Positions 1 through 54,579 of a stretch of 54,579 bases of DNA are shown piece by piece (the stretch's first letter is position 1; the number at the start of each line of letters is the position of its first letter). The stretch lies in IMG/VR virus record IMGVR_UViG_3300044801_000147, positions 1 through 54,579 of that record; one strand, 5' to 3'. This stretch comes from a virus (taxonomy: Duplodnaviria > Caudoviricetes). The notes beneath the pieces were generated by a model, which searched no databases, was not told where the DNA came from, and was given only the letters and a program-made list of their open reading frames with translations. Made by a program: the position numbers and the translations under genes.

Positions 1-38
1 ATCTGAATCCGGAAGTTACCTGGCGGTTGGTTGGACTA

Positions 39-620
39 GAGGCGGCAGCCTCGTTGTTCGGCCGACTTCACCTAGCCCTGAAGTACCTCGGCACCTGTAT
101 AAATGCAGCAGGACGCTAGTGGTTAGTGGGAGTCAGGGTAATTTGCATAGCCCTAAGAGGGTGAAGCCGCTGGCTCCGACATTCGTCCGACGTGGTGCCC
201 GGCTCTAACCAGTCGTCGTTGCTTCTCCCTTCTGGGGAATAAGTACCCAGCAGGACGAAGAGGGGCAGTGCACTTGCCGAGGTTTTAAGATTAGCAAGAC
301 CGCAGGGTAGCTGTAGATTGGGAAGTCACAGCCAAGATTGCATCGGTGAAGTGCCCGCCCTGTGGGAACAAGTTTAGTAGCACGGCGATTGACAAGGATT
401 CCTAGATAGTTGCACCTTGTCGAGTATCGTGGTACGCTAGTAGACCACGGCGGACAGGCTACCCTACCGCATCTTCCTCCCCTTCTTTAGGGGGTGCGGC
501 GAATAGGGGCTCAACCAAGGCGGGCTGGCGGCTGAGCTTAAACAGTAAAAAACCCTGACCATTCGTTCAGTCCATATTTAGGAGGACAGTCATCCATGTC
601 CTCAAGTAGGGAAGTCGGCC
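39..620 (+). ncRNA. Large highly structured non-coding RNA candidate (family unassigned; may begin upstream of the window)
   Basis: No ORF. Nested long-range helices: 60-74/607-620, 132-139/552-559, 165-178/521-533, 304-314/454-465, 355-365/445-453, 381-397/415-431, 467-473/493-499, 582-588/597-603. Crossing 9-bp pairing 85-93/275-283. Strand assumed from G-U pairs and the downstream tRNAs. Confidence 0.6.
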
Positions 621-970
621 TGAGTTCGGGATGCATCGGAAGCACCTGAGGGGTAACCCGTAGAAGGTGGATGTGGGCTCGGGCCGCTTTACAAAGTTCG
701 GAGGCTCCCAGACCTCAAAACTGGGTGGTTGCGGGCGGGTGCGGACTTTTCCAATTTGCGAGAAAGAAGTCGCAAGATGGAGAGGAAGAAGAACTGGTTT
801 ACGTCAGAGCAAGGCAGTCGTTTGAGAAAAGCACAGATCGCGCCGTAGGCTTTGAGCCGGATGCAGAAGGGCCAGCGAGAGAATATGACCTTATTGGACG
901 GGAATATCTCGCATGTTCTCGAAAGAGCGTGATCGGGTCGGCACGACACAAAACCGACCCACGATTTTGA

Positions 971-1046
971 TGCGGGGTAGTAGCGCAGGTCAATACGAGA
1001 GGCCCATAACCTCTAAACGCCAGTGCAAATCTGGCCCCCGCAACCA
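971..1046 (+). tRNA. tRNA-Met(CAT), initiator-like acceptor stem
   Basis: Acceptor TGCGGGG/CCCCGCA-A-CCA. Anticodon stem AGAGG/CCTCT with loop CCCATAA. T-arm GCCAG-TGCAAAT-CTGGC. CCA encoded. Confidence 0.88.
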
Positions 1047-1157
1047 AGACATAATCCCGCCGCCTAGCTCGACTTGAAGCGGCGTGGGAGGGACCGAAGG
1101 GGAGTCGTAAGCGGCGACGGCCGATACAGGTAACAGCCTTCCTGTCCCGAAGAGTTT

Positions 1158-1297
1158 CGCAGCGGTGTGTTGTACGGTTACTTCTACATGAACCCAGAGG
1201 CGCTGGTCCGATTCCAGCCACCCCGACCAATGACGGGGCGTAGCTCAGTGGCAGAGCGCGGGGAAACGAAAACGCCGTGCAGATTATGTTCCCTGCG
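1158..1297 (+). ncRNA. YrlA-like (bacterial Y RNA) permuted tRNA mimic
   Basis: T-arm GCTGG-TCCGATT-CCAGC (1202-1218) precedes a loop-closed acceptor stem CACCCCG-accaatga-CGGGGCG (1219-1240) and a D-arm TA-GCTC-AGTGGCA-GAGC. All are enclosed by a terminal stem (CGCAG/CTGCG, TGTACGG/CCGTGCA). This is the YrlA arrangement. Confidence 0.7.
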
Positions 1298-1473
1298 GAT
1301 TCAGTTTTGAGGTCCCGTGGAGTTCGTAGGTCACTGACCCAACTCTTGGGATCAGCAATTCTCGGGAGCCAGTTCGAGCGGGTTAAGTCGGCATGGGCGC
1401 AGCCGAGCCTCAAAAGTTTGCCCGCCTGTGACGGCGAGAGCCTCTAATACAGTTGTCTTGGGGCGGGTTTGAA

Positions 1474-1657
1474 TTTCCGGTCGTGGCGAATAGACACGAT
1501 CCAAAAATAGAGCCGCTATGCCCTGCCGTTGAGAAACACGGTTCGGCTAGATTCGAGGGTATGCGAGTCATCTCACGAAGATGAGTTGATCCGCTCTCGC
1601 GAGAGACGGTAATCGAATCATGCTGGCGGAGAATCGGGCATCCCTGCCGACCGGAAA
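1474..1657 (+). ncRNA. Structured ncRNA candidate (~185 nt)
   Basis: Closing stem TTTCCGGTCG/CGACCGGAAA. Inner helices ATGCCC/GGGCAT, GATTCGA/TCGAATC, TCATCT/AGATGA. GNRA hairpin TCTC-GCGA-GAGA. Confidence 0.45.
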
Positions 1658-1683
1658 ACTTTGAAACACGGTATTTAAGCTGC

Positions 1684-2091
1684 ATGTACCGTGATCGAGA
1701 AGCCGGGAAGTTAAAACTTCAGGCTTACAAGAAAACAGCGGAATACAAAGCGAAACAAGCTGAGTACAGCGCTGAGCAGAGAAAGACCGAAACTTGGAAA
1801 GAACGTACTCGACGAAATGCAAGGGTGTATCGAGCGAAAATCCGAGCGGAAGTCATCGCAGCTTACGGCGGCAAGTGTAGTTGTCCTCGTTGCGACGTTA
1901 CAGATTCAAGATTTCTAACCTTGGATCATGTCAATAACGATGGTGCGCGGCACCGCGAGCAAGTTAAGGCAGGCGCTCAGGTCTATCTTTGGGCTAAGCG
2001 CAATGGGTATCCTGACAGCTTGCGCGTGTACTGCTGGAACTGCAACTGCGGTCGTCAATGGAACGGTGGGGTTTGTCCCCATCTTCAATGA
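1684..2091 (+). CDS. HNH endonuclease (putative free-standing homing endonuclease)
   Basis: YGGKCSC..C, LTLDHVNNDG, GYP, CWNCN motifs. GTATT motif 13 nt upstream of ATG. Confidence 0.85.
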   Translation: MYRDREAGKLKLQAYKKTAEYKAKQAEYSAEQRKTETWKERTRRNARVYRAKIRAEVIAAYGGKCSCPRCDVTDSRFLTLDHVNNDGARHREQVKAGAQVYLWAKRNGYPDSLRVYCWNCNCGRQWNGGVCPHLQ

Positions 2092-2264
2092 GTTTGAAGC
2101 AGGTCGAGGTTCAGCTAGAGCGAAAGCGGATAGCTAGTTCGGTAAGCCTAGTTTCAAATGGCGGAAGGTGCTTTCCCGTTCTCGGACGTAAACCGAGTGG
2201 TGGAACCCTGACGGGCGCAAATCCGCCGGGCCTACGTTTTGCGGTTCGGCAAAAACCGCACAAC

Positions 2265-2387
2265 ATGAGCGTGATCACCAGCGAGTCGTACTGTGCGACT
2301 TGCAATGAACTGGACAAGCAGTGCCAGTGTGAAGGTGCGCAGCGCCAGATTAGACTGCGCAAGCGTCAAGTACCAAGGAATCGCTAA
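2265..2387 (+). CDS. Small Cys-rich hypothetical protein (40 aa)
   Basis: ATG at 2265: MSVITSESYCATCNELDKQCQCEG..., with CxxC and CxC. Confidence 0.35.
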   Translation: MSVITSESYCATCNELDKQCQCEGAQRQIRLRKRQVPRNR

Positions 2388-2433
2388 TGACTTACACGTC
2401 CCAACTCGACCTGTTTACCAGCCCCTTTCGGGG

Positions 2434-2934
2434 CTAAGCAGTTGTGTGTTTGGGGGACGTAGCTGATGTGGTCTTAGCGCCCGCCTGAAAAACGGGAGAT
2501 GTCAGTTCGATTCCGGCCGTCCCCACCATCCTCTCCCTTTTCCTAGTGACCTTCCTGTGGCAGTTCGCGCAGCGAACTTCACATTTCTCGATTTCTTTCT
2601 GTAGCGTTTCTAACCTGTAACTGTTGTACACCAGATCGCAGATGTTGTACGCTTTCTTTCCCCTTACGTGGTCGAAATCCAGACAGACAGGATCAGACTC
2701 ATGGCAGTCAACGCAGCCATGCGTTTCTAAATAGGTTCGAACAAAATCTCGTTTCCTCTGCCAGCGTGCTCGAAACTGCACTGCATATTTTCGCTTTGAA
2801 GAAGGGAGGTTGTGGTGTACACCGTCGTATTTTGTTTTGCAGGTCTTGCAATAGCTATGACGAATCTGCTTGGCCCGGTTCCGCCAGTGGAATTGGCCTT
2901 CAGGTAAGTCATCCTTGCATTTTGTACAGATCAT
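2434..2934 (-). CDS. HNH endonuclease; its 3' end overlaps tRNA-Phe antisense
   Basis: N-terminal CTKC..YCKTC. C-terminal GCVDC..LDFDHV..EIEKCEVRCANCHR. Confidence 0.85.
   Translation of the reverse strand: MICTKCKDDLPEGQFHWRNRAKQIRHSYCKTCKTKYDGVHHNLPSSKRKYAVQFRARWQRKRDFVRTYLETHGCVDCHESDPVCLDFDHVRGKKAYNICDLVYNSYRLETLQKEIEKCEVRCANCHRKVTRKRERMVGTAGIELTSPVFQAGAKTTSATSPKHTTA
2453..2528 (+). tRNA. tRNA-Phe(GAA)
   Basis: GGGGACG/CGTCCCC-A-CCA acceptor. Anticodon loop CTGAAAA. T-loop TTCGATT. One C-A mismatch each in the anticodon and T stems. Confidence 0.88.
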
Positions 2935-2962
2935 TTCTCTTCAATACCTAGTATTAAGCGTC

Positions 2963-5900
2963 ATGGAGGGAAACACTCTGTCAGACGAACAGCCCATCGT
3001 AGATGCAACGCCTGCCGTTGTCCCTGCCAAGAAAGTCCGCAAGCCGCGTGTAAAGTCCGCGACACCCAAAGAGCCAAAGCCCAAAAAGGTAAAACCAGCC
3101 CGCGACCTGCGAACCGTGTTCCGCGAGAAGATCGCGGGCCTGACCCCCGAGAAGATCAAGAAGCCCTGGATGGCCGAGAAGGTCTTCAGGATCATAGACA
3201 ACGCGGCCGACCTTGAGGTCTGGGCCGAGAACGTCCTGTCCGACCCGTCCCGCTTCCACGCCTGGGCCGGGCGCAGGTGCCCCGTGCTCGCCGTCGACAC
3301 TGAGAACACCAGCCTGGACACCCGCATCTTCGTCGACTTCAAGCAGCTCGACAGCGGCGACTGGGCGCTTGTCTACGAGGTCAGGGTGGAGATCGCGGGC
3401 GTCTGCCTGTCGGCGGACGGCATCGAGGGCGTCTACATCCCGATCAACCACGAGAAGGGCGCGAACGTCCCGCGCGAGCACGCGGCCCGCATCCTCCAGC
3501 GGCTCTTCGACGGCTGCCACCTGGTCTTCTACAACGGCAAGTACGACCGCGAGGTCTGCCGCATCACCCTGGGCATCAGCTTCAAGCCGTACCCCCACTT
3601 CGAGGACGTCCAGGTCCTCAAGTACATCAACGACCCGAAGGCCGACCTGGGCGATAAGGGCAGCTTCAGCGGCGACGCAGGCGGCCTGAAGGCGCTGTCC
3701 GAGACCGTCCTGGGGATCGAGCAGATAGAGATCGAGGAGATCGCCAAGGTCCGCGCCCACAAGTTCGACCCCGCGACGGGCAAGAACACCCTCAAGATGC
3801 AGATCGTCCCCTTCACCTGGGTGCCGGTGGAGCTCGCGCTCTGGTACGCGGCGGCGGACGCCATCTGCACGTGGCTGCTCTGGGACAGGATGAAGGACCT
3901 GGCCAGGAGCCGCAGCCTCATCCACCACATCGACCACGAGCTCATCGACACGCTCTCCTACGTGGAGCGGCAGAGATTCCTGGTCGACGTGAGCCGCCAG
4001 CGCCGCACGGCCCGATGGCACGGCCGCGTGCTCGCCGACCTGAGAGCGAAGCTGGGCGGGCTCGCCGTCGAGGCGGGCTGGGCGGGCGGTCTCGCCGTCG
4101 AGGGCAAGGAGTGCAAGGACGCCTTCAACCCGGGCTCCCCGAAGCAGCTCGCGGGCCTGCTGTTCAGGACGCTCGGCTTCAAGCCATACATCACCACCGA
4201 CTCGGGGCAGTACTCCACCAACAAGGAGACGCTGGTCGAGCTGGTCAAGCAGTACCCGGACAACGAGTTCCTCAAGGCGCTCCAGGAGTACCGCGAGCTC
4301 GCGGCGCTCCACCCGGACAACCTGCGCTACGACCCGAAGGACAACTCCGCCCGCCTCTACCTCAAGCAAAACGTGGTGGCCGGGGGACGCCTCTCCGGGG
4401 CCGGGGGCACGTTCGAGAAGGACGGCGGCCTGGAGTGGAACCCGCAGGGTGTCAAGAAGCTGGAGCCCGACGACTTCTGGAAGGTGCGCGGCAACGTCCT
4501 GGAGCCCGACTCCGTGCCCGAGCACGAGATCGAGGAGCACCCCGAGTCCGACCTGCACCCGTCGTGCTTCCGCGAGGACAAGGGCGTCGTCGAGAAGGCA
4601 CCCGGCGTCATCAAGAACCACATCGGCCTGTACCAGGACTACGCCATCTGCCTGGTGCCGAAGTGCACGACCTGCAAGGACAAGTTCGGGGTACTGATCG
4701 AGGACACGTCGCTCGACGCGAACCAGGTGGTGAACCTGCGCGTGCTATTCAGGGCGGCGGACGGCTGGACCTTCTTCTCGATCGACTACTGCCTCGCACC
4801 CTCCACAAGATTGCTGACCTCCGACCTGCGCTGGAAGCGGGCGGATGAAATAGTCAAGGGAGAGGAGCTGATAGGTTTTGACGAGAACCCTCAGAAGTCT
4901 AGGTACGGTCGTCGAAGACTGAGAGGCTCTAACGTCCTCAGCACTAAAAAAGTCCGCCTGCCATGCGTTAGGATCACCACAAATTCAGGGTCATTCGTTG
5001 TTTCAGAAAACCACGGATGGCTCGTTGAAAGAGCCACCGGAGGCAGAAAACGAGTCCGTGGCAAGCAGGGGTGGACGATTTCTAAAGACCTGCAAGCCGG
5101 GGATAAAATAGCGCGGCTCTGCGACCCGTGGGAAGAGGACCGTAGTTATGACGCCGGATACCTTAACGGTTTGTTTGACGGGGAGGGTTGGGCAACCGCG
5201 ACAGGGGTCGGGATAGGGCAAAAGAAGGGGCCGGTGCTTGACAAGGCTAAACGGCTGCTTAGGGGAATGGGCTACACGGTATCCCACGACACCCCTAAAG
5301 ACGGGGTAGACGTTCTGCGCGTCCTCGGCGGCAGAAATGCCTCCTTGAGGTTTTTAGGCAGCGTCAGACCTGAACGTCTAATTAAAAACGCCAGGAAAAA
5401 CCTTTGGGAGGGGAAGACGTGCTCAAGCCGGTATACCGTGCCAGATGAGGTAATATCCGTAGAGCACGTAGGGGTTCAAGACGTAATCGCCGTAAAGACG
5501 ACAACCAAGACTTTCATCGCCGAAGGTCTGCTGTCGCACAACTGTAACATCGAGGTCCGCACGGCGGCCAACCTGTCTGGCGAGCCGGAGCTCCAGAACA
5601 TCTTCCTGTACGGCGACGGCGACCACCACGCGCTGACCGCGTCCAAGATTTTCCCCGAGTACAGCGACCCGACCTCCAAGATGTACAAGGCGAAGTCGCT
5701 CCGCGCCATCGCGAAGACTATCAACTTCGCGCTCCAGTACGGCGGCACCTCCCACGCGATCTACAAGAACATGGTCAAGAACGACCCGACCATCACGAAG
5801 GAGAAGTGCGACGAGATGGTCGCGAAGTACTGGGAGGGCGTGCCGAAGTTCAAGGAGTGGTGCGACGGCAAGCAGCTCAGGGTCCGCGAGAGCATGGTCT

Positions 5901-6967
5901 GCGAGACCAAGACCGGGCGCGTCATCGACTTCAGGTCCGCCATGGAGGCGAAGGGCATCCACGTGCCGTCCAAGGAGGAGCGCCAGAGGCTCAGCCAGTA
6001 CTACGACCTGAAGCGCGAGGCCAAGAGGGCGAAGGCGGACAAGGACGACGACAGGCTCGAGAAGTACGAGAACGCGGCGCAGCGGCTCTGGAAGAACCCG
6101 GACACGGGCGTGCGCAACGCGATCGACTACAACCAGTTCATCGGGTACATCCAGCGCGTGGCCGTCAACTGCCCCGTGCAGGGGCTCTCCGGGGACTTCA
6201 TGAGGATAGCCCTCAACCGCATCAAGAAGTGGATCGAGAGGGACCCGGGCGTCCAGGCCGTGTTCCGCCTGCACGGCTCCGTGCACGACGAGATAGACGT
6301 CTCCATCAAGAACGAGTACATCCCGTTCGTCCTGCCGCGCCTCACCAGGCTGATGAAGCTCCGCAAGTACCACGAGAGGGAGGGCTGGATCGTGCCGATC
6401 GAGTGCGACGCTGAGTACGGCCACTCCTGGGACGTGGACTACAACGTCACGGACAAGAAGGACCCCGCCGCCTACACCAAGGTCGAGTACTGGAGGAGCT
6501 ACGTGCCGAGCATGTTCTCCCCCGAGCTCTACACGAGGCTCTACCGCGCCCTGGTGTCCGGGGACGGGGCGAAGGTCGACCGCGCCAAGGAGTGGCTCAA
6601 GGTCAACCTGCACCCGAAAGCGTTCCAGTCCGCGCAGTGCCTATTCGAGACGAACGCGAAGGCGGGCTGGCCGCTCACCGACCCCAGGGAGATCAAGCGC
6701 GTCTTCGTCGCCCTGCTACAGCTCCACGAGTACTGGACGATCGACCACGTCCCCGACTCCGAGGACGCCGCGCTGGAGACCCTCGCGCAGTACGAGGGCC
6801 GCATGGGCATCTACGCCCGCGACGAGCGGTGCCCGGAGTTCGGCTACCTCGGCGCGATCCCGCTCGGCTGCAACGTGGTAAGGCCGACCCCGGAAATCCT
6901 CGGCGACGCGCCTGTTGAGTTCCTCCCGCTGGAGCCCCAGGAGGTGCAGCCTGCCCTACCACTTTGA
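2963..6967 (+). CDS. polA: DNA polymerase family A (3'-5' exonuclease + polymerase; no 5'-3' exonuclease), intein-containing
   Basis: ExoI AVDTE, ExoII YNGKYD, ExoIII YAAADA. FNPGSPKQL, GRLSG, motif A IDY|CNIEVR, motif B RAIAKTINFALQYG, motif C VHDEI. Start placed at ATG 2963 after the GTATT motif. Confidence 0.95.
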   Translation: MEGNTLSDEQPIVDATPAVVPAKKVRKPRVKSATPKEPKPKKVKPARDLRTVFREKIAGLTPEKIKKPWMAEKVFRIIDNAADLEVWAENVLSDPSRFHAWAGRRCPVLAVDTENTSLDTRIFVDFKQLDSGDWALVYEVRVEIAGVCLSADGIEGVYIPINHEKGANVPREHAARILQRLFDGCHLVFYNGKYDREVCRITLGISFKPYPHFEDVQVLKYINDPKADLGDKGSFSGDAGGLKALSETVLGIEQIEIEEIAKVRAHKFDPATGKNTLKMQIVPFTWVPVELALWYAAADAICTWLLWDRMKDLARSRSLIHHIDHELIDTLSYVERQRFLVDVSRQRRTARWHGRVLADLRAKLGGLAVEAGWAGGLAVEGKECKDAFNPGSPKQLAGLLFRTLGFKPYITTDSGQYSTNKETLVELVKQYPDNEFLKALQEYRELAALHPDNLRYDPKDNSARLYLKQNVVAGGRLSGAGGTFEKDGGLEWNPQGVKKLEPDDFWKVRGNVLEPDSVPEHEIEEHPESDLHPSCFREDKGVVEKAPGVIKNHIGLYQDYAICLVPKCTTCKDKFGVLIEDTSLDANQVVNLRVLFRAADGWTFFSIDYCLAPSTRLLTSDLRWKRADEIVKGEELIGFDENPQKSRYGRRRLRGSNVLSTKKVRLPCVRITTNSGSFVVSENHGWLVERATGGRKRVRGKQGWTISKDLQAGDKIARLCDPWEEDRSYDAGYLNGLFDGEGWATATGVGIGQKKGPVLDKAKRLLRGMGYTVSHDTPKDGVDVLRVLGGRNASLRFLGSVRPERLIKNARKNLWEGKTCSSRYTVPDEVISVEHVGVQDVIAVKTTTKTFIAEGLLSHNCNIEVRTAANLSGEPELQNIFLYGDGDHHALTASKIFPEYSDPTSKMYKAKSLRAIAKTINFALQYGGTSHAIYKNMVKNDPTITKEKCDEMVAKYWEGVPKFKEWCDGKQLRVRESMVCETKTGRVIDFRSAMEAKGIHVPSKEERQRLSQYYDLKREAKRAKADKDDDRLEKYENAAQRLWKNPDTGVRNAIDYNQFIGYIQRVAVNCPVQGLSGDFMRIALNRIKKWIERDPGVQAVFRLHGSVHDEIDVSIKNEYIPFVLPRLTRLMKLRKYHEREGWIVPIECDAEYGHSWDVDYNVTDKKDPAAYTKVEYWRSYVPSMFSPELYTRLYRALVSGDGAKVDRAKEWLKVNLHPKAFQSAQCLFETNAKAGWPLTDPREIKRVFVALLQLHEYWTIDHVPDSEDAALETLAQYEGRMGIYARDERCPEFGYLGAIPLGCNVVRPTPEILGDAPVEFLPLEPQEVQPALPL
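4790..5542 (+). mobile_element. Intein (251 aa) with one recognisable LAGLIDADG motif, in polymerase motif A
   Basis: Starts CLAPSTRLLT, block B VSENHGWL, YLNGLFDGEGW, ends FIAEGLLSHN followed by Cys+1. Lower GC3 than the extein. Confidence 0.95.
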
Positions 6968-7574
6968 CATCAACCCCAACGACGTGGAGGAGCTTGAGCC
7001 CTCCGAGCCCGTGGGGTGCTACGAAAGCATAGGGCGGGCGAGAAGCAAGCCTGGCCATACGTTCCTTTCCTGCAAGAAGCTCCTGAAGGACGAGGTCAAA
7101 AAGATCGCCCGCGAGCGTGACCGCATACACCTCGGGCAGAGGTCAAGCCGCCGACTGAGCAAGGACTACGACACGCTCGGCGTGGGCGCGGAGATGCAGG
7201 GCCAGGTCGACTATGGGTTCCCGTGGGACCCGAACAAGTACGAGTCGGGTGACGGCAGGATCGACTTTTTCTTCCCAGACGGAACGAGCGGGGACTGGAA
7301 GGCGGCCCACAGGTGCTACAACCTCCTGATGGAGGCGGACCAAAAGCACGCGGATATTTTGATCATCGGGCTGTGGCACGAGGACGACGTGTTCTGCCGC
7401 GTGGAATGGATGGGCTGGGAGTGGGGCCGAGAGCTGGAAAAGGTTGACCCCAAAGTGTTTAACGAGGAACAGCCCATCTGGGACCACTACCGGGCCGTCG
7501 ACAACCTCAGGCCCATGTCGGAGTTCCCGGCGAAGCCAATACTCCCATGCGGCCGCCTACCGGGCCTCAGGTAG
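6951..7574 (+). CDS. Hypothetical protein, possible PD-(D/E)xK nuclease fold
   Basis: GVGAE...GDGRIDF...GDWK pattern. Probable CTG start 6 nt after AGGAGG. Confidence 0.55.
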   Translation: MPYHFDINPNDVEELEPSEPVGCYESIGRARSKPGHTFLSCKKLLKDEVKKIARERDRIHLGQRSSRRLSKDYDTLGVGAEMQGQVDYGFPWDPNKYESGDGRIDFFFPDGTSGDWKAAHRCYNLLMEADQKHADILIIGLWHEDDVFCRVEWMGWEWGRELEKVDPKVFNEEQPIWDHYRAVDNLRPMSEFPAKPILPCGRLPGLR

Positions 7575-7585
7575 AGGCACAAATC

Positions 7586-8425
7586 ATGGCCAAGAACCAG
7601 GACAAGAGGTGCCCGCAGTGCGGCGGGCAGATAGACTACTTCGGATCGTGCCGCAAGTGCGGGCGCGAGTGGTCGGAGAGGCTGGAGCTCGACGAGCAGG
7701 CGGCGGGGAAGCCCGAGGGCGAGCAGCACGACGCCTACGTCAAGGACCAGCGGGGGAAGAAGCCGACCAGGAACAGGAACACCAAGAACCCCAAGAGGTC
7801 CAGGAAGGCCCCCAGGCTGCCCGAGAAGTTCGCGGAGTGGATGATCGACCCCGTGCGCGACAGCGAGACGGAGATTATCACGAAGCGTTCCTTGATGCGC
7901 CTGGACTCCCGGCGGGCCTATGTAGCCCTCGGCCTGTCTGTCCAGGCCTACGACGCCCAAAAAAGGGCGCTGCTGTGCCTATCCCGTTTGGAGGATGTGC
8001 TCGACGAAGAAGACCGTCAGACCATTTCGCCCACCATAGGACTCCTGAAGCGGGCGTTCGCTGATCTTGACATAGTCAGGAGGGTTAAGACAGTGGAAAT
8101 GGCTGAGATGGAAATGGCACTGGAGAAAGCCCACTCAGCGGCCCGCAAGGCCAGGCTGAGACTGCTCGCGAAGGAAGCCAAAAAGTCCAAGGAAAGGATA
8201 GATGCAGTGCAGGGGGTAGGAGGACCGCAGGGTCCGGGGCGGCCTCCCGGCCTGGGACATGTCGTGCCGATCCTGACCGGACAGGACACAGAGGGGTTCA
8301 GTACGCCTGAGCCCGCCGTCATACCTTCCGCCGATCTCCTGGAAAAGGCAAAGGAAAGACTGATGGGCATTGACAAAGAAAAGTTAGCGAGAAAAAAGCG
8401 TAGCGATCCCGAGGGTGGTCTTTGA
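7586..8425 (+). CDS. Hypothetical protein with N-terminal Zn ribbon
   Basis: GAGG RBS. CPQCG..CRKCG. Helical, charged C-terminal half. Lies upstream of the portal-like gene. Confidence 0.75.
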   Translation: MAKNQDKRCPQCGGQIDYFGSCRKCGREWSERLELDEQAAGKPEGEQHDAYVKDQRGKKPTRNRNTKNPKRSRKAPRLPEKFAEWMIDPVRDSETEIITKRSLMRLDSRRAYVALGLSVQAYDAQKRALLCLSRLEDVLDEEDRQTISPTIGLLKRAFADLDIVRRVKTVEMAEMEMALEKAHSAARKARLRLLAKEAKKSKERIDAVQGVGGPQGPGRPPGLGHVVPILTGQDTEGFSTPEPAVIPSADLLEKAKERLMGIDKEKLARKKRSDPEGGL

Positions 8426-8465
8426 CGAGTAAATTGACTTCCCATCTCTTAGCGGGGGTGTCAGT

Positions 8466-9158
8466 TTGCTTCAGAGAAAATGCCCGCAGTGTGCTCAGGC
8501 CATAGACTACTCCAACTCGGGCAACTTCAACAGGGCGGAAAAGGCTAAAAGCCGCTGCAAGGTATGCACGGGGCTGGGGAGGTTCAAGCCTGACTTGGTA
8601 GGAAAGAGGTTTGGCAACTTAGTCGTGCTCAGCAAAATTGTCCCGTCCCCCAAACCCCACGTCTCCTCCTGGACCGTACGCTGCGATTGCGGCGAGGAGT
8701 GGGCTGTTTCAGGCGGCAGCCTTCGGAGCGGTGGGACCTCAAGATGCTGGACATGCAAGACCGTGGACAGCGGCAAAAAACGGCGGCGTTTCACCGACGA
8801 AGAAAAGTGGTGTCCCGCTTGCAGGGGTTGGCTACCGCTTGATAGGTTCGGGGTCAACCTAGCCCGCCCCAGCGGAAAAGCAGACCGCTGCAAGGTTCAC
8901 GCTCGGGCCGATTGGCACGCGTCTGAGTATAACCTTTCCCCAGAACAGTACGCCTCTATGCGGGCGAAGCAGGGCGGAAGATGCGCTATCTGCAACAGTG
9001 ATTTTAGTTTGTGCGTAGATCATAACCACAAGACGGGGTTTGTCAGAGGTCTTTTGTGCAGACGGTGCAACATGATGTTAGGTCATTTGAATGATGATGT
9101 TGCGGCTCTTGAACGCGCGATCCAGTACCTCCAAGCTGACTTTGCGGCGCAAGAGTAG
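8466..9158 (+). CDS. Endonuclease VII-like (HNH) homing endonuclease
   Basis: QGGRCAIC..CVDHNHKTGFVRGLLCRRCN. DLVGKRFGNLVV..W..RCDCG module. Confidence 0.88.
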   Translation: MLQRKCPQCAQAIDYSNSGNFNRAEKAKSRCKVCTGLGRFKPDLVGKRFGNLVVLSKIVPSPKPHVSSWTVRCDCGEEWAVSGGSLRSGGTSRCWTCKTVDSGKKRRRFTDEEKWCPACRGWLPLDRFGVNLARPSGKADRCKVHARADWHASEYNLSPEQYASMRAKQGGRCAICNSDFSLCVDHNHKTGFVRGLLCRRCNMMLGHLNDDVAALERAIQYLQADFAAQE

Positions 9159-9168
9159 GGGATAGAGA

Positions 9169-11781
9169 ATGGCAGACGAGAAGAAGCCGACCGGGAAGCG
9201 CGAGAGGAACGGAAGCGTCAAAGTGGGGAAGGCCACGGAGACTCGCAAAGTCGCTAAGGTTGGCCTACAAGAGTATGCCAGCGCCGGACGTTATACTACG
9301 CTCAGCGAGGACGGCAAGAGCATCCAGGACGACGCCGCCTACCGCGGCCGCGTCCGCGCCATGCGCGGGCTGGCGGACTCCCTGCTCGGCACTGACCCCA
9401 CCATACAGACTGGCAAGACCGCAGGCGGCCTCTTCGGCGGCGACAGCGGCGTCGGGTACGCGGACATCGCGGACTCTAACAACATCGGCTACTACTCCTA
9501 CGAGTTCCCGGTCGACGCCCTTGAGCTCCCCGCGTCCCGCGCCGAGGAGCTGCGCTTCTACCGCCTCGCCTACGACCGCGACCCGATCGTCGGGCGGGCC
9601 ATCGACCTGCACACCGAGCTCCCGCTGTCCAAGATGGAGCTCTCCAAGCCGAAGTGCTCCTCCGAGGAGTACGCGGACTTCGTGTTCGACGAGTTCCAGC
9701 GTTTCGTCTCCAACACCAGGCTCTTCCAGCTCCTCATCGACGCCGTCCGCGAGTACTGGACGATCGGCGAGACGTTCATCTTCGTGGAGAAGCCGAACGA
9801 CATCGAGCCGTGCAAGGAGGCGCAGAAGATCATGGAGAAGGACGAGCCCGGCGACTCGTCCGAGCCAGGCAGGGAGTCCGAGTTCCACTCGCCCCTGGGC
9901 GGCACGTCTGACAGGATAATGGAGTACCTAGACCCGTCCAAGCGTTCCTCGTGGGTTGACAAGAACGCCTCCCTGATCGAGGAGATCAAGAAGGCCGGGC
10001 TAGGGTTCGACTTTTATGAGGACGCCAGCAAGGTAGGGCAGGAGGTCCAGAGGAAGAAGGCGGCGCTCAACAAGCGCACCCTCCAGATCGCGAAGACCGC
10101 AGGGGTTTCCGCGAGGACGCTGGCGAAGGTTATCATCGCGTCCGACCCGCTGGACCGTAGCAACATCGGCGTCCCGTTCAGCCGCGTGCTTGAGGCCCGC
10201 GCCAGGATGGCTAAGCTCATCAGCCGCATAGACAGGGACGACTCGCTCAACGCGCCGATCCAGGTCCAGGCGGACTTCACCAAGACGGCGCAGCCGCCAG
10301 CGGCCCCGGCCGCCCCGGCACCGCCTGCGGGCGACGCGGGGGCGGGAGCGCCTCCGGGCGCTGAGGCCGCCGCCCCAGGGGCGGAGGGAGCGCCGCTCGG
10401 CGACCCAGGGCTGGGAGACGTCGCGGGGGCGGGTGACCCAGGGGGCGCGGGAGCGCCGCCGATGGGCGGGGGCGGGGGCGGCATGTCCATCCCCGGAGAC
10501 ATGGCGGGCGAGGCGCAGGACGCCATCGCGGCGGGCGCGTCGGTCACGGCGCAGCGCGAGCTGATGGAGATGAAGCACCTCCTCAGGCTGATGGAGAAGA
10601 AGAAGGAGCTCCTTGAGGACCTGAAGGAGATACGCGAGAAGAAGCACGAGGAGCTTGAGCTGTTCTCGCACGTCACGAACAAGGACTACGACGGGCCGAC
10701 CAAGATTCAGATTCTCCCGCCCGAGCAGATGGAGGTCGTCAACGAGGGCCAGATGGAGGACGGGCCGACGATCTACTACAAGCCGCCGGAGGGCCAGAAG
10801 CAGTCCTACCTTGAGGACCCCGACGTGCCGTCCGAGGTGAAGGAGAAGATTCAGACAGAGGGCAAGATTCCGCTGAACCAGGACCCGATGAAGGGCTCCT
10901 ACGTCATCCACTTCGCCCGCAAGAAGTCCGGCTACGAGCTGCACGGCCGCTCGATCCTGCAACGTTGCATCCGCACGGTCATCTACCGCGAGAAGCTGCG
11001 CCAGGTGCAGAGCACCCTCGCGTCCCGCAACATGACGCCGAAGACCATGGTCATCGCGCCGGGCATCCCGACTTCCGAGGTCATGGCCCTCCGCGCACAC
11101 GTCGACGAGGCGAAGGCGGACCCGGACTACAGCGTCGTGCTGAACTACGAGGCCCGCTGGGACGAGATCGGCTCCGACGGCAGGCTGCTCGCGCTGGACG
11201 GCGAGTACAACCACACCAACTCCGACCTGGCGATCGGCCTCGGCCTCTCGCCGGAAATCCTGATCGGCGAGGGCATGTACTCCGGCAACAGAATACAGTT
11301 GGAAATTATGAACGTTTCATACGTACAATTTCGAGACCTCCTGACCACGCTGCTTGAGGACCTTGTTTTCAAGCCCTTCGCGATGGAAAAGGGGTTCTAC
11401 GAAATTGACAAATACGGGCGTCCCCGCTGGATTTTCCCGAAGGTGACGTTCAGCCGCATGGCGCTCCGCGACTCGGGTGACTTGTATGATATGTTGTTCA
11501 ATTTATACGCGAAGGGCTCGCTGCCTGTCGACATCATCTACGAGTTCCTCTCGATCGACGCCGAGGACGCGACCCGCAAGCTGGAGGACAACCTCTACAC
11601 GGTCAAGGACTCGAAGTTCAACGAAGTTTTGTCGAACATCTACAACAGCGTGGGCGAGTGGCTCATGGCCAACACCGACCTGGGCAAGAAGCTCGTCAAG
11701 GGCCTCCAGCTCTCCGAGACGGACCACGCCGAGGACCAGGGCGGGGAGGGCCCCGAGGGCAGCGGCGAGGGCATGGCTTAG
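9169..11781 (+). CDS. Portal-like protein with a large low-complexity insertion
   Basis: DPIVGRAIDLHTELP, EYWTIGETFIF, VIHFARK..HGRSIL, LAIGLGLSPEILIGEG, Q..L...LE..VFKP are typical of large-phage portals. Position at the start of the structural module. Confidence 0.75.
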   Translation: MADEKKPTGKRERNGSVKVGKATETRKVAKVGLQEYASAGRYTTLSEDGKSIQDDAAYRGRVRAMRGLADSLLGTDPTIQTGKTAGGLFGGDSGVGYADIADSNNIGYYSYEFPVDALELPASRAEELRFYRLAYDRDPIVGRAIDLHTELPLSKMELSKPKCSSEEYADFVFDEFQRFVSNTRLFQLLIDAVREYWTIGETFIFVEKPNDIEPCKEAQKIMEKDEPGDSSEPGRESEFHSPLGGTSDRIMEYLDPSKRSSWVDKNASLIEEIKKAGLGFDFYEDASKVGQEVQRKKAALNKRTLQIAKTAGVSARTLAKVIIASDPLDRSNIGVPFSRVLEARARMAKLISRIDRDDSLNAPIQVQADFTKTAQPPAAPAAPAPPAGDAGAGAPPGAEAAAPGAEGAPLGDPGLGDVAGAGDPGGAGAPPMGGGGGGMSIPGDMAGEAQDAIAAGASVTAQRELMEMKHLLRLMEKKKELLEDLKEIREKKHEELELFSHVTNKDYDGPTKIQILPPEQMEVVNEGQMEDGPTIYYKPPEGQKQSYLEDPDVPSEVKEKIQTEGKIPLNQDPMKGSYVIHFARKKSGYELHGRSILQRCIRTVIYREKLRQVQSTLASRNMTPKTMVIAPGIPTSEVMALRAHVDEAKADPDYSVVLNYEARWDEIGSDGRLLALDGEYNHTNSDLAIGLGLSPEILIGEGMYSGNRIQLEIMNVSYVQFRDLLTTLLEDLVFKPFAMEKGFYEIDKYGRPRWIFPKVTFSRMALRDSGDLYDMLFNLYAKGSLPVDIIYEFLSIDAEDATRKLEDNLYTVKDSKFNEVLSNIYNSVGEWLMANTDLGKKLVKGLQLSETDHAEDQGGEGPEGSGEGMA

Positions 11782-11827
11782 CCTGTGAACTTTTGACTTT
11801 TCTCAGTATTTAGTATGAGAGGTCTAA

Positions 11828-12730
11828 ATGTTCATCTATCTAATCGTCAACCACGCGACTGGAAAGTACTACGTGGGGCAGCACAAGGGCAACAACCTTA
11901 GGAAGTACCTTCAGAAAAAGCTCTGGGCTGCAAAACACAAAGTTGCTGGAAGTTCACACCTGTTCAACTCAATGCGCAAATATCCAGATCACTCTATCTG
12001 GTCCGTCCACGCTCTCTTGTCCGATGTCCAAACTAAAGCTGAACTGGACCAGCACGAGCGCGACTTCATCGCTTTCCTCAAGTCCAGAGACCCGAAATAC
12101 GGTTACAACATCTGCCGTGGCGGTGAGGGAAACACTGGTTCACCCTCCGTAGAAACCCGTAAGAAGTTATCCGCCGCCAGCAAACGGTCTTGGAGTGACC
12201 CAGATATACGGAAGAGCCATCATGTAAAACTGCGAGGACGCAAGCAGCCTCCCGATGCGGTTGCCAAAATGAGAAACACCAGAAGAAGAAAGTACGGACA
12301 ATCTGGCTATCCGGGGTTAACTTCCTTCAAAGACATGACGGGCACAGTTGTCAACGGAATAAGCATTCTAAGCCGCTTGGCAAACGCCAAGGACGGGGCT
12401 GCGGTTTGGTTGTGCCGTTGCACGTGCGGGAAAGCCTTTCCGGCAAGGGCGTACTCCCTGCGCAGCGGACACACAAAAAGCTGCGGTTGCCTAAAGATCA
12501 GGCAAGATCAGGTCAACCTTAAACTGATACATCGCCGTGCAATGATCCCCAGGAAGCTGGTCGTCCCGCCCTGGTGCGGCGCGAGCGAGGTCATGGCGCT
12601 GCGGGCGCACATAGACGAGGCGGTCACCGACCCGGACTACTCCGTGGTCGTCTCCTACGAGTGCAGGTGGGACGAGGCGGACTACCGCGACCCGGAAGTC
12701 CCGCTGCGCCGCCAGATCAGAACCCCATGA
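11828..12730 (+). CDS. GIY-YIG homing endonuclease fused to a portal-derived C-terminal segment
   Basis: FIYLIVN..GKYYVGQ, GYNICRGGEG, NUMOD3-like SVETRKKLS, WLCRCTCG..TKSCGC. The last ~60 aa resemble an internal portal segment. Confidence 0.9.
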   Translation: MFIYLIVNHATGKYYVGQHKGNNLRKYLQKKLWAAKHKVAGSSHLFNSMRKYPDHSIWSVHALLSDVQTKAELDQHERDFIAFLKSRDPKYGYNICRGGEGNTGSPSVETRKKLSAASKRSWSDPDIRKSHHVKLRGRKQPPDAVAKMRNTRRRKYGQSGYPGLTSFKDMTGTVVNGISILSRLANAKDGAAVWLCRCTCGKAFPARAYSLRSGHTKSCGCLKIRQDQVNLKLIHRRAMIPRKLVVPPWCGASEVMALRAHIDEAVTDPDYSVVVSYECRWDEADYRDPEVPLRRQIRTP

Positions 12731-12911
12731 AAGCATAAGACTTGGCCTCGGCAGCGTCCCCGGAAAACGGCTTTCCGCGCACTAAGTAGGGGAACCGCGC
12801 CTTGATCACAACTCTCGATACTCAGTCCTGGTCGCAGGAACCTGTTGAAAATAAAGGTTAGCGTCCTCGCAACGCTGCTGGAAACGCGATTTCCTCGCCA
12901 TAGGTAGGGAG

Positions 12912-13697
12912 TTGCCCGTGGTCATTTCTGTTCGCCAGCGAGAGGTCTTGTCCGCCCTAGTCCCTGGCGCTGATTTTTCGCCGTACTTCGCCTTCGTCGA
13001 GTCCCTGCCCGCAGTTGAAACCGGGCACAGGCACCACATCCTCCCGAGGAAAGAGTTCCCCGAGTTCGCCAAGGACCCGGGCAACATCGCTCGACTTTCT
13101 CCGACCGACCATCTCAAGGCCCACTACTGGCTCGCGGTGTGCGCCCCCGTCTACGAGCCATTCCAACTGGTGTTCTACCTCATGGCCAACAGGAAAAGGG
13201 CCTATCAAGTGAGCGTAAATGAGTTGCTGGAGTGTGCCGAGGTCTATGAGAGAGGTAGGGTGAGGCAGCTGGAGCAGGTCCGTAGTAGGTGCAAGGTTTT
13301 TGAGAGTGAACTTGTTGGAAGGCGGTTTGGGCGGCTGGCCGTGGTCGCCCTGAACGGTAGAGGAATCCACAGAGACAGCGCGTGGCTGTGCCGATGCGAT
13401 TGCGGGGCGGAAAAAACGATTGACAGAAGACGCCTGATGTCCGGGGACGCAAAAAGTTGTGGATGCTCTCGCTCCGGGTCACTGGTAGGACAGAGGTTTG
13501 GGAGGATGACGGTTTCCTCACGTCATCCGGATAACGGATCATACGGGCACACCCGTTGGGTCGCCAAGTGCGACTGCGGCACAGAAAAACCCGTCCTTGG
13601 GGCCTCTCTTTTGTCCGGAGTAACAAAAAGCTGCGGCTGTCTGCGGCAGGAAAACACCGCAAATCTAGCAAAAGTCCGTGCTGCCAGGGCCAGCTGA
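12912..13697 (+). CDS. HNH homing endonuclease with two Cys-rich repeats
   Basis: HRHHILPR..GNIARLS..DHLKAH. Two LVG.RFGR...W..CDCG...SG..KSCGC repeats. Confidence 0.85.
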   Translation: MPVVISVRQREVLSALVPGADFSPYFAFVESLPAVETGHRHHILPRKEFPEFAKDPGNIARLSPTDHLKAHYWLAVCAPVYEPFQLVFYLMANRKRAYQVSVNELLECAEVYERGRVRQLEQVRSRCKVFESELVGRRFGRLAVVALNGRGIHRDSAWLCRCDCGAEKTIDRRRLMSGDAKSCGCSRSGSLVGQRFGRMTVSSRHPDNGSYGHTRWVAKCDCGTEKPVLGASLLSGVTKSCGCLRQENTANLAKVRAARAS

Positions 13698-13699
13698 CA

Positions 13700-16600
13700 A
13701 TGATAACGATTTTGGATCAGGTGCCTTGGAGTCAGGTTCTGGTGAGCGGCAACGGCGAGTTCGTCACCGTGCCGAACCCCCTCACGCCCTCGGGCGAGCT
13801 CTACGTCATCTCGAACGTGAGGACGGCCTCCAACTCCTTCGCCGTCCTGAAGTCCATCCCCGTGCCCCCGTCCCCCGGCCCAGGCGCTTCCTTCGAGACG
13901 AAGGCCACCTACGTCTTCAACGAGCCGAACACGGACTTCGACCCCGTGGCGGCGTACGACCCGGCCAACCAGCTGCTCCACATCCTCGGCACGCGCAACA
14001 CCCCGACCAACGGGTTCGGGTTCTCGTTCGGCTTCAACTTCGGCCAGGCGTTCGGGTCCAGCCCCCAGCTGAACGACCTGATCAAGTTCACGTTCGACAC
14101 GAACACCAACAACCTGACGGGCCCCTTCGTGCTCAGCACGGGCGCGAGGATCAGGGGCTCCTACGACATCGCCGTCCTCCCGAACTCCAACGTCGTGGTC
14201 GGGGTGTGCCTCGCCGACCCGATCCTCGCGGTCGCCGGGATCGCCAGCGTTGACGTGCACGGCAACGTGGCCACGGTGACCTTCACGGTCCCGCTCGCCA
14301 CGCCCTACGCGCCCGGGCAGTGGGTCCTGGTAGACGGCCTGACGAACGCCACGTTCCTGAACGGCCAGCTCCTCCAGGTGCTCACGGCGAACGCGACGCA
14401 GTTCACCGCGCCCTACGGCACGGGCGGCTTCGGCCTCATCTTCGGCGCTAGGTTCGGCGCGGGCTTCGCCTACGGCCCTACGGCCGAGCCGTCGGGCGCT
14501 ACCGCGTCCCCCGTCGGCGAGAGCCTGCTCGCCATGGAGCTCACCCCGTCCAGCGTCGTGGTGCCGGGCACCGCCGTGATCCTGGACAGCTCCCCGTCGC
14601 GCACGGGCAACTCGTTCGACGCCGTGTCCCTGGTCGCCCCGCCGCTGACCCGGAACGTCGAGCTTTACTACCAGACGCACCCGAAGAACATCACCTTCCA
14701 GGACCAGCTCTTCACCGTCGCCCTGTTCAACCGGGCCGCCGGGACCTGGGACCCCGCGCCGACGGTCCTAACCACGTTCCCCGCACGCTGGGCGGACGAC
14801 CGCCTCACCGTGCTCCAGGACACGGCGGGCAACCGCTACATGTCCCAGACGTACTGGACGCAGCTCAACCACCCGGAGGGGATCGTCGGCAACGCCTTTC
14901 TCGGCTTCCGCCCCGCCGGGGGCTTCGGGTACGGCTTCGGCTTCAACTTCGGCAACGGGCAGACCAACGACTGGCTCTTCCACCCCACGTTCGGCACGAC
15001 CGTGGGCGGCTCCATCATCCAGGGCACGCTCTCCGTCGACGAGAACCTGGACGTCAGCTACATCTACCTGCTCCAGCCGTTCGACCAGATACCAGCGCCG
15101 CCGTCCGCGATAGCCTGGCCGCTGCACGTGGCGTCCGTGGCGATCCCGTCCCTCAACCTGACCGAGGTGCCGGGCTTCTACAACGGCCTGAACCTCACAT
15201 GGGTGCGGGGTACCAAGAGCCTTGTCGACGACCTGTCCGCGTGGGCCGTCGTCGGCGAGACGGAGGGGGCGCTGCCTCCCTCGCCGACCACCGTCCCGCT
15301 GTACGTCAGCCTGTTCAACGTGCCCCCGATCGCCAACGTGAAGCCGCCCGTCGTGACCCTGTGGCGCAACAACACGTGGTGGGCCACGGACGTCAGCCTG
15401 GCCACGAGTTTCGCCGTCGCCTCCGGCGTGGTCACGGTGCAGGCCGCCAACGACTTCGTCCCCGGCGAGGCGGTCGCGGTCTGGGGCTTCCAGAACCCGC
15501 CCAACGAGTTCCTCAACGGCACCGTCCTGACCGTGCTCACGGCCAACGCCACGTCGTTCACCGCCGCCCTCGCGCACGCCAACTACACGTTCGTGCCCGG
15601 CGGCTTCGGCTTCGGCCTGATGTTCGGCCTCGGATTCGGCGGGACGGACGCGGGCTACGTCGCGCTCCTCGAGCCCGGCCCGCTCGTGCTCGACGCCAGC
15701 GGCTCCACGTCCCCGAGCCTTGACCCGCTCGGCTTCACCTGGACCGAGAACTACCCGGGCGCGGGCGTCACGATCGCCCCGACCCCCTCCGGCTCCATGG
15801 CCGAGCTGACCGTCGCGGACTCCGTGGGCGGCCCCGGCTTCGTGTTCGACGTAGGGGTGGCCGTCACCGATACCGCGTCCCCGCACCCGCCCGCGACCGC
15901 GACCGTGGTCTCGGTCTCCGGCGGCACGGTCACGTTCACGATCAACAACGCGCCCGACTCGCTGCCGCTCCTGCCGTTCGCGCCCCGCGAGCAGGTCATG
16001 CCGTACGACATCGCGGTCGCCTACGGCTTCGGCCTCAGCTTCGGGCTGAACTTCGGCGACGCCGACAACTCCGCGCTGGGGTTCCTGAACGACCGGGTGC
16101 TCACCGTGCTGGCGACCCCGCCCCCGACGTCTACGTCGTTCTCCGCGCTGTGCTCCCCAGGCAGCTTCTCCGGGACGGTGCCCGTCACGGGCTTCGTGAT
16201 GCCGCAGTTCCAGTTCGCGCAGACCGTGGTCACGGTGCCGACGAACGTCGCCCCCACGGTCACGTTCCCCAACTCCTCGTGGTCCGGCTTCGGCAACGTC
16301 TTCGGCTTCTTCTTCGGTGAGGGGCCGTACCTGGACATCGCCAGGAACACGACGTTCACCGTCACGCCGAACACGCCGCTCCTGGCGAACCAGTACCCCG
16401 TGGTCTACACGGGGCTGACGGACCCGGACGACGTCCCTACGTTCTCGTGGGTCCAGACCTCCGGCACGACCGTGGCCATGAGCGGCACGACGTCCCCGAG
16501 CGTCACGATCAGCACCGCCGGGGCGAACATCCTCGGGGAGACGCTCACCTTCCAGGCGGCCGTGGACGACGGCGTCAACCCGACCGCGACCGCGTCCTTC

Positions 16601-18562
16601 TCCGTCAACGTCCCGGCCTACGCCTACGCTGGGGGCAGGGACTCGCTCCAGCTCTCGCGCTCGACCTGGGGCCTCGGCGGCTTCGGCCTCAACTTCGGCC
16701 TCAACTTCGGCAACGCCGCCGCGCCCATCAGCCAGCGCAACACGCCAGGGGCGTGGTCCCCACTGGACGTCTCCGTCATCTACACCGACCTGGAGAGCGT
16801 GAGGCGCGTCTCCGTGCTCGACGGCAGCGACCGCTACATCGTGGTCTCGCCGTACAGCGTGCTCGTCTACGGCATCTACCCGTCCACGAGCCCGCAGGCC
16901 GTGCTCCTGCGCGTCCTGCTCACGCCGAACGGCACCCTCATCCAGGACGCCGTCCACGCCGAGGAGGACTACACCCTGGTCCTGGACAGCGCGGGGACGG
17001 TCTACCGCTACACCACCGCCCCGAACTTCTACACGGACGCCCCGGACACCTCCTTCGACCTGGCCGACATCTCCACCCTGTCCTTCGTGGACGAGGAGCT
17101 GGACAATGACGTCCGCATCCTCACGACGCAGAGCTTCCTCGGCCAGAGGGTGCTCGTGTTCTCCGGCGAGCAGGGTGCGCTGCTCCTCCAGGCGTCGACC
17201 GCCACCCTCGCGCCGGGCAGCTTCCTGGAGCTCACGACGGCCACCCACTTCCTGTACGGGTGCGACAAGGTGCAGTTCGTGCGCTGGGTCGGGATGGAGA
17301 ACCTCGGCTCCGGCGACGTGCTCCTCGGCACCGTGGCCAACGACACGGCGGAGATCACGGGCGTCGCCATCGCCTCCGGGACGTTCGCGGGCAGCCCCGT
17401 CGGCCCGAACACCCTGCTGGTCACGGCGGCCAACGACTTCGCGGCGGGCGAGGTGGTGGTGCTGTCGGGCCTCACCGCCGCCCCGACCCTGGTGAAGAAC
17501 GCCCTGAACGGCATGTACTGCACGGTCGTGTCCGCCAGCTCGTCGGCCTTCATCGCGTACATGGACGACGAGCACGTCCCGCAGCCCCCGGCGACCTACC
17601 CCGTCTCCCCGGAGACCGGGATCGCGGTGTCCCAGGACAGCGGCACCACGTACGAGTCCCTCATCAGCCTCGCGAACAAGGCGATCATCGGCGCGTGGGA
17701 CAAGTCGAAGCTCAAGAACCAGTTCGTGAACACGGGCGAGATACTGTTCGACCCCGACACGACCTACGCGGGCAGGCCGATCCCGCCCGCCCTCGCCCCG
17801 CTGTCGTTCCAGCTCAGCGGGACGAACGCCAACATCGCGCTCCGCTGGGTCCAGCAGCGTGCCGACCTCGTCGGCGGCTACACGGTCCAGGTCGGCACCG
17901 AGACCGTCCTGAACACCCCGGTCCCGGCCGCCCCGTACCAGTTCCAGGTGCCCGTCTCCCTGTACTTCTTCGACGCCAACGTGAGCGTCACTGACGTCAC
18001 GATCCAGACGGCCTCCGTCACGCTGGTCAGCGAGGCCACGCAGCAGGGCGGCTTCGGCCTGAACTTCGGCGTCGGCTTCGGCCTGGAGAGCGTCGTGACC
18101 TTCACGGCGGCCAACACCTTCACGGAGGGCCAGCAGGTCGTCCTCAGCGGCCTGACCTTCGCGACGTGGCTCAACGGCGTCCCGCTGACCGTCCTGACCG
18201 CGAGCCCGACCCAGTTCCAGGTCGTGGACCCGACCTCGCACACGCCGTTCGCGGCCATGCCGGAGACCGGGACGGCGGTCGGCTCCCTGAACATCCCGCT
18301 GGCGTTCGTGCCCTACGCGCCGGGGCCTGGGCAGTATACGGTGTCCCCGGCGGGGCTGTACACGTTCAACGCGGCGCAGTCCGGGCACAGCGTCAACATC
18401 GGCTTCATCCAGCTGTTCCGCACCGTCGCCAACGTGGTGTCCGGCGGGGTGCAGAACGTGACCGTGCAGCTCCCTGCCGGGCCGACGTACTTCTTCCAGG
18501 TGGAGGCGACGTCCCTGGACGGCGCGTCCGGCTACTCAAACATCCAGGAGATAACGACTTAG
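13700..18562 (+). CDS. Large virion structural (tail-associated) protein with FLNG beta-repeats and eight FG-rich motifs
   Basis: Thr/Val/Pro/Gly-rich, high GC3. Repeated V.V.GLT.ATFLNG..L.V domains, PKD-like W.QTSG segment, FN3-like C-terminus. Start at ATG 13700. Confidence 0.8.
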   Translation: MITILDQVPWSQVLVSGNGEFVTVPNPLTPSGELYVISNVRTASNSFAVLKSIPVPPSPGPGASFETKATYVFNEPNTDFDPVAAYDPANQLLHILGTRNTPTNGFGFSFGFNFGQAFGSSPQLNDLIKFTFDTNTNNLTGPFVLSTGARIRGSYDIAVLPNSNVVVGVCLADPILAVAGIASVDVHGNVATVTFTVPLATPYAPGQWVLVDGLTNATFLNGQLLQVLTANATQFTAPYGTGGFGLIFGARFGAGFAYGPTAEPSGATASPVGESLLAMELTPSSVVVPGTAVILDSSPSRTGNSFDAVSLVAPPLTRNVELYYQTHPKNITFQDQLFTVALFNRAAGTWDPAPTVLTTFPARWADDRLTVLQDTAGNRYMSQTYWTQLNHPEGIVGNAFLGFRPAGGFGYGFGFNFGNGQTNDWLFHPTFGTTVGGSIIQGTLSVDENLDVSYIYLLQPFDQIPAPPSAIAWPLHVASVAIPSLNLTEVPGFYNGLNLTWVRGTKSLVDDLSAWAVVGETEGALPPSPTTVPLYVSLFNVPPIANVKPPVVTLWRNNTWWATDVSLATSFAVASGVVTVQAANDFVPGEAVAVWGFQNPPNEFLNGTVLTVLTANATSFTAALAHANYTFVPGGFGFGLMFGLGFGGTDAGYVALLEPGPLVLDASGSTSPSLDPLGFTWTENYPGAGVTIAPTPSGSMAELTVADSVGGPGFVFDVGVAVTDTASPHPPATATVVSVSGGTVTFTINNAPDSLPLLPFAPREQVMPYDIAVAYGFGLSFGLNFGDADNSALGFLNDRVLTVLATPPPTSTSFSALCSPGSFSGTVPVTGFVMPQFQFAQTVVTVPTNVAPTVTFPNSSWSGFGNVFGFFFGEGPYLDIARNTTFTVTPNTPLLANQYPVVYTGLTDPDDVPTFSWVQTSGTTVAMSGTTSPSVTISTAGANILGETLTFQAAVDDGVNPTATASFSVNVPAYAYAGGRDSLQLSRSTWGLGGFGLNFGLNFGNAAAPISQRNTPGAWSPLDVSVIYTDLESVRRVSVLDGSDRYIVVSPYSVLVYGIYPSTSPQAVLLRVLLTPNGTLIQDAVHAEEDYTLVLDSAGTVYRYTTAPNFYTDAPDTSFDLADISTLSFVDEELDNDVRILTTQSFLGQRVLVFSGEQGALLLQASTATLAPGSFLELTTATHFLYGCDKVQFVRWVGMENLGSGDVLLGTVANDTAEITGVAIASGTFAGSPVGPNTLLVTAANDFAAGEVVVLSGLTAAPTLVKNALNGMYCTVVSASSSAFIAYMDDEHVPQPPATYPVSPETGIAVSQDSGTTYESLISLANKAIIGAWDKSKLKNQFVNTGEILFDPDTTYAGRPIPPALAPLSFQLSGTNANIALRWVQQRADLVGGYTVQVGTETVLNTPVPAAPYQFQVPVSLYFFDANVSVTDVTIQTASVTLVSEATQQGGFGLNFGVGFGLESVVTFTAANTFTEGQQVVLSGLTFATWLNGVPLTVLTASPTQFQVVDPTSHTPFAAMPETGTAVGSLNIPLAFVPYAPGPGQYTVSPAGLYTFNAAQSGHSVNIGFIQLFRTVANVVSGGVQNVTVQLPAGPTYFFQVEATSLDGASGYSNIQEITT

Positions 18563-18613
18563 CAGTATTTGAAGAGAAACACGACTTTGCAACCTGTTTA
18601 AGAGAGGCCCTCT

Positions 18614-19225
18614 ATGAGCATCGTACTCGGCAACAAGATCACAACTTTGATGGTAAGCGCCGCAAACGGAGACACTTACGGCGACCAGGAGCGCCACATT
18701 TTCCGTGGCATCCAGGCATTCTTCATGCCCAACGTCGAGAACATGACCCTCGCCACGCCCCCCGGCTCGCCCACGAACGGCGACATGTACGTGGTCGCGG
18801 TCTCCCCGACGGGAGCCTGGGTCGGCCAGACGAACAACATCGCGTACTGGGCGATCGACCCGCAGGACGGCGTCGCCACCACTGGCATCTGGGAGTTCTA
18901 CACTCCGCAGATCGGCTGGACCGTGTTCGACAACAACTCGCTCCTGACCTGGAAGTTCAACGGCACCGTCTGGCTCTGGACGAAGCAGATCGGGACCGCG
19001 GCATTCCCCGCCGCGACGAGCATCGCCGTGCCGTTCACCGCGACCTACGTCGGGACTCAGCCAAACGGACCCGCCGTGACGGTGACCGCACTCAACGCTG
19101 ATCCGAGCGCGGCTGGTGGAATTTGGGTTGTCCCAACGGGCGGACCTGGCGCGTGGACAGGCTTCACGCTTTGGGCCACGGACGTCAACTCGCTCACGTT
19201 CAACTACGTCGTCGAAGGTTATTAA
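18614..19225 (+). CDS. DUF2793-like tail-associated protein
   Basis: LATPPGSPTNGDMYVVAVSPTGAWVGQTNNIAYW..WEFYTPQIGW..FNGTVW matches the DUF2793 pattern. Confidence 0.8.
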   Translation: MSIVLGNKITTLMVSAANGDTYGDQERHIFRGIQAFFMPNVENMTLATPPGSPTNGDMYVVAVSPTGAWVGQTNNIAYWAIDPQDGVATTGIWEFYTPQIGWTVFDNNSLLTWKFNGTVWLWTKQIGTAAFPAATSIAVPFTATYVGTQPNGPAVTVTALNADPSAAGGIWVVPTGGPGAWTGFTLWATDVNSLTFNYVVEGY

Positions 19226-19310
19226 GGGGCATGTCTGTAGCTCCTAGCTACGCCGTGCCCCGCTGAATACATAATTGCCAAAAAGGGTTCGACACTCAGT
19301 ATTAGTGAGC

Positions 19311-19853
19311 ATGTCGTTTTCCCCCGAGCACAGAAGAAAGCTGAGCGAGGCCCGCAAAGACCCCTCCATAAACTGGAAGGCTGGGTCCAGCAAGCTCAAG
19401 TCCCTGGGCATCTCTCCCGAGACAGTGAAACAACAGCGGGACGCCGGGTTCCGTTTCTGCCGCGAGCACAATTCTTTCCTCTCCTCTAGCTCTTTCTTGA
19501 AATACGACGACACCTATCTGTGCCTGCTGTGTAAACAGGACCGCACGGCCCACAAAAAATACGGAACGCCTCCAGGCTGGTACAAGCATAAATTTGAGGA
19601 GCAAAACGGCACCTGTTTTCTGTGCGGGAATCCGCCGCAGGGCAGGATGCGGACGCTATGCGTGGATCACGATCATTCCTGCTGCAAGGGAGGCTCCTCC
19701 TGCGGCAAGTGCGTCCGTGGCCTTCTGTGTAATCACTGCAACCTCGTTTTGCAGGTATTAGACAACTCAGAATGGCTGAACGGCTCGACGAGCGCAATCC
19801 CGCCGCTCTGCGGTGGGTTAGCGAGTGCCTTTTGCGGTATTAAAAACTTATGA
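19311..19853 (+). CDS. Endonuclease VII-like homing endonuclease; 3' end replaced by the IS left end
   Basis: [33 protein letters not shown]. The reading frame runs into the IS left-end hairpin. Confidence 0.8.
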
Positions 19854-20941
19854 TCCAGTGCCAACTCAAACTTCGACCCTGCAAGGCTCAGGAGAAAACC
19901 TGCGACCAATGGCTCTACCATCTGGCGTCGGTCTACAATTTCGCCGTGAGGAAGATTGAGCTAAACGCCAAGGACAAAATCTACTTCTCCAAACTGGAGT
20001 TCCAGAATCTTTTGGCGAACCACGGGCAACGACTTGATATTCCGTCGCACGCGCTACAGGGCGTTCTTTGTACCGTCCATGATGCGTGGAAGCGCTGCTT
20101 CAGGAAAATCGCTGGCAAGCCTCGGCTCAAGGGGATGCGGAAGCTAACGAGCATTCCGTTTCCAGACCCAATCAAGGCACCAAAAGGAAACCGCATCACA
20201 TTGCCCGGACTTGGCAGCCTTCGTTTCCATGGGCAAGAATTGCCAGAAGGAGTTATCAAATGCGGGCGCTTGGTCAAGCGTGCATCAGGATGGCACCTGT
20301 GCCTGTTCATAGCAGCGGACCCAAAAGCGATTGAGAGAGCGGCGTTCGGAGAAATCGGCATAGACCCCGGCTTCTCGAATCTGCTCACAACATCTGACGG
20401 GGAAATCATCGAGCACCCACGGGAGTTGGAAGCTTCGGCAGAACGCCTAGCGCAGGCACAGCGGGGGCACAACAAAACGTTGGCAGCAAGGATTCAAGAG
20501 CGCATAGCCAACCGCAAAAAGGACAGGAACCATAAGCTAACGACGCGATTGGTTGCAGAGAACGTGCTGATCGCGTGGAGCAAAGACAAAATCAAAGGAA
20601 TCGCAAAAAGGTTCGGGAAGAGCGTGAGCAGTTCGGCGCACGCGGAGATTCGAGGGATGTTGTCCTACAAAATGCCCATAAGCGGTGGGACGTTCGTCGA
20701 GACTGATTCCAAGTATTCCACCAAGACTTGCAGCGAATGCGGGAGCCAATCTGGTGGTCCTTCAGGGTTTGCAGGCTTGTCGGTAAGGCACTGGAGTTGT
20801 CCGTGTGGAGCGGAAAACGAGCGGGATGTTAATGCGGCTCGTAACACTCTAATTGCCGGGGTCGGATTGACCCACGAGGTGGCGTATGCCTAACGGCAAA
20901 AACCAGTCAGGAATCCCAGAGTTTCACTCTGGGAGGATCAA
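19788..20941 (+). mobile_element. IS200/IS605-family (IS1341-like, tnpB-only) element 1
   Basis: Left-end hairpin CCCGCCGC-TCT-GCGGTGGG (19799-19817). Right-end hairpin CCCAGAGT-TTC-ACTCTGGG, then GGATCAA. Left boundary approximate. Confidence 0.75.
19850..20893 (+). CDS. tnpB: TnpB RNA-guided nuclease (atypical RuvC-II)
   Basis: RuvC-I IGIDPG, Zn finger CSECG..CPCG, Ruv[13 protein letters not shown]. The RuvC-II region reads [10 protein letters not shown]. Confidence 0.9.
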
Positions 20942-21365
20942 TTATAGTCAATCAGGGTTGCAGTTAACCGAACAATTTGAGGCGTGCAAACTCGCCGCTT
21001 ATCAGGACATCAAAGGCATTTGGACGGTAGGGTACGGTCATACAGGTACAGACGTGTACCAAGGTCTTGTTATTACCCCGCTCCAAGCCGCTCAACTTCT
21101 ACTCAATGACGTGCAGCACGCAGTCAACTGTGTCAACCAACTCGTCATTACGACACTCACGCAAGGGGAGTTTGACGCTCTTGTGGATTTCGCGTTCAAT
21201 TGTGGGTGTGGAGCATTCGCCAGCAGTACCATGCTGAAATTGCTCAATTCAGGCGACTACCAAGGTGCAGCAGGCCAATTTGATTCGTGGGATCATGCAT
21301 CTGGTCAAGTTGTAGCTGGCCTGCTTCGTAGGCGTCAAGCTGAAACAAACGAGTTTAACTCTTGA
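20886..21365 (+). CDS. Lysozyme/endolysin, GH24 family; N-terminus encoded by the IS right end
   Basis: E-x8-D-x5-T catalytic triad in FEACKLAAYQDIKGIWTVGYGHT. FDALVDFAFNCG, GLLRRRQAE. Confidence 0.92.
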   Translation: MPNGKNQSGIPEFHSGRINYSQSGLQLTEQFEACKLAAYQDIKGIWTVGYGHTGTDVYQGLVITPLQAAQLLLNDVQHAVNCVNQLVITTLTQGEFDALVDFAFNCGCGAFASSTMLKLLNSGDYQGAAGQFDSWDHASGQVVAGLLRRRQAETNEFNS

Positions 21366-21952
21366 ACAAACAACGATGTGCCGACGCGTAAAGGGGAGCC
21401 GTAATCGTGCGAAGGCAACGCTTGTTGTATCCAGAGTGCACGAACGTATTGCAAACCTACGGGGCAACTTTGCCCACCAACTAACACACAGTCTGGTATC
21501 GAAGTATCCGGCGCTGTGTCTTGAAAATTTAAGCATTGAAGGTCTTGCGAAAACCAAACTGGCTAAATCAATGCTCGATGCCGCATTCGGAGAAACCGTT
21601 CGTCAGTGGAAATATAAGTCGCGCTGGAACAACACTCATGCCGTCCAAGCCGACAGGTTCTTCCCGAGTACGAAACTGTGCAGCGAATGCGGATACAAGA
21701 ACAACAACCTAAGTCTTTCAGACAGAGAGTGGACTTGTCCTGCTTGTGGGACATACCACAGCAGGGACGGCAACGCATCTCTAAACCTGAAAGCAGAGGG
21801 TATCAGAATTCTCGACGCCTTGGGATACATGGAGTCGTTAAACGACTGCGGACAGTGTGTCAGTCTTGCGAAAGCAAGCAACGCTGGTTGAAACAGTTAA
21901 GGGCGGCGTGAGCCGCCTAGAATCCCCCGCCTTTAGGCGTGGGGAGTATCAA
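21366..21952 (+). mobile_element. tnpB: 5'-truncated tnpB element 2 (C-terminal half, ORF 21376-21891) with intact right end
   Basis: LCLENL, FFPSTKLCSECG, CPACG, RDGNASLN. Right end 21917-21952 is identical over 36 nt to 37442-37477. Confidence 0.85.
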
Positions 21953-22515
21953 ACTGCTACATCCAAGTAAACCCGATCTAAGGTGAAATCGATGCTCACG
22001 ACCATGGAGGACTGCGCCGGGGGAGGGGCGACCAGGGGCGTCAGGATCGGGTGGGTGAGGTTGTTCGGCTGGTTCCCGGGGTCGGGGGAGTAGGTCACAG
22101 AGACCACGCCGTCGGCGTAGCACACGCCTCTCGGCAGGAAGCCCTGGACCGAGCCGTTGTAGTTGTTCGCCAGGGCGTTGGTATCCCCTAAAACGAACAG
22201 CATCCAGAGGGGAAGCTGCCCGGCGGTCAGGACCGGGACGCTCTGGTCCAGAATCGCCAGGGCGGCGGGGGAAAGCAGTACTAGACCGTAGGTCGGGAAG
22301 GCGGGCGTGCTGCCACGGTAGGTTCCGAACGCCTCGGTGAACCAGGAGGCCCTCGGGGTGTCCGGCTGGAGCACGCCGACGCGGTAGTAGCTGCCGTCGA
22401 ACGCGAAGCCGGTGTGCTGGTTATCCCCCAAATCGGGGAAATAAAAAGAATCATCCGTTCGTTTTTCGATCGTGCAGGAGGCGACGATGTTCTGGTCTAT
22501 GAAGTCGTATGCCAT
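21949..22515 (-). CDS. Hypothetical virion-type protein (only structural-like gene on the minus strand)
   Basis: High GC3 on the minus strand. Start MAYDFIDQN with GGGGA RBS. Its stop codon lies in the IS right-end TCAA. Confidence 0.75.
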   Translation of the reverse strand: MAYDFIDQNIVASCTIEKRTDDSFYFPDLGDNQHTGFAFDGSYYRVGVLQPDTPRASWFTEAFGTYRGSTPAFPTYGLVLLSPAALAILDQSVPVLTAGQLPLWMLFVLGDTNALANNYNGSVQGFLPRGVCYADGVVSVTYSPDPGNQPNNLTHPILTPLVAPPPAQSSMVVSIDFTLDRVYLDVAV

Positions 22516-22594
22516 ATTCCCCGTCCTACTCAAGGACTTTGCTAGTTCGGAAAACTTCACCAACTACGGTCCCTCCTTGGTAGGGGAACAAGAG
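22516..22594. promoter_or_regulatory. Divergent pair of putative phage promoters (AACTA-N14-TAGG on each strand)
   Basis: Plus strand AACTA-CGGTCCCTCCTTGG-TAGG. Minus strand AACTA-GCAAAGTCCTTGAG-TAGG. Each precedes a start codon. Confidence 0.5.
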
Positions 22595-23359
22595 ATGGGC
22601 ACGTTCAAAGACTTGACGGGTATGCGGTTTGGCTTGTGGTTCGTCACCGCTAGGGCTGAGTCGCAGAACGGCAAGACGCTGTGGCGAGTCCGCTGCATTT
22701 GCGGGGCGGAGAAAGAAGTTCTCGGCTACAGCCTTGCGTCTGGAGTTTCTAAGAGCTGCGGATGTGCCTCCGGCAGGATCAAAGCGGCCAAAATGCAGAA
22801 ACGCATCAACCTGATCAACCAGCGGTTTGGCAGGCTGTGGGTCGTTGCGCGGGCGGGATCAATCAGGTACGGGAAGAGCACTTCGTCAAACTCTTTGTGG
22901 GAGTGCAAGTGCACCTGCGGAAATATCATCACGGTCACGGGGAAATCACTCCGCGCTGGAACGACGAAAAGCTGCGGGTGCCTACACGCTGACATGACTT
23001 GCCTGGCCCCCGGACAGTCGGGGTTTAACACCCTGCTGAGCGTGTATAAAGTTCACGCTGAAAAAAGAGGGTTCATTTGGGAGCTGACAGACGAGCAGTT
23101 CCGCACCCTTGTGAGCGGGGCCTGTCATTACTGCGGACAGCAGCCTAGCCAAGTTTCCGTGAAGTGGTCAGAGAACGGGCAGTTCGTTTACAACGGCATT
23201 GACAGGCTGAACAACGCGGTTGGGTACACGCTTGGGAACACCGCTCCCTGTTGCGGGCCGCACAATCGGATGAAGGGCACGATGTCGGTGGAAGAGTTCA
23301 TAGAGCAGTGCCGCAAGGTCGCGTCGCGCTTCGGCATCTCTAAGTCAGTGGGGTTGTAA
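22595..23359 (+). CDS. HNH homing endonuclease with two Cys-rich repeats
   Basis: DLTGMRFG..CICG..SKSCGC twice. CHYCG..YNGIDRLNNAVGYTLGNTAPCC..NRMK. Confidence 0.88.
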   Translation: MGTFKDLTGMRFGLWFVTARAESQNGKTLWRVRCICGAEKEVLGYSLASGVSKSCGCASGRIKAAKMQKRINLINQRFGRLWVVARAGSIRYGKSTSSNSLWECKCTCGNIITVTGKSLRAGTTKSCGCLHADMTCLAPGQSGFNTLLSVYKVHAEKRGFIWELTDEQFRTLVSGACHYCGQQPSQVSVKWSENGQFVYNGIDRLNNAVGYTLGNTAPCCGPHNRMKGTMSVEEFIEQCRKVASRFGISKSVGL

Positions 23360-23362
23360 ACT

Positions 23363-26300
23363 ATGGCAGATCAGTACGACCAGAAAAGTTATCCTTCGAT
23401 CGTAAGTCGCACCCTGGACCCGTCGAAGAAAAGTTTGGCCACCGTCGTCGCGCTCCACGACCACGAGATCAGCGACGCCGACCTCAACCTGATGCAGGAC
23501 CTCCAGGACCTCAAGCGGTCCGAGCTCCTCCAGGACAAGTCGTGCGTCTCCGGCTCGCTCACCTACCAGCCGATGCAGTACAACACGGGCATCTCGAACG
23601 CGTTCTTCATCCCGTCGTTCGACGTTCTCTGGAACAACGTCGAGATTCTGACGATCGCCGGAAACCAGAGCGCGGACCCCACGCTCAACCGCGTGACCCT
23701 CCCGAACCCGGACACGATCGGACGCGCCGTCCCCAGCTATTGGTCGCCGGGCACGGCGGCCGAGGACGCGGCCATCTTCGTCGTGTTCCTTGAGGTCTGG
23801 TACCAGTCGCTCAACCCGATCACGGGCTCGGGCTACCAGCAGGGCACAGGCGCGAACGGCTCGACGCTGGGGGCCAACTACTTCTACCCGTACGGCGGCC
23901 TCAACCCCGACCCGTCCAACGCCTTCACCGTCCCCGACGACTCGATCGACCCGCTGCTCGGCGACTTCACCACGGAACGCGCCCAGGTGCAGTGGCGCAT
24001 AAGCGTGCAGCCCGTCTCGCTCAGCTACAACTTCCAGAAGTACGCGTTCGGCCTCGACCCGGACACGACCGACACGTCCGCGTTCGGCGTGCCGCTCAGC
24101 GTGTACGCCCAGGCGTCGCGCCCCGCGCCGATCGCCGGGAACCAGTACCAGTTCGTGAACATGGGCAGCATCAACGGCGACACGGGTCTGTGGCGTGCCG
24201 GGTCCCCGCCGTGGAGCAGCGCCGTCACGTACAACCAGGGCGACGTCGTCACGCTGCTCGGGGTCACCTACGCGAGCGTCTCCGGCTCCAACCTCGGCCA
24301 CAACCCGTCCACCACGTCGGGCTTCTGGAACGCCACGACCGTCGGCAACGTGAACAACTCGCTCGGCACGATGGACGGATACAGCTACGCGATGCCGCTC
24401 GGCGTGGTCTTCCAGCGCAACTTCGGCAACTTCGACGCCGAGCTCAACATCTTCGGCTGCGCCAACTCCGCCTTCCCCGCGACCCAGCCGCTGCCCACCA
24501 ACCCGCCCAACGCGATCAACGGCCTCCTGTCCTCTGGCCTGTCCGGCCGCTTCGACTCGCGCCTCGCGGACCAGGTCTTCGCGGACAACGTCATCGACAC
24601 GCGCCTCACGAACACGCTCGACGCCTGGGACAAGGAGGAGCTGCTCGGCTTCGGCTTCGGCGACCTCGTGCAGGGCAAGACCCAACTCGCGCTCGCGCGA
24701 GGGGACTCCAACGGCAACTCCCCGGAGGACATCGGCGCGACGCTCCCCTACTACGTCTCGGTGGCCCCGCCGCCGCCCGCCGTGCCGCCGCTCAACTACC
24801 CGCCCGTCGGTGCCTGGGACGGCTTCGCAAACGGCTTCAGCTCCGACGAGCGCACGTACCAGTCCACGGTGCAGATCACCACGGACGACAAGTCCAGCCT
24901 CGGCCCGGGCAGCACGCAGGGCGGGAACTGGGTGCTGGGCGACACGTTCACTGTAACGCTGCCCTCCACGTCCTCGGCGACGATCACAGTCATCTCCGTC
25001 ACGGCGCTGGTTTCCAGCCTACAGGGCGTCCCGCCCGCGACCGTGCTGACCCCGGCAGCCCTGCTACAGGGCCAGGTGACCATCACCGGGCTGGGCACGA
25101 AGTCCGCCACCGTCGCCATCACCACGAACCTGGTCGGCACGCTCTTCGACCCAGGCTCCAACAACATCTACGCGACCGTCGGCGTCACCTACCCCGCCGG
25201 GTCCAACGCGAACCTCCAGCACATACCCTTCACGATCGACGGCGGCTCGCTGTTCGACAACCAGGCGGGGGTCATCCTCCCCGTGTTCGGCGTCTCGGAG
25301 TACGACGTGCAGGCGGCGCAGGTCGCGCTGCCGACCTCGACTACGGTGACGAACGGCAACACCTCGGTTGCCTACCCAACGGTGGTCGGCACCGTGTTCG
25401 CCGTCAGCCCCGAGTACTCGGACATCGTCCTCGGCACCAAGATTTGGCTACAGGTCCCAGGCATCGCCGGGACGCAGCAGACCGTCGGCGGCTCCCCCGT
25501 CACCGTGTTCGTCATCCCGAGCGGGGACATCAACGGCACGCTGGGCGGGCTCTACGTGACCCAGGCGTGGGACTTCGTGTCGGGCAACGGCTACACCATC
25601 ACCTCCAACATCATGACGGGGAACACGGCCGCCAGCCAGGAGATGGTCGTCACGTTGCAGGGCGCGGTTCCGGCCTCGTCGACCGTGGTCTTCTCCATCC
25701 TCGCGCAGAACACCTGCCAGATCAACTACAACGCCCCCGTCAAGGGCGTGACGCAGATCGAGGAGACGGTGATGTTCGGGAACTACACGGGCAACAACAA
25801 CTTCCCCGTGGACCCCCGCGTCGTCGTGGAGAACATCAGCCAGCCCGGAGGGGCCGGGACGCCGTCGGCCATCGTCCTCGGGGCCAACGGCTGCGCCATC
25901 AAGGGCATCTCCGGCAACAACGTCGTCCCGTACATCTGGACCGTGGACACCTCCGGCAACCTGAACGCGACGGCCGTCACCAGCCTCAACTTCGTGAACG
26001 ACGTGCTGGTGGTCACCGTGCCCGGCACGGTCCAGCTGACTGGGACGGGCGCTCAGCCCTTCCTCTTCGCCGGGTCGATCCTGCCGTCGCTGAACGCCGC
26101 CTCCACGTTCGTGGTGCAGCTCCGCTACGTCCCGTACCAGGGCGAGGGCGTCGTCGGCCGCGCCTACGAGATTCTCGCCGCCGAGGACAACGCGCTGATC
26201 ACGAGCAACGGCACCGGGGCGGCCCCGGCCATCGGCCTCACGGACGTGTACCCGTACAACCGCGAGCTCCCGATCATCACCATGCTCCCGGCGCAGTCCA

Positions 26301-27490
26301 GCTGGAACGACGCGGGGCTGACGAACACGGCGCTGGACTCGCTCTTCGACTCGAACTACGTGGCCATGCGCCAGGACAACGTGGAGACCGTGTTCGACGT
26401 GCCGCTGCACACCAACGACTTCATCCCGCCCGTCAACAGGGACACGCGCAAGACGATCCAGTTCCTCACGGCGGGGCAGCGCGGGTTCGCCACGGCCATC
26501 CCGCACATCGGGTTCGGCATAACCGCCCTGACGCCGCGCACCGTGCTCGGGCAGAACCTCCAGAACACCATCGCCCCGATCACCCTGTACGTGGACAACG
26601 TCAACGGCAGCGACGCGAACAGCGGCCTGTCGGCCAACGACGCCAAGGCCACCTTCGCCTCGGCGCTCGGCGAGATGCCGCCCGTGCTCAGCTTCCCGTG
26701 CGTCATCATCATGGCCAACGCCGCGCCGTACCTGCTCACCGCCCTGTCCTCCTCCCTGGAGGTCGTGGCGCTCGGGGACGGGGACATCCGCTCGGCCAAG
26801 GTGTACTGCCTCGGCAACCTGTCCCGCGCGATCCAGGGCGAGGGACGCCTGGTCATCTCCACCCCGACGGGCGCGACGGAGCCGGTCGTCATCAACGCGA
26901 CGAGCTTCGCGGGATTCGGCGACGGCCCGACGGTCGGGTTCTACATTGACACCAGCCGCGTGATCCTCAACAACATCCAGTTCGTCGGGTTCCAGAACCC
27001 CGCCGTCATGGCGTACAACGCGGACATCGACATGGTCGGGTGCGAGTGGGTCGGCAACGCGCAGGCGGGCTCCTACGTCGGTTGCGACAGTGTCATCCTT
27101 GACGGCGGTTCCACATCCATGCCTGACAGCACGTTTGGCCACGTGTGCGTGCAGTCCAACCTCACGTCGTCTGGCCACAACCTGACGGCGAGCGGGCCCT
27201 CGTTCACGCCGGGTCCGTTCTACGCTGGGTCCCGCAACTCGACCCTCAACCTTGAGACGCACTTCGCTGGCTCCGCCTCGCAGCCGGACGAGAGCTGGCA
27301 GACGCCGACCTCGACGATCGTCGTGGCCCTGGCGCAGCTCAACTCAAGCGTGGCGGTCACCGCAGACTTCCAGACCAACGGCGCGGCGGTGCTCCAGGCC
27401 AACTCGGTACTGTCCCAGACGCCGACCCTGACGCCGTTCCTCGGCGGCGTGACGGCAGACGCAAGCTCGAGCACGGTGACACAGGTCTAA
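23363..27490 (+). CDS. Tail fibre/baseplate-associated protein (DUF6519/DUF4815-like N-terminus, CBM5/12-like module, C-terminal beta-helix)
   Basis: SRTLDP..ISDADLNLMQDLQ. WSSAVTYNQGDVV..GVTY..GHNP..W. TLYVDNVNGSDANSG..AKAT. Confidence 0.75.
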   Translation: MADQYDQKSYPSIVSRTLDPSKKSLATVVALHDHEISDADLNLMQDLQDLKRSELLQDKSCVSGSLTYQPMQYNTGISNAFFIPSFDVLWNNVEILTIAGNQSADPTLNRVTLPNPDTIGRAVPSYWSPGTAAEDAAIFVVFLEVWYQSLNPITGSGYQQGTGANGSTLGANYFYPYGGLNPDPSNAFTVPDDSIDPLLGDFTTERAQVQWRISVQPVSLSYNFQKYAFGLDPDTTDTSAFGVPLSVYAQASRPAPIAGNQYQFVNMGSINGDTGLWRAGSPPWSSAVTYNQGDVVTLLGVTYASVSGSNLGHNPSTTSGFWNATTVGNVNNSLGTMDGYSYAMPLGVVFQRNFGNFDAELNIFGCANSAFPATQPLPTNPPNAINGLLSSGLSGRFDSRLADQVFADNVIDTRLTNTLDAWDKEELLGFGFGDLVQGKTQLALARGDSNGNSPEDIGATLPYYVSVAPPPPAVPPLNYPPVGAWDGFANGFSSDERTYQSTVQITTDDKSSLGPGSTQGGNWVLGDTFTVTLPSTSSATITVISVTALVSSLQGVPPATVLTPAALLQGQVTITGLGTKSATVAITTNLVGTLFDPGSNNIYATVGVTYPAGSNANLQHIPFTIDGGSLFDNQAGVILPVFGVSEYDVQAAQVALPTSTTVTNGNTSVAYPTVVGTVFAVSPEYSDIVLGTKIWLQVPGIAGTQQTVGGSPVTVFVIPSGDINGTLGGLYVTQAWDFVSGNGYTITSNIMTGNTAASQEMVVTLQGAVPASSTVVFSILAQNTCQINYNAPVKGVTQIEETVMFGNYTGNNNFPVDPRVVVENISQPGGAGTPSAIVLGANGCAIKGISGNNVVPYIWTVDTSGNLNATAVTSLNFVNDVLVVTVPGTVQLTGTGAQPFLFAGSILPSLNAASTFVVQLRYVPYQGEGVVGRAYEILAAEDNALITSNGTGAAPAIGLTDVYPYNRELPIITMLPAQSSWNDAGLTNTALDSLFDSNYVAMRQDNVETVFDVPLHTNDFIPPVNRDTRKTIQFLTAGQRGFATAIPHIGFGITALTPRTVLGQNLQNTIAPITLYVDNVNGSDANSGLSANDAKATFASALGEMPPVLSFPCVIIMANAAPYLLTALSSSLEVVALGDGDIRSAKVYCLGNLSRAIQGEGRLVISTPTGATEPVVINATSFAGFGDGPTVGFYIDTSRVILNNIQFVGFQNPAVMAYNADIDMVGCEWVGNAQAGSYVGCDSVILDGGSTSMPDSTFGHVCVQSNLTSSGHNLTASGPSFTPGPFYAGSRNSTLNLETHFAGSASQPDESWQTPTSTIVVALAQLNSSVAVTADFQTNGAAVLQANSVLSQTPTLTPFLGGVTADASSSTVTQV

Positions 27491-27491
27491 T

Positions 27492-30400
27492 ATGCCAACG
27501 CCACACGTTCTTCTATACAATTCGGCCCCGGCGGTTGCGGTCCTCGACCAGAACTTCAACCTCACGCTGAGCTGGACCCCGCAGCTGGACACCCTGATGA
27601 CGGGGTCGTTCTCCACGTACAACCACTGGGACATCGTCACCCAGGTCGGGCTGAACCCGGTCATCACCGTCGCCTTCCCCACGCCCGCCTTCGCTGGCGG
27701 CAGCCTCACCTACACGCAGATTCTCTCGGCTGGCGTCGTCACGCTCAACATGCAGGCTTGGTTCAGCGGGGACGACAGCGTGTTCCTCACGAACCCGTGG
27801 CAGACGAACGGCGGCAACGCGGCCCGCCAGTTCCCCGACGCGATCTCCGGCTCCAACATCGCCTTCAGCCTCACCAGCGTGCTGCTCAACCAGCCGCTCA
27901 CGGTCACGCTCTCCTCCGGGTACGCGGGCCAGGTCGGGAACACCGCCAACCAGTGGCAGGTCCTCTGGCCGGACGGCACGTCCACGGGATGGCTGCCGCT
28001 CGCCTCCAACGTCGTGACGAAGCAGTTCACGGTCCCCGGCGCTGAGAACGTCATCATCCAGACCCGTGCGAGCTACGCGGGCAGCCAGTACGCCCCGCCA
28101 GCCACGCTGATCCGCCAGTTCACGCAGCAGGTTCTCGTAGTCAACCAGCAGGCGTCGTCCAGCTTGTCCTCCCAGGGCGGCCTCACGGGCAGCCTCGGCA
28201 TCGGCGGCCAGCAGGGCTTCGAGATCGTCGGGACCACGGGCACGTCCGTCACGCCGGAGCCGTGGGAGGCGATCGTGCGCTGCATCGTGCGCGACACCGT
28301 CACCAACGAGCTCAAGCTCCTGATCGCCACGTCGAGGTTCTCCAACGCCAGCTCGCTGTACGGCACCATGGCGGCGGACGTGTTCCCGATGGAGGGACGC
28401 CCGCACGCCAAGGAGCTGATCCAGCCCCCGTACGAGCTGACCGCGACGTCGCAGACCGAGACCGTACCCGTCTCCGTCGCCACGTCCACCCTCCCGACCC
28501 TCATCGTCGGCAAGTCCGTGACGGAGGCGCTGGGCGGGACCTTCTCGATGTCCACCAGCGGCACGTCCGGCATCGCCCCGTTCATTTGGAGCTCCTCCGG
28601 GCTTCCGGACGGCCTGACCCTGAACGGCAGCGGCAACCTCCTGGGCACGCCCCTTGAGCTCGGCACCTTCCAGGTCACGTTCACGGTCCAGGACTCCAGC
28701 GTCCCGTTCTCCGTCGCCGAGACCACGCTCCCGCTGACCGTCGAGACCGACCTCATGGTCGAGATCGCCGCGAACCAGACGGACGCGACGGGCTCGGTCC
28801 TGGCGCAGCTCGGCACCTCGCTCGGCGTCGCGCAGGTCAACACGCCCTACGCCGTGCTGATGGAGGTCGGCAACATCAACCCGGCCGTGCCCACGTCGGG
28901 AGGCCTCCCGCCCTACACGTGGATCAGAGCGGCTGGTGCCCTCCCCGTCGGCCTCAGCATCGACCCCAGCACGGGCCTGATCTCCGGCTCGCCGTCCACC
29001 TACAACTCGACGACGGACTTCAACACGATCTTCTCCGCGACCGTGCAGGTCACCGACGCCATCGGCGCGAAGGCGACGCAGACCTACTCGATGACGCTGG
29101 TCCCGGCCGTACTACAGTTCGGGCAGCTGGACCAGACCACGATCTTCGCCGGGCAGCAGTTCCAGCTCGTCGTCCCCGTCTTCGGCGGCCAGTCCCCCTA
29201 CACGTTCAACCCGCTCACTAACCTTCTTGTCCCTTCGGCCGACACCGCCTACTATGACATCGCCGGGGCGCAGCTGGTTGACGGCCAAATCCTGATCAAC
29301 GTGAACTTCCCGCAGACCGCGACCGGGCAGCACACGTTCCAGGTCACGGTGCACGACAGCGTGACGCCGACGGCCGCTGTCGCGGTCGCGCAGTTCACTT
29401 TCAACGTGGAGAACCAGATCAGCGATCCGTTCTTCGTCCCAGCCTCCCTAGACTACGTGTGGCAGTGGGCTAAGGATGTGGCCAAACCGACACCGCTCGC
29501 CCTGACCGGGGGCCTCTCCGGTTTCTCCATGGCGGGACTCAATGTCGGCGTGAACATAGTGACTCCGGGCGTCGGACAAGCGATTTACACAGTCACCGGA
29601 GCTACTTGCTCCTTCGGCGGCGGCGCAGGCGACGCTTACGCGGGGTCAACCTTTGTCGTCTCTGGGTTTTTCAACGCCGGGAACAACGGCACGTTTTTGT
29701 GCACCGCCTCCGGCGGCTCGCCGCAAACCGTGACACTAGCGAATCCGAACTCTGTGGCTGAGACGCTCTCCAACGTCCTCAACCTCGCATCCGTCCAGGC
29801 GGCGAGCGTAGGCAGCCCGTTTGGTCCGCTGTTCGTGCCGACCAGCAAATACCTCTTCACCGCAGCGGTCCCGGCCGCAGCGGGGAACGCCTACGCCGGG
29901 CAGCAGTTCACGGTCACCGGGTTCTTCACGAACCCCGCCGTGAACAACGGCACGTTCTACTGCGTAGAATCTGCTACGACGTACGTCGTCCTAGCTAATG
30001 GCGCGGCCATCGCCGAGACGCACGCCGCGACGGCGACGCAGACGACCGCGAAGGCACTAGCGATCGGTAACCAGTACTCTGGCGCAACACTGGCGAACGG
30101 CATTACGGTCGCCATCGACCCGGCGATCCCTGAGGTGGAATTCACCCCTCCCGGAAACTCCCCTGGAATCAGTTATTCCGGTAGCAACGCGCAGTACGCT
30201 GTTCCGATCCAGTTGCAGTTCGGCGTCTCCCCGGCTCCTCCAGTCACGCAGGCGACTGTGTCGCAGACGTACACCGTGCTGGCGACCAACACCTCCACGC
30301 CGTTCCTTCCCACCGACATCGGGGCCATGACCATCTCCACGCACCCGTACCTGTACGGGGCCGGGCTCAACGAGCTGGTCGGCCTGAACCCGCGCAAGCC

Positions 30401-33275
30401 GTGGTACAACTCGCCGAACATTCCCGCGATGACGCCGTCCCCGGCCCCGCCTGACGCGCCGTGGATCGCCACGGTCGGGGTCGGGTCCTCGCTCCCTCCC
30501 GGCCTCTCGCTGGACGCGAACACGGGCCTGGTATACGGCAACCTCGTGGGCTCGTTCAACGGGCACAGCACCATCAAGTACGTCGGGAGCACGGGCACCG
30601 TGCACGGCTCCGCCACGATCTCGTGGGCGTCCCCGAGCACGGCGAGCGCCTTCCAGCTGATCGACAACATCGCGGACGGCATCACCCTCGGCACCGCGTA
30701 CCCGGCCACCAGCTACATCCTCGTCCCGGCGGGGACCACGCCCGCGTCCGCGAGCATCTTCTACGGGAGGCTCCCAGCCGGGCTGTCGCCGATGCTCGTG
30801 ATCTCCGGCCAGAACGTCCTGATCACCGGGGCCGCCACGGAGGCGGGCTACTTCGACACATGGTTCCAGGTCACGGCCACGAACGGCCAGTCCTCGTTCC
30901 TGCACCACCGCTTCTCCATCGACTTCCAGCCGCCGCTGACGATCATCACCACGACGCTGCCGGACATCAGCAACGAGTTCTACGGCCCGTACACCGTGCA
31001 GGCGATCGGCGGCGTCCCCAACTCCCTCGGCCAGTACCAGTGGTCGCTGGGCACGCTCCCCTCCGGCGCGGCGGGGCTCGGCATCAGCGCGACTACCGGG
31101 CAGATTTCCGGCACGCTTACGCCGCCGCCCGTCGCGCCGACGCCGCTCGCTATCCCGGTCATCGTGCAGGACTACAACTCCCCGACGCCGACTGTCTACA
31201 CGGCGACGGTGAACATCCAGTACAACAACGCGCTGCGCATCACGACGGTCAACATCGCCACGGTGGTCCCGCTCGTTGACGACCCGTTGGGCACCGGGGA
31301 GTACTCGTTCCAGATGCAGGCGGCGGGTGGCACGCCAGACCCGACCCACGGATACAAATGGCAGATCACCCCGGCGGCCAATTTGCCCACACCCGGAACG
31401 GCGGCCTCGTTGTCACTGACCGAAGGCGCGTCGCAATGTATCTCAATGGCCGCGTTCCTGGGCACCAGCGGCAACTCGGTCACCGTCGCGGTCGACGACA
31501 CGACCACGGGCGCACCAACCGTCGTCGGCAACGCGATCACCCTGCACACCCTGACCTACACGGTCGCGTCGTACGTGGCCGCCTTCCCGTCCGCCACGGC
31601 CACAGCCGGGCTGATCAACTTCAGCTACACCGGGCTGGGCACGGATACCTTCACCACCGCAGGAGCGGTGAACCTGGCTGGTGGCACGAACGGAATTACG
31701 CCAGCGAACGGTACGAGTTGGAACAACGGAACTTACGTATTCCAGGACGCTGGCGGCGGCGTATTCGGCGGCTCTTACACCGGGACCGAGCTGCTCACGT
31801 TCCCTATTCTCATCTCCGTGGAGGATACCACCCTCCTGCCGACCACGCCGTTGGCTTTCAACGTGGACACCGGGACGTACATCCTGGCCATCGACGACAG
31901 CGGCGCGGGCCCGATCCCGCCCGGCTTCGCGTACCAGGGCACCCTGTCGGCGGCTGGCATCTGCACGCAGCCCCCGGTGCAGTGGCAGGTCGCCCCTACC
32001 CCGCAGTACCCGCTCACGCTCTCCGCCCTGCCCGGCCTGTCGCTCACGGTCAACGGCGCTGGCGTCACGGCCACGGTCTCCGGCACGTACAGCGGCCCGG
32101 CGATCCTGCCCGCCTCCCCGACCTGCATCAGGTTCGTCGCGGTCGACAGTGTAGGCAACACAGGCGTGGTCGTGCATCCGTTTTACACGCACACTAACCT
32201 AGCTATCTCCGGCTGGGACACCGTCCCGACCTCCGGCGGGACGATCTCGTTCCCGCTGCCGCACGCGTTCGTCGCCACCCCCGGCGGGTGGGCGTACAAC
32301 GGCGCGTACTCCGGCGGCATCCAGCTGGTCGCGACCCAGGGCGTCGCCCCGTACACCTGGAGCGTAGCGCCGCCGATCACGGGCGCTCCGTACTTCCTGG
32401 CCCTCAGCACGGCTGGCGTGCTCACCAACGCGAACGCTGGGTCGTTCTCGAACGTGCCCTTCACCTTCATGGTGACGGACAGCATCGGCAACACGGCCAC
32501 GCTGTCCCTGAACCTCTCGTCGCAGGCCTCCGGCCTCGCCATCACGACCCCGTCCATCGGGGCGTTCCTGGCTGGCACGGCGTACACGACCTCGAACGAG
32601 CCGTCGAACCTGCCGCTGGCGGCGACCCTCGGCACGCCGCCGTACACGTTCTCCATCTCTCCGAACAACCCGGCGGGGAACGCCCTGCCGACCGGGCTGT
32701 CGCTCACGGCCTCGGGCTACATCACCGGGACGACGATCCAGGGCGGCTACAGCGAGCCCGTGACGTTCCGCGTGACGGACAGCATCGGCTCGTACTCGGA
32801 CAAGGTGCTGACTGTCAGCGTGACCGTTGTACTAGCTCTTTACTCTGGAATCGACTACACGGATTGCACGGCGACCAACGCGCTCGGCTACGTGGACAAG
32901 GGCAACGTGAGTTCCGTCAACCCGCGCCCTAACCTCTCCTTCTACATCATAGCGACCGGGGTGGTCAGCACGTCTCCCGCCACGATCACGATCACGACTA
33001 GCAACCCGGCCATCACGGGCACTGTCGTCAGCCTGAGTGCCATCGTACCGCCGTGCGGTACGGCTGTCTCTACCCAGACGGCTAAGATCGCGCTCACGGG
33101 CCCGTTCAACGTTGGCGTGGTGGAGGAGTACACGATCGGGACGTACCCGCTGAGCGTCACGGTAGTGGATTCGGGTATCTCCATTACGGGCGTCTTTAAT
33201 TGGGTCGTGTTCGACGACGGCACGCTGGTGCTAGCGCCGTCCTCAGGCTCCATCCCGACGCAGGCCATAGGATAA
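27492..33275 (+). CDS. Very large Ig-like repeat (putative Ig/He_PIG) virion protein
   Basis: Repeated GG.PPYTW...GALP.GLS.D..TG.ISG.P...F...V.VTD units. Confidence 0.85.
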   Translation: MPTPHVLLYNSAPAVAVLDQNFNLTLSWTPQLDTLMTGSFSTYNHWDIVTQVGLNPVITVAFPTPAFAGGSLTYTQILSAGVVTLNMQAWFSGDDSVFLTNPWQTNGGNAARQFPDAISGSNIAFSLTSVLLNQPLTVTLSSGYAGQVGNTANQWQVLWPDGTSTGWLPLASNVVTKQFTVPGAENVIIQTRASYAGSQYAPPATLIRQFTQQVLVVNQQASSSLSSQGGLTGSLGIGGQQGFEIVGTTGTSVTPEPWEAIVRCIVRDTVTNELKLLIATSRFSNASSLYGTMAADVFPMEGRPHAKELIQPPYELTATSQTETVPVSVATSTLPTLIVGKSVTEALGGTFSMSTSGTSGIAPFIWSSSGLPDGLTLNGSGNLLGTPLELGTFQVTFTVQDSSVPFSVAETTLPLTVETDLMVEIAANQTDATGSVLAQLGTSLGVAQVNTPYAVLMEVGNINPAVPTSGGLPPYTWIRAAGALPVGLSIDPSTGLISGSPSTYNSTTDFNTIFSATVQVTDAIGAKATQTYSMTLVPAVLQFGQLDQTTIFAGQQFQLVVPVFGGQSPYTFNPLTNLLVPSADTAYYDIAGAQLVDGQILINVNFPQTATGQHTFQVTVHDSVTPTAAVAVAQFTFNVENQISDPFFVPASLDYVWQWAKDVAKPTPLALTGGLSGFSMAGLNVGVNIVTPGVGQAIYTVTGATCSFGGGAGDAYAGSTFVVSGFFNAGNNGTFLCTASGGSPQTVTLANPNSVAETLSNVLNLASVQAASVGSPFGPLFVPTSKYLFTAAVPAAAGNAYAGQQFTVTGFFTNPAVNNGTFYCVESATTYVVLANGAAIAETHAATATQTTAKALAIGNQYSGATLANGITVAIDPAIPEVEFTPPGNSPGISYSGSNAQYAVPIQLQFGVSPAPPVTQATVSQTYTVLATNTSTPFLPTDIGAMTISTHPYLYGAGLNELVGLNPRKPWYNSPNIPAMTPSPAPPDAPWIATVGVGSSLPPGLSLDANTGLVYGNLVGSFNGHSTIKYVGSTGTVHGSATISWASPSTASAFQLIDNIADGITLGTAYPATSYILVPAGTTPASASIFYGRLPAGLSPMLVISGQNVLITGAATEAGYFDTWFQVTATNGQSSFLHHRFSIDFQPPLTIITTTLPDISNEFYGPYTVQAIGGVPNSLGQYQWSLGTLPSGAAGLGISATTGQISGTLTPPPVAPTPLAIPVIVQDYNSPTPTVYTATVNIQYNNALRITTVNIATVVPLVDDPLGTGEYSFQMQAAGGTPDPTHGYKWQITPAANLPTPGTAASLSLTEGASQCISMAAFLGTSGNSVTVAVDDTTTGAPTVVGNAITLHTLTYTVASYVAAFPSATATAGLINFSYTGLGTDTFTTAGAVNLAGGTNGITPANGTSWNNGTYVFQDAGGGVFGGSYTGTELLTFPILISVEDTTLLPTTPLAFNVDTGTYILAIDDSGAGPIPPGFAYQGTLSAAGICTQPPVQWQVAPTPQYPLTLSALPGLSLTVNGAGVTATVSGTYSGPAILPASPTCIRFVAVDSVGNTGVVVHPFYTHTNLAISGWDTVPTSGGTISFPLPHAFVATPGGWAYNGAYSGGIQLVATQGVAPYTWSVAPPITGAPYFLALSTAGVLTNANAGSFSNVPFTFMVTDSIGNTATLSLNLSSQASGLAITTPSIGAFLAGTAYTTSNEPSNLPLAATLGTPPYTFSISPNNPAGNALPTGLSLTASGYITGTTIQGGYSEPVTFRVTDSIGSYSDKVLTVSVTVVLALYSGIDYTDCTATNALGYVDKGNVSSVNPRPNLSFYIIATGVVSTSPATITITTSNPAITGTVVSLSAIVPPCGTAVSTQTAKIALTGPFNVGVVEEYTIGTYPLSVTVVDSGISITGVFNWVVFDDGTLVLAPSSGSIPTQAIG

Positions 33276-33278
33276 AAC

Positions 33279-36068
33279 ATGTCAACGGCAACTGAAACAA
33301 TCACAGTGGTGGTGACCGGGGCCAACCCGGCCACGTACACCTATCCCGTCAGCGTGGACATCCAGACCGGGACAGCCGCGAACCTGAGCATCATCCTCCC
33401 CGGCACCCACTCGGGCACGGACCAGGTCGTGGCGACCATGACCTCGCACACCCCCGCCTACGCGTCGAACACGGCGGACGTCGCCTGGCAGCAGGTGAGC
33501 GGCAACATCGCCGTCTCTCCTGTGACCATCGTCGGCTACAACAACTCAAGCGGCGCGGGCTTCACACACTTTGCCACGGTGCAGGGCACGATCACTGGCA
33601 ACTCCCTGATCTTCAACCAGGTCCTCCAGAACACCCCGCTCAGCGGCTACTGCGAGCCGAACAACGTCTCCTCGTGCGGCGGCGGCTACAAGAAGATTCC
33701 GATGGACGCCCTCCAGCAGACCTCTGCGGGCGGCGCGTGGGCCAGCAACCTGTCCATCCCCGGCTCCGGCAGCGGCAGCACGGGCAACAAGTTCGTGTTC
33801 GACGCGACCGGATACCTCATCGTCAACGTCGCCGCGACCTACACGCTCTACATGACCTTCGCCAACGTCGCCCAGCCCGCCTTCTGGATTGGCGGCGGCG
33901 CGACAGTTGTACAGACTGGCAACACCAACGGCGGCGCGAACCCTTTCCCGGCGGCCGGGCCGAACACCGCTTTCTGGACCGCGCAGACGCCTCCGACCAG
34001 TGCACTCGCGATGGCAAGCAATGAGAACCCCGGCCTGTACGGCGGCACCGTGAGCGCGTACATCAAGTTCCCCGCTCCCGGCAAATACCCGTTCGAGCTG
34101 TATTACAACCAGTCCCAGCCCTGCCAGTTCGGCGGCGACAACAACAGCTACGTCCAGATCATCTACGGGGCGAACGGCGGCACCATCTACGCCAACAACG
34201 AGGGAAACGGCCCCGCTGGCTCCTTCCCGACGTTCAACCCGGTATCCGTGGTGGCGACGCCCCCGACGGGCACCGCCCCGACTGGCGTGCTCCAGCTGAC
34301 GCCCACGGGCGGCGCTCCCGCGCTCCAGCTCCAGGGCAACCCCGCGAACTACGCGCTAACCCTGAAGATCGGGCCGACGGTCGCGTACACCGTGTTCCCG
34401 TACATCCCGCTCCTTGAGGGCCACGCCGGGCACCTGTACATCACGAACAACGGCAGCACGTTCGCCTTCCAGACGTACAACGGCAACGCGATCACAGGCA
34501 ACGGCACGCGCATGGCGGCGGCCGCGACGGACGGCGTAGTGAACCTCTCCGGGGACAACACCTCGTGGCAGGGACGCCTCAGCGTGACGGCGGACGCCTC
34601 CAACAACTTCTTCGACCTGGCCTACGGCGGCGCGTCCTTCGACTCCGGCGTGGCGAAGACCGAGCTCACGATCGCGGCGGACGACGTGGCGTGGTTCTTC
34701 CCCACGGGCAACGCGTTCGACCTCTTCACCCCGTCCAGCAGCGGCGGCGGGACCAGCCTCGGCATCGAGGTAGACTACATGGCCAACCCCGGCCTGAACA
34801 ACCCGCCCGCCACGGTCTCGCCGACCTCCGGCGTCTCGGCCGACGGCGGCAACCATACGTTCTCAATCACTCTGAGCAAGCCGTTCTCCCCGCAGCAGCA
34901 GGGCACGGTCGGCAGCACGGGCAACACGATCAACGCGCCCGTCATGGTCCTCTCGGGCGGGGCGACGTTCGCGGCGGCCCCGACCCCTGTCATCAACGGC
35001 GCTGGCTTCCTCACCGGATGGACGGTCCCCGTGACCATTCCCAAGTCCACGGTCAACGGCTCGTTCACCCTCACGCTCACCGTCAACGGCACGCTGACGT
35101 ACCTCAGCGGCACGACGTTCACCACGGGCACCGTGACCTACATCAGCAGCTACGTCACTACGATCAGCACCGTCGGCGTGCAGTACGTGAACCCCGTCGC
35201 CTACTCCTGGTCCACCGTCCCCGCGAGCGGGGACGTGACCGGGACCGTCACGCTGAACGCCAAGGTCTACACCTTCGACAACAACGCCGTGAACTTCGAC
35301 TTCTACCGCCAGCCCTCCGGCGGCGGCTCCGCGACGAAGCTGAACCCGACTACGGTGGCCGGGACGATCAGCTCCCCCGCGACGGGCACCGTCAGCGGGA
35401 AGACCGTCTACTACAGGCAGGCGTCCTACACCGCGACGATCGGCAGCGACCTGGGCAGCATCCTCCTCGGCTACACCGCCACGGACGCCGTCAGCGTCCT
35501 GGCCGTGACGTACTACGGTTCCACCGCCTACACGACCACCAACACGGGCGGGGGCGGGGGCGGATGCCCGGCCGTAGAGATGTTCATCGACGAATGGCAC
35601 CAGGCCTCGGACGTGTTCGAGGGCATGGCCCTGGACACCCTCGCCGGGGAAGCCAACGGCGACTACTTCACCAAGCCGATCCTGACGGAAGCCCGCCAGG
35701 TCCAGTGGTTCGAGTTCAGCGAGCAGCCGTGCTACCGCCTCGTGGCGGAGAACGGCGCTGAGGTCGTCGTGTCCGGCAGCACGCCCGTCCCGACGAAGGA
35801 GAACATCGAGGAGTACGAGCGCGGCGTTGCGGCGGGCGACCTCAAGTTCTACGCGAGCGACATGGCGGCCGGTATGCACGTCATCACCGGCATCGACACC
35901 GCCAGCGACGACGAGCCGGACCGTGCCGAGTGGTCCAGGCTGGTGGAGGTCACCCCCGTCGGCATGCGCCGCGTGTGCCGCCTGTACTGCGGCGGCCGCA
36001 ACTTCGCGGCGGGCGCGAAGCCGGGCAGGTACATCTACACGCACAACATCTTGCCGAGCCCGAAGTAA
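33279..36068 (+). CDS. Tail fibre/spike-like protein with PA14-like domain and C-terminal Hint domain
   Basis: ATGYLIV..TYT..GKYPFELYYNQ (PA14-like). GGGGG|CPAVEM...YIYTHN-ILPSPK. Confidence 0.8.
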   Translation: MSTATETITVVVTGANPATYTYPVSVDIQTGTAANLSIILPGTHSGTDQVVATMTSHTPAYASNTADVAWQQVSGNIAVSPVTIVGYNNSSGAGFTHFATVQGTITGNSLIFNQVLQNTPLSGYCEPNNVSSCGGGYKKIPMDALQQTSAGGAWASNLSIPGSGSGSTGNKFVFDATGYLIVNVAATYTLYMTFANVAQPAFWIGGGATVVQTGNTNGGANPFPAAGPNTAFWTAQTPPTSALAMASNENPGLYGGTVSAYIKFPAPGKYPFELYYNQSQPCQFGGDNNSYVQIIYGANGGTIYANNEGNGPAGSFPTFNPVSVVATPPTGTAPTGVLQLTPTGGAPALQLQGNPANYALTLKIGPTVAYTVFPYIPLLEGHAGHLYITNNGSTFAFQTYNGNAITGNGTRMAAAATDGVVNLSGDNTSWQGRLSVTADASNNFFDLAYGGASFDSGVAKTELTIAADDVAWFFPTGNAFDLFTPSSSGGGTSLGIEVDYMANPGLNNPPATVSPTSGVSADGGNHTFSITLSKPFSPQQQGTVGSTGNTINAPVMVLSGGATFAAAPTPVINGAGFLTGWTVPVTIPKSTVNGSFTLTLTVNGTLTYLSGTTFTTGTVTYISSYVTTISTVGVQYVNPVAYSWSTVPASGDVTGTVTLNAKVYTFDNNAVNFDFYRQPSGGGSATKLNPTTVAGTISSPATGTVSGKTVYYRQASYTATIGSDLGSILLGYTATDAVSVLAVTYYGSTAYTTTNTGGGGGGCPAVEMFIDEWHQASDVFEGMALDTLAGEANGDYFTKPILTEARQVQWFEFSEQPCYRLVAENGAEVVVSGSTPVPTKENIEEYERGVAAGDLKFYASDMAAGMHVITGIDTASDDEPDRAEWSRLVEVTPVGMRRVCRLYCGGRNFAAGAKPGRYIYTHNILPSPK
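35565..36047 (+). other. Hint (intein-like) autoprocessing domain
   Basis: Cys1 after a Gly5 linker, CYRLVAENGAEVVVS, terminal THN. The +1 residue is Ile. Confidence 0.8.
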
Positions 36069-36222
36069 AGGACACGCGTGGCAAACTAACGGCATCGTGG
36101 CGCACAACGTCATCAAGGCCCAAAGGGAAAATGTGCCTAAGAAAACCATCGACGGCTTTGAGCATCTGGACAGGAAGCAGCGGTACTACGCTCGGCACAA
36201 GAGCCAGGCAGACTCGATTTTG

Positions 36223-37477
36223 TGAGCCGCTAGCCCCTGCCTTTAGGCATGGGGTATAGGCGAACGAACCGCTTTTAGAAAGGAGGAGCAATGCTGACCT
36301 ACAAATATAAACTCGAACCCAACAGGAAACAAAAGCAGTTGCTCCTTCAGCAGTTGGATTTGTGTCGGGGTCTATATAACCTACTGCTCGAACAGAGGCA
36401 GTACCAACGTATCGGACAGTTTGAGCAGATGCGGCAACTCACAGAACTCAAGCAGGCGTTCCCCGAGTACAAGAACTGCCATGCTCACATGTTGCAGAAC
36501 GTGGTCAAGCGATTGGATAGGGCCTTTCAGGGATTCTTTAGACGTATCAAGGCTGGAGTCAAAGCAGGCTATCCGAGGTTCAAAAACAGGGACAGATTTA
36601 ACAGCCTGTTGTTTTCAGATGGTTGCAAGTTAGAAGGCAAGAAGTTGTCAGTTTCAAAAGTTGGCAACATCAAGGTACGGTTGAGCCGCAAACTACCCGC
36701 TGATGCTGTAGTAAAAACTTGTTCCATCAAGCGAACGGTTAGCGGATGGTTTGCTATGCTCACGTTTGAGAGCCTTCCTGTATTTCTGCCGAAGTCTAGC
36801 AAGAAAATTGGCGTGGATGTTGGCATCACACAGTTTGCAGCATTGTCGAACGGGAAGTTTGTGCCTAACCCAAGGTTCTATCAGAACGCCCAAGCCGAAC
36901 TACGTAGAGCACAACGAAAGGTTGCACGCAGAACCAGCAAGAAGTCCAATCGCCGTCATAAAGCAGTTGTCCTGTTGCAGAAAGTTCATGCACAGATTGC
37001 GAATCGAAGGATGGATTTCCTGCACAAAGAAAGCACCAAGTTGGTTCGCAAGTACGGAACTATTATTGTCGAAGCATTGAACGTTGCTGGGATGTCAAGA
37101 GGCAGATTAGCAAAGCAGATTTTAGATTGCAGTTGGTCGGAGTTCTTCAGAATGGTGTCCTACAAAGCCGAAAATGCTGGCAGGATAAAACCAGAAGAAC
37201 CCGCTCCGTACACAAGTCAGAAGTGCCCCGAGTGTGGCTTTGTCCATCGCGATAACAGGAAAACACAAGCAGAGTTTGAGTGCCTTTCCTGTGGTCATAA
37301 AGATAATGCTGACACGAACGGAGCACGCAACATTTTAGCAAACTACTTGGCTCGGATAGCGCCATCATCCGTTAACGTAAGAGAGGTAATGCTATGCGTA
37401 GGGTGAGAAGTGTCTCGAACACAGTGGACGCCGTGAGGCGTCTAGAATCCCCCGCCTTTAGGCGTGGGGAGTATCAA
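36223..37477 (+). mobile_element. IS200/IS605-family (IS1341-like) element 3
   Basis: Left-end hairpin CCCCTGCC-TTTA-GGCATGGGG. Right-end hairpin CCCCCGCC-TTTA-GGCGTGGGG followed by AGTATCAA. Confidence 0.85.
36291..37406 (+). CDS. tnpB: TnpB RNA-guided nuclease, intact D-E-D
   Basis: TYKYKLEPN, GYPRFK, IGVDVG, IIVEAL, YTSQKCPECG, CLSCG, NADTNGARN. AGGAGGA RBS. Confidence 0.95.
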   Translation: MLTYKYKLEPNRKQKQLLLQQLDLCRGLYNLLLEQRQYQRIGQFEQMRQLTELKQAFPEYKNCHAHMLQNVVKRLDRAFQGFFRRIKAGVKAGYPRFKNRDRFNSLLFSDGCKLEGKKLSVSKVGNIKVRLSRKLPADAVVKTCSIKRTVSGWFAMLTFESLPVFLPKSSKKIGVDVGITQFAALSNGKFVPNPRFYQNAQAELRRAQRKVARRTSKKSNRRHKAVVLLQKVHAQIANRRMDFLHKESTKLVRKYGTIIVEALNVAGMSRGRLAKQILDCSWSEFFRMVSYKAENAGRIKPEEPAPYTSQKCPECGFVHRDNRKTQAEFECLSCGHKDNADTNGARNILANYLARIAPSSVNVREVMLCVG

Positions 37478-37626
37478 CTCATGGCCAATGGTCAGCATGC
37501 CGGGATCGTCAATCTTACAGGCAAACTCCGCAGGGAAGGTTATCCGGCGGGGTCTCAGACCTTGCGCCACAACCACCAGTGGAAGAAGGAAATTCTCCGC
37601 CGCCATGAGCAGGGGCGAAAGACCGT

Positions 37627-38298
37627 ATGAACAATTACCGATACGGGTACACGGGACCGCCGTTCAACTTCCTCGGCCACCTCTGCCGGACGCAGTGGAC
37701 GGCGTTCCAGGCCTACGTCAACTCGGTAACTCCTAACCTCCCGGCGATCCAGCAGCACTACCAGATTCGCGCCGCGCAGCTCCGCAAGACGGCGGGCGTG
37801 CTGGAGAAGTTCTACGCCACGGCGAACACCCCCGCCCTTGCGCCGACGTTCCAGAAGATCGTCTGGAAGCCCGGCACGCAGGGGCACTTCTCCTACCCGT
37901 TCCGCCAGGACCACCTGCCCATGGTCGCGATGTCCAAGATCAAGGCCTTCCTCAAGGAGCAGTTCCAGAGGATGGACGAGGGCGTGTTCTCCATGAACCA
38001 GCTCCGCAATCTCATTGAAAAGACTGAGGATAAGGCCGAGAACGCCAACATAGCCGCCACGGACCCGACCCGCGACATCACCGCCCTCATCTCCGAGATC
38101 AACGGTTACTTTGGCCTTCCGGAATACGAAGCCGTCCTGGTAGACGACACCGGGAACGTGTACCCCTCGGGCACCACGCAGCCGAGGTTCCGCGTGCACC
38201 AGCTGGACCAGCCGACTCCCTGGGAGATTGAACAGACCAGCTACGCCGCGCCGGGTACAGCGTCGACGATTGATACTTCGGAGGTTGCACCGCAGTGA
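37627..38298 (+). CDS. Hypothetical protein in the baseplate module
   Basis: High GC3. ATGA overlap with the upstream ORF. Confidence 0.8.
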   Translation: MNNYRYGYTGPPFNFLGHLCRTQWTAFQAYVNSVTPNLPAIQQHYQIRAAQLRKTAGVLEKFYATANTPALAPTFQKIVWKPGTQGHFSYPFRQDHLPMVAMSKIKAFLKEQFQRMDEGVFSMNQLRNLIEKTEDKAENANIAATDPTRDITALISEINGYFGLPEYEAVLVDDTGNVYPSGTTQPRFRVHQLDQPTPWEIEQTSYAAPGTASTIDTSEVAPQ

Positions 38299-38480
38299 AA
38301 AAGGGACAAACAGACATTTCGGGGCGGCGATTCGGAAACCTTACAGCGTTACACGTCGTTAGACGAGACCCTGTACTTGGAGCTTTGTGGGAGTGCGTTT
38401 GTTCGTGCGGAAAAGTGTTGCCGCAACCAGTTCGCAAAATGCATCAAAACCAACTCACAAGGGGACGTCGTGTCTTTTGA
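38295..38480 (+). pseudogene. Truncated homing endonuclease relic
   Basis: DISGRRFGNL..WECVCSCGK, then loss of similarity. AT-rich. Confidence 0.65.
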
Positions 38481-39261
38481 CTACAACGTGCTGACGATCG
38501 ACCCGATGACGCAGCTCCCGATCGGGGCGTGCGACCACCAGCAGAGTTTTGAACGCTATGTCGTGAACCAGGACGACTTCCGCACGCTCAACTACGCGGG
38601 CGACCCGTCCATCAACATGCGTGCGCCGATCAACGGGGCCAGCCACGTCCAGATGTGGATACACGGCCAGCAGGTCTACAGCGACGACCCGACGTACGGC
38701 TGGACCGTGGTGCAGGACCCGAACCGCGTGGACCTGACGACCCAGGACACGTTCTTCAAGATCGTGTTCAACAGGCCCGTGAGGATCGTGCTCCCCCTCA
38801 TCGAGGTGTCCTACATCACCCGCCAGGACTACTGCCTCAAGTGCAGCGCCACGGGCTCCCTCAACGACTTCAAGGTCGCGGCCTCGGGGGACTTCCTCAA
38901 GGTCACCCGGGGCAACAAGCTGGCGCAGAAGCTCCTCAAGTGGGTGCTCTGCTCCCAGTGCCCCTTCTACCCGTCCTTCACGTGCGCCATTAAGAGCTAC
39001 ATCGGGAAGAAGCTCGGTATTCAGATTACAGACACCGACATCCAGACGGAGGTCGTCAATTCCCTCAGCACCATGCAGCAGGTCCAGAACGCGCAGGGGA
39101 CGGCCCAGACGCTGCAGCCGCAGGAGATACTCAAGGACATCGTGAGCGTGACCGCAGCCACCGACCCGAGCAACCCGACCGCCGTCAAGGTCGCCGCAGT
39201 CGTGTCCAACTACAGCGGGCAGACGGTGCCCACGGGCTTCACGATCAGGATGAACTCATGA
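38470..39261 (+). CDS. Baseplate wedge protein, GPW/gp25-like C-terminus
   Basis: GTG start after GGGGA. CLKC..NDF, KLAQKLLK..L..PFYP..IG.K, DPSNPTAVKV. Directly upstream of baseplate J. Confidence 0.7.
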   Translation: MSFDYNVLTIDPMTQLPIGACDHQQSFERYVVNQDDFRTLNYAGDPSINMRAPINGASHVQMWIHGQQVYSDDPTYGWTVVQDPNRVDLTTQDTFFKIVFNRPVRIVLPLIEVSYITRQDYCLKCSATGSLNDFKVAASGDFLKVTRGNKLAQKLLKWVLCSQCPFYPSFTCAIKSYIGKKLGIQITDTDIQTEVVNSLSTMQQVQNAQGTAQTLQPQEILKDIVSVTAATDPSNPTAVKVAAVVSNYSGQTVPTGFTIRMNS

Positions 39262-39307
39262 AAAAGTGCCCAAAATGTGGTGAGACAGACTTAGAGGCAA
39301 CGCAATA

Positions 39308-42300
39308 ATGGCCACCCCAACGACGACACTATCGGCCCTCCAGCTGGTCACCCCGATGCTGCCGAACAACACGAACACGCTGTCCACGGACTCGTCCGTG
39401 CTGCCCATCGTCGTCAACGCTGACGACGACACGATCCGCGTGGAGGTCGGCGTCTACAACACCGTGTACGCCACGGACTCCTACATCGTGGTGGGCACCG
39501 CCGCGACGGGCCTCAAGAACCAGTTCTCCTTCAGCATTCCCCTGACCCTGACCGTCCAGGAGACGAACGTCCAGATCGTGGGGCGCAACTACGACCCGAC
39601 CAACTTCCCCAACGGGTGGGCGGCGAACACCGCCGTCCCGCCTGGCTTCACGTTCGCCGACCCGAACGGCAACTCCCAGTCCGTGCTCGGCGTCCTGTCC
39701 GGCAACCCCCTGGCGTTCTCCGCGACCGGCGGGATCACGGGCGCTACCCAGCCCACGTGGGCCACGCAGGCCCCCGCGAACATCACGAACGTCTCCCTGA
39801 CCGCCAACGTCCTGACCGTCACCGCCGCCAACACGTTCGCGGTGGGGAAGGTGGCGTGGCTGACGGGGCTCACTAACGCCACGTTCCTGAACGGCACGCT
39901 CGTGACCGTGACGGGCCTGATCGGCCCTGGGCCGACCTACAGCGGGTTCACCGCAGCCGTGATCCGCAACACCAACTACGCGTCGGCCGCCGACACGGGC
40001 GAGGCGCAGGCAGCCACCGTGGAGATCGCCGGGGCGCTCGGCTCCGTGGTGTGGGCCAACGTCGGCGCGGTGGCGATCACGCCGACCGTCAAGTTCGCCC
40101 TGCTCGCCTACCAGAGCAACCTGGCCCTGGCCATCGCGCCGCCCTCCGGCATCTCGGCGGCGAAGAACCAGACGGACTGCCTCGTCCAGTGGGTCACCCC
40201 CGACTACCCGGGCTTCATCGGCGTGCGCGTCATGATCTCGACCGACCCCTCAGGGGTCAACCCGCCGTACACGCAGTTCGGCGACCTCGTGTCCGCCGTC
40301 TCCAGCACGGCGCAGACGATCATCAACTCCCAGTCCAACACCGCCACGAACGTGGCGGAGGCGAACATCACCGCCGTCGCCCTGCTCAACAACCTCCTGA
40401 CGGTCGCGGCGGCGAACACGTTCACGCCGGGCACCGTGGTGGAGATCGCCAACCTGATCAACGCCACGTTCCTGAACGGCGAGACGGTCACCGTCCTGGC
40501 CTCCACGCCCGCGCAGTTCACGGCGAGCTACACCGGGGCGAACTACCCGGCCGGGTCCATGGTGCTGACCCTCGTGCCCGACTCCGGGCAGGCGACGAGC
40601 ATCGTCTCGACGACGATCACCATGAGCACGAACACCGTGATGGAGACGCAGTACAGCACCGTCGAGGTGCCGTTCTCCTCCGTCAACAGCAACATCTTCT
40701 ACGCGATGCTCTCCACGGTCATCCAGGACCCGCAGACCAACGTGATGTACGAGTCCGTGCAGAACGGCCCGCTCCAGTGCGGCTACGTCAACCTTCAGCT
40801 CGCGAACCCGACGGACTTCCCCGTCCTCCAGCGCAAGGAGGACATCGCGGCCAGGCTCATCATACAAATCCTGAAGCAGATGCCGAACCTGGACCTGTCC
40901 CCGCGCTCCGAGATACGCGACATGTTCGTGGACCCGTGGTCGATCGAGGCAGCGAACATGTCCGTCCGCGAGTGGTTCGCCAGGGTGTCCACCTCCATCT
41001 CCGCCATCTCCCAGCTGGACTGCACCACGGGCACCGGGGTCAGCAGCCCGTTCCAGTCCTCGCCCTACAAGCAGCAGATCGCCAGGGCGTACGGCCTGAG
41101 CGCGGTCAACACGCAGAACCTCATCAACGAGCAGTTCGACCTCCTCGGCGAGCAGGCCGGGCTCACGCGCCTCGGGACCACGTCGTCCACGGTCGTGCTC
41201 ACGTTCTACACCTACACGAGGCCGACCTCCAGCATCACGATCCCCGAGGGCGCGGTCGTCGCGACCTCCCCAGACGCCAACACCTCGTCCCTGAACTTCG
41301 TCACGCAGGGCCAGGGCACGATCGACTTCGCCAACCTCGCCTCCTTCTACAACTCGCAGACGGGCTGGTGGGGCGTCAGCGTTCCGGCGCAGTGCACGCA
41401 GGCCGGGTCGGTCGGCAACGTCGGCGCGGGCACCATCCGCACGTCGGTGTCCGGCGTCCCGACCGGGACCCAGGTCACCAACCTCGTCGGGGCCAACTAC
41501 GGCACGGACCAGGAGGTCAACTCCGCCTTCGCCGCCCGCATCCAGGCGCGGCTGGTCACGGGCATCGACAGCAGCTCCCGCAACGGCTACCTCGTCGCGG
41601 CGCTCAGCACGCCGGGCGTCATCGGGGCGCAGGTCGTCGGTGCAGGGGACCTTGAGATGCTGCGCGACTGGGACCCGACCAGGCAGAAGCACGTCTACGG
41701 CTGCGTGGACGTCTACGTGCGCGGCACCACCCTCTCCCAGCAGGACGAGTTCGTCCCGTTCGAGTACCCGAACAACGGCACCTACGGGGTGTACGGCACG
41801 TACAGCAGCCTGATCTTCCCAGGCACGGGCCTCGCGTTCCAGATTCAGGGCTTCAGCAACCTGGCGTACCCGCCCTACGACGGCGTGGAGCTCCTGATCA
41901 GCCGCGCCACTGGCAGCTTCTACCTCGGCCTGGACCGCGCCCAGTTCGTGGGGAACACCATCGTCGTGAACGCGAACGACCTGGCGTACCAGTACGTCGG
42001 CAGCGGAACCACCTACGCCAAGGTCCCGCTCGTGATCAGCAGCCAGAACGCGACCAACGCCGTCGCGCTCACCACCGTGTCCGGCGCACAGGCGAGTACC
42101 TACACGTTCCAGCTCTTCCTCCGCGAGGCGAGCCCGTTCATCCACCAGCCCGCGCTCCAGCCCATCCTCCAGGTCTACTCCGTCACGGGCGAGCCCGTCC
42201 CAGGAGGCACCGGGACCATCCCGTCGGCCCTGGTGGGCCTGGTGCACACCTCCGACTTCCTGCTCAACGGCGGCTCCAACGACGCGGGCGACCTCGTGGA

Positions 42301-44101
42301 GGTCGCGCTCCAGAGCGTCCCGGTCACGAGCTCCGTCATGACGGGGCCGAGCGTGTCCACCCCGGTGCTCATCGCCATGGGCATGGCCGTGCCGCTCGAC
42401 GGCAACGGCAACCCGACCAACGTCACCTCCGTGCTCAGCGCGGACCAGTCTACCCTGTACGTGTACGGCACGGACTACGCCATCGCCCCGATGGGGCCGT
42501 ACCACCAGTACGGCGTGCAGCCGCTCACGTCCTCCGTCCAGGTGTTGTCCACCTCGGTCCAGGCGAACGTCCTGACCGTGAACGCGAACAACGAGTTCGG
42601 GGTGAACGCCCACGTCACCTTCAGCGGCCTGACCGCGAGCACGTTCCTGAACGGGCAGACCGTGACCATCACCGCCGCCACGCCCACGTCCTTCCAGGCC
42701 ACCTTCATCACCGGGAACTACGCGACCACGCTCGACACGGGCTTCGCCACGGGCAGCGCGATCCAGGCCAACCAGACCTTGTCGGTGACGTACAACCAGT
42801 TCTCCCTGTACGAGCGCCTGACGTTCGTCAGCGCGGAGCAGCAGGTCCTCAGCGGCACGCTGCCGACCACGCTGGACAACGACGGCTTCGTCCACGACAC
42901 GTGGCTGCCGCAGAGCTACACCACGGGCATCCCGACGCTCGCCACGTACCCGTCCATGAACGGCTACCAGCTCATCCTCGACGGGTGGGACGGCTCCTAC
43001 GGCGCGGACGGCGGCCTGGACATCCCCGGCTCGCTGGCGTTCGACCCGTCGGGCCTCGTCGGCAACGCGGTCCCGTACGCCTCCCGCTACATCAAGGTCA
43101 CGTTCTTCAACGGCGTGCAGGCCGTGGTCATGAAGGAGAACATCGACTTCACGCTCTCCGTGGACTCGGCGTCCGGCGCGGCAACGCTCACGCGCATCCC
43201 GACCGGGCACATCCCCGACGGCGGCACCGTCAGCGTCTCGTACTTCATCACCGAGACGTTCACGTTCTCGACGCAGTACCCGACCTTCGTCCAGGTACTC
43301 GCCAACAGCCTGGCCCTCACGCAGAGCGCGGGCGCGTCCGTGGAGGTCAAGGCGATGGTCGCGAACGACGTGGACATCACCCTCGCCGTGACGCTGGACG
43401 CCAACACGTCCCCCGAGACGATCGACCCAGTCATCCGCACGGTCATCAACATCGTGCTAGACAACGCCGTCGGCACCCTGTACCAGTCCGCACTCATCCA
43501 GCAGGTCCAGTCGATCACCGGCGTGCAGAGCGTAGAGGTCCCGCTCATCCGCTGCGCGAAGAGCAACGGCTCCTACGACATCGGCGTCGTGATCCCGACC
43601 GGGACGGCCTGGATTCCGCTGAACTCCGACCCGCTGTTCGCCGCCGTGGCCGCGCCGCAGAACAGCTGGATCACCGTCGCGCAGGCGCTCCCCGACACCA
43701 CCATCCCGTCCGGGGGCGCTCCGGACGTCATCGTGGACATGCTCTACGAGGGCCAGGTCTTCGTCCGCGCCACCTCCGTCAACAACTTCCTCGCCACCGC
43801 GCTCTCCGTGCCGCACCTCGCCGTCGAGCCGTTCGTCACGGACACCTCGCCGGGCTCGTTCTACATCATCGGCCAGAGCGACAGCTTCGTGCAGGGCACC
43901 TCCACCGTCACGATCCCGAACTCGTACTCGCAGAGGATCATCGCCAACTTCCCACAGGACGTCATCAACCCCGGGACCCTTAACTATTTTTGCACTTATC
44001 AAGTATTTAATGAGGTAGGCGCAACTGATGTGACCGTGTCGCCGACCGAGTACCTCGCGCCGGGCGTGATTACTTTGACCTACATTAGCAATAATAGTTG
44101 A
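39308..44101 (+). CDS. Baseplate J-like (wedge) protein with large insertions
   Basis: DLSPRSEIRD, LLGEQAGLTR, ITIPEG, AQCTQAGSVGNVGAGTI, VTN..GTDQE.N.AFAARI. Three FLNG repeats. Confidence 0.88.
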   Translation: MATPTTTLSALQLVTPMLPNNTNTLSTDSSVLPIVVNADDDTIRVEVGVYNTVYATDSYIVVGTAATGLKNQFSFSIPLTLTVQETNVQIVGRNYDPTNFPNGWAANTAVPPGFTFADPNGNSQSVLGVLSGNPLAFSATGGITGATQPTWATQAPANITNVSLTANVLTVTAANTFAVGKVAWLTGLTNATFLNGTLVTVTGLIGPGPTYSGFTAAVIRNTNYASAADTGEAQAATVEIAGALGSVVWANVGAVAITPTVKFALLAYQSNLALAIAPPSGISAAKNQTDCLVQWVTPDYPGFIGVRVMISTDPSGVNPPYTQFGDLVSAVSSTAQTIINSQSNTATNVAEANITAVALLNNLLTVAAANTFTPGTVVEIANLINATFLNGETVTVLASTPAQFTASYTGANYPAGSMVLTLVPDSGQATSIVSTTITMSTNTVMETQYSTVEVPFSSVNSNIFYAMLSTVIQDPQTNVMYESVQNGPLQCGYVNLQLANPTDFPVLQRKEDIAARLIIQILKQMPNLDLSPRSEIRDMFVDPWSIEAANMSVREWFARVSTSISAISQLDCTTGTGVSSPFQSSPYKQQIARAYGLSAVNTQNLINEQFDLLGEQAGLTRLGTTSSTVVLTFYTYTRPTSSITIPEGAVVATSPDANTSSLNFVTQGQGTIDFANLASFYNSQTGWWGVSVPAQCTQAGSVGNVGAGTIRTSVSGVPTGTQVTNLVGANYGTDQEVNSAFAARIQARLVTGIDSSSRNGYLVAALSTPGVIGAQVVGAGDLEMLRDWDPTRQKHVYGCVDVYVRGTTLSQQDEFVPFEYPNNGTYGVYGTYSSLIFPGTGLAFQIQGFSNLAYPPYDGVELLISRATGSFYLGLDRAQFVGNTIVVNANDLAYQYVGSGTTYAKVPLVISSQNATNAVALTTVSGAQASTYTFQLFLREASPFIHQPALQPILQVYSVTGEPVPGGTGTIPSALVGLVHTSDFLLNGGSNDAGDLVEVALQSVPVTSSVMTGPSVSTPVLIAMGMAVPLDGNGNPTNVTSVLSADQSTLYVYGTDYAIAPMGPYHQYGVQPLTSSVQVLSTSVQANVLTVNANNEFGVNAHVTFSGLTASTFLNGQTVTITAATPTSFQATFITGNYATTLDTGFATGSAIQANQTLSVTYNQFSLYERLTFVSAEQQVLSGTLPTTLDNDGFVHDTWLPQSYTTGIPTLATYPSMNGYQLILDGWDGSYGADGGLDIPGSLAFDPSGLVGNAVPYASRYIKVTFFNGVQAVVMKENIDFTLSVDSASGAATLTRIPTGHIPDGGTVSVSYFITETFTFSTQYPTFVQVLANSLALTQSAGASVEVKAMVANDVDITLAVTLDANTSPETIDPVIRTVINIVLDNAVGTLYQSALIQQVQSITGVQSVEVPLIRCAKSNGSYDIGVVIPTGTAWIPLNSDPLFAAVAAPQNSWITVAQALPDTTIPSGGAPDVIVDMLYEGQVFVRATSVNNFLATALSVPHLAVEPFVTDTSPGSFYIIGQSDSFVQGTSTVTIPNSYSQRIIANFPQDVINPGTLNYFCTYQVFNEVGATDVTVSPTEYLAPGVITLTYISNNS

Positions 44102-44102
44102 T

Positions 44103-44906
44103 ATGATTGTTTACAAAGTCACAAACACGAAAAACGGGAAGGTCTACATCGGCAAATGGCGTGGGACATCTGTTTTACAGCGATGGCGACTTCAGATTGC
44201 GGAGGCTAATAGGGGTGGAACACGCTATTTTTGTAAAGCTATTCGTAAGTACGGAGCGGAGGCTTTCACTGTCGAGGTAATCTACCAAGCTAAAACTGAT
44301 AACGAATTGTCAAAGATGGAAACGTTCTTCATCATTCTGCACCAGTCTCACAAACCAGAAAACGGTTACAACCTTACATTAGGCGGAGAGGGGGTATCAG
44401 GCTATAACCATACGCCAGAATGGAAAAACGCAGCGAGTCAACGGATGAAAGGAGATAAACGCAATCTCGGTCGTAGGCAATCTGAAGCTGAGCGGGAGAT
44501 GCGCAGCGAACGTAGTTCTCGTCACATGCTGGGTAAGCACCCCTCTCAAGAGACAAAAAATAAAATTAGTGCTTCAGTTAGTGCGGCAATAATGGGCTGT
44601 AGAAATCCGTTCTTTGGTAAGCATCATTCTGAAAAAACAAAGAAACAGCTAAGCGATCAACGGAAAGAGATAGTACCTTCTTGCCAGATGCTAGGAGCTA
44701 AGTCTGTAAGTGGAACTATTTGGACGCACAATCCGAGTACACAGGACTCTAAGCGTGTAAAGAAAGCGGAAGAAACCGCATATTTGTTAGATGGTTGGTT
44801 GCTTGGTCGTGGCCCGAAAGCGAGCGAATCCGCCAAGAAGCGTGGTGTTTCTGCGGAACACATTCGTCACATGGTTGAACGTCGGCTAGCAAAAAAGGCG
44901 GGGTAA
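44103..44906 (+). CDS. GIY-YIG homing endonuclease with NUMOD3 repeats
   Basis: IVYKVTNTKNGKVYIG, GYNLTLGGEG, NPFFGKHHSEKTK. Confidence 0.92.
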   Translation: MIVYKVTNTKNGKVYIGKWRGTSVLQRWRLQIAEANRGGTRYFCKAIRKYGAEAFTVEVIYQAKTDNELSKMETFFIILHQSHKPENGYNLTLGGEGVSGYNHTPEWKNAASQRMKGDKRNLGRRQSEAEREMRSERSSRHMLGKHPSQETKNKISASVSAAIMGCRNPFFGKHHSEKTKKQLSDQRKEIVPSCQMLGAKSVSGTIWTHNPSTQDSKRVKKAEETAYLLDGWLLGRGPKASESAKKRGVSAEHIRHMVERRLAKKAG

Positions 44907-44909
44907 CCT

Positions 44910-47408
44910 ATGGCAACCAACAACAATCCGGACCTTCTGTATCTTAAATCCCGAGAAGCTCTTTTGCAGTATGAAGACGCTAGATTGAACTCGCTACTGC
45001 AAGCGGTTGCAAATTTTTATACCACCAGCAACGATCAATCAATCTGGGGCAACTTCCTCCGCGCCCTGGCGATCGAGCTGTCCAAGCTCGACTACGACTA
45101 CTCCTACGACCTCGTCAACAAGGACCCGAACCTCCTGACCCCGGCCGACATCCGCCGCCGCTGGGCCGCGCCCCTTTACCTGACTGGCAACTGGCCGAGC
45201 CAGGGGCAGTTCGACCTCGCGTTCAAGGCCATGCTCGTCGAGCTCATCACGGCGTACGGCCAGGGCACGACCGTGGACGCGATCCAGGAGGTGATCTTCG
45301 CCTACACCGGGATCAACATCGTCGTGGAGCAGCTCTACCAGCAGATCGGCAACGGCGTCTACGACCAGTCGGACCGCAACTCCATCAAGGTGTCCGTGGC
45401 CGTCGGGGGCGCGGGGTCCAACCCGCTCACCACGATCACGACGCTCGCGCAGCTACAGGTGGTCGTCAACAGCCTCTACACCGCCATCGCGCTCGCCACC
45501 CCCGCGCACGTCGGCATCGAGTTCACCACCGTCTTCGGCGAGGCCGAGGACCTGGAGTGCATGATCAGCCCGTCCCTGCTGACCCAGCAGCAGTACGCCG
45601 TGGAGGACACGGTCACGCAGGGGTTCTACGGCCTGACCGGCTGGGTGCCGATCAACCCCGGCCTGACCGGCTGGGTGCCGATCAACCCCGCGCTGTTCTA
45701 CAGCCTGATCGGCTGGGTGCCGATCAACCCAGCGCTGTTCTGGATCAAGAACACGGTGTACGTCCCGGGCAGCCTGATCCTGGACTACAACAAGAACTTC
45801 CAGCTCGCCACCTCCGTGGTCGGCCTCGGCGAGTCCGGCCCCGGCCCGGCCGCCCCCGCGTGGAGCACGGTCTCCGAGCACGCGACGGCGGACAACCAGA
45901 TCACCTGGACCAACATCTCTCCAGCCGTGGCGAGCACGTCCCTGTCCGCCAACGTGGTGACCGTCAACCTCAGCTTCCCGGTGCCGCTGGTCATCGGCTC
46001 CGTCGTCACCCTGTACAACCTCGGGGCGTCCGCGTTCCTGAACGGCCAGGCGCTCGCGGTGGCCTCCATCAGCGGCTCCACGTTCACCGCGAACTTCGTC
46101 CACCCCATCTACCCGACCACGCCGGAGGCGACGGGCACGGCGACCTTCGCCCTCCCGACGCCGATCAACAACATCCAGTACCAGGCGCTCACGCCGCAGT
46201 GGCAGTCCCTCTACCAGCAGCAGTACAAGAACACCAACTGCACCTCGGCCGGGATCGGCGACACCCTCCGCATCTTCGTGCAGCAGGTGGAGCGGCCGCC
46301 GCTCAACGACATGCTGGTCGTCGCCCCCGTGCTCAGCCCGACCAACGCGAACACGTCCATAGCCGCGTGGGGCGACACGCTCAATCGGCAGGTCACCCCC
46401 GCCCAGTGGGCGACCATGCCGAGAATCTTCGTCAACATCGCGAGCGCCTACGCCGACGGCAAGAACGCCACCTACATGTACGTGCCGACCTCGGACCCCG
46501 TCACCGGGAACATCCAGTTCCTCCACGAGGGCGAGCTGGTCACCGTGAACGCTTTCAACTCCGGCCCCTCGCTCGGGTTCAACGTGACGGCCAAGATACG
46601 CAACGTCATCAACACCGTGGCGCAGATCACGGCGACGGCGGTCCAGACCAACGTCCTGACCGTGACGACCGTGTCCAACACCCTGGTCACGGGCTCGCTG
46701 GTCAACATCGCGGGGCTCTCCGCGAGCGCGTTCCTGAACGGCCTGTCGTTCGTGGTCGTGACTGCGGGGCCGACCTTCTTCACGGCGGCGTACACCCACG
46801 CGAACTACGCCTCGACCCCGGACAACGGGACCGCCGAGGTCACGTCCTTCCAGATTCCGGCGACGGGCACCACCGCGCTCACGAGCGCACCGCTCCCGCT
46901 CAGGGGCGGCCTGGTCACGCCCGTGCCGCAGGCGGGGTACTACCTCTCCGGCGGCGTCTACGTCCTCGGGCAGCCGCCTCTAGGGATCAGCATCACGCCT
47001 CCGGCTGGGCAGCCGTACTCAGGCGAGAGCTGGGTGCCAGGAGGCACGGTGTTCCAGGGGCAGATCGTCGTCGACTCGAACGGATACACGCAGCTGGCCC
47101 TACAGCCAGGAGTCTCGCAGGCGTCCCCGAACCCGTCGTGGAGCGAGGACAAGAACGCGTCGACCACGGACGGCAGCGTCATCTGGCGCAACGTCGGCAG
47201 GAACACGTTCACCGCGCCGCAGAACTGGATCGCCATCTGGAACATCAACGCCCCAGGGCCCCGGCAGAGCTCGTACGACTTCTCCGTGTGGACGGGCGAG
47301 ATCGGCAACTGGGACTCGACGCAGCCCTACGGCCTGCTCGCGCCGCGCCTCGACCGGGTGTGGGAGATTTCGGGCGGCGACCAATCATTCATCTTTGGGT
47401 TGTTTTAA
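44910..47408 (+). CDS. Baseplate wedge/tail protein I-like structural protein
   Basis: FLRALAIELSKL..., L..AY.QG.T..AI, PAHV motif. Follows baseplate J. Two FLNG repeats and W..D..V.W modules. Confidence 0.7.
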   Translation: MATNNNPDLLYLKSREALLQYEDARLNSLLQAVANFYTTSNDQSIWGNFLRALAIELSKLDYDYSYDLVNKDPNLLTPADIRRRWAAPLYLTGNWPSQGQFDLAFKAMLVELITAYGQGTTVDAIQEVIFAYTGINIVVEQLYQQIGNGVYDQSDRNSIKVSVAVGGAGSNPLTTITTLAQLQVVVNSLYTAIALATPAHVGIEFTTVFGEAEDLECMISPSLLTQQQYAVEDTVTQGFYGLTGWVPINPGLTGWVPINPALFYSLIGWVPINPALFWIKNTVYVPGSLILDYNKNFQLATSVVGLGESGPGPAAPAWSTVSEHATADNQITWTNISPAVASTSLSANVVTVNLSFPVPLVIGSVVTLYNLGASAFLNGQALAVASISGSTFTANFVHPIYPTTPEATGTATFALPTPINNIQYQALTPQWQSLYQQQYKNTNCTSAGIGDTLRIFVQQVERPPLNDMLVVAPVLSPTNANTSIAAWGDTLNRQVTPAQWATMPRIFVNIASAYADGKNATYMYVPTSDPVTGNIQFLHEGELVTVNAFNSGPSLGFNVTAKIRNVINTVAQITATAVQTNVLTVTTVSNTLVTGSLVNIAGLSASAFLNGLSFVVVTAGPTFFTAAYTHANYASTPDNGTAEVTSFQIPATGTTALTSAPLPLRGGLVTPVPQAGYYLSGGVYVLGQPPLGISITPPAGQPYSGESWVPGGTVFQGQIVVDSNGYTQLALQPGVSQASPNPSWSEDKNASTTDGSVIWRNVGRNTFTAPQNWIAIWNINAPGPRQSSYDFSVWTGEIGNWDSTQPYGLLAPRLDRVWEISGGDQSFIFGLF
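45624..45740 (+). repeat. In-frame tandem duplication (GLTGWVPINP x2 plus a diverged SLIGWVPINP copy)
   Basis: Perfect 30-bp repeat at 45631-45660/45661-45690, plus a diverged third copy. Confidence 0.9.
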
Positions 47409-47409
47409 T

Positions 47410-48030
47410 ATGATTGTTTATTTAATCACCAACGCAGCGAACGGAAAAATGTACGTAGGAATGACCGCGGCGACTCTTAAGGTGCGATGGAGAAGGCATC
47501 AAAAGGAAGCTAGAAACGGGAGGAATACTTATTTCTGTAACGCCATCCGTAAATACGGTGCCCTGTCTTTTAGACCTGAAGTCCTACTGACCTGTGAGAG
47601 CCGAAAAGACGCCGCTAATTCTGAAAAATTTTACATTAGGTTTTTTGATCTCCGCGATCCCAACAAGGGATACAACTTAACTGAAGGCGGTGAAGGAACT
47701 TGGGGCTGGAAACACTCCGAAGAAGCTAAGCGAAAAATGAGGCAGGCGAAAAAGGGTAAGTCATCCCATTGGAAAGGAAAAACTAGGTCTGAAGAATCAC
47801 GTCGAAAAATGAGTCGAGCGAAAAAGGGGATAGCGTCCTCGGGCGAAAAAAATAATTTCTACGGTAAAACCCATACAGAAGAAACTCGTCGGGCAATAGG
47901 TGATTGGCACCACATCAACGGTCCTAAGCTTTGGACTTCAGAGCGTCGCGCTGCTCAATCTAAGCGATTGAAAAAACTTCGTGCTGAACGATTTTGGTCC
48001 ACTCGTAAAAAGACATTAGGGGTTTCATAA
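47410..48030 (+). CDS. GIY-YIG homing endonuclease with NUMOD3 repeats
   Basis: IVYLITNAANGKMYVG, GYNLTEGGEG, HSEEAKRKM, NNFYGKTHTEET. Confidence 0.92.
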   Translation: MIVYLITNAANGKMYVGMTAATLKVRWRRHQKEARNGRNTYFCNAIRKYGALSFRPEVLLTCESRKDAANSEKFYIRFFDLRDPNKGYNLTEGGEGTWGWKHSEEAKRKMRQAKKGKSSHWKGKTRSEESRRKMSRAKKGIASSGEKNNFYGKTHTEETRRAIGDWHHINGPKLWTSERRAAQSKRLKKLRAERFWSTRKKTLGVS

Positions 48031-48034
48031 GCAG

Positions 48035-49480
48035 ATGGCAGAAGAAACCAAAACCGCGTATGTGTCTCCCCCGCACGGCGAACTTGTGATTACTATAATC
48101 CGCGATGCGAACCCCCGTGTCCTTCTCACCCTCGACCTCGGCATCCCGAACTTCACCGTGTTCTCCATGACGCTGCCGCTGGCCGAGGGGCAGCCCGGCG
48201 CTATGTCTCAGCTTCTCGCAGAAGCGGTGCACGTTCTCTGCGACGAACTTGCGGTGTTCATGACCAGCCTGGAATACGACGAACAAGTTTCCACGCTTGC
48301 CTACGCCACGGTGCTCGCCGCGTTCAAGGGGATGAGCACGGAGGCTGACCCCGCGAAGGAGCAGTCCGTCACCGGGCAGGACCCGACCGTCAGCACCTAC
48401 GAGGGCACGTTCGAGATTCCGATGACGTTCATCAACGAGACGCAGGCGAGGGTCGTGACCGGGTCCGCCAAGAAGATCAGGCGGCAGCCGCCCGTGCGCC
48501 ACATCGAGCTCACGTACTCGCCGAAGGAGAGGACCAAGCCGAGCGACACGGCGAGGGTCATCCGCATGTACCGCGACCGCAGCATCAAGCAGATGCCGAA
48601 GAAGCCGATGTACGTGGTCGTGTACGACAACATGGGCCGCCCAGCGGGCACGATCCCGATCGGCCCCGGCAAGAACTTCAAGAACGAGCTGCTCCGCATG
48701 ACCCACGGCAAGAGGGCGAGCGTGGACTTCTCCGAGCCCGTCAGCTTCCCGAACGAGCAGGAGATGAAGGCGTCCCCGCTCAGCGGCATCCCGCGAGCGA
48801 TCTCCGTCGGCGGCATGACCTACCAGCCCGAGGCGATGTCGGGCGGCGACATGGCCCTGTACCACGGGCCGCAGGACTACATCGTGAAGTTCCCCGACGG
48901 CCGCTCCCAGGTGTTCCCCGGCAGGCCGACGTTCCGCAAGATGCGCACGCTCAACTTTCCCGTGCCGCGCAACCGCTTCCGCTGGACGCTCATCCCGCAG
49001 GACACGCTGGAGCAGCCCGAGGACATGAAGGCACCGGAGGAGGAAGTGAAGGAGGCGGCGGCCCCCGAGCAGCCGACGGAGTGGCGCGACCAGCCTGGGA
49101 AGCCGAAGGACACGGTCGACCCGGCCAACGTGATGCGCAAGGGCGAGGGCATCGTCTACCTGAAGCCGACGAAGACCTACGACGACCTGGTGCCGCTGGA
49201 CACGCTCCAGAAGCGCCTGACGCGCGACGGCCTCGCGGGGAAGCCAGTCTACGCCGGGAGGATGATCATCGACCGCGTCGGGCACTACGGCACCTTCGAG
49301 GGCAAGAACGTCGTCGTCGTGCCCCAGTACTTCATCCGCCGCTACGGGGTGAAGCGGGACGACGGCACCTGGTCCGTGTACCACCTGCGGGGCGACGGCA
49401 AGGCCCAGCGCGTCGGGTTCCACCCGATCAAGGACGGCGAATTCATCGAGCCCCAGCCCGTGCAGAGTATTAGTGAATAG
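48035..49480 (+). CDS. Hypothetical protein
   Basis: 481-aa ORF with high GC3; no recognised motif. Confidence 0.8.
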   Translation: MAEETKTAYVSPPHGELVITIIRDANPRVLLTLDLGIPNFTVFSMTLPLAEGQPGAMSQLLAEAVHVLCDELAVFMTSLEYDEQVSTLAYATVLAAFKGMSTEADPAKEQSVTGQDPTVSTYEGTFEIPMTFINETQARVVTGSAKKIRRQPPVRHIELTYSPKERTKPSDTARVIRMYRDRSIKQMPKKPMYVVVYDNMGRPAGTIPIGPGKNFKNELLRMTHGKRASVDFSEPVSFPNEQEMKASPLSGIPRAISVGGMTYQPEAMSGGDMALYHGPQDYIVKFPDGRSQVFPGRPTFRKMRTLNFPVPRNRFRWTLIPQDTLEQPEDMKAPEEEVKEAAAPEQPTEWRDQPGKPKDTVDPANVMRKGEGIVYLKPTKTYDDLVPLDTLQKRLTRDGLAGKPVYAGRMIIDRVGHYGTFEGKNVVVVPQYFIRRYGVKRDDGTWSVYHLRGDGKAQRVGFHPIKDGEFIEPQPVQSISE

Positions 49481-49485
49481 ATAGT

Positions 49486-50175
49486 ATGCAAATCTACAGG
49501 GTCACAAACCAGGTCAACGGCAAGGTTTACATCGGTAAGACCGTGCAGCCGATGAGGAAGTACTGGCGCGACCAACTAAGCGCTGCGATCCGTGGTTTGG
49601 TGGGAAAACGATACCTGTACAACGCCATCCGCAAACACGGGCCAGACGCCTTCGCAGTCGAGGTGATCCATCGCGCTAGGACCCCTGAGGAGCTCTCGGC
49701 CATGGAGACGTTCTTCATCGTCCTGCACCAGTCCCACAGGCCGGAGAACGGGTACAACCTGGCGATGGGCGGTGAAGGATTCAGCCCCGGCGGTTTGAAT
49801 CCAAGGGCGGGAAACAGGGCGCTAAAAGGCACTGCCCACCCGATGTTCGGCAGGCACCATTCAGAGAATTCAAATCGAAGAAACCGTGATGCCCATCTTG
49901 GCATAAAGGCGTCGTTAGAAACTAGAGCACTGCTATCCCTAAAGCGCAAAGGCGGGAAATCGTCGCTGGAGACGCGTAAGCGTGTTGCCGCTAGTAAGCT
50001 AGTAAAAAGGTTCCCAAAACTTTCTGAAGCCCTTCGGGGCAAACCAAAATCAGAACAGGCTAGGCGAAGCATGTCCGCCGCCGCGAAACTCAGGGCCCAA
50101 AGGCCAGAATGTCTTGAAATCCTAAGGGCCAACGGCAGGAAAACGGCTTCGCGACATCAGGTTAGGGGGGCATAA
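49486..50175 (+). CDS. GIY-YIG homing endonuclease
   Basis: QIYRVTNQVNGKVYIG, GYNLAMGGEG, HPMFGRHHSE. Confidence 0.92.
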   Translation: MQIYRVTNQVNGKVYIGKTVQPMRKYWRDQLSAAIRGLVGKRYLYNAIRKHGPDAFAVEVIHRARTPEELSAMETFFIVLHQSHRPENGYNLAMGGEGFSPGGLNPRAGNRALKGTAHPMFGRHHSENSNRRNRDAHLGIKASLETRALLSLKRKGGKSSLETRKRVAASKLVKRFPKLSEALRGKPKSEQARRSMSAAAKLRAQRPECLEILRANGRKTASRHQVRGA

Positions 50176-50829
50176 ATGCAGCTCAACTACAGGGACCAGC
50201 TCAGCCGGGATAAATACCCAGGAAAAATCAACATCCGTGTCATGAGGGCGGACAACGGAGAAATTTTGTACAACGGCCACAATATAATTGTAAATGTAGT
50301 CCGATTTTTGTTCGCCCGCCTCATGGCGAACGCCCTGCCGAACGCCCCGCAGCCGCCCTACACCCTGGGCCAGGCGGGCGTCTCCGCCGACCCGCTCTAC
50401 GGCATCTGGGGACTTGCCCTGGGCGCTGGCTCCCCGAGCTGGGCACCCGAGACGCAGCCCGACCCGTCCCCGATCCAGACGGCCCTGATCTCCCAGTTCC
50501 TCCGCAAGCCCGTGTCCAGGATCAGCTACGTCGACCAGAACTTCAACCCGGTGTCCACGTTCAGCACGCTGGTGGACTTCCAGACCACCGTCAACGCCGC
50601 GACCGACAACATCACGCAGAGCATCCGCGAGATGGGGCTGATCGGCGGCGGCACTCTCGTCGGCGCGGGGAACCTGCCGACGAACATGCTCACCGCGCCG
50701 TACTTCAACCCGAACGCCGTGCCCCCGGGCCCGGCCGACAGCGTGGTGCTGGTGAACTACAAGACCCTCCCCCCACTTATACTTCCTGCCGGGGTTGACA
50801 TAATTTTCAGCTGGATTTTATCATACTGA
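50176..50829 (+). CDS. Baseplate/tail structural protein
   Basis: HNIIVN, LALGAG, QTAL..RK, IREMGL, VNYKT..I..W pattern seen in myovirus baseplate/tail-fibre attachment proteins. Confidence 0.65.
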   Translation: MQLNYRDQLSRDKYPGKINIRVMRADNGEILYNGHNIIVNVVRFLFARLMANALPNAPQPPYTLGQAGVSADPLYGIWGLALGAGSPSWAPETQPDPSPIQTALISQFLRKPVSRISYVDQNFNPVSTFSTLVDFQTTVNAATDNITQSIREMGLIGGGTLVGAGNLPTNMLTAPYFNPNAVPPGPADSVVLVNYKTLPPLILPAGVDIIFSWILSY

Positions 50830-50913
50830 CCCTTTGTTTTCAACAACTTACAAAAAACACCAATGAATTACAAGTTTCTTGACTTTGGGATAATCTTAGT
50901 GTAGGGTTTAGAA

Positions 50914-51798
50914 ATGATAGAGTTTCCCGTTCCGTCTAGCACCGAGTTTTGCGCATGGGGCTGCGGTCGCCCCGCGAAGTTCTTCTCCGACAAGTCCTAC
51001 AAGCCGCAGTACACCTGTTCCCGCCTGTGGCAGGAATGCCCCGCCAAGCTCAAGCGCGGTCGAGAAAAATACACAGCCACGATGATCGCCCGCCATGGTG
51101 TCACCGTGCCCATGAAGGACCCGGCGTTGGACAAGAGGCGGCGGAAGACCAACCTTGAGCGTTACGGCGCGGAGCAGGTCATGCAGTCCGAGAAGGTGCG
51201 GAGGAAGTACAGGAGAACCCTGAAGGTCCGCTACGGCGCGACACATATCAGCCAAGTCCCCGGCGTACTTGATAGGGCAAATGCTACTCGTACTGAACCT
51301 TATAAGTCCTTGGAAAACAGAGAGGTAATAAATAAGAAAAAAATTTTCACATCTCGTAAAAATTATGGCACCGACTGGCCGATTCAAAACCCCGAGGTGT
51401 TCCAACGGAACCTCGACTCCTGCTTCAAGAGCAAGCCCACGGCGCTTCCTTCCGGCGCTATAGTGTTTCTGCAAGGCTACGAGCCTCTGGCGCTGGCACA
51501 CCTGCTGGAGAACGGGTACGAGGAGCAGGATTTTCTGTGGGCGGGCAAGCCCTCGTTCAAGTACTTGGACGCCAGCGGCAAGACGCGGCGGTACCATCCC
51601 GACTTCGTGCTGCCAAAGCGGAGGATGATAATCGAGGTCAAAGCGCAGAAGTGGTTCGAGCGGGACAAGGACAATATCATCCGCAAAGGCAGAGCGTGCG
51701 CCGGTGCCGGGTGGGAGTTCACGGTCGCCGTTATGGGCAATAACATACGGAAGCGCAAGTACAACGAGGTCAAACTCCTGCCTTTGCGGGTACTATAG
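50914..51798 (+). CDS. PD-(D/E)xK (TnsA-like) endonuclease with KT..RYG repeats, putative homing endonuclease
   Basis: TNLERYG, TLKVRYG, SRKNYG repeats. QGYE..., RRYHPDF..MIIEVK. Confidence 0.8.
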   Translation: MIEFPVPSSTEFCAWGCGRPAKFFSDKSYKPQYTCSRLWQECPAKLKRGREKYTATMIARHGVTVPMKDPALDKRRRKTNLERYGAEQVMQSEKVRRKYRRTLKVRYGATHISQVPGVLDRANATRTEPYKSLENREVINKKKIFTSRKNYGTDWPIQNPEVFQRNLDSCFKSKPTALPSGAIVFLQGYEPLALAHLLENGYEEQDFLWAGKPSFKYLDASGKTRRYHPDFVLPKRRMIIEVKAQKWFERDKDNIIRKGRACAGAGWEFTVAVMGNNIRKRKYNEVKLLPLRVL

Positions 51799-51809
51799 TA
51801 GGAACACTT

Positions 51810-52070
51810 ATGTGCGACTTTGATAACCCGCCGTCCTGCGACGGATACGACTGCGACTTCGAGCTGACGCCCGAGGAGGTCAAGAGGATCAAGCGTGCGA
51901 TGCAGGAGGCCAACGACGGCCTGACCTACGAGATGCTCTTCGACAAGCGCGAGGGGCACCAGTGGGACGTCAAGTGCAACCCGTGCGGCAGGGTCGGCAA
52001 CATGATGGAGAAGCCGTTCCCGCACAAGCTGGACTGCCCGATGCGGCGGCTCAGCGAGGAGAAGGACTGA
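51810..52070 (+). CDS. Small Cys-containing hypothetical protein
   Basis: AGGA RBS, high GC3, CNPCG..HKLDCP. Confidence 0.7.
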   Translation: MCDFDNPPSCDGYDCDFELTPEEVKRIKRAMQEANDGLTYEMLFDKREGHQWDVKCNPCGRVGNMMEKPFPHKLDCPMRRLSEEKD

Positions 52071-52600
52071 TGGGAGAGAACATATTCGCGCTGCAACTCA
52101 GCCAGCCCCAGCCGCAGCAGGTCATGCCCGTCTCGGGGATCGCGTGGGACCAGGGCCTCCGCGCCATCCTATCCGTTCGCACGGTCTGGGCGAAGCTCCA
52201 GACGACCGTGCTGTTCGGGGACTCGCTGTACATGATCTGGTACGACATCGGGTCGCTCTCCCGCCAGGACGGGTTCAGGGCCTTCATCAAGCCGTACTTC
52301 GGCACGTCCGTGCCCGCCGCGCAGCTTGACCGCCCGCCGTACGCCGCGACCCCGAACCTCTACTACATGTACCCCGGCCTCCCGATCCCGGCCCCAGCCC
52401 CGCCCGTGGCCACCGGGCGCGTGACCATGCTCGACGCGGGCTTCGACCCGTTCCGGGGGTATTGGATCGAGTTCGCTGGCAACTACTTCCTCACGTTCCC
52501 GCTGTTCAAGAACTGGCCCAACGTGATAAAGGATTCCCCCAAATTTAAGGGATTTCAGCCATCCGCAAACAATCCCGGTCCCGGCACCCCCAAGACCTAA
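52070..52600 (+). CDS. Hypothetical protein
   Basis: TGATG coupling with the upstream gene, high GC3. Confidence 0.75.
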   Translation: MGENIFALQLSQPQPQQVMPVSGIAWDQGLRAILSVRTVWAKLQTTVLFGDSLYMIWYDIGSLSRQDGFRAFIKPYFGTSVPAAQLDRPPYAATPNLYYMYPGLPIPAPAPPVATGRVTMLDAGFDPFRGYWIEFAGNYFLTFPLFKNWPNVIKDSPKFKGFQPSANNPGPGTPKT

Positions 52601-52711
52601 CATAGCCTAATCGCATTTGCATAACAAAAATATAATTGGACTACGCACCTCTTTCATAGAGAAGGTGTATATGGCGCGATTTGAGAACATTGCAGGATTT
52701 TAGGAGGCATC

Positions 52712-53032
52712 ATGGGTACAGCGCAAATAATCGTACTGGTTCCTAATTCAGGCCCAGCAGCCGGGGGCACGCTGGTAAAAATCTTCGGCGTCAACTTTGT
52801 TCCCGATCCAAACCTTGTAGTCGTGTTTGGGGGAACCGCGCAAGCCACGGACGTTACATACATCAGTCCGACCGAAATCACCTGTGTTACCCCAGCGGGA
52901 GCGGTAGGCGCAGCGAACGTCACTGTGTCCGACCAAACTGGGGCCACCTTAGCCAACGCGTTTACGTATGTGGCTCCAGCGCCCCCACCGCACAAACAGC
53001 CAATGGCGGGGGTACCGCAGTCGGAGGATTAA
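52712..53032 (+). CDS. Small IPT/TIG (Ig-like) domain protein
   Basis: PNSGPAAGGTLVKIFGVNF..VVFGG..SPTEITCVTP..AFTY. AGGAGG RBS. Confidence 0.88.
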   Translation: MGTAQIIVLVPNSGPAAGGTLVKIFGVNFVPDPNLVVVFGGTAQATDVTYISPTEITCVTPAGAVGAANVTVSDQTGATLANAFTYVAPAPPPHKQPMAGVPQSED

Positions 53033-53041
53033 AAAATTCGT

Positions 53042-53115
53042 GGGCGTGTAGTCGAGCGGGAAGACGTTCGGTTTGCATCCGAGAGGCGGGGGTTCAATTC
53101 CCTCCATGTCCACCA
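53042..53115 (+). tRNA. tRNA-Ala(TGC)
   Basis: GGGCGTG/CATGTCC-A-CCA with the G3:U70 alanine determinant. Loop TTTGCAT. T-loop TTCAATT. Confidence 0.92.
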
Positions 53116-53229
53116 AAGGCTCTGCTTCGGCAGAGGCATCAGTCTCGTTGCCGGAATACGTAGACCCGCGTCGGGAGCGGCCGTGAGGGACTTAGCCGAA
53201 ATAATCATTATCGCCCAAAGATTCTCCAT

Positions 53230-53266
53230 AGGCTCGCCTGTAAAAAACAGGCGGGCCTTTTCTTTT
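53230..53266 (+). terminator. Rho-independent terminator
   Basis: AGGCTCGCCTGT-AAAAA-ACAGGCGGGCCT followed by TTTCTTTT. Confidence 0.75.
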
Positions 53267-53317
53267 GCCTTCAACAACCACGCCCTTTGCGGTTCGTAGG
53301 CGCGGGTCGGAACTTGT

Positions 53318-53533
53318 TCAGCGGTTCGGCCGCCGAAGTTCCCTAAGCGGAGTTTTCGGCATGACGCACTCACCCGGTGGCGCGTCAGGAGGCGCCTCGT
53401 GAGGCTCGGCGATCCGATCAATGGCCACGGGCTTGCCAGTCCAGCCGCATTTGTCGCAGGTTGGCCGCTCCCACTCCACGTCAGTGAGGTCTTCGTGATA
53501 ACCGCTCTGAGGCGACAATCTTATTTCGCACAT
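53318..53533 (-). CDS. Possible small Zn-ribbon protein
   Basis: CDKCGW motif; converges on the terminator. Start uncertain. Confidence 0.25.
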   Translation of the reverse strand: MCEIRLSPQSGYHEDLTDVEWERPTCDKCGWTGKPVAIDRIAEPHEAPPDAPPGECVMPKTPLRELRRPNR

Positions 53534-53699
53534 CCGCGGAGCACCCGAAGAATGCCGCTCTTGCGGTTCGCACAGCCGATGTAGATAGGTCGTTCGGGGT
53601 TTTCGAGAGACTCAACACCCTGTGGCAGAAACAGCTAGGCCTTGCGTGTCAAGTTTTATTGCCATAAAACTTGACATTCGCACCCTGACAAATCTACAT

Positions 53700-53986
53700 T
53701 CAAAGCATGCGAGCCGCGGTCAAAACCCCGACCCGATCCAAAAATGTCATACTGTGGTTGTCCTCCAGCGAATACTCTGTGTCATTCCAAATTGCTTGGG
53801 TCGTTCGCATACAACGGCATTGACCGTGTGGACAATTCCAAGGACTACATCCTTGGCAATGTCGTTCCTTGCTGTTCTGTTTGTAACAAAATGAAGAACA
53901 ACATGCCAGCGTTGGAGTTTTACTGCCGCATTCGCTCCGTTGCGGACAACATGAAAAGGTACTTTATCAATCCCCCGCAAACCTGA
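53700..53986 (+). pseudogene. Frameshifted, 5'-truncated HNH endonuclease (paralog of the C-terminal domain of 22595)
   Basis: tgt-cat-ac-tgt-ggt (CHYCG lacking one base). AYNGIDRVDNSKDYILGNVVPCCSVCNKMK. Confidence 0.7.
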
Positions 53987-53998
53987 TAGGATAGCTGA

Positions 53999-54244
53999 AT
54001 GGACATCCCGATGCCCGACGACCTGCTGTTGGCGTACCAGACTTTCACCCTTCTTTGTTCTCGGCACAATTTCAGCTACGCGGGCATGATGGCCGGGGTG
54101 GACCCGCCGTCCCTGTTCGTCATCGGGAACGTGACCGAGCGCGGCCACGACCTCGCCGTCCTCCTCCGCACGTACGCCCAGATCATCGACGAGAAGACGG
54201 ACGCGGGCCAGATCGAGAAGGAAATCCCCAGGAACGTCAACTGA
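53999..54244 (+). CDS. Hypothetical protein
   Basis: AGGA RBS, GC3 bias. Confidence 0.7.
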   Translation: MDIPMPDDLLLAYQTFTLLCSRHNFSYAGMMAGVDPPSLFVIGNVTERGHDLAVLLRTYAQIIDEKTDAGQIEKEIPRNVN

Positions 54245-54579
54245 CCGGGTACCACTACACGTCCGCCGAGAACTACGAGAGGATCAGGACCGAGGGCCTC
54301 GCCCCGTACTGGATCAGGAAGAAGGACCTCGAGCTCTGGTTCGGCGACGGCATCCACGGCATCTGGCTGTGGAAGAACGACCTCGCGGGGAACGACCACC
54401 TCGGCTCGGTGCTCTGGCAGCTCATGACCAAGGCCAGCACGGTCATCGTGAAGCTGCGGGTGGAGTACGGCGAGGAGGACCAGTATGTCCGGCACGGCTG
54501 CCCCGTGGAAATCCTGCACGGCGGCAGGCTGGGCGTGTGGGCCTACCACGACCGCGTCCCCGCCGTCGTCATAGGAAAG
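54241..54579 (+). CDS. ADP-ribosyltransferase-fold-like protein (partial; runs off the window)
   Basis: Open frame from CTG 54241: (M)TGYHYTSAENYERIRTEGLAP..GIWLW. The YHxT..I..EGL.P pattern is typical of Tpt1/DarT/PARP-like ARTs. Not in the ORF track because it has no stop. Confidence 0.55.
   Translation, partial: MTGYHYTSAENYERIRTEGLAPYWIRKKDLELWFGDGIHGIWLWKNDLAGNDHLGSVLWQLMTKASTVIVKLRVEYGEEDQYVRHGCPVEILHGGRLGVWAYHDRVPAVVIGK

Follow-up and report, generated by a model that had tools for sequence, protein, structure and literature searches.

Folded RNA cassettes with separate inheritance in the tRNA gene cluster of a very large soil phage

Huge phages carry large arrays of tRNA genes, and the spacers between these genes are mostly unannotated. 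The locus examined here raises the question of what such a spacer holds. It lies at the beginning of a viral record of 54,579 nt (IMGVR_UViG_3300044801_000147), the whole of which is referred to below as the window. An earlier note on this DNA had read positions 39-620 as one ornate non-coding RNA of about 600 nt, closed by a long-range helix, containing further nested helices and perhaps a pseudoknot. In this study, we compared the stretch with its relatives, and found that it consists of folded RNA cassettes, arranged in a row and each inherited on its own, within the tRNA genes of a very large soil phage.

The tRNA array and its flank

The stretch 39-620 is devoid of long open reading frames, as had been claimed: the + strand has only the contig-end frames 2..208 and 3..119 and a 30-aa frame (27..119), and no frame on the - strand exceeds 35 aa. 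The stretch is located within a tRNA array of the viral record, and the flanks of relatives carry 5-14 tRNA genes, all on the strand of PolA (the + strand in PolA-oriented loci), with tRNA-Met directly after the module designated D2 below. The cassettes lie on the same strand as all tRNA genes. In the window, ARAGORN detected two tRNAs and no tmRNA. The last gene of the array, tRNA-Phe (2453..2528, + strand; Rfam and ARAGORN), precedes the gene for PolA, a DNA polymerase (2870-6967, + strand) with a LAGLIDADG-type insert within. An odd tRNA-Met-like element (CAU) is present at 971..1047 (+ strand), some 280 nt beyond the 3' end of D2; in relatives, its place is taken by a standard tRNA-Met that follows D2 immediately. 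This element scores 36.2 bits with the Rfam tRNA model (974-1039), is not called by ARAGORN, and is 82% identical in two other loci (L275 and L276). A Cys/His-rich 135-aa ORF also occurs inside the array, at 1684-2091.

The 5' flank (1..74, + strand), which includes a hairpin at 39-52 and the strand 60-74, is specific to the window. Homology to every relative begins at 75 by both blastn and MAFFT, and in 4/4 sequencing runs compared, loose contig ends fall "before 75". At the same place, the flank of relatives is different and consists of a GCCGCC..GGCGGC hairpin with ACTAGCGTATTA ahead of it. In relatives, a motif containing TATTAT also precedes module A (described below) by about 70 nt. In L004 this motif is a 9/12 sigma-70-like match; it is absent from the window, whose contig begins just upstream of A. 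We considered CTAGCGTATTA as a general phage promoter motif and rejected it, as its repeats in the genomes of relatives were not above the control count. None of the 10 sequencing runs listed was an RNA run holding window 1-2900, and the contig comparison is one of DNA only.

Long-range helices and the single-RNA model

All strands on which the single-RNA model was built are present in the window. They are GGCCGACTTCACCTA (60-74) and TAGGGAAGTCGGCC (607-620) of the closing helix, ACCTCGGCA (85-93) and TGCCGAGGT (275-283) of a 9-bp pairing, and GTCAGGGT (132-139) and ACCCTGAC (552-559) of a second long-range helix said to be crossed by this pairing. In favor of the model, the long-range strands are complementary, and positions 39-640 fold somewhat better than shuffled sequences (-235.3 versus -212.6 +/- 8.2 kcal/mol; z -2.79; 0/20 as good). 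The minimum free energy structure of 39-640 includes both long-range helices, and the closing helix persists with the local helices P1 and P3 of module A forced, if the sequence ends at 640. However, when the fold is extended to 700, so that a conserved hairpin at 611-690 is complete, both long-range helices have a pair probability of 0.0. In the same fold, P1 (85-93/275-283) has a probability of 0.81-1.0 and the helix 616-624/678-686 one of 0.94-1.0.

Comparison with four relatives (L003, L004, L006, and L137) gave the same picture. Across these and the window, the share of paired cells is 56.9% for the closing helix and 50% for 132-139/552-559, which is background (34-51% in slid controls, three tested helices pooled over the five sequences); P1 is paired in 100%. 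The 5' strand of the closing helix lies in the flank that has no homolog in any relative, and its 3' strand is the 5' strand of the conserved, covarying hairpin D2. Relatives carry A without B, and also B or D without the flank of the window. Moreover, when the first 700 nt were shuffled 300 times, 16% of the shuffles contained a perfect 10-bp inverted pair within 620 nt; over the full window, 87 such pairs occur, versus 58 +/- 11 in 30 block shuffles.

Since P1 is supported and 132-139/552-559 is not, the proposed pseudoknot amounts to one real local helix, which closes module A, crossing an unsupported long-range helix. A single RNA of some 600 nt that combines nested long-range helices with this pseudoknot is, in our view, very improbable. 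The interior of the proposed RNA is a mosaic of cassettes, and the best-supported unit within it is about 200 nt long.

Folded cassettes

Homology to relatives breaks at 75, 268/286 (~290), 362-370 (~368), 575/580 (~577), 606, and 688/694 (~690). These breaks delimit cassettes A, X, B, D1, and D2, and the combination present varies among relatives. In some relatives, a 64-aa ORF or another RNA (module C) replaces X and B.

Module A (75..286, + strand) is a four-way-junction RNA of about 200 nt. It is closed by P1 and comprises, in the alignment fold, hairpins P2 (~94-112) and P5 (~220-266), and a helix P3 formed by GACG (112-115) with CGTC (214-217) and by 120-126 with 205-211, which encloses the P4 hairpin(s). 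A 15-nt invariant strand, CCGACGTGGTGCCCG (187-201), lies inside P3, and an 8-nt invariant palindrome, AGTGCACT (267-274), lies in the junction. In alignment A6, which holds seven distinct sequences, RNAalifold gave 45 pairs, 20 of which had changed on both sides, and 97.1% of the 315 cells are paired, compared with 32-50% in slid controls. The covariation score was reached by 0/500 shuffles, a control inflated by the kinship of the seven sequences, which come from one narrow clade. In P3, 6/7 pairs are compensatory, and an extra variant of A in contigs of run X2 (125 A>G with 206 T>C) is likewise compensatory in this helix. G-U pairs account for 31 of the 315 paired cells (hand count); these would be C-A on the opposite strand, and the pairing therefore works only as + strand RNA. 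The folding energy is -83.6 kcal/mol for the + strand and -71.2 kcal/mol for the - strand. As a single sequence, A folds only modestly better than shuffles (z -1.87; 11/200 as good), and the 181-204 bits that CM R1 gives to A sequences are high by construction, these being its own training set or identical copies. Overall, A is a well-supported, undescribed RNA fold of about 200 nt.

A protein reading of A was rejected. The window frame 2..208 and the L004 frame 4254..4586 cross parts of A, and the variation is compensatory; in L003, the ATG aligned with the start of L004 4254 leads to a TGA inside A (hand translation).

D1 (582..603, + strand) is a hairpin of GAGGACA and TGTCCTC with a conserved loop motif, TCATCCA, bounded by contig homology breaks at 575/580 and 606. 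In alignment A7 (five sequences), its helix is 80% paired, with 2/8 pairs compensatory. D2 (611..690, + strand) is a long irregular hairpin composed of 616-626/676-686, GCATC/GATGT, CACCT/AGGTG, and an apical GGG-GTAA-CCC, with a conserved asymmetric internal loop (GA / GTAGA). These four helices are 97-100% paired in A7. For D1 and D2 together, 94.2% of 172 cells are paired and 7/35 pairs are compensatory, versus 0-3 in slid controls. D is common to L003, L004, L006, L137, and L140, and in L004, L006, and L137 tRNA-Met follows within about 15 nt of D2. RNase P-like, hammerhead-like, and tRNA-like features seen by eye in D2 and 584-970 were dismissed, as the motifs are incomplete and relatives lack 695-970.

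The remaining two modules were each folded from two sequences. X (294..366, + strand) is a small predicted hairpin domain in which CCGCAGGG (300-307) would pair with CCCTGTGG (358-365). It is common only to L002 (6339-6419, 86.6% identity by blastn) and one contig of run X3, whose record 13 spans 254-362. RNAalifold gave 20 pairs, with 0 compensatory and 2 one-sided pair-keeping changes, so that X is a weak candidate for a structured RNA domain. B (370..575, + strand) has a long hairpin (~376-445) and a multi-branch domain (~447-566), with 49 pairs, 3 of them compensatory; ACCCTGAC pairs within B in this fold. B is common to the L004/L005/L138 lineage (window 370-694 is about 80% identical to L004) and contigs of runs X2-X4, and module C takes its place in other relatives. 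As read from the alignment, one internal hairpin of B is swapped for a different hairpin at the same position in L004, and GCTCA/TGAGC of the window corresponds to GGTCG/CGACC.

Searches for further homologs placed A in the lineages of the window, L003, L004/L005, L006, L007, L137, and L140, as a single copy per genome; the related genomes G002 and G003 have it, whereas it is absent from a complete 463-kb relative (G001) and from G004. Among the matches listed in a 14-mer scan of viral contigs, the two-block motif of A was found only in the window (L001) and L003-L007. The two-block pattern matched 4 stretches in viral contigs, every one in known contigs, and 7 stretches in metagenome contigs, namely the L007 contig, 4 identical to known variants, and 2 new ones (L137 and L140). 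With a looser pattern, viral contigs yielded 9 stretches, and R1 found no member among the 5 new ones; in genome contigs, R1 gave at best 22.9 bits at the pattern site among 80 listed loci, and no member. The genome-contig matches listed are chance matches in high-GC bacteria and have no bearing on absence from bacteria. Patterns for D2 and B returned known contigs only. A PolA-profile search identified 37 wider-clade loci, including 30 new ones, in which R1 produced just two matches (E 0.07-0.09, 13 bits) and blastn found only 971-1047, 1155-1307, 1474-1503, and 1615-1664 in common, with no A, X, B, or D. In all, A is known from seven distinct sequences and one contig variant of one narrow clade.

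None of the cassettes matched a known RNA family. By cmscan, the finding has no Rfam 15 family at the gathering score (whole window) or at E<=10 (1-3000 and 1-760), and the sole E<=10 row near the stretch is an 11.8-bit noise match on the - strand (15-48). The same scans gave no match to ROOL or GOLLD, whose covariance models we take to be part of the Rfam 15 library. Nor was there any signature of RNase P, tmRNA, or group I/II introns, as the earlier note had stated: Rfam has no match over 39-700 at E<=10, ARAGORN found no tmRNA, and the sole tmRNA-type row (beta_tmRNA, 16.1 bits, 1202-1242) lies outside the finding. The suggestion of an undescribed RNA thus stands in that the locus encodes conserved, structured + strand RNA outside Rfam 15, but falls in that this RNA is not one class of about 600 nt.

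The closest known systems resemble the cassettes in part. ROOL, according to PMC5737381, is a structured phage and prophage RNA that often adjoins tRNA genes and is possibly co-transcribed with them. The cassettes share with ROOL and GOLLD the position of a structured phage RNA within a tRNA array, but they are units of about 70-210 nt that are inherited separately, and no pseudoknot is supported. A set of 8,495 "csRNAs" from IMG/VR, which include tRNA-like elements and putative cis-regulators, was also based on covariation in intergenic regions of uncultivated viruses, as presented in PMC10690425; the length published there is 29-151 nt, and by this length only is A (about 200 nt) set apart.

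Possible roles of the cassettes

With moderate confidence, we propose that the + strand encodes four or more structured non-coding RNAs as cassettes with independent inheritance (A, 75-286; X, 294-366; B, 370-575; and D, 582-690), and that these RNAs would be stable and co-transcribed with tRNAs. Each cassette has its own local fold, and those of A and D are backed by covariation. The cassettes would be transcribed together with the tRNAs, and in relatives the unit may run from the TATTAT-containing motif to the tRNA-Met just after D2. They would then be cut out of the tRNA precursor, the 3' side being released when RNase P processes the 5' end of the tRNA, and the other ends may come from A/U-rich UUUAG linkers between cassettes, and from the P1 stem of A together with its U-tail. 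The promoter, processing sites, and 3' ends of the cassette transcripts are all putative.

By analogy with species I/II RNAs (RNAC/RNAD) of phage T4, the cassettes may act in trans as stable folded RNAs. According to PMC2330249 and PMC9697503, the T4 RNAs derive from the same ~1.75-kb precursor as eight tRNAs, and the latter source describes RNAC and RNAD as "of yet unknown functions". In both systems, non-coding RNAs lie among phage tRNA genes on the same strand (+ for the cassettes, according to G-U pairs) and the tRNA region is a mosaic; that of T4 varies from one related phage to another and includes a gene for a homing endonuclease, as outlined in PMC2330249. The systems differ in that several cassettes occur here, and in the greater size (about 200 nt) and four-way junction of A; in addition, co-transcription and processing are shown in T4 and inferred for the cassettes. 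No homology to RNAC/RNAD was seen: with window 1-2450 as the query, a "distant" blastn search found nothing in 50,697 phage records.

Among the cassettes, A is the likeliest to bind a specific partner, be it a protein, the end of a tRNA, or a second A molecule, on account of its four-way junction, the 15-nt invariant strand in P3, and the 8-nt invariant palindrome. GOLLD, ROOL, and OLE form homo-oligomers, according to 10.1101/2024.12.08.627333. By analogy, the palindrome AGUGCACU might let one A pair with another, as large ornate RNAs do, and A would resemble these RNAs in permitting self-association; we offer this as an idea. With regard to targets of the invariant strand, its complement occurs in the window at 15 sites with <=3 mismatches (5.7 expected), and no site with <2 mismatches was found in the window outside A itself.

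In at least three lineages, A is immediately followed by a small ORF that has a GGAGG site, a position that may fit a cis-acting role equally. Under this explanation, which we consider possible though unlikely, A is a leader, either riboswitch-like or a conditional terminator that senses a protein or tRNA. With the four-way junction and P1 formed, the P1 stem and U-tail would halt transcription before the small ORF and/or tRNA-Met; an alternative pairing of GGTGCC (194-199) with GGCACC (90-95) would break P1 and allow read-through. A candidate terminator tail, TTTTAAGATT (284..293, + strand), does follow directly after the 3' strand of P1. It is T-rich in 7/7 aligned sequences, with >=4 leading T in 6/7, and is missed by a simple terminator scan because the "loop" far exceeds the limit of 8; a terminator stem around a 180-nt domain is, however, unusual. 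P1, T5-6, GGAGG, and the ATG of a 64-aa ORF follow one another in 4 of the 7 A lineages (L003, L004, L006, and L140), and A is situated about 70 nt after the -10-like TATTAT in relatives. On the other hand, no ORF follows A in the remaining 3/7 lineages (the window, L007, and L137), which have other RNA cassettes there instead. The 64-aa ORF has no Pfam family and only weak PHROG matches of unknown function (best E 0.012), and a 104-aa form of the small ORF has Pfam matches below threshold only, so that the downstream gene gives no hint of a ligand.

Invariant unpaired strands within covarying helices are typical of ligand-binding RNAs. A has such strands; it also has a stem with a U-tail behind it, next to which some relatives have a ribosome-binding site and an ORF. 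In these respects it is similar to riboswitch and T-box leaders, but no known aptamer family and no Rfam riboswitch matches it. The alternative pairing is possible in 7/7 sequences, GGCATC variants retaining it via G-U (alignment reading); both of its strands are invariant, and therefore covariation could not support it.

It is improbable, in our estimate, that the cassettes are mobile inserts, selfish or in decay, that gene conversion driven by homing endonucleases has spread in the tRNA region, or intron or tRNA remnants, with folds kept for their own mobility or stability. Close relatives do differ sharply in the presence and absence of cassettes, which are swapped, and the LAGLIDADG-type insert in PolA and the Cys/His-rich ORF are nearby. 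SegB, encoded in the T4 tRNA cluster, converts the tRNA region of a relative to its own variant, as related in PMC2330249. Yet the compensatory changes in A and D indicate selection on RNA pairing across phage divergence. There is no group I/II intron match at E<=10, no terminal repeats were seen on the cassettes, and A, present once per genome, is not dispersed like a repeat element.

A further possibility, to which we give little credence, is that A is a sensor controlling its own tRNA operon. Its invariant unpaired strand or its junction would bind either a small ligand or the end of a tRNA, and termination at the P1 stem and U-tail, ahead of the later cassettes and the initiator-type tRNA-Met, would depend on this binding. 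The invariant strand contains UGGU, the complement of the tRNA 3' ACCA end, and might thereby bind tRNA ends. If true, this would be T-box-like logic applied to a tRNA gene, rather than to an aminoacyl-tRNA synthetase gene, in a huge phage. Finally, it is barely credible that the conserved inverted repeats act as DNA, for example by serving as an origin of replication or by binding proteins close to the polymerase gene. The site is just upstream of PolA, and proteins could bind AGTGCACT and some of the invariant blocks, but the G-U cells of A require + strand RNA, its helices stay paired while their sequence changes, unlike sequence-specific DNA sites, and the cassettes lie inside the presumed tRNA transcription unit.

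With the cassettes as the preferred reading, the map of this locus is corrected: the units of study are 75-286 and 582-690, in place of a closed RNA at 39-620. In this clade, several folded RNAs occupy the spacers of the tRNA array; they evolve under selection on their pairing, and as cassettes they are reshuffled among relatives. A provides a concrete and small target, about 200 nt in length, for probing, pull-down, and structural work. If A regulates or assists tRNA supply, or counters a host defense aimed at tRNA, it would be a new RNA tool in phage biology.

Genomic setting and the chain of cassettes

The window is an entire IMG/VR virus entry of 54,579 bases with an estimated completeness of 17%. 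Its positions 1-2450 lack convincing ORFs; downstream of them comes a family A DNA polymerase gene (2870-6967, plus strand). Related polymerases were identified by protein-guided searches in 8 viral loci, and a polymerase profile search gave 37 loci of the wider clade. Two of the polymerase-bearing relatives are records of 463,033 and 455,708 bases, complete according to CheckV. In the 10 kb preceding the polymerase, all close relatives carry 5-14 tRNA genes, every one on the polymerase strand, and the RNA stretch thus lies within a tRNA array belonging to a huge phage. Both public runs that contained at least half of the sampled window words are labelled peat metagenome, and one of the two may be the sample of origin. 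The polymerase, whose length ranges from 1073 to 1490 aa among relatives, has a LAGLIDADG-type insert separating the exonuclease part from the polymerase part; residues 760-823 there match LAGLIDADG_3 (22.3 bits, cut-off 22.5), which suggests an intein.

Conservation between the window and loci of relatives (named L with a number) is block-wise and patchy (blastn, MAFFT). Positions 75-286 are common to L137 (81%) and L007 (70%) and partially to L004, L003 and L006; 294-375 has a counterpart in L002 only (86.6%); 370-694 is common to L004/L005 (80%), and 584-694 to L006, L003, L137 and L140. Public DNA contigs aligned with window positions 1-1100 break at 75, 268/286, 362-370, 575/580, 606 and 688/694, with other sequence beyond. 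Upstream of 75, contigs from all four runs match the L004 or L006 type, not the window's flank. The interval is thus a chain of cassettes, namely A (75-286), X (294-366), B (370-575), D1 (582-603) and D2 (611-690), the coordinates marking positions that we infer for the RNA ends. A/U-rich TTTAG linkers appear to join the cassettes. L002 has X together with another module, C, and lacks A.

Conserved folds of the modules

Module A was compared in seven distinct sequences (the window, L137, L007, L004, L003, L140 and L006). Their RNAalifold consensus has 8 helices and 45 pairs; standard pairs occupy 97.1% of its 315 cells, versus 32-50% with partners slid by 1-3 columns, and 20 pairs show two-sided changes, versus 1-7 in the slid controls. 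None of 500 shuffles reached the covariation score, a control inflated by the small number and close relationship of the homologs; comparison with slid partners is fairer. The predicted fold is a four-way junction of helices P1 (85-93/275-283), P2, P3 and P5, with P4 inside P3. Six of the seven pairs of P3 (120-126/205-211) are compensatory, the window having TGGTTAG/CTAACCA and L004 CAAGCAG/CTGTTTG; P1 has a single U-A to C-G exchange, in L007; and a variant of A in X2, one of the public runs, combines 125 A>G with 206 T>C. A 15-nt strand inside P3 (187-201) and an 8-nt palindrome between P5 and P1 (267-274), both on the plus strand, are invariant. The folding energy of the single A sequence is modest: z is -1.87, and 11 of 200 shuffles did at least equally well. 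A is single-copy wherever present and is absent from two genome records of relatives, G001 and G004, and from 30 loci of the wider clade.

Small conserved ORFs flank A in L004 (3758-4096 and 4392-4586), with homologs in L002, L003, L006 and L007; neither had a Pfam family above threshold. The upstream ORF has 104-112 aa with Cys-rich motifs. The downstream one, of 64 aa, has a GGAGG site and third-position variation, and lies between A and the next RNA in L003, L004 and L006.

In the D structure (D1 and D2, 5 sequences), pairing holds in 94.2% of cells, and compensatory changes occur in 7 of 35 pairs versus 0-3 in slid controls. One internal loop of D2 is conserved and asymmetric, with GA facing GTAGA, and we take it to resemble a loop E or bulged-G motif. 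Within about 15 nt after D2, a tRNA-Met gene follows in L004, L006 and L137; in the one at L004 4896-4972, positions 1 and 72 mismatch and the anticodon stem has three G-C pairs at its base, presumably initiator features.

B (2 sequences; 49 predicted pairs, 3 compensatory, and one hairpin swapped for another) and X (2 sequences; 20 pairs, 0 compensatory) are plausible but weakly supported as structured RNAs. Where the window and L004 have B, other loci carry module C, which is another RNA, about 215-250 nt long; its approximate ends are L003 6455-6690, L006 5802-6040, L007 4378-4610, L002 6428-6620 and L137 4364-4570. It is non-coding and conserved, begins with GTGGCCCGTGATTC, and includes a variable hairpin and an A-rich loop, CCCC AGTATAAAAAACGCAGCAGC GGGG; a search of L003 5900-6900 gave no Rfam match at E<=10. 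Overall, the cassettes are inherited as units, their local folds are under selection, and they lie on the plus strand within the tRNA array.

Other elements of the array

Positions 1156-1301 (plus strand) resemble a Y RNA of the YrlA type (Rfam YrlA, 29.4 bits, E 0.0013, below the gathering score of 69). Its two ends form a long stem, inside which a T-arm, a hairpin and a D-arm follow one another in permuted tRNA order. Identity is 76-80% in L009 and L275/L276, and the T-arm shows compensatory changes. G004, the record with L009, has an open frame of 477 aa in which a TROVE (Ro60-like) domain scores 40.4 bits (cut-off 23); no TROVE match was found in the window, G001, G002 or G003.

An odd tRNA-Met-like gene (971-1047, plus strand, anticodon CAU) scored 36.2 bits with Rfam tRNA and received no ARAGORN call; its T-loop is TGCAAAT. 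Its identity is 82% in L275/L276 and 74% in L280, L282 and L283, and one contig of public run X3 has 159 other letters bridging its place. This gene, the 695-970 insert segment and the YrlA-like RNA are bracketed by a perfect 13-bp inverted repeat (711-723 with 1302-1314, GACCTCAAAACTG / CAGTTTTGAGGTC); about 0.5 such pairs are estimated by chance in the window. A 135-aa ORF within the array (1684-2091, plus strand) is Cys/His-rich (CxCPxC ... DHVNNDG ... CWNCNC) and presumably HNH-like; it matched no Pfam family at E<=0.1. A short block (2173-2204, plus strand) with a small hairpin, CTCGG..CCGAG, has 97-100% identity in L003, L004, L006 and L009, with two copies each in L004 and L006.

Possible roles and relation to known RNAs

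On balance, we lean towards the cassettes being co-transcribed, processed, stable RNAs that act in trans. They would be transcribed along with the tRNAs and then released by processing, and an RNase P cut at the 5' end of tRNA-Met would release D2 on its 3' side. A motif, ACTAGCGTATTA, occurs about 70 nt upstream of A in relatives, in one copy per locus (two in L137, the second at bases 3-14). It contains a -10-like TATTAT, with a 9/12 sigma-70-like match in L004; as a general motif genome-wide, it was not borne out. The precedent is the T4 tRNA cluster, in which a precursor of about 1.75 kb yields the species I and II RNAs along with eight tRNAs (PMC2330249).

A could instead be a cis-acting conditional terminator or leader, which we consider doubtful. 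A T-rich tail follows P1 in all seven A sequences, and in L140 the 64-aa ORF starts directly 3' of A. Less likely still, the cassettes may be selfish and without function for the phage; the T4 cluster contains the homing endonuclease gene SegB, which is described in the same paper as causing the tRNA region of a relative to be replaced (PMC2330249).

The earlier note had proposed a single RNA of about 600 nt at 39-620, closed by helix 60-74/607-620. The six strands it quoted are all present where it placed them, 39-620 lacks a long ORF, and the folding energy of 39-640 beats shuffles (z -2.79, equalled by 0 of 20). The minimum free energy fold of 39-640 includes both the closing helix and helix 132-139/552-559. 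With the fold extended to 700, both have pair probability 0.0; across the window, L004, L006, L137 and L003, 56.9% and 50% of their cells are paired, figures that count the window's own perfect pairs, and slid controls of the whole tested structure gave 34-51%. P1, the 9-bp helix also drawn in that proposal, held at 0.81-1.0 and is 100% paired across relatives. Helix 616-624/678-686 has probability 0.94-1.0, and bases 611-620, most of the proposed 3' strand (607-620), belong to D2, in the 5' strand of its hairpin; the closing helix is favoured only when the sequence is cut near 640, a cut that takes away the true partner of 611-626. When the first 700 nt were shuffled 300 times, 16% of the shuffles contained by chance a perfect inverted pair of 10 bp within 620 nt; the window has 87 such pairs versus 58 +/- 11 in block shuffles. 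One RNA of this length is thus highly improbable. We give next to no credence to a DNA-level element: 31 of the 315 cells of A are G-U (hand count), so only a plus-strand transcript can adopt the fold.

tRNA was the sole Rfam 15 family with gathering-score matches on the window, and searches of 1-3000 and 1-760 at E<=10 gave nothing over 39-700. The lone exception nearby was an 11.8-bit noise match on the minus strand (15-48). GOLLD, ROOL, OLE, HEARO, introns, RNase P and riboswitch families, all of which we take to have models in Rfam 15, went unmatched. A relative's region spanning A, the ORF, C and D had no Rfam match, ARAGORN called no tmRNA, and blastn in 'distant' mode found 0 matches among 50,697 phage records. 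Of the proposed undescribed large RNA class, structured RNA without an Rfam 15 match stands, and 39-620 is a chain of cassettes, not one unit.

GOLLD and ROOL are described as structured RNAs near tRNAs (PMC5737381), RNAC and RNAD of T4 as still of unknown function (PMC9697503), and the csRNA candidates of an IMG/VR survey as 29-151 nt long (PMC10690425). No description of A was found in the abstracts and passages of the literature searched. Structured RNAs without an assigned function in phage tRNA regions are an already known kind (T4 species I/II, GOLLD, ROOL); within this kind, A is a new fold, limited to a narrow clade.
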